DNA of 63,364 nt, counting the filler, from Reticulomyxa filosa (taxonomy: Eukaryota; Protista; Foraminifera), in assembly GCA_000512085.1 (NCBI GenBank). It is 13 parts of 13 records of this genome, joined end to end, with 100 filler letters (N's around TTAATTAATTAA, not from the genome) between each part and the next. Parts side by side here need not be neighbours in the genome. Positions count along the whole stretch, not along the records: positions 42,786 to 48,318 come from ASPP01006251.1; 12 more parts are not named here. The stretch is one strand, 5' to 3'. Positions 1-63,364 of the stretch are shown in pieces (the stretch's first letter is position 1; each line of letters opens with the position of its first letter). A program made the position numbers and the translations under genes. A model generated the notes under the pieces. That model was not told the origin of the DNA. It was given only the letters and a program-made list of their open reading frames with translations, and did not search any database.

Positions 1-40
<40 letters not shown>

Positions 41-65
41 TATATGTAATTTGTGAGTACTGCAG

Positions 66-3000
66 ACTAAGTGGAACGATCCCTCCAGGGTTTAGTAATT
101 TGTCTGAATTGGAAGAACTCTTGTTGTATGAAAATCAGTTTAGATTTACACTATCAAATAACACTGATGAAAAAATTATGTGCAAGTCAATGGGTGCTTG
201 AATGATTTTTAATCAATCTAAAAAGGTTATCTGGCTCCATATTTCAAGGGATCGGAAATTTGAAGAATTTGACAGCATTAGATTTGAGTATGAATAAGTT
301 GAGTTTGACATTCTATTTCATATTTTTTTCGTTTTAAATGTAAACAAATTACGAAATAGACACCCATGCTTTTTAACAAAAAAAAAAAAAAAAAGCTTAA
401 GTTGTACCATTCCATCAGAAATTGGAAATTTGACTAGACTCCATAGTTTGGGTTTGAATCAAAACTGGTAAAAAACTTATTTTTCTTCATCTCCTCACTA
501 ACTCCTATAGGTAATTTGAATAATTTTTCTCTTTCTTTTTTGTTTGTAGGCTCTTTGGTACAATACCAAAAGAGCTTGGGAATCTAATCGAATTAGGAAT
601 TTTATCTCTCAATCAAAATGAATTAACTGGTACAATACCAGTGGAAATTGGAAATGTCTGGAATTTGTCTGTTTTGGAATTGTCTCGAAATCAGTTGAGT
701 GGGACTATACCACCAGAAATTGGGAATATATACGAATTGCAGTTTTTAATTTTGGAGCAAAATGAATTAACTGGCACAATACCGAAAGAAATTGAAAACA
801 TTGTGAATTTGCGATATTTGATGTTGGGTTACAATAAGTTATTTAAAAAAAAAAAACACACACACACACACACATACAATTTAATTTGATTTGTTTTTCA
901 AAAAAAAGAAATTATATTTTTAAACAAATGTTTATGTTAAAATAAGATTGAGTGGTGAGTTGCCACAATTGGATGCATTGCCATTTTTGAAAATCGTCGA
1001 ATTCAATGACAATATGTTGAGTGGAACTATTCCGTTTGGTGATTTTTATGATTGGGATTTTTTGCTCATTCTTTCTTTGGAAAAGAATATGTTCAGTGGA
1101 AACTTACCGAAATTACCTAATCAAATGAGTTCGACAGTGGTCTTGACACTGCACATGAATCAATTTTCAGATCGCAATTTGCATGATTGGTAATATATAT
1201 TCCTCAAAGAGAAAGAGAAAAAAAATTTATTGTATTTGATTTGAATGTAAAAAAAATCTAATTCGTAAACAAATAAAACAATCTAAGGTTGGATGAGTTA
1301 TTTCAGAAAGCATCAGCACTGGAGATGTTATCCATTCATGATAATCCACATTTGACAGGACATCTTCCAAAAAGCTTGTTCGATACTAATGTAAAAATAT
1401 TTCTTGCACATGGATGTGAAATTAATGGAGTATTGCCATGGAGTGACGTTCAAGGAAATATACAATTTGCTACATTATTGCAAAATCATTTGTCTGGTGC
1501 AATGCCGAGTAATTTAATTCAGACAACTAGTGTTGAAAATGTAAGCAATATTCTGACATCCTACAACAATACAGGTTTATACATGTACATATATATATAT
1601 TTTTTTTTTTTTTTTTATTTTACAAAAAGAAAAAGAAAGTATTTTGAATGATTGAATTAAAACAGCGCTGCTTTTGTCACTTAACGTAAACACCAAATTG
1701 AAGAATGGGTTATACTTGTTAGGCAATCGATTTTCCGAAAGTAGGGAATGGTATCAAGTATTTGAAAATCAGGAATTACCAGAGTATGTATCAAAGGATG
1801 AAAGAAATGCAAAAAACCTGTACATTACAAACGAAAATGACTTTGCTGAAATAATGTTAATTGGATTTATTATGGTAACCATCTTGCTTTTGTCTCTGCG
1901 AAAATCAATGAGATATCCAATGGTCAATCGATTGTGTGGTAACAAGATAATATGTTGCTTCAAAATTCGAAAGCTTCCAGATCATGTCGGATTCCAACAA
2001 ATGAAAGTATTATTGAAATGGTTCAATAATTGGTTTGCAGCAGTAATCTTCAGTGCTTTGGTGATAATCTATGCAATAAATACCACTTATTATGAGAAGG
2101 GATATCTGTTGTCCCATTTTTCGTTGGCATACGTTAAAGATTTATCATTGATTGCTACAATTCTATTGATAATCATTGTCTTACTATCCAATGTTGTTGT
2201 TCTAATATATGCATTCCAATGGGTTATGAATCCTCCATTCACTACAACAAGTACTTCCAAAGATCCTTTTGACGATGTGATAGATCCATTTACTTGGCAA
2301 AAAGGAATAAAATTGGCATTGTTATTTCTGGGATGGATTTTAATTGTTATCATTGTGATGTCATATTTTGCATTTGAATCATTTCCAGATAATAATACAT
2401 TACACATATCTACAAAATTAGTTTATGCTATTCAAGCAATAATGTCATTGGCATTATCTTTGCATAATTCTTTGATAGCACCAAATCTTGCAATTTATGT
2501 GATTGAGCTTATATTTTACGTTTTTGGTATTCACAAACGCAAACTAGCCCAAAAATGGTATAGTTATACCGCATTATTCTTACAAACATTGGTGTGCATT
2601 ATAATACCACTTTTTCTTGCCTCGTTTTTTTACAACAATTGTGGTCGACAATGGATAAATTATTGGGATACTTGCTCCGGAAAAGACTCCAATGAAGCCA
2701 TTATCAGCTATCACTGGACTTATTATGACTATGATTTAGTCTGGTACATAGATGCAAATGTGGCAGTATTGAGTTGGGGAGATTTGTGCCAATATCAAGG
2801 CTTTCAATTTGGTTATGATTCAAACATTTCACAAACACAGCAACATAACATAAAAAACAATTTTTTTTTTTTTTTTTTTTTTTGTGATAAAATGTGTATC
2901 CCCAGGTACATGTGTTCGTGAAATTCTGGAAAAATGGGGAAATGTAATGGTAACCAAAATGGCAATTAACGTATTTCTACCATGGATTCGTTTGGCCAAT

Positions 3001-3661
3001 ATTCGTGCATTTTTATTTCAATGTGAAGCATTGAAATTCTTGGCCGGATCAAATGAATTGAGTTTTGAAACTGTTGGATTATTTGTGAATGTAGAGTTGG
3101 TGATTTTGTTGGGGTTATTTTGTCCATTGATTGTACCATTGTGTGCTATGGCAACTGTGTCCAATATCCTAAATTTCCAGTACTTGTTGAGAAAAAAAAA
3201 CAAACATGTGACATCATGGGAAGAAAATCTCATTGAAAAAAGTAACATTTACAAGCTCTCTGATGAGATTCCTGCATTTCCAATGTCGGTGTTGATTGTG
3301 CCGTTTTTATTGCAACAATCAATTTGGATGTTTTCTAGTGCATTCAGTAATGGTCATTCCTACCTGATAAAGAGTGTGTTTGCTTATGCATTTTCTATTA
3401 TTAATATTTGTTTCATAGTAGCTGTCATTTTTGCACGACGTTTTCATGGAATTCAAATACTACAACAACAAAGTTAATCTTTTCTATGCATAAATAAAAG
3501 AAGCTAATAAAATATTTCTGTATTTTCAAAAACAAATATCAGTGAAAGAAAAATTTAAAAGTGAATCCATGGCAAGCACCACTGAAGAAGAAAATTCGAT
3601 ATTATATGATGAATCAGAATATCGGCGAATGCAGCCAATGGAAACACTAAAAGAGCAATGA
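66..3661 (+). CDS. LRR receptor-like protein with C-terminal multi-pass (about 10-11 TM) membrane domain; 5'-partial, multi-exon
   Basis: Manually spliced GT-AG exons 66-137, 226-297, 396-467, 550-837, 947-1189, 1288-1574, 1666-2811, 2906-~3472 and ~3543-3661 give one open frame. It encodes plant-type 24-aa LRRs (LSGTIPxEIGNLxxLxxLxLxxNxL), then hydrophobic helices. No kinase domain. Confidence 0.85.
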
Positions 3662-4943
3662 AAATTTTTATTTAATATAGCAAAGGGTTAAAACTGCTGT
3701 TTTTTAAATAGTTAATTTTTTTAATGCAGTAGCTATCTTAAATTTGAAAGCATTCCCAAATGCAAACTATTTATTGTTATTAAATAACAAAACAAACAAT
3801 AATCACAACAATAAAAATAAATATCCTTATCAATTTCAGTTTGCAAAAAAAATATAAAGATACCAAAAGTGATAAAGCAAATAAAACTAAACAAATTACA
3901 AAAGACAAAACTTTGATACTATAGACCTCACATTTGAACTACCAGCCTTAAACCAACAAAAGAAAAGCGAATAATATGCTATCTTTGAGCAATGAAATTA
4001 TAATATCAAAAAAAGGTTACAATCAAGATTTTGAGTTTTTTTTACTTTTAAAAACAATACAATATCTATTTTGGAAAAAAAAGAAAATTAAATAATATGA
4101 TTTTTTAAAAATTTGGAATATAGATCAATTCATCAATTGAATACTTTACATTTGTTATCCACAAAAGTTATTCGATTGAATATTTACATCGATGCGGATT
4201 TCTAAAGTTTTCTTCAAGATAAACATTTTTTTCGTATCAAAAATTTTGAAAATTGTATGCGAACCCAACAAATCTTATGCATGAGCTCGAAAAAATTAAC
4301 CAAAACTCGATCACTTTTCAAGATAATTTTTTTTTATATCAAAAAAAATGGTTTAAAAATTGTGTATACGAGACAAAAAATTGCTAACGTTTTTCGATTT
4401 TCCGTTTCCACATCATCACCAAAATTATTTTTAAAAAAATTATATCAGTTAAAAACTGATTCTTCCGTTAAAAAAACAACTAGTATTACATACTGCACGA
4501 ATCGAATCCTCATCGCTTAAATTAATTAAGGCTTTATCCTAAGTTACACTGTTATTGTTATTTTCTCGTAACATTCCTTTATGTCGATGTTAGTAAGTAA
4601 CAACTGTGACTTAGTAACAATAATTAACATTTGTTTGTCTAAATAGTGACATGATGTTCGTGACTGTTGCCAAAACCAAAGACAATAATTTATAAATAAT
4701 TTTTACTTAAAAAAGTTACATAATAAATATTTGTACTGTAAGCACACTTCTTATTTTATAAAGTTAATCACTAACTGATCTCAAGATTAGCTTCACTGTA
4801 GATATTGATTTATGTGCAAATGATTTGTCACACAATGTTCAAACAAGTGGTTAAGTGCATTTCCAACTTGAGAAGGTATTATCAACTGTGACAGTGACAG
4901 ACCTTTTTAAAAAAATTTTTGTGTTGGTTAAAGATTTTTGGCA

Positions 4944-7522
4944 ATGTCTTATAACTGGGGAAAACGGCCCTATTCTCAATATAGTTATGAATTCAATAAT
5001 AGGACTGAGAAGATCCATGGTTATGGAAAAGATATTGGCCAACGGAACACAAAAGAGGACCTCCAACAGCAACTGAGAAGCTACGAGAACAAGCCGTATA
5101 ATTTTTACAAAGACTTGAAAGGCACAGAGTGGTATTTCGACGACTTTTCACTTTACTTTGACTATATCCAGTCGGACCCCTTTGCTCCCCCATCCTTGTT
5201 GCGAGTGAGAATGCGGCTTTCCTCGACCAACCTTCCGTTGAAGTTTTACCACAATAGGGTACGGAACATCGCAAGTCGTGATTTTTTGACGCGCTTTTTT
5301 GCGGAGTTGAGAATGACAAGGATGTTGTGACATGAGTGAGAATGAGAGTGAGACAAGGCTAAAATGTCATAAGTAATGTTATAAAAAGCAATAATAGCAA
5401 TAAGAGAAGACAAGCAACAAACAAACAACAAACAACAAACAAACAAATAGTGTGTGTAGGCAGAACCAATACAACACGAACAAAGAAGAAGAAGAAGAAG
5501 TAGAAGAAGAAGAAAGATACGCAGGATGGAGTTTACCAAAAGGTGGAAAATTGTGTATCGACGAGCCCGACCAGTACGTATTGGAGCGCACAAGCGTGAC
5601 GATCGAACTGGAGAAAAAGGAAGACAAAGGCGAAGACAAGAGCAAAGACAAAAAAAAAGCACAAGCACAAGCACAAGAAGAGACAGAAGATATGGAAAAG
5701 CCAGGAAAGGGGTGGCTGGAAGTGCGGTTATCATGCAGTCTTCCTGGACGAGGACGAAGGATATGTGGCGAGTGGTGCGCGCAGATAGTATGTTCGCGCC
5801 TGCCGCACGTGCTGCATCAGAGCATCATGTATCGCAGATACCAAGCGGTGAAGCGGCAAATCGACGAGAAGGATGCCGAGTTTGAGATGCACGTGAAATC
5901 GGTGGAAAATGAGGAGTACTTGCGCGAGGTGATGTTGCCAAAGTGGAAAGCAATAGCATTCATTCGCGATGGCAGCATCTTGCCACGAGCCTCGGGCGTG
6001 AGCAACTTGCCATTGCCTTTGGACAAGGCCATACCTTTTGTGGTCGACAAACAAGATGTGTTGTATCGCGAAGTCGAGCTGCCCAATCCCATCCCGATGC
6101 TGTGTTACAAGGACAGGAATGATGGCTCGTTCGAGTTTGAAAAGCGACTCACCAAAACTATCAGCGGACTTATTATCCCTTTTGGCATCACGCTCATCGT
6201 CGGAGGAGGCTTTCATGGCAAGACCACGCTCTTGTCGTGTATCGAGTTTGGCGTGTACAATCACACCGTCGGTGATGGCCGCGAGTGCTGTGTGTCTGAT
6301 CCCACTGTTAGCAAAATACGCGCTGAAGATGGACGGTCCATTGCTGGTGTCGATATTAGTCCTTTTATCAATAATCTACCTTTACAACGCCAGTTGTCTT
6401 TTTTTTTTTTTTTATTTTTTTTGCTTTTGAACTAAATTTAAAAAAAAAAAAAAAAAGGGAATGCGACAAAGGCTTTCAGCTGCACCAATGCAAGTGGCAG
6501 TACTTCACAGGCTGCAAATATTTGTGAAGCATTGGAAATAGGATCACGATGTCTGCTCCTCGATGAAGACACTTGCGCGACCAATTTCATGGTTCGAGAT
6601 ATCACTATGGAAAAATTAGTCGGCTCAAGTAAAGAACCTATCACTCCGTTCATCAGCAAAGTTCGCTGGTAAAATTTTATTAGTTTTATATTGTGATCCC
6701 CCCCCCCCCCCTTTTTTTTTTTGTATGAGATAATTTTAAAAATTATGTACATTTATATACTTATGCATGTGATGTCAAATACAAATATAAAAGTCTGTAC
6801 AACGAACTAAATGTGTCATCAGTGTTGGTGATTGGAGGTCTTGGCAGCTACTTCCACGTCGCGGATCAAGTGATAATGATGGAAAGCTATGTGCCCAAAA
6901 ATGTCACACAAAAGGCAATGGAAATTGTTGGGCAGAGTTGTGCCAATTAGCATAAGCTCACAAACAGAACAAATGAACATTGACACAGAGGAAAAGATTG
7001 CAGACGGTAATGATACCACTCTCATTGGCTTGCCTCAATTTAATTCTTTTGGAAGCTTGTCCAACCGAACTCCCGATTCCCGCACCATCAACGCAAACCA
7101 AAAAAAGGCCCTAAAATCCGAGCTGTATGTTGTTGTTTTTTCCTAATCTGTGTTGATGACTGGCAAACCCAACGTTTGTATAACTCGAATACTGAACAAC
7201 ACAGAAAGAGAAAACGATTTTATTTGGTTGGGAAGAGATTGACGTTAGTGCTGTTTCTCAAATTGTCGAGATGTCACAAAGTAATACAATAGGTTATTGC
7301 ATAGCGTATCTTCACCGACATTATATGGAATCTCGCAAAATGAACATGAAAGCACTTATGCAAAAAATGCAAAAGGATCTGGATGAACGTGGATTGGATG
7401 CTCTCTCCAATGTTAGTTATAATGTTCAATATTCTGGGAAATTAGTTCGACCAAGAATATTTGAAATCGCAGCGTCTCTCAACCGGCTCAGAACATTGAA
7501 AGTTTTTCTGAAACGGCAGTAA
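4944..7522 (+). CDS. ABC-class ATPase domain protein (ABC_ATPase/COG3044 family, MRB1590-like); multi-exon
   Basis: Family motifs QSDPFAPPS, SLPGRGRRI, FIRDGSILPRASG, Walker A GGGFHGKTT, KIRAEDGR, FSCTNASGSTSQAA, LLLDEDTCATNFMVRD, EPITPF and C-terminal RPRIFEIAASLNRLR, spread over spliced exons. Confidence 0.88.
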
Positions 7523-9018
7523 TATGGAGTCAAATTACTATCCCGCTAGTTAGCGTTTCACAAAATTAAGTGGAGTAAATAAAAAACAAAAAATGTTTCA
7601 TGTCCAGTTGCAAAAGGAACTAGAAAATCTGTGTCTCGAGTGTGAATTTTATTCAGATCGAGTATCACTAATAATTTTGATGTAAATGATATAGTAAAAA
7701 TTTACATATGCAAATGATGATCTCAACTGAACTCTGAAAATCAGTAGAAACCTCTTTTTCTTTTCATGGATGTGTCTGTTTTATTATTGAACTTGTTTTA
7801 GTTTATATTGATGAGCCGTCAAAAAGTAATTGTATATATACTAACAAAATCATACAAAATATGATATGTAGAAAAAATCAGCAAAATATTTAAAATTTTG
7901 AAAGAGAAAACTTGTGTGAAGGTAATGAACTTTTTTGCGTCCACGTGCCGTCCAAATGCATCGAACTTAAAGAGGTGGATGAAGTCTTTTAAGCTCGAAT
8001 TAGATTGTGTTATTAATTACATTGAAATATGTGGAGTTTACAGCAATTTTGTAATTTTTTTTCGACCTTGACAATAAATGAAATTTTTTATTGTTCAGCA
8101 AAGGAACCAAAGTAAACTAAGACACTGACTGCAAGTAACTTACACCAAAAACAAATTAATGTTTTTAAACTCGGAAGCAAAACAAAACTGCATTGCCATT
8201 GCAAATTATAAAAAATTGCTATGGTGGGTGAGGAAAAAGAAATGACAGAAGAAAGGCCAAAGGAAAAACTTGAAGAAAAAGCACAGCAAACACATCGAAA
8301 TTGGACAAAGCCTGTCAAACAAAAAATGGAGCTGTTTGTATTTAATCACAAACAATCCACAAAATCTAAAAAAATATATTTCATCAATAAAAAGGTTTCT
8401 CAATTTTAAAGAGGCAAACCACACAACCCACGACATGACACTTGCTAAAAAAAAAGGTGGATTCACGTCGCTCCATTAACAAAAAATGAAAAAAGCAACT
8501 AAAACATAAACACTAAATAATGAGAGTTCTTGAAAGAAATACAAAAGACAACAGATTTACAAACTTGGGTAATCAAGAAAGCAATTCTTTTTCCCTCTAC
8601 AACATCATTTTTCCTACCAATACACTTTGTGGATACAGGCAAACAAACACAAAAAAGCACATAAACAACAAACAAAACAAATTTCAATAATACACCCGTC
8701 ATCTTTTTTCTTTCCTACGTTAACACGCATCTCTCACAGCAAAAAAAATTGGCTTTTAGTTTGGGGAGGAGCAAAAGGGCCGTCCCTTGGTAACTTTGTT
8801 TTAATGAAAAAGCTCTTATTGTTCCCCCTTTTTTTTTTTTTTTTTGATAATTGCTGTATTTCTTCGACATTTTTGCACATATCGGTCGTTCTCAAAAAAG
8901 AAAGGAGGAAAAAAAAAATCAAACAATCAAGCAAAACAAAAACAAAAAAATAAAGCAAAAAAAAAAACCAAATAACGTAAAAATAAAAAAAAAGGAAGAC
9001 GCTAAATCTTCATCAGAT

Positions 9019-9833
9019 TCATTCGGTGATAACTTTAATTTGGTTATCCTGAACAAAGGCAAAGCCATCATAAACACTCCACGTCTTGGTTATTTCACCT
9101 TTTTTTTTTTTTTTGGTAGTGTGAATCACGCAACATATTTGTGTAATATATGTATATATATTTTTTTTGCAAAAAAAAATAAAAAAAAAATAAACTGGGA
9201 TGCACAACATCTTCCATGACTCGTCCACAGAGTGATTCATCAACAATTTCGAAATCATCGCAAAGCAATACCCATTCCATTGTCACATCATTCCTATTTT
9301 TTTTAAAACAAGTATAAAAACACACAACAACAACAACAACAACAACAAACTAAGCAAAAGTCAGTTAGAAGATGAATATACCAACGTAAAATCCAATCAT
9401 TTGAATGCTTGCGAAAACATGGCTTTCCATCAAAAAACATAGGAAGCAGATAATACGACCCGTTCATCCCGGCATTGACACCTTTGCGGCCTTTGATGTG
9501 AATGACATTGGGACCGAGGAAAGTCAAAGGCTTTGGAGCGAAGCGATCAAAGTCCGTTTTGGAAGTGAAGACGGACCGATCATTGGACGAGGGTGGAGGA
9601 GATTCCAAAGTGGTCTTGCAGTCAGAGTCACGATCGGATTGGTCTGTGCCCGACTGCTGCTTGTAGTCTTTCCCATCCGCTTGCAGCGCCAGTCGCAATG
9701 CAGTCCCATTGTAATGGGAGTCATTGCAAGAGCCGTTGTTCTTCGGCTGATTCGCCACGCCTTTGTGCATCTCCTTGTCATTGGCGCCCCCGTCGTCATA
9801 TCTTGAAAACAGTGTCAAAGGAAACACCGGCAA
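9019..9833 (-). CDS. Hypothetical protein, 3' exons, 5'-partial
   Basis: GC-richer ORF 9303-9833 (GVNAGMNGSYYLLPMFFDGKPCFRK..WILRW) followed by short exons (NDVTMEWVLLCDD..., TKTWSVYDGFAFVQDNQIKVITE*) separated by GT-AG introns. Confidence 0.5.
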
Positions 9834-9850
9834 GTAGGGAAAGGAAGACG

Positions 9851-9852
<2 letters not shown>

Positions 9853-9884
<32 letters not shown>
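9853..9884. repeat. (GAT)n microsatellite at contig end
   Basis: About 10 GAT units directly before the spacer. Confidence 0.9.
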
Positions 9885-9984
9885 NNNNNNNNNNNNNNNN
9901 NNNNNNNNNNNNNNNNNNNNNNNNNNNNTTAATTAATTAANNNNNNNNNNNNNNNNNNNNNNNNNNNNNNNNNNNNNNNNNNNN
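9885..9984. other. Artificial contig spacer (first of 12: also 12724, 15501, 18952, 28160, 34734, 36808, 38805, 40851, 42686, 48319, 54096; each 100 bp)
   Basis: Identical 44N-TTAATTAATTAA-44N block with stop codons in all six frames. Confidence 0.98.
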
Positions 9985-10142
9985 GATTATAAAATATCGT
10001 CCCAAATAACTCTGAAAATGATATATTGTTATCTTTTCAACGTTTCTAAATAATATTAATTGGCAACAATGATAACACAAAAACAAAAAAAAGTTATTCC
10101 AGTTCTAATTTTGAATATTTTCAATTTAACAGATATTAAACA

Positions 10143-10353
10143 TGTAGGAATAGTGAGACGACTAAGTGTAATACAAAAGGAACTTTAGTTCCAAAAAGCA
10201 AATTCAGTAAAAGGAAATAAAATTAATAAAAATAATCTCAACACAAGAAAGGAAAACACAAAAGTGAGTTGTGTTGTGAAGAGGGTTTTAACCTACCGGG
10301 AGTCCCACCGTTCCATTAGTATTTGAGATTGTATAATAGGGACTTGCCCTACA
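10143..10353. mobile_element. Solo-LTR-like / TG...CA element, copy 1
   Basis: Termini TGTAGG...CCTACA, flanked by perfect 4-bp direct repeat AACA. Shares CGACTAAGTGTAATACAAAAGGAA and other blocks with 20702-20890. Confidence 0.75.
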
Positions 10354-11650
10354 AACAAAAAAAAATCATCAAATAATTTTTTAACTTCTCTTTTGTATGA
10401 TGATGACAAAATAATATGATCTTTCAAAAGTGAACTTGAGTGGAAAGACACTTTTTTTCTTATTTAGTTATTTTTTAAAAAACGATTGAATAATTGATTT
10501 AAATCTCTTTTCTTTATGACTCTATGTGAAATTGATCCGTTTTAATGTAATTACTCAGACCTTGAAAATCATGTCATTTATTAATCAATAATTTCGTCTC
10601 ATTACTTCATTCAAGACAACAATTGAAAGTAGCAAATTCAAACAATTTTTATTAGCAATCAATCTTTCACTCACTTTTGGATCTCTCTGATCAGATAACA
10701 TTTCTTTTGTCATTTCCATTTTTTTTTGTAAAACGTTGAAATAGAAAAATGACAACAATAATTTCAATAATCGTGTTTTTAAAATTGTTTTTCGCTAATT
10801 CGCCATTATAGTTATATGTAAATCAAACAAAATGTTTTATTTGTTGTTAATGCAGTGAGTTCTTGACTCTATTCTTTTCTTTCTTGTGATATATCTGATT
10901 AAATAGAATATATCTTTATATTAAATGACAATAATTGAGATGAATGAAAAATATTGCACAAATTGAAATGCAACAATCAAATTCACATATGATCCAATGT
11001 CAATATTACCAAATGACACTAATCACATATTACTATTAAATTAAAAAGGTCATAACATCGATAATAATTGTTATTGTATTTTTTAAATTGTTTGTGCAAG
11101 TCAACAAATCTTTATTTAATATTTCTAGATAGAATAAATAGTACAATTTTTACTTAAAGAAATCACCTTTAATTAAATACAGACTATACCAATTCAAAAA
11201 CTACAAAATAAATACGCAAAATTTTTAAGTTGTGAGCAAAGCTCTGAGTTACCCTTTTTTTTGTTACTGTCGTTGCTACTTCTTTTATTTTAGTTTGTAT
11301 TCTCAAATTCCTTTCTTTATTGACTCGAAAATAAAGAAAGCAAAGTTAAATTTGTTTGTTTTAATCTTTTCGACTTTGTTGTTTCGGACTTGGGCCGAAG
11401 AACAACAAGTTAAAAAATTTTCAATTTTCTATTAATAATAATAAAAAACATTCTTTTTGTTTGATAATAGACTGGACCTTTAGATACTTTTGGCACTGAT
11501 GTTGCCAAAGCAGTTTTGTTTTCGCACTTGTTGACTTAAGTCCGAAATCGTTTCTTCGGAGTCGGACTATTTTATTTTATTTTTGTTTAATCAAACCTTA
11601 TTATGAGTGAAGGGTGGTGGTGACGCAAATGGTCAAGTCATAACTAATGT

Positions 11651-11968
11651 GGCGGCGTAGCTTAATCTGTAAAGCCCGCCGAATTTATGATGACCTTGGC
11701 TGCATTAGGGCATAGCCATCTTTGGGAAGTTCTTCGGAGCTTCTTGGGGGGTGGTTCAACCTCAAAAGGGTTGATGGGTTGGTTGGTGTGTTGGGGTGCG
11801 TCTTGGGTGTATCTGTACCAAGTCGCAGGGTCTGGTACATCCATGCCTACACACTGGCACACGGTTGTGCTATATTGTTGATAGAAATATCAGCAATGTG
11901 GCTGGTCGTGCAATGCTCCAGCTCACTATACTGTAGCGGAGATGTGGGTTCGAATCCCACCGCTGACC
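11651..11968 (+). ncRNA. tRNA-like Pol III element (degenerate tRNA, SINE head or split tRNA-like RNA)
   Basis: Perfect T-arm GTGGG-TTCGAAT-CCCAC (B-box) at ~11944-11960, followed by CGCTGACC and a poly-A run. A-box-like TAGCTTAATCTG with GCTT/AAGC stem at 11658-11675. No canonical anticodon arm. Confidence 0.4.
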
Positions 11969-12865
11969 TTTAAAAAAAAAAAAAAAATTTGTTTTATTTA
12001 TATATTTTAAAAAAAAAGAAAACGCATTTTGACATAATTTGAGTTGTTAATTTTTTTGATAGATTCTCGGTTCTAAGTTTGATAACAGACATTGACGATT
12101 GAATTATTTCAATTTTGGAAATATTTGTCTATTGATTTACTAGTCTTGTGAAGTGATGCCAATTTAATTTTTCTTTTAAGATTTTGCCAAATGTTATACA
12201 CGTTTGATCATGTTCGCGATTGTTGCAAATGTTGACGATGTAGATTTAAATTGGAATAATGCATACGTGCTTGAAAGTGATAATTGAGGTCGGCAGCATG
12301 GACAAATGATCAAATTGGTTGGATTGTAGTCTCACTTACGTTGGTATCTGTTTCGCCGACAGACGAAGCAGCCGAAAAAGATGCAAGTTGATTGTCGACG
12401 TTAGCACGCAGATAATCGCTTGTATTCAGATCGCGTCGTGAAAATCTTGACCATTGTGCAGTAGTTTTATTCCAGCCAATAGTCTTGTCATCTTTCGCTT
12501 TTGTGTAAATAATGCACGCAACTAGTTACTCCCAACCCCCAGCGTCAGAAACATACAAGTGATATTGCACTTCATCGTCTTTCAAGGGAACACCGGTTCT
12601 GTAATGAATTCATTCAAGCCTGCAGTTAAGCTATAAATAGTAATTTAAGTTCAAAAGTTCAAAAGCATCCCCTTCCTAAAAGCACATTGTAATTTTTTTT
12701 TTGAATAGCTTCCCCTTTTTTTTNNNNNNNNNNNNNNNNNNNNNNNNNNNNNNNNNNNNNNNNNNNNTTAATTAATTAANNNNNNNNNNNNNNNNNNNNN
12801 NNNNNNNNNNNNNNNNNNNNNNNTTACTATTTTTAATTGAAATGTTTTGTTTGATTTGGTAAAAA

Positions 12866-14300
12866 ATGATGAAAGAAAAATGCGGTGATATTTTAAGTAA
12901 AGGTGGTCTCGACATAGTACTTGCTGTGATTCATGCTACCCAAGGAGATGTCGCAATTCAAATGTCATGTTGTGCTGCTTGTGTTATATTATGTGCTCAT
13001 CCTGCGCGTAAACAGTATGCTGCTACTGTAAATGGTGTACTTTATTTGTATCAAGGTATTCAAGGTCATATCAGTTATTGTCCATTTGTAATTTTGGCAT
13101 TTAATGCAGTATGTAATTTTATCACGATCATCCAAATATGTCTTTTTTTTTAATTATTTTAATTATTAAAAAAAATTGATTTAATGTTTGTAATCATTAA
13201 ATTTAGGACATCGAGTAATTGCATTAAAACGGAAGTAGTAAGTCAAATATTAAAAGGAATATCATATCATCGTGGAAAAGATGAAGGATCTCGTGTTCAT
13301 TCAGCAGGATGTTTGGCTTTGAGAAACACTGCAGCTGATCCAAAAGGACAAGGTGCTATTGGATCTGATGTGTAAGATTGACTGTGCTTCTGTATTAAAT
13401 AATTTGGGTATTTTTTTATAAATAAAATAAATTATTAATTGTAATATTACTTTATTTTCTCTTTTAAATAGACACTACATTGTTATTGAGTTTGGATCAA
13501 GGAATTGATTTATTAGTAAAAATATTGAAAAAGTCAGATGTTGATTCAATTCTATTTTTAAATCATTAAAAGTATTAACGGTGTTGTTGGTAAAATTACC
13601 TGATGATAATTTGGCTGGATGAAATAAAAAACAGAAGAAATTCTTCGAATCTTATAACGTGGTTTGATCGCATCAATTAATGAAGCAGTAAAATATGATA
13701 ATCAAGAATTACAAGAAATTTGTGCCACAATTTTGGTAGTAATGGCTCAAACAGCACCAAAATTAGCAAAAGCTATTGCTGATGCACCACCCAGTTGGTA
13801 CGTGTTGGTTTCATCAAATATTACATTGTATTTTTCCATATATCCGATGATTTTTCTAATCAATCCCGATTGGTAGAATAAGGAATTTTCAAGTTTTTAA
13901 CTTCTGAATGGTATAAACAGAAGATACTGTTAAATTGGAATGTGGTGTCTTTATTAACTTTTTTTCAAATGTCAGAAATCCACAAGTCATAAATGAATTT
14001 GAGAAAGAAATAGAATTTATTGATTATAAAAATGAATGCAGACCCGCATTGAAACAATTGTGTTGCCATTCAGGCTTCAATACATTTTTTATTTTTTTTA
14101 TAATATTATATATTATAATTAATAATTAAATAAATTTTTTGAAATTTATACAGAATGTATCGAAACAATTGGACCAAATGACTTCTGAATTACATGTCCA
14201 AGAAACATATAAAAAAGTTGAAACTAAAAAAGCAACAGACAACAATAACAAAGAAGAAACGCATAAAGAAATTCCACAAGATAAAAGACATCCAAATAAA
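12866..14300 (+). CDS. Armadillo/HEAT-repeat protein, multi-exon, partial and possibly degenerate
   Basis: ARM-like helices: KGGLDIVLAVI..IQMSCCAACVIL, SAGCLALRNTAAD, LQEICATILVVMA, ECGVFINFFSNV. Exon joins not fully resolved. Confidence 0.5.
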
Positions 14301-14669
14301 TAAATAAATTAGGAAAAGTATCAACAGATGTTGGACAAACTATTGCTCAAACTCGAAGCTCACAAACACAAGCCGCTAATCCAACAAGTAAAATTCATTC
14401 TGACTATGTTACAACTGGAAGCGGTGGTATACTTCAAGTGGATAAATTTTATACTATTATGTGCAAGATGAGTCAGTGAAGTCCATTATTAAAAAAAACT
14501 TGTTATGGATTTTTTTTTTCCAAAGCTTTTTTGTCTGCCATTGTGTTTTTTACTTTACAATGAGTTAACATTTTTTTACTTCAAAAAGCACAAGATAAAA
14601 CAGTGCGAATTTTTTGTCCACAAGAATAAAAAAAACAACAACAAAAACTCAATTTAATCGTCAGATTCC

Positions 14670-15313
14670 TCATGGTCTGGGTTGCACGACATCATCGATT
14701 TTCAAAATCATTTCGACAATTTGTGTGGCCAACAAATAAGATTATTGTTTGCCAAAAAAGTTTCAAAGACTTTTTTTAAATATCGCTATGTGATCATTGG
14801 TGATGCTAAACTCGAGTGTGCGAATGACCCCGCAATATCCCAATTTATCTGGAGAAAGTTCTTGGAAGCGACAGTCACGGTGTCGTAAATCGCCTCCAAA
14901 CGCTTCGTCGCAATTGCGCATGACGCTTAAAACCCTTGCCCTTGGGCAATGCGAATTGGATGGACCCCTTTTAACAATAACTTTTCCGCTTCTTCCAACA
15001 ATGCTCCTGCCAACACCACTCCAGTCGTCCCATATCCGACTCATCGTCTTGTGCTTTGCTCAGTTGTGCCAATAACTTGGCTATCTGATGGCCCACTTCC
15101 AGGTTGTCCAATATCGTCGCTCCATCGTTCGTCACTGTTATGTCTCCGTATGTGCTCACTATCATCTGTCTATCCCTTTTGGACCTAACGACATTTTCAA
15201 CAAGTTACTCATCGTTCGAGCCGCCAAAATATTCAACTTATGCACTTCCAGTCCTTTCAAACGTTACTTCTGATTTCACTCTCTTAAGATTATAAAAGGC
15301 GTCCAAGTTCATC
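14670..15313 (-). pseudogene. CCT5: Chaperonin CCT/TCP-1 epsilon subunit pseudogene with large internal deletion
   Basis: DELGRxFIILRE, [63 protein letters not shown], then a jump to C-terminal LATQIVEMILKIDDV. Several frameshifts and in-frame stops. Confidence 0.85.
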
Positions 15314-15629
15314 TCGCTGTGCTATTTTATGATTTATTTCGGAGTGTGTTTTTTTATTGTGATAATGAAAATAATTTTTTTTCTTATTTACTTTGTCGGT
15401 GGTTGTGTCGATCGTCTGGTGGACCTTCTTGTTGGCCGTCGAATTGGTCTTGTTGGTACAGTAGATTGAAAAAAAAACCGCCATACCTAAATGGCACTAT
15501 NNNNNNNNNNNNNNNNNNNNNNNNNNNNNNNNNNNNNNNNNNNNTTAATTAATTAANNNNNNNNNNNNNNNNNNNNNNNNNNNNNNNNNNNNNNNNNNNN
15601 TAAAAAAAAAAAAAAAAAAAAAAGAAATA

Positions 15630-16562
15630 AACAATGGAAACCTCATTTTGCGCCAAAATCTCGCTCATACGGTCTTTGTTCTTTTGCAGATAATTCCATT
15701 TCAATACTGCAATCCACAAGTGCTCTTCACTGAGTTGGATAAAATCAGATTGGATCATTTGAATGAACAAATGGGCAGGGACATTGGCCAAGAAATAACA
15801 ACTGTCAAACATTTCTTCCAGTTCATAAGGTGGTCTAAACCAAAATACTTTCAAACAAGATTCAACCGCAAATTGCTTGCGTTTTCCTTCATTGCTTGCT
15901 TTCAACAACATTTGAAAGGCTTCTCGCCAGGTTATTTGATTTTGTAAATACAAACAACATAAATTTTCTAATTCCGTCACGCGATACTTGCTTGCTACCT
16001 TTTTTTTTTTATGTTTTTTTTCCCCATTCCCTCCCTCTCTCCCCCTTTTTAAAATTTTTTCTTTATTTTGTTAGCTTGTGTATGGCACCCACTTAACTTG
16101 CAAGGTATCAAAGACATTTTCAATGGATAAATTCACGTTATCTGAATACGCAAACTCTAACAACGACCGAAAGCCAACCGGGCTATCGTCAGGCAATTCC
16201 ACACAACTGTTTGGTTTGGCTTCTTTCATGGGCAAAGTATTTAGCATTGCATTGAACACTGGACTGCAAATACACAATAACAATCGGTTACATTTAAATT
16301 CTTGTTTTGTTGCCAATCCACTTTCATGTATTTCTTCCTCTTTTTCTTTTTTCTCTTTTTCATTGATTTTCGATGACTGAAGTTTGGCAACTATATCTGG
16401 AGTCGTAAGTTGAAACGCACTTTTTTCGTCACTTCCTACGACAAATGTTACATCACATAATATTTGACTTTTTAGTGCTCCTAATAAACGCTTTGGCAAA
16501 GGTTTGGTAAAATCATTGAACACTTCTATATTTGTTTCCAACTCCAAATCCAAAGACGTCAT
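15630..16562 (-). CDS. BTB/POZ-BACK domain protein, 3'-partial
   Basis: LCDVTFVVG, FKCNRLLLCICSPVFNAML, VELPDDSPVGFRSLLEFAYS (BTB). Second exon IQSDFIQLSEEHLWIAVLKW (BACK). Confidence 0.85.
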
Positions 16563-16808
16563 TTTAAAATTTTTTTAGAAAGCTCTGTTTTTGCACTCCT
16601 TTCTGTCTTTCCTAAGTTTTTATAACACTTCTTGACAAATTAAAGCTATCGAAAATACTGTCCTTGGTTATTAGTTAGAATATGGATTTATTTTAAAAAA
16701 CGTGCGAATGAGAGGTACGTAGGAAAAAAAATCAATGAAAAAATGGTTAATTTACTTTCTAACTGTAGTGAAACAGAAGAAAAGAAAAGAGGAACAAGCA
16801 ATAAAATG

Positions 16809-18951
16809 CTATATTTTGTATGAGTCAATAGGCAAGCGTTCAAAGTGCTGAAGACTATCAAACAGCCATTGAGCTGATACAATCGGTTTGTTTCGGATAT
16901 TTTTGCCAGCAATTTTGGGTTCAATTTCCTTTTCGCTGATGATATAATCGTAGTCACAGCTGTCGTCCATAACAACATTTGCACCACAGAGTTCGACCAA
17001 AGTTTCGAGCTGTGCAGAGGTGGGAAAGACATTGTAGTTTTCTCGTCCTTGTCGAACATGGACGCGTAAGCCGTGAAAAAGTGTTTGTTTTTTTGTTTTT
17101 TCGGCGCTTTCATCCAATGGTTTGGTGTAATGAGACCATTGAAATGCGTCCGGCGGCAGCCATTTCCCTTCGTTGAAAGACTGTTCGATCCACTCCGAAG
17201 TCACAATCCACGTAGCACGAGCCAAGCCGATCAGCACTTTCATTGTTCGTGCGCCAGTTTGGCTGACGACTACAGTGTAGTTTGATATGTCTTTCAGATC
17301 CTCTGTCACTTTGTGCCCATTATCTCGATCCATATGGTTCAAACATTTGATGCAATCAGACATATGTTCTTTCCAATCTGTTGCACATTGCGAAGCGTTA
17401 TTGTCGTTGCTGTCACCACTGTTCTTTTCATTGTCTTTTTTTGATTTCTTTTTTTCATTTTTCATGGACACGTCTGTTTTTGTTTCGTTTGCGGTAATTG
17501 GACTACCACTGAGCACTATATTCCTCTAACGCAAAAGATACACATATACATATATGTACATGCATACAAATATATTTATGGTAGATAACTTTTGTATGCA
17601 ACACAATCAAAAAGGTGAAGCAATAGAATACAAATCAAGTCAATAAATAATAAATAATAATAAAACAAACTAAGTAAAAGACGCTTTCGATTTGTGATTG
17701 CTTTTTCTTTATTTGCTCATATAAATCTTGGGTTTTTTTTTGGCCTTTTTTGCGGGTGGACCTTTGGCTCCATCTTTTTTGAACGTACCGTCATTGGGCG
17801 AGTCGCTTTCTTCCATCGTTTGCTTGCTTCTTTTTCGTTGCGCTTTCGCTTTTGAGTTGTCTTGATCGTCAGTACTCTTTTTTTGGCCTTTATTGGCGTT
17901 GATATCTGTGTTTTCTCGATCACTTCCGTCCTTGCTTTGACTGACCCTTTTTGTTTTGTTGTTGTTGGTGTTAGCTTGTATTTTACTTCTCTTTATTATG
18001 CAATTGTGATTTGTGAATGACACAAAACTCTTCGTGCTCTTCCTCTGCCTTTCTTTCGATTTCGCTGTCGCTGAGGTCTTTATAATCAGTGGTTTGGGGC
18101 CGTCGTACCGTGGTTCGCGACGCCTTGACGGAGGGTCGAGATTGCAAAAGAGGGTCAGTGCTTGACTCCGAGTCATCATTAACCAAATACTCCTCGTCTT
18201 CCTCATTTTTGCGTGGGCCTTTCTTTTTGCGAGGATTCTTTTGAGAGGTCTTTTTTTGTTTTTTGGAATTTTTCGAGTTTGCGGCTGTTGTCGCTGTTCC
18301 CTCTGTGCTTTCTTTTGCTTTTTTGTCATCTTTTTTATCGTTCTTTTTATTATCTTTTTTATTGTTCTTTTTGTTTGTCTCTTTTGCATTTGACACGATG
18401 GCTATTTCATCACCATCATCATCAACATCATCTTCTTCTTCTTCTTGTTTTTTTTTTGAGAGTCTTTGTTTTGCAGTAGCAACAGCAGTGCCGGTGCCCT
18501 TCTTCTTATTCTTTTGTGTTATCATTTCGTCTTTGCCATTGCGTTTGTCCGACTTCTTAGGCAAAATGCGCTCGTCTTCACTCACATTTGAGTTATCATC
18601 GATCTTGTCCTTTTCGGGTGTCAAGGTAAGTCGTGTCGGCAAACCGCGATTGCTATTGACGGGCGCTATTGCCAATGTGTCCAAACCATCATTTTTGTCT
18701 TTATCTTTGGACTTCGTTTTCGGTAATGCGTCCTTGGATTTTTTGCTTTTCCATTGGTAGAAGCAACCTCTTTTTTTTCTTATCTTTGTCACCATAATCA
18801 TTTTCTTCTTCTTCTTCTTCTTCATCGTGCAACTCAGTGTTCCCTTTTTTGTTCACTTTTGCTTTACCTTTGGCGTCCGTTTTCGTCTGTGTTTTCGACT
18901 TCGTTTTTGCATCGTCAACGCCGTTTTTGTCTTGTTTTTTTTGCTATCTTT
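16809..18951 (-). CDS. Tandem-BRCT protein (MCPH1/PTIP/MDC1-like C-terminus) with K/D/E-rich disordered N-terminus; 5'-partial
   Basis: GARTMKVLIGLARATWIVTSEWIEQS and LFHGLRVHV..LETLVELCGA..PIVSAQWLFDSL are BRCT motifs. A 40-nt GT-AG intron near 17947-17986 joins ORF 17983..18825 to the frame of 17709..18389. Confidence 0.8.
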
Positions 18952-19059
18952 NNNNNNNNNNNNNNNNNNNNNNNNNNNNNNNNNNNNNNNNNNNNTTAAT
19001 TAATTAANNNNNNNNNNNNNNNNNNNNNNNNNNNNNNNNNNNNNNNNNNNNATATACAT

Positions 19060-20380
19060 ATATGATACTTGCAAGGTTTTTATTTGAACAGGTGGCAACT
19101 AAGGTCCCATCAGGCTTTAACAGTCTACAGTTGTCATACAATGCATTTGTCTTTCGCGTATACATTTGTGTGCGATAGAGTTTGGAATTGCAAGATTTGG
19201 AGTTGGAATCGGATAAAGAAGAAGAAGACGGAGAAATGGAGCCATCATCGAGTGTTTGCGCTTTTTTCTTGCGAACGATTTTGTGCTCCAACTTTTCGAC
19301 TTTGTGATCACTGGCGCAGCCGTCGACAAATTTGGAGGCAAGTAAAAACTTTGGAGTGGCTCGAATCTGGTCGTACAGGTCCCGATAAAACAGAGTCTCG
19401 TCTAGAGGCTCTAACAAATCGCAAGCAGACTCCAACGTCGATGATGAAGCAGAGGAAGGGAGAGTTGCACATTTACGTTTTTCGAGAAAAATATTATTTC
19501 GAAATGTCAAGAATTGCGAATAAGAAAGAGAATAGCAATGACATAAAGTGACAAATAAAAAAAGAGAAATGATACTATCATCGGCAGCATAAAAAAGTTG
19601 GTCCTCACTCAAATGAGTTAACTCCCAATTCGAAAGAGTGATCTCCTTGCTTTTTTTCATTGCTACGTTCAAAAATTTTTTTGCTAAGTCATCCAAACGG
19701 TAAATCTGTTGCTGCGGGATAGACTTTTCTTCTTCATTATTATTCTTTCCCTCCAAAGATTGCAACTGCGACGGCACATAAGATGTCACCATGTCTTCGT
19801 AAAATACACTTTGCTTCAACATATGAGTTAGTTCGATGCATCCGCGAACACTGATCGAATAGTCTTCAAATAATTTCTTTGCATCTCCGGTTATATTCAC
19901 TCCAACTTTCCACACTCTTTTTTTTTTAAAAAAAAAAGAGTCTGTTCTTTTTTTTTCTCTATTATAAAAAAAACAAAACTTTTTGTTTTGTAAAATGTCG
20001 ATAAGCTCTTGTGGAATATATTGCAATTGCTGCATTTGAATCAAAATGCATATGTCAAAGGCCGCCAATTGTAACAGTGAGATCCTGTTTACTGCTTCGC
20101 CGCTGAAATATGGCTTCCATTCGCAGTCCAAACCAATGCATGTTGGCTCTTGTTTCAACAGTTGCTTCACATTCTCTTCTACGGATACTACGTCGTTGCA
20201 TACCACTATTCTTACTCCTCTTTGCTTTCGCTCCTTTGCTTTCTCCCCTCTTAGTCTTGGCTCTCTTTCCTTTTTCACTCGCTTGTACTTCCATATTAAG
20301 TACACACTTGCCCAGGTCAGACAGATCCAAACTACTACTTCCAGCCAAGAGATTGATCTCAACTTGGTCATTACTTCCAT
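19060..20380 (-). CDS. EXD2: Exonuclease 3'-5' domain-containing protein 2, 3'-partial
   Basis: N-terminal TM helix, DEDDy motifs (IGLDCEW, DAKKL, SNWE..LSEDQLFYAADD) and start of the EXD2-type HNH-like region LYDNCRLLKPDGTLVATC. Confidence 0.85.
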
Positions 20381-20701
20381 TTCAATGAAAAGTCAAGCAA
20401 AAAAATGTACAATATTTGAAATCAATAAAAAAAATGGAATATCAAAGTAATTTTTTTACCTTTTTTTTGACAAAAACGTTCTGAAAAGTTGATCGAACAA
20501 CCTTTGTTTGTCAACAAGAAGTAGAAATAGTAGTTAAATTAGCACTGCCAATTTTTTGAAGCAGACAACACCGTCATTTTTTTGCTTAATATTTCCGAAA
20601 ACACTTTTCATTTTTGAGAGCTGAGTCTAATTTTTACATTTATTAGTTCCATTTATCTTTAGTTTACGTACTTTAGAAATGATTTTCAAGGCACTTGCTA
20701 T

Positions 20702-20890
20702 TGTAGGAACAATTAGAGCGACTAAGTGTAATACAAAAGGAAAGTAGTTCCGAAAGTAAATTAATAGAATAATTACAACGAAATAAAGAAAAAAGCAAAA
20801 GACAAGAGAAAGTGAGAAGAAAGTTTAGCTCACTGGGGGCTCCAGGGTTCACTTAGAACTTTGGCATTCATAATAGGAGCTTACCTTACA
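20702..20890. mobile_element. Solo-LTR-like / TG...CA element, copy 2
   Basis: Termini TGTAGG...CCTTACA, flanks CTAT/CTAC (3 of 4 match). Homologous to 10143-10353. Confidence 0.7.
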
Positions 20891-21047
20891 CTACAATAAT
20901 ATTGCTTTTTTAGCAATGGGCGAATTGTGGCAAAGAAAAAAAAGGAAATCTTTTTTTCGACTGAGCTTAAGAATGAGCAAGTCCAAAGAGTTTAAACCTT
21001 CAACTGTCATATGTATATCGAGGGACAAAAAAAAGTTGAACAATAAA

Positions 21048-23376
21048 TCAATGCAAAGACTTGACGGCGACAGGACCAAACCATGAAATATTGTTTGTGT
21101 AAGCCTTTTCATAAGAAGCTTTGTTCATGACCTCAACAAATCTGCCTTTGCCGATTACCTGGCCCTCTGCAAGGATGGCAAAAGTGTTAAAAAGTGGACT
21201 GACACTAAAAACGGAGCCAGTAGTCTTTGTAAAGACCGCAAAGACACGGAAGGAAGAGATGGAATGTAATTTCCACCAAGGGGTAGAATCGGAGTGAACA
21301 TTTCGAATAGTAGCCAGCAACTGCAAATTATGTTGTTCATCGACAAAGGAAAGAATTAAGTGCAAGATGCTTTCCGGGAGCGTTTGTTTGCATTCGAACA
21401 TTTGAAATACTTTATCTGCAAGAAAGTACCCGTAATAATCAGTATCAAAGTATAGCCAACAATAACAATTTCCATGGAAGCCACCATGTTACACATCGAA
21501 ATGAGAAGCTGCGATTTTCTCGAGTACGTATACTCGAAGCCTTTTTTCAATCTAATGTCCATTACGCATACTTCAATATTGATGCGACACCAGCCATCTC
21601 CGATCAATCGAAGTGGAAGTGGGCCTATCGTCGTTGTCGCTGTCGCCGTCTTTGTTATAACTTTGGATGGCATTCCAAATAACATAGTTTTTGCTAGGCA
21701 CATTTTGTGTTTCGCTTGGAAATATTGCAACCCTTCACTCAACTTCACTCGCAAACCTACCATTGCTTTGCCATTGGCTCCGCTTTTGAGACTACGTTGG
21801 ATCTGTCCGTGTATCGTATCTCTTCCAATTGCACCGATACATGCGCTGGCTCTAAAGTAAACTTGTACGTACTCTGCAACGACTCCAAGTCTAACTCGCC
21901 TTGCTTCGGGTTGCATCGCACTATTCCTATTACCACCATATCTGAGAACTCTATCTCTTCCCCTTGTTTTTCAGAGTCCCATTTTTTTTTTGCTTTTGTA
22001 TTCAACGTTGTTTCAAAAAAAAGAAAAAGACAAACAAACCATGGAGCCGTAAATGGTTGACATACTGGGTTAGTTGGTCAAAACTCTGTCATATTTTTAA
22101 AAATTTTTAAAAAGAGCACTAAAAAAGTAGAGGCTGTTATTTCACTCTTTTTTTTTTTAAAATTGTTTTATTAAAGGATACCAAAAAAAAAAATGTCATC
22201 AACTTTGAAACAAGAATCACATTGGAACTCTTTGTGATCAAGATGACGCTGGAGATGATACAACAACCAATACTTGCTCGAAAATCGCTTAAAGCAAAAT
22301 TGACATTCAAACAACTCTAACGTATAAATATATATTTTTTTTAGGAATTGACGTATGTATCGAAATGTCTTTACAAGCATTCACTCCTTTTTTTTCCTCT
22401 CCCCTCCTCCAAGGGATAGGACAGCAAAAGTTATACACAAGCTTGTATACGTATACCTAGCATGTGATGTGTATGTATACAATATATAATTTTTTGCAAA
22501 AAAAAAAATACTTTTTGCTTGATGAACATATGATGGAATGAAACACTCAAAAATGGACATAGTAATAAGCTCTTTATTGTAAAAAATGGAGTCTGACGAA
22601 ATGGAGCAACAATGAACGGAAATCCATTTGAACAAGTCTTGGCAAACATGTCGAGTAGTAGTGGATGTAATCAACGGGATCTGGCTCCAAAGTGTCGACC
22701 CTACAAGCCAGAGCCGCAAATAACCTTGCACATTTTCTCGAGTCACTTGCTCTGGCTCCAACAAACAATTGTTCTCGTGAAAATCTGTGAACTTCGGGTG
22801 TACGTGCACTACAATAAGTTTTTGCGAGGAAGGTCTCGATGCAGCTACGTTGGAGCCACTTGCGCCTGCGCTCGTGTCAACGTGAGAAGCAGTTTGCTTT
22901 GTGTTTAATGGAAAATTGAAATGAATGCGACCCAGTTCCATTTGCAATTTATGGAGCCAATACTTCGCAAGTACTTTTGAATTTTGGAATGCTTTTTGCT
23001 TCGAAAACATTTCCTTCCAAAGTACTTGCTTGCCTCCCTTTTCGCATAATGAGGTACCAATATGCTCCATCCATTTGCATATGCTATCATCCATTGAAAA
23101 TAAAATAATATCGCTTACATCCATCATTCGCGTCAATAAATGCACATTCGCACATGATTTCCAATTATTAAATACAAACCAATCCGTTTCGTTTCCTACC
23201 TTCTCTTCCTCGTTTTCTTCACTTTTTCCACTTCCTGACGTGCTATAAACTGTGTAATTTTTTCTGTGTCGCACTTCCACCTTTCCCTTTTCTTTCAAAT
23301 TATGCAACAAATTTTCTGAATAATGTAATCCCTCCTGAGATAAATCCTCCAATACTAGAATTTTTAAACCAGGCAT
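21048..23376 (-). CDS. C2H2 zinc-finger protein, multi-exon; 3' part may be degenerate
   Basis: Long first exon (22381..23382), then FECQFCFKRFSSKYWLLYHLQRH and, across an intron, FQCDSCFKSFDQLTQYVNHLRLH. Splices on to KKWDSEKQGEE... Later exons contain stops in my reconstruction. Confidence 0.6.
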
Positions 23377-23713
23377 TGTCAATATTGAAAAGAAGATTCA
23401 TCTCCTTTCCAAAAAAAACTCCAAAATAAACTGTCTATGATCGTGTACAAAAATTTCATTTCTCTATTTCTTTCATACTATTTTTTCAATTTATGCAATT
23501 TTCAAATCTATTGGTAGGGTTGCTTGGTAATAAAACTTCTTTAAAATTGTTTGCAAAATATCCTCGAGAATTGCAGAAATATTTCTTATTTAAATTGAAT
23601 AATTAAAACTAATTCCTTTAAAGCCAAAGGAAATCAAGGTGGTTTACAAAAAGAACTGAAAAAAGGGGCGGGAAAAAAAATTGAAATAATTATAGCCGTC
23701 AAAAAGGTAAAGG

Positions 23714-25375
23714 ATGGTAAAAACTCTTCTTGAGAATCTCCGAAAACAGCCAGTAGTGGTTCGCCAGCATTTTGCTTTTCCGACTCAAATAAATTGGTAT
23801 CCAGGACATATGAGTAAGGCCATGCGACAGCTCAAGGAGCACTTTTATCCGAGAACGCACATAATATTGGAAGTGAGAGATGCACGCATTCCGATATCCT
23901 CAGAGCATCCCATGTTTAAGCCAAATGAGAGAGACGAAGAGGAGCAAAAATATTCTATGGTGGATAAGCCACGACTGGTATTATTTAATAAAGCGGATAT
24001 TTTGGGTTTATCAGAGCGTCAGCGATTAAAGGATTGGATCGACAAAAAACAGCAAGTCAATATTTTGTATTTGTAACGTGTGAAACAAAAAAAAAAAAAA
24101 AAAGCGAGAAATTTCTCGCACCCAATCAAAAACCCTTAAAAGTAAAAAGTGTAAAACGAAAGTTAAAAACAAAGAAATAAAATAAACAAAACTCAAAAAT
24201 GAGAAAAGTAGAAATCGGGGCGATGTAGTTACGTGATCGGAAAAGCAGATAAATATAGTCGAAGCTTTGGGAAATTAGTGGTGGGCGAGCTGCAGCGGTT
24301 GTGTAAAGAGCACGAGATCCAAGGCAGTGCAAATGTGGTGAAAAACGTGTCAGTGAAGATGCAGCTGAACCAATTACACAAACAGCAACCACAGCGAGTA
24401 GCAAAGCGAAGTAAAAGACAGACAAAAAATGTCAATGATGACGATCGTGATGATGATAATGATGATGATATTCATGATGAAAATGATGATGACGAAGAAA
24501 TGGAAGAAAGAGAAATGGAATCGGGACACTCGAAATCGGCCTTGTCATCGCCGACGTCACCGATAATGGTGGCGGTGATGGGATATCCAAACACGGGCAA
24601 ATCGACCGTGATCAATGCGCTGCGTGCGTTGCACCATCGCAAAGACAGTGCGGTGATGGGCAAAAGGCCTGGTGTCACCAAGCACATTTCCTATTTCAAA
24701 TTGTCTAGTGATCCTGTACACATGTTCTTGCTCGACACGCCAGGCATTTTTGTGCCCAATGTCCAATACCAAAGTTTGGCATAACATTTGAGAAAAACAA
24801 GATGAGACTAAGATTGAGATTGGAGGTCAACACTCCAAGAGGTGAGGAGGAGAAACAAACACACACACACACACACACAAAACGTGAACTTTTTTTTTTT
24901 TTTTTTTGTAGTATCATCAAGGATTGATCAATTTATCAAATTAAAAAAAAAAAAAAAAATTGGAATTTTTTTTTTTTTAAATAGAAAATAACAAATGAAA
25001 GACAATAATAACAAAGATGGACAGAATGAGGAAATGATCGGTCGGGCTTTGAGGATTGGCATTTGTGGCGGACTTGCTGAACACGTGGTTGGCCCCCAAT
25101 TGTTAGCGGACTACGCATTGTTCGTTCTGAATCGCAAGCAGAGCGTCGAGCGCTATATGAAATATTGCGGGTGCAAACAACCCACTGACGACATTGACTT
25201 CCTTATGACTTGTCTCGCCAAAAAAGACGGCCTGATGCGGACGTACATCGACAAGGCCACTGCCAGCCATGTCACCGAAATTGACGAATACAGAACTGCT
25301 GAACGCTTTGTTCAATGGTTCCGAGAAGGAAAACTCGACGACTCCATCCTCGATGATCTCACTGTTTCCATTTAA
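23714..25375 (+). CDS. MTG1: Circularly permuted ribosome-biogenesis GTPase RbgA/YlqF (mitochondrial GTPase 1), three exon blocks
   Basis: INWYPGHMSKAMRQL, EVRDARIPISS, G4 NKAD preceding G1 GYPNTGKST, G2 PGVTK, G3 DTPG, C-terminal FREGKL. Confidence 0.92.
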
Positions 25376-25858
25376 CTAATTTTGCTTTTTTGCAGAATTA
25401 TGTTCGGTGGGATACATTGATCGATACAAAAGATGACTCAGCGTGGCATTTTAAGATATGTTATTGTGTGTTTTGTAGTCGTTGCTATCGCCACTGCTCT
25501 TTTTGTCACAACAACAAAGTTTTAATTTTCGGTACCAAAAAGAAAATCATAATATCATTACAAAATTTGTCTTAGTGCGAAAGACAAATTCCCTCCGTTA
25601 TAGTTTTTCTGACGCTCTTTATTCATTTATTTGACTCCTATAGAAATTTTCCTGCACGATTATTTGAAACAAATATACAATCGCCTTCTTTTTAAAAATT
25701 TCTTACAAACAATCCTTTTACAACACCAGTGTCTGCAAGTCCACTGGAGATTTAGTCAGAAATTGATCCGTTTGGGATGTAACACTTTTTTTTATACGTA
25801 ATCACTTTAAACTGGAAGGGGGGAAGGAGGAAAAAAACGCTAAAAACTAAAAAAAAAC

Positions 25859-26587
25859 ATGACTCAATATCTTTCTCAAAATAAAGCTTCAGACCTTCAA
25901 ATTCATAGATATGATCCCTTGACAGAAGTAATGCTTACTGTGAAGAATGGGGTACAAGGGACAAGTTGGGAGGAATTTCCCCGAGAGCTGTTGCATTTAT
26001 TAATATCATTCTTAGGTTACGTAGAGAGTAGTTTGGAATATTGGAAAGAGGATAAAATAAATCATAATATGACACTATTCAGTGCCACCGCGGAAGACAA
26101 TGAAAGTGTGTTTATAATAACCCCGCCACAGTACGAAACCTCGGCATTGCACTACGTGCTGTCGTATCTGACGTTTGTGGTTCTATGTACAGGGAAAAAA
26201 ATATGCTTTGATTTTCGCATTCAAAAACTGTCGGACGAAAATTGGGCGCAATGTTCGGACGTGGTCCTCTTTGAAAAAAAAGGAGTCATTTACGAACGAT
26301 CCAATGAACATGCACCCAGCACGTGGCTGTGTACCATTGACAATATCCATTGCAAGTTCAATTCCAATTGCTCATACGTTGCCTATCTCGAAGAGCGTCC
26401 CCAGAACGGACTTTCCAAGCCCATTGAATTCTGCTTTATTCAAAAGCAATATGCCTCACACGTGCGATCGTCGGTCTCCAAATTGGTCGTCTCCGCACAA
26501 ATGCAGAATCAAACCGTTAGTGACAAAAGCAGAGTCGATTTTGTTAAACCCTATGAAGCGTGCTTTTACCCTTCTTTCACCCCTTGA
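25859..26587 (+). CDS. Hypothetical protein with F-box-like N-terminal motif
   Basis: 242-aa ATG-initiated ORF with coding-like composition. EFPRELLHLLISFL resembles an F-box start. Confidence 0.6.
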   Translation: MTQYLSQNKASDLQIHRYDPLTEVMLTVKNGVQGTSWEEFPRELLHLLISFLGYVESSLEYWKEDKINHNMTLFSATAEDNESVFIITPPQYETSALHYVLSYLTFVVLCTGKKICFDFRIQKLSDENWAQCSDVVLFEKKGVIYERSNEHAPSTWLCTIDNIHCKFNSNCSYVAYLEERPQNGLSKPIEFCFIQKQYASHVRSSVSKLVVSAQMQNQTVSDKSRVDFVKPYEACFYPSFTP

Positions 26588-28742
26588 ATCTTGTTTTTTT
26601 TTTTAAAAAAATTAATAATGTACTGAGTACACGGATTACAAGGCTAGTTTTTCGAACGTAATTTGAGTACGCACTTCTTGTGCAGCTTTTTTTTTTTTTA
26701 CACTTCAATTTTCTTTGGTACTTGCTAATGTATGGCATGAAGTCAATGAAAAAGTAAACATGGCCCTGTCAAATCAACGCTTGCGTTCTCTCAAAGGAAT
26801 TATAGCAACTTTTTTTAAAAAAAACTGCCATTGAAAATTTGCTTTTCTTTTTATTACTTTGATAAAATAAAAAATATCCAAGAAGAAGGATGACTATTAA
26901 AAATCTCAGGGGATGTGATGCCATGTATGGGTAAATTTAATCGTCCTTTACTATAAAGAAAAAGTTTTTTGCAATTTGCTGTTTGCAGACAGAATATAAA
27001 ATGGAGTGATATGACTCCATAACGAAATTTTCAGAGTGTACAAAGTTATCACAAAACAATTACTTACTTGCTTTCAATAACCGACAATGGTAATTGAAGT
27101 TGTCATATAAGTGATTGTTATCATTTTGAAAAATCAGTATTGTAAAGGACTCCGAACTGACCAGCAAGCCAATTTTCCACATTTGGTAATATCTTATTCT
27201 GTAGCACATATAATTTTATTGACACGCTTCAATTATTTTACTTGCAGACACATAAAGTATTGAAATGATATTTAAAACTGTTTTAGATCTGAGACTTTTC
27301 GTCAGATAATCTGTTTAGGGAAGCATTCACATATGACAATAGATCTCCTCGGATTGAATGATACAGTCTGACTATGGATATCAATATTGGAAAAGAGATT
27401 AGAAAACACAAATCTTGGATAGCTTGCATAAGATTTTTAAGTGATTATACCACCATTAAGAGATCATAAAACCGGAATATAGAATGTAAACAATAGAAGG
27501 AAGAGTAAGAAATTTATAAGACATCCAAATTTGTACAAAAGCAAAATTTTTAGCATAAAATCATATAATAATATTTTGACAGTACAACATTTGCCAAAAA
27601 ATATTTAATTTTCAATTTTTTTTCTATAGAATGTGATTTAATGTGTTATCTCCATTAGCACACGACTCAAAATAGTAAATGTATTTTTTGGAAGCAAGAA
27701 TTTTATTTTTTTGCAGGGTTAATCTACCAAGCACTTTAACTACTTTTTTTAGTGCCTTTGGGAAGTGCGTTCATGTTTTTCGTTCAAAAAAAAGTTCAAA
27801 GCCATTTAAGATAAGACTTGTTTTTGTATCGATAATATGCAATCATTTCCAACATTTGGACAAAAAAAAAAAGGTAGGGTTAACAATCAACAGAAAAAAA
27901 ACAATAAAATGTTGAAGCTTTTGGTTGTTTCAGGTACATCAAAGCCATTACAAAATAACCCCAAAACCATTTGGTGTTATGCCACAACAACTTAAACAGA
28001 AGACTTGTTTGGAAATTCGTTTTGTGAAGAGAGCCTAAAGCTAAAAAACTCAATGAAATACCGAACTTGTATAGCAAATCATGATATGAAGAATATTAAT
28101 TATTCAAATAGGTACTTTTTTTTTGCAATGTGCAAAATAATAACAAATTATAAAAATTTNNNNNNNNNNNNNNNNNNNNNNNNNNNNNNNNNNNNNNNNN
28201 NNNTTAATTAATTAANNNNNNNNNNNNNNNNNNNNNNNNNNNNNNNNNNNNNNNNNNNNCCTTGCAACAAACGAGTTTGGATGAGTTGTTTGTCTCGTTT
28301 TTTTCGGTTTGTTTTTTGTTTGTTCGTTTGTTTTTCATTTGTGTTGTGTGTCCATGGCCAAATATTTTTTCTTTCAAAAAATTTTTTTTTTTTTGTCCTT
28401 CCTGCAACGTGGTCTTGCACCTTAATTTCCGAACTGTAGATAGTATCTCTGAACGGTATTTGGTCGTTTTATTGGCTTTAATCTGTACGCGTGATAATTT
28501 TTCTAGGGTCATTTTTATTATGAAAAGCTTCTAAAAAAAAAAAAAAAGAAACCAAGGTGAAAAACCGTAAAAGAAGATTTCCACCATTAGTTTGTTTATT
28601 TAACCAACAAGTTTTATACACCCACCAGCACGCGTTGTTGAACCTACTGTTCACCCGTTCAGTACGAGCGTTCGGGGAAAAAAAAAAAAGTTTTAAGAAA
28701 CGGTCACTATTGCAATAATCCGCCTTCCTTCTTGTCCAAGCG

Positions 28743-31377
28743 ATGACACTTACTGTGACACTTCGACTGGGTATATGTTGTGGTTTAGTCTTACTTTTAT
28801 TGAGTAGTACGTTACTCTTGAAAGTGTTACGTTTTGAAGAAAGTGTAGACGTATCAAGTTTAGTAGAACCCATGAAAGACCTGGCGAGAGAAACATTGTC
28901 AGAGACAAAATATGAAGAGGAGGAAAAGTTTTTAAAGACAAAAGATGAAATGTACATAAATAAAACAAGTGCAATACTCATACAAGATAAGAATAAGAAT
29001 TTGAAGGATGTGTCAATAATCGAGTATTATAGACAAAAGAGCAAAGACACGAATTCGCAAACATTTATGAAAATTCGATATAAAATGAATGAGTTGATGA
29101 AAAGCTTGGAAGAGCATACAAGACTTCCAAACAGAATAACAATGAAAGAGCTAAAAGCGATATGGAACAAATGGGAAGACTATTGGCACAACAAAGTGAT
29201 TGACCACGTATTGTTGGAAGACATTCTGAGAAAGGAAATTCGAAATGTGTTGAAATCGATCAAAGTACAAGACAATGAAACAAGCAAGTCCACTGAGAAC
29301 AAATTGTATAGTCAATACTTTGGAGATTGGATATCGCGACGCAGCGTCTATAAAAATATAAGACAAGTGTGGAAGGAATGGAATCACAGTTTAAAAAGAA
29401 CCACAACTGAATTGTACGAATCTTCTCTTTTTTTTCTCCTGAAAAGAATCAAAGTCTACCTGACCCTTTATTTTCCAATCAATGGCGCAGTATACGTAGA
29501 AACGTTCAATTGGCATTACATTATGTTTTGGATAAGGTCATTGTTACCAGTAATAAAAATAATGATAGTGTGTCACAATTGAAACAGGAAATGAAAAGTA
29601 TGCAAGAGACTTGGCATTGGCTTAGTCATTACATGGAATACTTGGTGATGGATTACGAATCACAAATGCTACAAATATGGGATATGAAGAACAGTACAGA
29701 GATTGGTGGCTCGGGATACTTTTTAATCCATGTGAGCAAGACGGCAGGAACCAGCATTTGCACGACAATGCAAGCATTGGGATTGCGTGTGCCTGACTCG
29801 AATTGTAACATTAATGTAACCAAGTCTCCAGTGTGGAACACAGATCCAGGACCATGGTCATGTCAGTATTACTGGAATGAGATGCGTCAACAAGACTATG
29901 CGATGATTGCGAAAGAGAGCCCTTTGGATAGTCATGGTGTTATGAATGTGTCTCCACAATTGTGTCCTCATCTACATTATTTGTTCCCTCTTCGCAATCC
30001 GTATGAAAGGGTCGTGTCGTGGTTGTTAGAACTGAATCTACCATGGTACTATCCTCTTCAAATACTCATCCGTCGCGATACCATGAATCAGGCCAGAGAT
30101 TACACACCACTCTCGTGTCTCAGCCAAAGTTTGCTCTTCCATCCCAGGGACACACATACTAACGTCATTTTCCAAGATCATGAACCCATCGTCAACAATA
30201 GAGCAATTCAGTTCATATACAAAATACAAGCCAGACAAGCTATCACTGCATGGGAAAATCCAATCAAATATGCAAATACAACACATTTTTATACACCTCT
30301 CAAGACAACCGCTGATTTCCGGGGCTTGCTAACATCCATTTTAAATCATCTTCCAAACAGTTTATTTTTATTTATTTAATTTGTTGATTAATACATTGTA
30401 AATATAATAAAAAAAAAAAAAAACATAGAAATAAAAATACAAATACAAATAATTATATTTATTAAAGAAATACAGCAAAAACCATTTGTGATACCACGGA
30501 AAAATAATCATTGCTTACTGCCACATAAAGTAAAGACATATGATTTTAATGATGCACTGCTATATTATTTGGACCCGTCTGATCCCAATCAAAGATTTGT
30601 GTTCAAAATGGCAGCAGAAGATCATCGTGGCAGATATTTAACTCCAAAGTTCATTGAAGGACATGTTAGCAATTTATACACAAGATGGTTGGGCTATGTT
30701 CACGTACATCATAATCAAACATATGGCTCGCTCTATATGGATACCGATAAGATTGACAATGCCATGTTTGCTCGTGCTGTGCGTTTGCTTTTACAGATCG
30801 ATCATGTCTTGCCCTTGGGTAAAGATACTGTTGCTATTGAAGACTCACCAGCATGGAAACATGTATTCAAAACACTCAAAAATATTGCATCTTTGAAAAA
30901 ACAATCGGAAAAGAAAAACCCAAAAAAACCAACAAAAAACGCCCACGTCCAAAAAAGAGTGAATTTGTACGTAAAAAAGTATCAACCAATAATCGTAATA
31001 ATATCTTGTCTGGTCATCAAAGAACATTATTAGCAATAAAACAACCCAATATTATTAAAAAAGACATCTTTTCCACTTTAAAAAAAAAGCGTCGATCGTA
31101 TAATCGTACTACCGTATTGTCAAATATTGGAAAACATGTATTCAGTTTTACAAAACGACGAAAGAAAACACCATTACCCACTGATATCGAAAATTGGCTT
31201 CATGTACGAGACAGTGAAGGCGAGGCCAATAAATTGAGTACATCCCAATGCATGGATCAAATGTCGGATCAGGATTGGTATTACTTGAAATTATGGAATA
31301 TTTATGATATTGCTTTGTATGAACTGGGTAAAAAAATTGCACTTTGTGATCAACAATTTTTTCAGTTTTTATCATAA
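28743..31377 (+). CDS. Type II membrane sulfotransferase-family protein with long stem; multi-exon with apparent frameshift
   Basis: N-terminal anchor, 5'-PSB motif FLIHVSKTAGTS, 3'-PB motif LRNPYERVVSW, C-terminal KLWNIYDIALYELGK. Confidence 0.78.
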
Positions 31378-31572
31378 AACTATCATGTGGAAAAATGTGT
31401 CATTCAATTGATTTGAAGGAAAGCCGACATTAGATTTATTTGGGATCATATAAAATCTTATTTCAATCCTCCTTGTAATGTCGTAAGGCCCATCATATCA
31501 ATCAATTATTGTATCATTATAATGCCATTTGTTATCAATTTTAATTTAGTTATAACAAAAAATTAAAAGAAG

Positions 31573-31693
31573 TGTAATGCATGAAATTTTAATTAGCCTA
31601 TACAGGCCAAGATTGTAACCCCCTTAGCGCTACCTCAAACGCTAAATGTCAATGAGGATGCGAATTAGGCTCACATTGTGAATAGGCATTACA
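31573..31693. mobile_element. Short TG...CA element candidate (121 bp)
   Basis: 8-bp terminal inverted repeat TGTAATGC...GCATTACA, flanks GAAG/GAAC. Single copy here. Confidence 0.35.
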
Positions 31694-32230
31694 GAACTCA
31701 TCAACACTTGGGAATTTCTAGTACCGGTGGTGCTCAGTACTGAATGCTGATATTTACGAAGGTGGCCTGGAAGACAATGTTTCCTTAAAATTTTTTTTCT
31801 TTTGCCATTTGTTGTTATTTTCCTTCTCTTTTTGAGACAATCATTTGTTGTAATTTTGCTTTGTTACTTTGGTTTCTTTTTGTCGAATAAAGTTTTTTTT
31901 GCCTTCATTTTGTGATTTTGTTTTTTTGAATATTTTTGCTTGAAAAGAAAATTTGTCATGATAAGTGATTGAGTTTTTCAATTTTAAAAACTGATGGAAC
32001 AAAAGAAACCCAAGAACTATACATAAGACAAAAAAAAGAAAAAAAGCACATCTTGCACGGTGTGAGAAATGTTTATTAAACAATAATTATTTTGGTGCCA
32101 CTCAAGAGTCGAAAAAAAGGGCTAAGCACAAATGTTGCATGATCGATAGATAGGGATGAAAATGCGGAGGGAGTTGAAGAAGGAGGAAAAAAACATCTGA
32201 TAATCTTCGTAGCAATGACTGCGGGCAATT

Positions 32231-33550
32231 TCACAAAACAGTGCAGCAACGACGCACTTCATGAGTCTCTTGAGGTTTGTTATCCTCGTCGACACGAAGT
32301 GATTCCGTTTTCAACGAAGATTGTGATTCTACTCGTTCTGTACTCGCCGGCAATTTTACGTCTTGTAGTGTTTCTGACGCTTTTGTGTGCAATATAAGAA
32401 CATGCAAAACCATAAATAAATAGATATATGCATATATTGTAACAATGTTAATTTATATGTATACAAAAAAAAAAAAAAACACACAAACACAAATAAAACT
32501 TGATTATTAGTTTGTTGTTATTTAACGTGGTTTTGGTCTGAGACTGTCCTGTTTCGTGTGGAGTCTTATTCCCGAATCTACGGCCAAGGGTGTACGCAAG
32601 CTTGGTGTGATAGTGACATCAGTATGCTGAGGCGGATGGGACGAATTGGCGCTGCTGGCGTTTTGATCGGAAGGGATGGATTGTTCCTTGTAAAGATCGA
32701 GTGAAAACAGACTGATGTTTGTGATCAGTGGGGTAGGTGTTGCTGAAGAGCGACTGTGGAAACGAAACACCCTCGGTCTTTCGTCCAACCCGAGTGTTTC
32801 TTTCAAATGCCCCGACAATATTCGGTCTGACACCAGTCGACTAAATTTGTCTGCCACTTCGGCAAATTGCCCTTCTTTCGGAATTGCCATCCCTTTTTTT
32901 TTTTAAAAAAAAAAAAAAGAAAAAATTTATTAAAATTTTTTAAAGAATTAAAAAAATTTTCTTCTTTTTTTTTTTAAAAAAAGTTCAATTGTTTCGTAAC
33001 AGCGCTCAAACCTGTGACTCGAACCAGTTCTTTGTGTGCACTTCCTGCATTGCTAACCTTAAAGTCTTTGATCCCTTGCTCATCCATGTCAACAGATTTG
33101 CAAACGGCCAATTTGATCTTGTCTGAGTTTACCACTGACGGCTCGAGTTTCAGAATAAAGTCAAAATAAATGCTGTCGTTTCGCTCTGTCTTTGTGTTGC
33201 TCGTGTTCGTTCCATTTTCGTTCTTGTTCGCTCCGTCCACTGACGGGCCATCCGACGTTGCCGTTGCTTTCTCACTGTGTGCCCACAACATTCCAAAGAA
33301 GCCGTTTCTGTTTGCATCGTCTTTGGTTGTTGTTTTGTTGTTTTTTCCCAGCTTTTTGTTTACACGTTCCAATTAAACGTAAAACACTTGTTTTTTCATT
33401 TTTTTTTCTCAGAGACCTGTCACTCATATTATGCAATGTTTTTCAATTTTTACTTGGAGTAGTCCCCTTTCTCCTCTTTTCTTATATCAGCGTCGTTTGG
33501 AAATTGAAAACAAAAGTATGGATGTGTAGGAAGACGTTTATTTGTTGTTG
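32231..33550 (-). CDS. Hypothetical multi-exon protein ending in a CaaX motif (RRCCTVL*)
   Basis: Collinear minus ORFs 32974..33372, 32522..32890 and 32231..32413 separated by A/T-tract introns. 5' end uncertain. Confidence 0.55.
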
Positions 33551-33705
33551 TCGGTGAGTTATTTGTAAGTGTAGAAAAGTTGTGTATATTTACAACTGAA
33601 TTTTTTGTTTTCTGGGGGAAGAGGCCATTTTTGAAGAAAAGTCCATACCCGGTTTAGGTGGTCGTCCGTTGATTCTATCTAATTTCATTTTGAGGGAGAA
33701 ACATT

Positions 33706-34733
33706 ATGCAGCCAAATTTCGAACGTGTGAATACAGCATCTTGCGTATTGGATGATGGAAACTCAACGACAAGCGCACACACATCGTCAGGGCTCTCGCA
33801 AGCCGGCTCCATGGAGAGTTCCACCGTCAGCGCAAATAAAAGTTGACAGAAGAAAAAGGAAAAAAGAAGGTCGCTAGAGACGGAAGGGTGAGGGAGCGAA
33901 ATAGTGCAAATGGTCAATGTTTTCAGAAAGTAAGAGCGGAAGGAGGATAGGAAAGGGTCGTTTGAGGGGGGGGGGGAAAAAAAAAAAAACGAGTATTCAA
34001 AAATGTGCACATGCACAACAATCTTTAAAAAAAAAAAAAAAGCAAGCACAGTGATAAAATCATCGTCGACACCAGCCGGTGGCCTATGCAAAAGAATGAG
34101 CGGTATAATTTGCTTATCGATCGTGATCGCGGATTGGATACTAATGAGCGTAATCGCAGGAAATTTCAGTCATCCGCTATTCACAAGGTATATCGTGCAA
34201 TCTTCGTACGTCGTGGCATTAATCCCCTACTTCATTTACCGCTACGTCTATGCGTCAATCCCGACTTCGAAACAAGACCAATCAGACGCCTCGGAACAAG
34301 TAGCACTGGCAACAAACAGTCAATCGGAACATTGCAAAGTCAAAATTGCAAGCGATTCCAATTCCAACGTAACAGAAAAAGAAAAAGACAAAGACAAAGA
34401 AAATGAAAGAGAGACCGATTGTTGAGCGACTGAGATAAAACCCCCTTTTTTTTTTTTAAATCTCCAATACATATGTACCGAAATAGTGACAATAATAACA
34501 ACAACAAAAATAAAAAATAAAAATAATATCCCCAAAAGTAATTGGTATTTTCAAGTGGTCGTTCATCTTTGTTCTGTTGAGCCTATTTAGCGGGTATGCG
34601 TGGTATTTATCCTTGGCCAAAACCAATTTCGCTGTAAATAATACCATTTATCAAAGCCAATGTGTCGTTGTTTATATTTTGTCGGCCATTTTTTTGGCCA
34701 CACCAGTTCCGCTTTTTTTTTTTTTTTTTTTTT
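33706..34733 (+). CDS. EamA/DMT (SLC35F-like) transporter, 3'-partial
   Basis: GIICLSIVIADWILMS..FSHPLFTRYIVQSSY and SGYAWYLSLAKTNFAVNNTIYQSQCVVVYILSAIFL. Confidence 0.75.
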
Positions 34734-34884
34734 NNNNNNNNNNNNNNNNNNNNNNNNNNNNNNNNNNNNNNNNNNNNTTAATTAATTAANNNNNNNNNNN
34801 NNNNNNNNNNNNNNNNNNNNNNNNNNNNNNNNNGAGTGAGTTGGAAAAAAAAAAAAAAGATAAAAAGGGACACAAAGTTGAAAA

Positions 34885-35135
34885 TTGAACTTTTCCCATT
34901 TGAACAGCTGTGTTGACTCTGGCCGCAACAGCGTCAATGCGAGATGATAGCTTCAAATAATTGAGTGATTGATTATGCGAACGTATCGCGTTTTCTGCAT
35001 AGATACGTGCCCCATCTATATTGCCTTTTTCCATTGCTAGTTTGCATTTTTTTTTGCTAGCCTTCACCTCTTTTTCACTTTTTTTGGACTCACGCACCAG
35101 CGACTTCGCCGTGAAACGTAAGTCAAATAATTGTC
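34885..35135 (-). CDS. CHMP1: ESCRT-III subunit CHMP1/Did2/Vps46, single exon of a partial gene
   Basis: LFDLRFTAKSLVRESKK..KKKCKLAMEKGNIDGARIYAENAIR..LNYLKLSSRIDAVAARVNTAVQM. Confidence 0.92.
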
Positions 35136-35740
35136 CTATTCAATTTTTTGTTGTTGTTGATTTTGTTTATTCTATTTGTTTTGTTAGTTTTAAACAAGTT
35201 TTTCAAGACGACTACGAGAACGACAGTAACGTGAAGCCTTTCATTACATTGAAATACAAACTCTCCCAACTTTGCATTCTTTCTGTTGAATCACCACCAA
35301 AAAAAGACATTTTTGACTGAAATTACAAATATTATTATATATGGGCAAATTTAAAAAAAGGGGTTTGACCGTGAACAAAAAACAAAAACTCCAGGCACGA
35401 ATTTGTACATTTATAGTGTTCCTCAATGACTGCATCTTTTGATCAAACTTTTATCAATATCAAAGCAACAAAAAATGTTTGCGTGGTTTTTATACTTTGA
35501 AATTGAATTGATTCAATCAAAGATTCGATTTGCGGCGTTTTTATCATTTAGTCTGCATTGAGAAGAAAAAGTAACCGTTGCAACTAAATAAAAAAAGGGT
35601 TTCACATCAAACAAATAAAAAGAAAATCTGTGAGCATTGATCTCTTTTGTTTTTTTTATTTGTGTTTTAATTTGTATTCAATCGGTCGTGCCCTCTTCCC
35701 AACGTATGAAAGTGCCCTTCTTCCCTCTCACACACACAAT

Positions 35741-36790
35741 CTATGGTCCCAAGTATTTGAACGGTTTTGGTGGGGTAGGTTCATTTCCATGGACTCCTCT
35801 GTCATCCAATCGTTTGGTCTCTACAAGTTCTTGTGGTTGATCTGGAGAAGAGTCCTGAATAACGATGATCCCATATAATTTGCCATCATTGTTATTTTTA
35901 CGCACAGGCTGATATCGTGTGTCATCCCATCGCATCGATTTGCGTTGATTCAAAGTGACACGAGAGGGGTTTTGCAATATTTCAAACGTCTTTTCTTTTT
36001 CAGGCTCTTTCGTTTCAGCTCCAGTTATGGTTTCTTCTGCACCTTCTTTGTCTTTTGTCTTATCACTTTGTGTCGCTTCCGTGGTGCTTGCTTGAGAAGT
36101 AGATCTTTCCAACATTTCAACATCTGGTCCATTGTCCCCACTTCCTCCTTCTTCACTTTGTTTTTTCTTTTCTTTTTTCAAATCTCTGGCCTTTTGTTTG
36201 GCGGTAATGGAAAGGACAGCTTTTTCCAATGTCTTTTTCTCTTGTGCTTCTTCCTCTTTCAAAGGTTCCGGATATGCATACAGCGATGAAGGGGCATTGC
36301 TTCGGAACGTCATTTTCGGCATTGCCAAGTCGCTATTCAATGCCATTACCATTGTCGGCTCAAAACTTAAGCTGAGGAATGGTACCAATGGATACCAATA
36401 CCAATATTGCCAAAACACTGCCATGCCTGCAAAACAAACAAACAAGTCAAATTATTATTTCGACCAATGAATGTGTATATAAAGATCGAACCTAAAATAG
36501 CAGTCATTTTTTTCTGAGTTCCTTTTGCGCACAAGGAAATGATGGCATTTCGACCACAGGCGTCCATAATGCCCAGACTGTAAATGGCTCCGGTCTGGGT
36601 CATGATAGACTCGCGCTTGTTTTTGATTGCCTTCATCAGCACCTCGTTGCGAATGGCTTTAATTTGGGGGGTTTCCTTTTCGTTTTGTTGTTGCAACAGC
36701 ATTCCCAAGCTGATCATTGCCGCTTGCTTCACATAGTCTACGGGGTCTTCCTCTGCCATCTTACGAGTTATCGCTATGCCCTGAGGATTG
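35741..36790 (-). CDS. RPN2: 26S proteasome regulatory subunit RPN2/PSMD1, C-terminal exons, 5'-partial
   Basis: DPVDYVKQAAMISLGM, GIMDACGRNAIISL, FWQYWYWYPLVPFLSLSFEPT, FEILQNPSRV, EPTPPKPFKY. Confidence 0.93.
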
Positions 36791-36989
36791 CCAGTTCCTT
36801 TTTTTTTNNNNNNNNNNNNNNNNNNNNNNNNNNNNNNNNNNNNNNNNNNNNTTAATTAATTAANNNNNNNNNNNNNNNNNNNNNNNNNNNNNNNNNNNNN
36901 NNNNNNNAACTCTGTGACAAGCATCAGAGACAACGAAAGTAAACATAGCAAACCCATCTCATAACAAATATAAAATAGCAAAAGAACAA

Positions 36990-37500
36990 AATTACAACAC
37001 CATAGTAATTCCAGTTCCCAATTAGCTTCGGTTAGTCCTACAGCTAATCGATATCCAACATTTTTCGTTAAGTTATCATAGGCAACTCCATATTTTTTGC
37101 CGTTGATAGTATATGATAATTGATAATTAATCAAATCCAAGTGCACGACAATGATGTTTCCATCTTTGTCAAATTTTTCGCCGTAGGATGAGTCTTTGTT
37201 ACAGTCATAAAGCCTAGTGGCAAAGCTAACAAATGAGTTCCTTCCATGTCCACAAAAGTACGAATCCAATGCGACTGCTTTGCTGTCATGATGACTTGGA
37301 AACACACAGACAATAACCTTCCAAGCATTTGCAGATAGTTGGTTGCAATGCGTGTTGAGTCTCAATGTACAGTTGCACTTGGACATATCTTTGATCACAC
37401 TTCCCGAAACAACTACTCCATTTGCCACCCTCTGTCGGGTTATGTTGAACATTGTGTTTATCACATTCACCCTACTAATCTGTGAGTGGAACTGTCCGTT
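36990..37500 (-). CDS. SPRY/B30.2-like domain fragment, possibly pseudogene
   Basis: YGEKFDKDGNIIVVHLDLINYQLSYTINGKKYGVAYDNL..YRLAVGL is a SPRY-type beta-sandwich C-terminus. Upstream frame is broken. Confidence 0.6.
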
Positions 37501-38664
37501 TGGGGGTCACGGTCAAACACACTTAGATAACAGAAGGACAGCGTCCTATCCGTTCAAAGAGATCAATCGCAGGCGTATCTTGTATTTCTATGTATTCAAG
37601 GGCTTCAATGAAAGGACAAGCTTGACTGTTTCGAGATTGTTGCAATTGATAGTCTTGAACAACGATATATCTCGAAAGATAGCACTAACATCAATACTGT
37701 CTGATTCTTGACTGTACTGCAAAATATGGGAAAATAATTAAAAATAATGTATTTTATAGTGTAAAATTACAACTTCTAAATTTTCGTACCGTCAAAAAAT
37801 TGAACAACACCGAAAAATCAGTTTATTTAAAAAGTTATTATTTTTCTCTGAATCTGCTTAAGTTACAAATCTGTAATTTTACATACATATTGAACTTATA
37901 CTGTTGTTCAATTATATATCTATATTTTTTTTTCACTTGCGCAGAGTGATTGTGATTGATGCTATTCAGAAAAATGACGCACCTAACCACAAAACTATTG
38001 TAGTGAGACTACTTACGTCACAATGGAGTCAGTATGACTCCAAATATACAAAGTTGTTTTCGTTTTAATTTAATTTCCAAAAACGCCTTCTTACTTTCTT
38101 AAAACGTGTTTTTCCCGCTCCAGGTTCTCTACACTATCCTCTCTGCAGCCAGAGCAAGTTTATCGTACCTGGTCCAAAAGGACATGGCACTAAGACAAGA
38201 AACGAAAGAAAAAACGTACAAATTGTCACGACTACAACTTTTGACAAATTTCTAAAAAAGAAAATAAATTTTCCTTATAGTCGCTGGTGATTGCTGTCAC
38301 TTATTTGAACTTTGTATGTGCTCTGGTTTTATTTAGTTGTCGATTCTAGTTTTGCCTGCTTTCACTGTTTTGTTTGAGATTGGTGCAAATGTTGGCTCAC
38401 TAACTGATTATCATTGTCCAATACAAGTTTTATGTATTTTGCACGTCTTATTGTTTGCTTGTCTGGAAATTTTCTTTGCTTTTACAAACAAAAATCAAAC
38501 TTTACTGCACAGACATATATCGATAGAACCCAGTCTCTCTCAGTTTTTTCAAAGAATAGCACAATGATTAAGTTGAAATTTATTTTTATTTTTATTTTTA
38601 TTTTTATTTTTTTTTTTGTTCAATTATATAAAATTTGATAGTTATATCTTTGCCGGTTTAGAAG

Positions 38665-38804
38665 ATATGCAGTAGAATTCAAAGTAAAGTTGACATCTAA
38701 AACGGAACATTATATAGATAATTGATTTTCTTAATGAAAAAACAACATTCAGACGTAATTTTTTAAAAAATATCTATACATAGTGTAGTTTTTAGATATC
38801 GTTT
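38665..38804 (-). repeat. Dispersed ~140-bp repeat, copy A
   Basis: Reverse complement reads AAAAACTACA..TAGATATTTTTT..AATGTTGTTTTTTCAT..AGAAAATCAATTA..GTTTTAGATGTCAACTTT..TTCTACTG. Confidence 0.75.
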
Positions 38805-38918
38805 NNNNNNNNNNNNNNNNNNNNNNNNNNNNNNNNNNNNNNNNNNNNTTAATTAATTAANNNNNNNNNNNNNNNNNNNNNNNNNNNNNNNNNNNNNNNN
38901 NNNNGTAATTATGCGAAC

Positions 38919-39476
38919 ATGGCTGAGAGTGAATCGATGAAAGATAAAAAGAGTTAGCAGAGTTAAAACAACATTTTGACGATATTCTACATCAATCCAC
39001 TCAGACATTATCAAAAGAACAAAAAGAATTTGTAACTTCAGAAAAAGTTATGTATCAATCATTAGATGGATTGGATGAACGAGTTTCCGGCATCGTTCAA
39101 CATATTAATTTGGCATGCAATAAACTTAAAAAGTGACCAAAAATGACTATGGCCGAAGATAGATATCAATCAACACAGTCACATGTTTTCATTATTATTT
39201 TTTTTTTAGAACTGAAGAAGGAAAACAAAAATTTGTAATGATTAAGGTCACAAAGCTAAATCAATCACACATGGATTTCGAGCGTTTAGTAAAAGATGCC
39301 ATGACCCAATTGTCACGTAACTTTGAAGACCAATTGAAGGAATTATGGGATTCTCTCAAAGGACAAATCGAAAATTTAATTACACAGCAAAATGATTCCC
39401 TTCAAATCAATCAAAAAGAAATTTTAACACACCAAATTGGAACACACTACTGATTTATCATTTCCTTTTTCAAAAG

Positions 39477-39511
<35 letters not shown>

Positions 39512-39943
39512 TGCATATATATGATGAACTGCCAATGACGCTTTCGACACAAGATAAAAACGAAAGAAAACGTCTGATACTTGCTGACAATTCATATCAA
39601 CAACGTATTTACAATTCATTCAAAAATTGACAGACAAATTAATAATGCATTCCCTGATTTATTAACAAAATATGTAAACGAAGCATTCGAAATCTGGAGC
39701 CGCAAAAATTCTAGAGGAAATCGATATTGTGGGGGGTCACGCATATTCCCAATTTTAATAATTGCTTTATGTACTGGCTTCATTTGGTTGTCACTGGTAA
39801 GAAAAACAACAAAACAATATTTTCCTTGGAAGGCAAAAATAATTTCCAAATATGACTCCTTTTTTCTAACAAATAAAACTCATCTGTTTATTTTTGATTC
39901 TCTTTTTTTTGTATTCCTTGTTATAGGCAAAAGTGGATGTTAA
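38919..39943 (+). CDS. Hypothetical coiled-coil protein with C-terminal TM helix, fragmentary
   Basis: Heptad-rich segments (~38950-39130, 39238-39453) and hydrophobic IFPILIIALCTGFIWLSLV. Structure unresolved. Confidence 0.35.
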
Positions 39944-40950
39944 CAGAAGAATAAGAGATTATTAAAATAAGAAAATATATAAAAAAAAGAAAAAGATAAA
40001 AAATATTATTTATTTTTTTATTTGAGTCAATTGACTCCATCTTTTATTATAAAAGAATTTGCCCAGCTTTGGTATGTATTTATATATGTGTATGTGTGAA
40101 TGATTAAGTCTGTCACATAATACAATTGTTGATTTCTACAATGTGTTTGTTTTGTTGTTTTATATTCTTGAACAAGCTGACCCAATTGGACGTAACGAAC
40201 AACAACAACATGATATATCATTTAATGTTGCAGCAGGAAGTACGACGAGGAAAGAGGATGCCTGCAGGACACAACCACTGCAATTAATGTCAATTCAGCT
40301 TCGACAAAGACATCAATTTGGGAGAAGTACCAAGTGGTAACTTTATCTGTGCTTTGCTGGTGGACTCGCTCACCGTCTCATGGTTGGGAAATATTTCTTA
40401 TTCTTATTCTTATCCCTTGTGCTCATGGCACTCGATCAATAGATTGCTGTGTATGGTCATTCTCTCTTACTTTGGGGGACGTCTTCCATGCAACACTTTG
40501 CAAACATAAGCAAATGCTTCATTATTTTATATCCTATCAGCTAAAACAAAATCTTTTCTACTCTTTACAACATGAAATATTAATTTTTTTTAAAAAAATT
40601 TTTGATAGTTGGTCCTCCACACCCAGACTCGTGTCCTTTGGTAAATGCTTGCATTTTTTGCGCCGCGTATATATCCAAGTGCGATGATGCGGAGTCTGCA
40701 AGCAGTGACGAACGATCTTTGGAATATGTCTGGAGTGACGGTGAAGATGGCACGACGACACTTGACAATTGACTCACTCAAAATCACGTGGCTTTGACAT
40801 ACCATATGCACATTCATGGTTATTATCACCAATTGGCTTCGGCGTTCAAANNNNNNNNNNNNNNNNNNNNNNNNNNNNNNNNNNNNNNNNNNNNTTAATT
40901 AATTAANNNNNNNNNNNNNNNNNNNNNNNNNNNNNNNNNNNNNNNNNNNN

Positions 40951-41516
40951 ATTGAAGACAGCAAAACTTTTATCGTGATTGGTGGTAATGGATATACAAT
41001 TTGTTCTGGATCAAGTGATAAAACTATTCGTTTATGGGATGTCAAAATAACCAAAGAATTGACTGTTTTAAAAGGACATGAAGATAATGTGACTAGTGTC
41101 AAGTACTTGACATTTGGATTAAAAACGAAAAGTGGTGGAAATATAATATGCTCTGCATCTCATGACAAAACAGTTTGATTATGGGATATTCGCACTGAAA
41201 AAGAGGTTCATGTATTCCAAAAACATAAAAGTGATGTAAACTGTGTTGAACACTCGCCATTCATGAGTGATAATAGCGATCAGGTTGGAGTAGGTAGTGT
41301 TGATATCATATGCTCTGGATCATTTGACAAAACTATCCGTTTTTGGGATGTTCGAATCAACAAGCAATCCATAAAATCAAAGGGAATGACAGCGATGGCG
41401 GAATATCGTGTCTTCAATTTTCTCCATTGATCAATGACATGAACGAAAAAAACAAAAAGAATGATCAGGCATTATGTTATGGTTCAAGACATGGCTCAAT
41501 TTTTTTGTTGGGATAG
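40951..41516 (+). pseudogene. WD40-repeat family pseudogene fragment
   Basis: [21 protein letters not shown]..., in-frame TGA at 41176-41178 where paralogs have Arg, plus frameshifts near 41380-41460. Paralogous to 60198-61628. Confidence 0.8.
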
Positions 41517-42916
41517 TTGTTTTACCGATGTAAGTTTTTGCTGTTTTTTGGGATATTAAAAAAAAAAACAAGTGTTTGTGAAGTTGTTTGCAGCACTTTT
41601 CAAAATTGAAAATTCGCAAAAATAAGACAAGAAGAAAAGCTTTACAGCTATAAAAAGATGGCCAATCGTAATTTGAAATGTGTTATGCAACAAATGATTC
41701 TTTTTTTCACAAACTTTATTAAATCTTTTGAATGATTTGTACAAAAGGTATACTTGTCAATTTTACTTTCGAATAATAACTGGCTTAAGAACTTTTATGT
41801 AGACCTTTAAGATCCTGTTTTTTTAAAACAATCGTTTTTGGTTTAAAGGAAAACCCCCTTTTTTTTGAGGGTAAAAACAAAATGCATTTTGCACAAGATT
41901 TTTGGAGAGAATTTTCTATTTGCGCGAGATTCTTGAAAGAATGTAAAGAAAAAACAATTTATTGATTAATCTAAAAAGGGCTAACACCACAAGTCAAACG
42001 TTTTTATTTGCTCAAGTTTATTTTGTGATTATGGGTTGCAAAGATATCATTTTTGTTGTGATGTCAACAATTATCTATCATATTTCTTTAAACAAACTTT
42101 TTTAATAAACACCAACGGATTATTACCAATTTAATCACACAAATTTTTCGTGAAAAACTCGATACTTTGCGAAGAAGTGCTAGCTTGTCTTGCAGTAAGT
42201 CTTTATCACAATCCACAAAAGTACAAACAGCAATTAACTTGCCGCATTATTTGCAATAACAAAGACACACAACTTTTTCAGAGTCTGTTTGAAAAAAATA
42301 ATAGCACTTAATAATTGTAAAAAAAACACAAACTAGAAAATTTCTCCAAGTGTTTCAAAACTAAAAACAAAAAGATAAATTAAACTACAAAAATTTCCAC
42401 TCCAATTTAGAAACTCTAGAAAACTCTTCAAGTGGAGAGCTCTGTTTTCTCCGATTTGATCTTTTTTTAACAAAAATCTACTCCAAAAAATGATCAAAAA
42501 TTGGAGCGGGATATTCTTCTTGAATAAAAACGATTTATAATTTTAATTTTTAAAAGTAATTAAAAAAGTTAATCTGATTTGAAAATTGAACAAACAAAAA
42601 GGTCTTACTCCAAACTGTAAAAGAGTAAAAAAAAGAAAGACTTTATTAATGTTGCAAGCAGAAGGAAAAGAAAAAAATTTAAACANNNNNNNNNNNNNNN
42701 NNNNNNNNNNNNNNNNNNNNNNNNNNNNNTTAATTAATTAANNNNNNNNNNNNNNNNNNNNNNNNNNNNNNNNNNNNNNNNNNNNTAAACAAAAAAATTT
42801 GAAAATTTATTAATTTTAATAAAAGTGCAAATGATACGCATTCTCGCAAAATTTTCAAAAATCATTTGAAAGAATTTTGATTTCATCCAACAAAAAAAAA
42901 AGTTATTAAAAAATCA

Positions 42917-43045
42917 ATATCATATTTAAAAACTACAAGACTTGTAGATATTTTTTTTTAAAAAAATAGGTCTAAATGTTGATTTTTTATTGAGAAAATC
43001 AATTATTATCATAAGATATGTTTTATGCTTTCAGTTTTCTTTGCG
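42917..43045 (+). repeat. Dispersed ~140-bp repeat, copy B
   Basis: ATATTTAAAAACTACAAGACTTGTAGATATTTTTT..AAATGTTGATTTTTT..GAGAAAATCAATTA. Starts about 50 bp beyond the stop of the NLR-like gene. Confidence 0.75.
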
Positions 43046-43097
43046 ACATAATGTAATTACAATTTATTTACAAAAAACAAATCTAAAACAAAAAAGA

Positions 43098-46000
43098 TTA
43101 AAACGTTCCACCGCGTTGTTCTACAAGTAATTTCTGCTGAGGAGTCAAACAATTAATATTTTCCCAAATACTATCTTTCATCGATAAACCGTAGCAATGA
43201 ACACCTGCTTGCCAAATACACTTCATCAAACCAACATCAGTTGTTTTATTATCAATGCCCCACAATCGAATCGTTCTATCCTGTGAGCATGACACGATTT
43301 TGGAACCATCTGGTGAAAATTGTATTCCATTGATATCACCTGTGTGTCCTTCTAATAATTGTACTTGTTGTCCTGAAGATACATCCCATATTCGGATTGT
43401 TTTATCTCGTGAATACGATACAACTTTAGATCCATCAGGTGAGAATTGAGCTTTCCTAATGTCACTTGAATGTCCCTTTAATACATGAAGCTGTTTTCCA
43501 GACAATACATCCCACAAGCCTATTGTTCTATCCCATGAACATGACAGAATTTTCGAACCATCTGGAGAAAATTGTATTCCACTTATACGTTTTGAATGAC
43601 CTTCCAATAATAAAAGTTGTTTTCCAGATGATGCATCCCACAAACGAATAGTTTTATCATTTGAACATGTTGCTAGCTTGGACCAATCCGGTAAGAATTC
43701 TATTTCATTTATAACAGCCGAATGTCCTTTCAAGTATTGCAAATGCTCTCCAGATAATACATCCCACATGTGGACAGTCTCTCTTGTGCAAATCACAATT
43801 TTAGAACTATCAGGTGAAAATCGCATTCTGTGTATAAAATGTGTATCTTCTTCAAACGACTGAAGTTGTTTGCCAGACAATACGTCCCATACTCGAACTA
43901 TTTTATTATCAAAGCGAGCAGCGATTTTCGAGTAATCTGGTGAAAACTGGACTTCATTTAAATTACCAAATAGTCCATCCAAACTTTGAATTTGTCTTCC
44001 TGACGATATATCGAATATTTGAAGGGTTTTATTGTCCGAGTATGGCACAATTTTGGACAAATCAGGTGAAACTTGCAACCCCCATGTCGAATCAAATAAT
44101 CGAAGTTGTCTTCCAGACAATGCATCCCATATTCGAATTGTTTGATCCGATGAATACGACACAATCCTGGAGCCATCTGATGAGAATTGAACTTCATGTA
44201 CGCGGTTAAAGTGTCCTTCCAATAATTGAATTTGTCTTCCGGAAGATACATCCCACAATCGAATAGTTTTATCATCTGAACATGATACAATTTTTGTACT
44301 ATCGGGTGAAAATTGTACTTTGTTAACTTTACTTGAATGTCCTTTTACGACTTGAATTTTTTGATTTAATGATGCATCCCATATTCGAATAGTTTTGTCA
44401 CGTGAACATGATACAATTTTGGAATCATTAAAAAAAAATTTTACACCAGTTACAGCACCTGCATGTCCTTCCAATAGTTGAAGTTGATTTCCAGATGATA
44501 CGTCCCATATTCGGATTGTACTGTCATCTGAGCCAGATACAATTTTGGACGAGTCAGATGAAAATTGTACAGAATTTATCCATTCTGAATGTCCTTCTAG
44601 CACTTGAATTTGTTTCCCGGAAAATACATCCCACAATCGAATAGTTTTGTCCCATGAGCAAGACACAACTTTGGAACAATCTGGTGAAAAACTAGCTTTA
44701 GTTACTGTCCCTGTATGTCCTTCTAATAATTGAAGCTGTTTTCCAGATAAGAAATCCCACACTCGAATAGTTTTATCCCATGAGCATGATACAAGTTTTG
44801 AACTGTCTGGTGATAATTGCACACCTGTTACACTACTTGAATGCCCTTCCAATACTTGGATATGTTGGCCTGATAATAAGTCCCATATTCTAATGGTCCT
44901 ATCAGTCGAACATGAAATAACTTTTGAGCCGTCAGGTGAAAATTGTACTTCGTTAACATTATCTGAATGTCCTTCCAATAATTGAACTGGTTGGTTTGAT
45001 GATAAATTCCATATTTGAATAGTTTGATCACTTGAACCCGATACAATTTTTGAACCGTCTGGTGAAAATTGTGCAGCATGTATACCTTCTTTGTGTCCTT
45101 CTAATGCTTGAAGTTGTCTTCCAGAGGACAAATCCCATATTCGAATTGTTTTATCATTTGAACACGAGACAATCTTTGAACAATCTGGTGAAACTCCAAT
45201 TCCATTTACATCACCTAAATGTCCATTTAAATATGCGTACTCCCCAAAGTAAATTTCATTCATTGATGCATTTGTGAAGTTGGCCTTATTTAAGAAAGCT
45301 TGAAAAAAACTGACATTGTCCAAATTTGCGTTTTTAAAATCAGTTCCCTCAAGAAATGCATGATCTAAAATTGCATGTGGAATTTTGATATTGCTCCAAT
45401 CTCTATAGTGAAGATTCACGTTTGCAGAATTAAGTATAGTGATTGCATTTGCCGCTGCAATGTTGGTATGTTCATTTGTTTTGGATGCTTCAATAATCCG
45501 AAACAATCTCGATTTCAAATTCACAAATATTGGATTTGTGTCAAAAATCCGTTCACTGATAAACTCGATAATACCAGCTTCCTCGTTCAACAGTTTGGAA
45601 TTGATAATAAAATTTGAAGCATAGCTTTCAAATTGTTTCTGAAACTCTTGATCACTGGGACTGAAAGTCTCGGACCTCCACGAAAGAATATCAAATATAA
45701 TTTTATGTGCTGCATAATATTCTTGACACGATTTATGCAAAAATTGATATTTGTTGTCTCCAGTTCTTCTCAATAAATATTTTGCAATACTGTCGCCATT
45801 AAAGTACTTTTCCCAAACATCTTGTATTTTTACAACTGAAGCATCGGTAGTTTTATCAGTACTTTTGATTTCTTTTTTTTCATCCACAATACTGTCATTG
45901 TTTTTATTTTCAATAACTGGATCTAATTTAGTCCAAATGTGAGAATCCTCAGAGCGTGATTCAGTTTCAATTGCAACTTGGCTCCCTTGAACAAACATAT

Positions 46001-48267
46001 CAAATCCTAAGTCAAGACAGTACTGTTTGAATTTGGATTTGATTTTGTTAATACTAATTTGAATTCTTAATTCTGCTAATTTGGATATTACGTGTTGCAT
46101 ATGAATATCAATCCAATAATCATTGAAAACTTCATATACATGTGATTTTGAAATTGCATTCGTTTCACCATATTTTTTAACTAATGATGGCAACACAGTT
46201 AAAATAAGTTGCAGGAGAAATGGTTCTTCCATCATTTTTTGTAAATTTGGATAATTGCTTAACGTTTCTTCGTATTGTTTTAGTGTCCAATTATCGCTGT
46301 CTTTTTTTTTTCCATATTCATTTTTGATTTAATTTTTGCAAATTTTTCAATGTAACTACGCATTTGCTGTTTTGTAAAAGGCCATAAATACATCATGGAT
46401 GTTGCAACATAGTTTTGGTTTATGCCCGTTAATGTAGTCTGAATATCAGCTTCGTTCAATACATTAATTCGACATGTCACAATAACTTTTGCATTCCATT
46501 GATTCAAATTAAAACGGTCATAAAAATATTGTCCACTTTTATCACTATTGCGATAAAAATCAAATATTTCATCAAATCCATCCATGATAAATACAAAAGA
46601 TACTTTTTCACGAATTGCATCTATAATTTCATTACTGACGTGTTTGCCTTGTAATGCTTGTAAAATAATATTTGTTTCATTTTGTTTATTATAGGCTTTT
46701 GATAATGATATATAAACAGGAATAGGTCTCTTTGAATCACATTTGTAATCATTCCACAATGTCTCTTCCAAATGACGACAAAATAGACTTTTTCCCGATC
46801 CTGATTTTCCTTGAATTATCATCACTTTTCGTTGGTGTTCTTGCTCACTCTTTTTTTCTTCTTTTTCCAAAAAGTCAATTACACGCTGATGGCAGTCATG
46901 TGTTTCATGTTTTTGACTGTCATCACCATCGATGTGCGGATAATTATTGCTTTTAGGGGATATATGTTTCAAGCGCTTGTTGTATGGTGACATCCTCTTC
47001 CATCTCTTGCTTTTTTGATTCGTGTAATAGTAATGCAAAATCAGCACAACTTGCTGGATTTTTGTCTCCAATAATTTTTTTTTTGTAATATTCGTATAAA
47101 ATGACATAAATAGCTTTTCCTTTCATTTTGTCTGGAGTAAATTTGCAAAGGTGTTCATATACAAATTGTGCAATTTTCAATGGTATCTTCTCGTTGATTT
47201 CCGCCTCTGTTTTTTTTGATAGTTGTGGTGGTTTCAATATTCCAATATCCAAATGGGATCTATACTGTTTTGCTAATATTTGTGTCCCCTTGTCGTCAAT
47301 CCATTCACAAATGATGTCATTTATTTTTGTCAATGTTTCGTCACTTGCTTGTTTCAACTCTTTTTCTTCAGAGTCACTCGGTTTCCAAGCCCTGATAAGC
47401 TCATAGAACAAATGACTTAATTTGGGATTTTCAATGACAGTGTATCCTTCCAAGGTTGTAAAAATTTTTAATGTTGCTTGCATTTCAATATAAACATCAT
47501 GTTTTGGGACATACAATTTAATATTATGGAATCGATGATGTGTTCTCGATTGCCTTTCAAAGAAATCTTTATCTTCAGATACAATCAGATTAAATTGCTC
47601 TGCTTTTTTCATTACGGCCACTGCTGTCTGCAGTTTGGTCGGGTTGTCACATAAAATAGTAAATCTTCCAATATCAAACACTTGATTAAAATCACCACTA
47701 TAATCGTGTCGAATCTTTTCCAATAATCTCACATTATCTTTCACTTTAGGTGGTTTCACCACTGTTATCAAATATTTCTGTAATTCCGCCACCAAATTTA
47801 GTATCTCTTCGCTGTTCATTGCATGTTCGCTCCGGGATATTAGATCTTCTAAACTCGTTGCATGTTGTCTGATTTTTTTAGCTTTCAATTTATAAACTAA
47901 TCCAGATTTGATTGTATAAAAGCATTGATAGCAATTGTCTTTCACAGGAACAGATTCACCACTCGCACAAATAGAGTGCTCTGAATTGAAAAGCATCGCC
48001 TTTGTAATGGATGTGACAGTCAATTGTCTGCAATCAGGACAGCAATAGGAAGTGTTGTTCGATACAAATGAAATGTCACCAAATTCAATATTCACCCATA
48101 TTGGAAGCTTTGCTTTTGCTGCCAAGCAATACTCATTTGTGCAATAGCCTTGCAAATTAATTCCCGGTCTAATTTCTCCAACCTCTACTTTTTCTTCTTC
48201 TTTTTTCAATTTATCCAGTTTTTTTTCAATCTTTTCCATGCTTTTCCGTCCTTGATTGTTGTCACTC
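43098..48267 (-). CDS. NLR-like protein: Cys-rich domain + RelA/SpoT-like nucleotidyltransferase + NACHT + pentapeptide repeats + ~16 WD40 repeats; two frame breaks (46953-46958, 46302-46311); may be 5'-partial
   Basis: Three collinear ORFs. RSH-like KxxxRxxEK..DIGR..KDF..HRFHNI..IEMQ..SHLFYE; Walker A GKSGSGKS; Walker B FIMDGFDE; IVTCR; FLHKSCQEY; AAANAITIL + pentapeptide repeats; 42-aa WD repeats (GH..V..V.FSPDGSKIVSCS.DKTIRIWD). Confidence 0.88.
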
Positions 48268-48418
48268 TTTTTTTTTTTTAAAGGAAAAAAAATATATATG
48301 TAATTATGGCAACTAATANNNNNNNNNNNNNNNNNNNNNNNNNNNNNNNNNNNNNNNNNNNNTTAATTAATTAANNNNNNNNNNNNNNNNNNNNNNNNNN
48401 NNNNNNNNNNNNNNNNNN

Positions 48419-49018
48419 TATTTTATCATTTAATATTAATTCGTTGCTATTCTTTTCGTTATAGTATATTTGTTGTTTGATCTGTATAAGAGCATTCAAA
48501 TTTGCATTATTTTTCTTACTGACCAAATCACACAGATAACCATTCTTTATCACTTCATGTAATAGATTCCGCAATAAATTCTTTGTTGTTATTTTAAACT
48601 GCAATGTATTATTAATAACTTTGAGTTTGTGAAAAGCACATTCGTATAACAATGGATTGAATGTAACTTTTTTATTTGATATGATCAATGTATCATCTGA
48701 ATTTATACTTTTTGGGATAACACTTCTTTCGATGCCAATTGTATTTTTGTAGGATACTATAAATCCTCCTTTTGTTTCCCAATGTACTTGAGTAATTGGA
48801 TAACGAGGAGGATATTTATAAAGATCATGCAATACATATTCATTCATTTCAAATGATATTGAGGGTTTACATTTCTCAAATTCGCATTGAAAAAATATTA
48901 ATTCATCCATTCCATTAATGAAATGCTCTATAATTTGCATTTTCTCTTTTATCTGTTGAATTCCTTGTTTCAAAGTCATTGAATAAGGTATCTTTCCAAA
49001 TGACAAAATTAGTCTCAA
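48419..49018 (-). CDS. Hypothetical lineage-specific family protein fragment, truncated by contig end
   Basis: About 200-aa uninterrupted frame (PYSMTLKQGIQQIKEK..FNPLLYEC..LLHEVIKNGYLCDL) running into the spacer. No clear start. Confidence 0.6.
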
Positions 49019-49418
49019 GCCTTACGTTTGCCGAAAAGAAACCTTGGAATCAATTTTTCAATTTTATGTTCAGTCCAATTTGAAGAATTTCCGTTAAGAT
49101 TTTAGTTTCTTTGCCTTCATGATATTCAGGCTGTGGATTTCATTAAGACACCGGTTGTGTTTTTAATTTTTTTTGGAATATATTAAAAAGGACAGTCGTT
49201 TCAAATTTTGTCAAAAAAGCTTTTTTTCGTTGGTTACGTCAGTTTACTTTCAACAATAAACAAATTTCAGATAAAGTTGAACATTGAAAAAACTGTTATA
49301 TCTTGCGTTTGTTTTTTTGTTGGTGGCATATCTTTTATGATAATTATTCTGTTTAATAAAAAATGGCTCGATATAATTGTTTTTGAAACGCAAATACTTA
49401 ATAAAGGTTTTACAGTTG

Positions 49419-49505
49419 ATGTTGTTTTTTCATGGAGAAAATCGATCATCTTCATAAAGTGCCGTTTTATGTGTCAACTTTCTTTTTTATTCTACTGTAT
49501 TTAAA
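49419..49505 (+). repeat. Dispersed repeat, partial copy C
   Basis: ATGTTGTTTTTTCATGGAGAAAATCGAT..CATAAAG..GTTTTATGTGTCAACTTTCTTTTTTATTCTACTGTA. Confidence 0.75.
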
Positions 49506-49879
49506 TATATATTGTTTTTCGTTGTCATAAGAAATCAAAGTTAATTTGAACTCACTAGTATTTATTGTGCTCTCCTCCATTGCAATTGGTGAAACCAATG
49601 TAACTACTCTCCAAGATTAAGCGCTGATACTCTGAGTATGTTTGGTCAATCCTTGCATCGAGGAATGTGACGATAAGGAAGTAGTATGTGGAAATGTGAT
49701 ATTTAGCAGAGAGAGACGAAGGCAAATTAGATGTGACAATTAATATTAAAACTCTTGACTTGAATAAATGTAATTTTTTTCCCATGTTTAAGAGAAGAGG
49801 AGGTGGTGTAGATGTTAAACTTTTTGGGTGAGGAAAAAATTTGCAATATTTACAAAAAAAAAAAAAAAAAAAAACTTGG

Positions 49880-63364: not shown

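Follow-up and report, generated by a model that had tools for sequence, protein, structure and literature searches.

A predicted RelA/SpoT-type synthetase domain heads a large family of NACHT-WD40 proteins in the foraminiferan Reticulomyxa filosa

INTRODUCTION

In bacteria, RSH (RelA/SpoT-homologue) enzymes serve in the stringent response, as toxins and as effectors of anti-phage defence. Tas1 (Apk1; PDB 6ox6), a toxin that makes (p)ppApp and that Pseudomonas aeruginosa exports by type VI secretion, is a secreted antibacterial protein that comes with an immunity protein and is not part of a receptor. RelQ/SAS1 and RelP/SAS2 (PDB 5ded, 6fgk, 6ewz) synthesise (p)ppGpp in bacteria as free-standing, tetrameric enzymes. 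The toxSAS enzymes CapRel and FaRel2 (PDB 7ztb), anti-phage pyrophosphokinases acting on the tRNA 3′-CCA end, represent an RSH effector of abortive defence that is kept inactive until it meets a trigger; sensing in CapRel is done by a pseudo-zinc-finger antitoxin domain fused to the enzyme and not by a NACHT-WD40 unit.

To our knowledge, RSH domains at the head of eukaryotic NLRs are on record only from surveys of fungal genomes and have never been put to an experimental test. Fungal NLRs of the type RelA_SpoT-NACHT-WD40 occur, for example, in Gaeumannomyces graminis (Dyrka et al. 2014, PMC4986451; Sordariales survey PMC12258605); RelA_SpoT is a rare option among the many N-terminal domains of fungal NLRs and is read as an enzymatic effector. 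In fungal NACHT-WD40 proteins of the HET-E/NWD type the NACHT is followed by a long, very regular array of 42-residue WD40 repeats that vary at few positions, and their hosts, as R. filosa, are fusing syncytial organisms.

Here we describe a gene of R. filosa with the order of RSH-type domain, NACHT and WD40 seen in the fungal RelA_SpoT NLRs, so that an architecture catalogued so far in fungi is now found in a new lineage (Rhizaria/Foraminifera). The resemblance to fungal NACHT-WD40 proteins amounts to ∼28% identity (P0244). The R. filosa family has an RSH rather than a HET effector, carries the RSH domain in every member examined (∼100 copies) and differs from the fungal RelA_SpoT NLRs by two extra modules: ahead of the RSH domain stands a 4-Cys beta-sandwich, and the WD40 array is preceded by pentapeptide repeats. 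We consider it reasonably likely that the contig encodes a member of a very large STAND/NLR-type family whose N-terminal output module is a predicted RSH pyrophosphokinase of the Tas1/small-alarmone-synthetase type. Literature searches found no paper on Reticulomyxa and NACHT or ppGpp, in agreement with an initial sequence-only reading of this DNA, which knew of no characterisation in the lineage; the single paper that came up for Reticulomyxa and NLR is, by title and abstract, an unrelated one on animal apoptosis.

RESULTS

Gene structure

The window (the whole stretch of DNA analysed, 63,364 nt, along which positions are counted) includes a complete R. filosa contig of 5,533 bp with one intronless gene on the minus strand (43098..48239); with this single gene, the contig has no secretion or immunity partner. 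The gene is read in three contiguous reading-frame pieces (428 + 224 + 1060 codons), which make introns unnecessary, and is a 100% match to the R. filosa NCBI model P0193, annotated as ‘NB-ARC domain-containing protein, partial’. All searches were run on the three pieces separately or on model P0193, with no joined read-through protein. From the N to the C terminus the modules are the 4-Cys beta-sandwich, the RSH synthetase fold, a helical linker, NACHT, pentapeptide repeats and 16 WD40 repeats.

Piece A (48239..46953, minus strand, 428 aa) covers the beta-sandwich, the RSH domain and the linker to the NACHT (aa 316-428, 46956..47294, minus strand), which is conserved and has no family match. 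Piece B (46283..46954, minus strand) holds the first part of the NACHT, with the Walker A P-loop GKSGSGKS (46810-46787) and Walker B FIMDGFDE present; the Pfam NACHT profile PF05729 matches with E-value 4.5e-10 (40 bits, cut-off 26.7). Piece C (46280..43101, minus strand) begins with the C-terminal part of the NACHT and a helical region (piece C aa 1-295, 45396..46280, minus strand), including FLHKSCQEY, followed by the pentapeptide repeats (45291..45377, minus strand; PF00805, E-value 1.4e-5, 25 bits, cut-off 20.2) and by 16 WD40 repeats (43257..45257, minus strand; Pfam E-value 1e-152). The repeats are ∼42 aa each, with one shortened, and have a DNA period of 126 bp; the framework of the array is very regular, with variation at few positions.

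The sequence-only reading had proposed one NLR-like receptor gene, with a RelA/SpoT-type domain followed by NACHT and about 16 WD40 repeats. The RSH, NACHT and WD40 motifs that it quoted all lie where it had put them, on the minus strand, and the tripartite effector-NOD-repeat order is correct; the window copy, however, is split as assembled by two frameshifts over three frames, a point to which that reading gave no weight, and the fusion within a single ORF is seen only in a paralogue (L004, described below). A Pfam search of the gene found no HD hydrolase domain, as had been noted, and an NCBIfam search returned nothing relevant. As a whole, the observation made in that reading is confirmed; its interpretation holds in each part that could be checked and is, overall, partly supported.

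Two modules were absent from the earlier account, the pentapeptide repeats and the beta-sandwich. The latter (aa 17-125, 47865..48191, minus strand) has four Cys that are invariant in the family alignment (C33, C38, C67 and C70) and is modelled with pLDDT 91. It matches no Pfam family, nor do the N-terminal extensions of paralogues show Pfam domains. A Foldseek search against PDB gave nothing below E-value 0.19, hence no relative of solved structure; the best VIA-align (wide) match, with Z 5.8, is a generic cupin/crystallin-like sandwich, and look-alikes in shape from ESM-Atlas reach TM 0.70-0.76.

The RSH domain

The RSH synthetase-fold domain comprises model residues 128-315 (47295..47858, minus strand), with core motifs at nt 47753-47391 and with Asp189 and Glu252 present. 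In piece A the motifs are VKDNVRLLEK (aa 166-175), GDFNQVFDIGRFTI (182-195), KDFF (224-227), THHRFHNIKL (233-242), IEMQ (251-254) and SHLFYE (275-280). The Pfam RelA_SpoT profile (PF04607), the first check suggested for this domain, does match aa 166-254 (E-value 1.7e-4), but the score of 22.3 bits is below the cut-off of 27. The same profile appears in the precomputed annotation of paralogues P0012, P0016 and P0032. PADLOC and PHROGs gave no match for the RSH piece.

A profile made from the family alone detects Tas1 (6ox6) with E-value 2.4e-4; when it is widened with relatives, the matches span the whole domain and the E-values become 4.3e-21 for Tas1, 1.5e-10 for RelP, 4.3e-9 for RelSeq and 2.3e-8 for RelQ. 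In the widened-profile alignment D189 corresponds to RelSeq D264, E252 to E323 and H235 to Y308. With the high-confidence AlphaFold model that contains the RSH domain (pLDDT 84.5) a Foldseek search places Tas1 first (E-value 8e-7), followed by RSH enzymes almost exclusively. With VIA-align, residues 128-315 match RelP (Z 12.3), Tas1 (Z 12.2), RelQ (Z 11.7) and CapRel (Z 10.6); RSH enzymes fill each of the best 20 places (Z 8.5-12.3, 126-169 residues aligned), whereas generic nucleotidyltransferases (Cid1, Pol mu, cGAS) have Z of at most 8.3. The comparison with RelQ and CapRel that the sequence-only reading had called for came out in favour of RSH enzymes. Both the fold search and the profile search lead to RSH enzymes, far beyond chance; the two are not fully independent, since the prediction of the model itself used an alignment of this family. 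Judged from model and alignments, the domain has a genuine RSH synthetase fold.

Among solved proteins Tas1 comes closest in sequence and in the Foldseek search, and it ties for first place by VIA-align (169 residues, 20% identity). It shares with the R. filosa domain the motifs K-x3-R-x3-K, D-x2-R, E-x-Q and H-x2-Y-E, as well as an insertion preceding the last motif. RelQ and RelP resemble the domain in fold (Z 11.2-12.3) and in the aligned catalytic Asp and Glu, at 15-18% identity, but conserve the G-loop Tyr. CapRel/FaRel2, in which the G-loop Tyr is essential, give a weak sequence match (E-value 0.05).

Active-site residues

Catalytic Asp and Glu are retained in the paralogues: among 72 family domains, D189 is kept in 71 and E252 in 69, while K167, K175 and R192 are each kept in 70. 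Throughout the family, the residues predicted to act in catalysis and to bind the donor ATP and Mg2+ are conserved.

The G-loop differs. Its sequence in the window copy is THHRFH, and His235 stands where other enzymes have the acceptor-stacking Tyr, a residue described as conserved in alarmone synthetases (PMC11782079). Over the 72 domains this position is His in 61-62, Tyr in nine, Phe in one and a gap in one. The Tyr is typical of characterised RSH members and does not define the fold, and its replacement by His in most family domains could mean an unusual acceptor or reduced activity. The HHR motif had earlier been taken as a hint of a non-GTP acceptor; the motif is there, but as a pointer it is weak, given that Tas1, whose G-loop keeps Gly-Tyr where the window copy has His-His, makes (p)ppApp, and that nine of the 72 domains read HYR.

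The same substitution (HHRF in place of GYRD/S), along with the Pfam score under threshold, would fit a domain that retained the RSH fold yet became catalytically inert, or adopted another nucleotidyltransferase chemistry, and that serves above all for oligomerisation or as an adaptor. We find this improbable: the Asp and Glu of Mg2+ binding and catalysis, like the Lys and Arg for the ATP phosphates, are nearly invariant in a family whose members are otherwise only 50-85% identical, which argues for selection on catalysis.

Paralogues and distant relatives

We retrieved 118 R. filosa proteins with the RSH domain at E-value < 1e-20, and the family has roughly 100 members. RSH domain and NACHT P-loop occur together in at least 39 gene models, and no alternative effector was seen among family models with an intact N-terminus; a count of paralogues and of alternative effectors had been asked for in the sequence-only reading. 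In paralogue L004 (3001..6735) all module types come together in a single ORF of 1,244 codons, from the N-terminal domain through RSH and the P-loop to WD40 repeats.

A quick tree, which included no fungal RelA_SpoT NLR, places metagenomic RSH-TPR and Ank-RSH-NACHT proteins as sister group of the foraminiferan clade, but the support for this is no more than moderate (SH-aLRT 88). Distant sequence relatives of the domain mostly make the C-terminal ends of very long proteins, like polymorphic toxin domains.

WD40 and STAND proteins have many roles, and immunity is argued here by analogy alone; the family might accordingly be a housekeeping one, with NACHT-WD40 as a generic scaffold used, for example, in cytoskeleton or transport regulation within the reticulopodial network. 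Such a role is very unlikely in our judgement, as the massive expansion to about a hundred divergent paralogues and the combination of a toxin-type enzymatic head with regular, sensor-type repeats that have few variable positions are both hallmarks of conflict systems rather than of housekeeping genes.

Predicted function

By analogy with the systems above, we infer that the family may serve in immunity or allorecognition; a toxic pyrophosphotransferase activity and the product of the enzyme are likewise only what we infer. In the mechanism proposed, the WD40 array would sense a ligand, and oligomerisation driven by the NACHT would then free or assemble the RSH domains, which would move pyrophosphate from ATP onto the 3′-OH of an acceptor. 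The likeliest acceptors would be adenine nucleotides, in which case (p)ppApp would form and ATP run low, as with Tas1; guanine nucleotides or the tRNA CCA end are the alternatives. The affected cytoplasm would be arrested or killed, a conflict or non-self response that is plausible in a fusing syncytial amoeba.

A domain that instead makes a second messenger, e.g. (p)ppGpp, for signalling or for manipulation of bacterial prey or symbionts would equally conserve its catalytic residues, and canonical small alarmone synthetases do match the domain nearly as well as Tas1. The idea was raised for the RelA_SpoT domains of fungal NLRs (Dyrka et al. 2014, PMC4986451), domains that the sequence-only reading, too, had mentioned as noted bioinformatically. 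We hold a messenger role to be unlikely nonetheless, with a toxin as the best solved sequence relative, distant relatives placed in the manner of polymorphic toxins and no partner hydrolase domain.

Returning to the toxic effector, one may go further and suppose that ∼100 Reticulomyxa NACHT-WD40 receptors share a Tas1-like pyrophosphokinase weapon that, once activated, turns the ATP pool into (p)ppApp or blocks tRNAs. If so, immunity or allorecognition in a eukaryote would for the first time be seen to kill by alarmone-type nucleotide chemistry, and a syncytial foraminiferan would have a fungal-style incompatibility evolved or acquired separately. We offer this extended scenario tentatively and would not expect all of it to hold.

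That a ∼100-copy family in Rhizaria has one effector only, a strongly conserved RSH domain, means that the RSH-NLR combination is no fungal oddity. The family supplies many natural sequence variants for asking whether eukaryotic NLRs act through ATP-consuming pyrophosphotransfer, which would parallel the NAD+ depletion by TIR domains.

Frameshifts

The first frame break in the window copy (46949..46958, minus strand) is at the end of piece A, where a TAA (46955-46953) comes right after a C4 run and coding continues at +1; paralogues read IPLQANNYP unbroken across this site. Compared with paralogues L001 and L002, the break at 46955 involves two single-base differences close to each other or, alternatively, one change in the C run plus a 3-nt difference, a pattern that looks less typical of simple sequencing error. 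The second break falls in an A10 run (46302..46311, minus strand). It was placed by paralogue alignment, upstream of the conserved segment NW-T-x-x-QYEETL, whose reading frame is that of piece C; the frame of piece B leads to a TAA at 46282-46280.

The NNN-TAA-A context at both piece ends, together with low GC, had raised the suspicion of Euplotes-like programmed frameshifting at stop codons and of a ciliate origin. This was ruled out: the host is R. filosa, and the second shift is inside the A10 run, not at a stop.

Large, fast-evolving NLR families usually include many pseudogenes. In keeping with this, the window copy could be a recently dead pseudogene with real frameshifts, making no more than a truncated protein of 428 residues (beta-sandwich, RSH and linker) without NACHT-WD40; the occurrence of two breaks within 5.1 kb and the two single-base differences at 46955 speak for it. 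We regard this as possible but rather doubtful. The five copies inspected have ∼1-2 breaks each, all of them indels and most in homopolymer runs, with no nonsense substitution seen in any of the five, and the same poly-A site is one base short in two different paralogues, which has the look of a systematic assembly error; catalytic and P-loop residues of the window copy are all intact. The frameshifts are therefore probably homopolymer assembly errors rather than a real inactivation, as far as can be told from the pattern of indels.

The public R. filosa proteome leaves family members under-annotated, with the labels ‘hypothetical’ or ‘NB-ARC/WD-40’, and their gene models span frame breaks by means of invented introns.

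A RelA/SpoT-like domain at the head of a NACHT-WD40 gene

The contig at positions 42786–48318 is AT-rich (26–37% GC) and carries a single minus-strand gene, divided into three contiguous open frames: piece A (48239..46956, 428 codons), piece B (46954..46283, 224 codons) and piece C (46280..43101, 1060 codons). Searches were run on the three pieces separately, not on a joined read-through protein. A sequence-only reading of this gene had described a NACHT-WD40 receptor armed with a RelA/SpoT-type domain and devoid of an HD hydrolase domain. Each motif that it quoted was found in its place; a Pfam NACHT match in piece B (E-value 4.5e-10) exceeds its cut-off, the Pfam WD40 signal in piece C is very large and the Pfam scan of the gene pieces found no HD hydrolase domain. 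For RelA_SpoT itself Pfam goes only part of the way: piece A has a match at aa 166–254 (E-value 1.7e-4), with a score of 22.3 bits that falls below the curated cut-off of 27.

Assignment of the piece A domain as a putative RelA/SpoT homologue (RSH) synthetase is supported by sequence, fold and conservation, all of which use the family alignment and hence are not fully independent. A profile of Reticulomyxa-type sequences only (A2) matches the (p)ppApp synthetase toxin Tas1 (PDB 6ox6) with E-value 2.4e-4, and its search against 1.8 billion representatives yielded 125 proteins. PF04607 was detected in a few of these relatives that were scanned: P0094 (E-value 3.6e-10) and, weakly, P0103 and P0110. 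Once widened with relatives of this kind (A3), the profile gives whole-domain matches to Tas1 (4.3e-21), RelP/YwaC (1.5e-10), RelSeq (4.3e-9) and RelQ/YjbM (2.3e-8); in the A3 alignments Asp189, Glu252 and His235 correspond to RelSeq Asp264, Glu323 and Tyr308.

The AlphaFold2 model of piece A, with the family alignment as input, has a mean pLDDT of 84.5. In Foldseek searches against PDB the top match is Tas1 (E-value 8e-7), and the ranks below it are filled almost entirely by RelQ, RelP, Rel, an exported Streptomyces alarmone synthetase and CapRel. The comparison with RelQ and CapRel that the earlier reading had called for bore it out: for residues 128–315, VIA-align produced Z-scores of 12.3 (RelP), 12.2 (Tas1, over 169 residues at 20% identity), 11.7 (RelQ) and 10.6 (CapRel), while the generic nucleotidyltransferases Cid1, Pol mu and cGAS scored 8.3 or less. 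The catalytic residues are kept in paralogues, with Asp189 present in 71 and Glu252 in 69 of 72 family domains that elsewhere are 50–85% identical. Lys167, Lys175 and Arg192 (70 domains each), as well as His276 and Tyr279 (at least 70 each), are also near-invariant.

The sole departure from the RSH key residues in the window copy is the G-loop, which reads His-His-Arg where alarmone synthetases have Gly-Tyr-Arg. The G-loop Tyr makes a conserved contact to the acceptor base in these enzymes (PMC11782079). At position 235 the family has His in 61 and Tyr in 9 of the 72 domains. The substitution had been read as pointing to a non-GTP acceptor; the His-His-Arg sequence is indeed there, but the argument is a mere hint, since Tas1 retains Gly-Tyr in its own G-loop and nine family domains carry Tyr.

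Other modules of the gene

Upstream of the RSH domain lies a beta-sandwich (aa 17–125, window 47865–48191, minus strand) with four Cys residues that are invariant in the alignment; modelled separately, it reached pLDDT 91. It has no Pfam family, and PDB searches gave no convincing solved relative. Look-alikes in shape (TM 0.70–0.76) do occur in ESM-Atlas, in clusters whose members are rotifer, ciliate and Mucoromycota proteins; ubiquitin, RING or ADP-ribosyltransferase domains are also present in some of them. The modelled fold may represent an undescribed eukaryotic domain that accompanies conflict-type enzymes. For the conserved helical linker between the RSH domain and the end of piece A (aa ∼316–428) the domain search returned no match. 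The WD40 array of piece C comprises 16 units of ∼42 residues each, with a highly regular framework and few varying positions. Pentapeptide repeats (PF00805, E-value 1.4e-5, above the cut-off) occupy 45291–45377 (minus strand) between NACHT and WD40; they are annotated in many paralogues too and are an unusual insert for an NLR.

The NCBI model of the gene is labelled partial because, 5′ of the ATG at 48239, no stop interrupts the frame through 48240–48318 (minus strand) up to the contig edge. This segment is low-complexity and AT-rich, and paralogues begin close to this Met as well; therefore the ATG at 48239 is probably the true start.

A large family in R. filosa and its relatives

All close matches come from R. 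filosa, and the paralogue loci belong to the same assembly, GCA_000512085.1. The piece A search gave 71 matches (36–83% identity where most of the query was covered) and the piece C search gave 60 related long NACHT-WD40 models; an RSH-like domain was counted in 118 of the fetched proteins (E-value <1e-20). The 4-Cys domain, RSH domain and NACHT P-loop are combined in at least 39 of the NACHT-WD40 relatives, the rest being N-terminally truncated, and no other N-terminal effector was found among the NACHT-WD40 relatives examined. The fusion is real at the DNA level, because in the paralogous locus L004 an unbroken ORF of 1,244 codons holds the 4-Cys domain, RSH domain, P-loop and WD40 repeats. 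In another R. filosa protein, P0076 (1017 aa), the RSH domain (residues 707–887) stands in a context unlike the NLR layout, preceded by 700 residues with no Pfam match.

Outside R. filosa, the metagenomic proteins P0032 (57% identity in the aligned part) and P0051 (36%) share the head with the window gene. More distant metagenomic proteins are P0094, with RSH-TPR architecture, and P0107 (locus L006, 2745–6257), with Ank-RSH-NACHT architecture. A quick tree placed the foraminiferan RSH clade with the RSH-TPR and Ank-RSH-NACHT proteins and not with bacterial toxin-like ones, with moderate support (SH-aLRT 88); the nearest outgroup was made of P0107, P0094 and a further metagenomic protein, P0098. 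These sequences hint at a wider NLR-associated RSH clade.

Comparison with fungal NLRs and proposed role

We know of no biochemical work on fungal RelA_SpoT-NACHT-WD40 proteins. Such proteins were catalogued by Dyrka et al. 2014 (PMC4986451), work on Sordariales treats RelA_SpoT as an N-terminal class that is rare yet canonical (PMC12258605), and fungal RelA_SpoT NLRs are known in both sources from genome annotation only. The RSH-NACHT-WD40 architecture is now found in a different eukaryotic supergroup. What sets the R. filosa family apart is an effector that is uniform over about 100 copies, the additional 4-Cys domain, the pentapeptide repeats and the His-substituted G-loop. Literature linking Reticulomyxa to NACHT, NLR function or ppGpp was not found.

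Trigger binding, nucleotide exchange and oligomerization are the established model of STAND/NLR behaviour. By analogy, the WD40 array would bind a trigger, NACHT would then swap its nucleotide and oligomerize, and the N-terminal heads would be switched on by proximity or by loss of autoinhibition. The head carries the full set of residues for ATP-Mg2+ binding and pyrophosphate transfer. Its most likely output is predicted to be (p)ppApp synthesis with ATP depletion, ranked first because Tas1, the nearest characterized relative, makes (p)ppApp and thereby depletes ATP (PMC11782079); tRNA CCA pyrophosphorylation of the CapRel/FaRel2 kind would come second and (p)ppGpp synthesis third. Three features make a part in non-self recognition plausible: the huge expansion of the family, the toxin-like nature of the effector and the syncytial, fusing network that R. 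filosa forms. The functional interpretation offered by the sequence-only reading is likewise plausible.

Frame breaks and gene models

The window copy, as assembled, is frame-broken. Piece A ends just past a C4 run at the TAA 46955–46953 (minus strand), and coding resumes in +1; paralogues are uninterrupted here, reading ETYIPLQANNYP, and in DNA comparison with two of them the window copy has two single-base gaps close together. In the paralogue alignment the conserved NW-T-x-x-QYEETL segment is already in the frame of piece C, and therefore the second break lies within an A10 run (46311–46302, minus strand) and not at the stop codon. At the same poly-A site the paralogous locus L001 is also broken (7912–7922), its A11 run being likewise one base short of in-frame. 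Indels in an A5 run (L002, about 1815) and in T5 and A6 runs (L004, about 6700 and about 7295) and a single-base indel in L003 (about 3975) account for further breaks. Throughout the four loci the breaks are single-base indels, mostly in A or T homopolymers, and no nonsense substitutions were seen among the copies inspected (window gene and L001–L004). This pattern makes homopolymer assembly error the favoured explanation, with pseudogenization keeping a smaller but appreciable probability. The assembly was presumably built from pyrosequencing data, which would fit homopolymer errors. The shared one-base-short poly-A site and the homopolymer indels suggest systematic miscalls; alternatively, the site common to the window gene and L001 is prone to slippage.

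The NCBI model (P0193, 1,689 residues, ‘NB-ARC domain-containing protein, partial [Reticulomyxa filosa]’), 100% identical over the compared region, crosses both breaks, in the regions 46949–47165 and 46283–46360 (minus strand), by invented introns. As a result, 69 true piece A residues are exchanged for about 55 out-of-frame ones and part of the NACHT C-terminus is lost. Introns likewise fall within continuous ORFs or across frame breaks in P0073 and P0005, which are models of paralogues.
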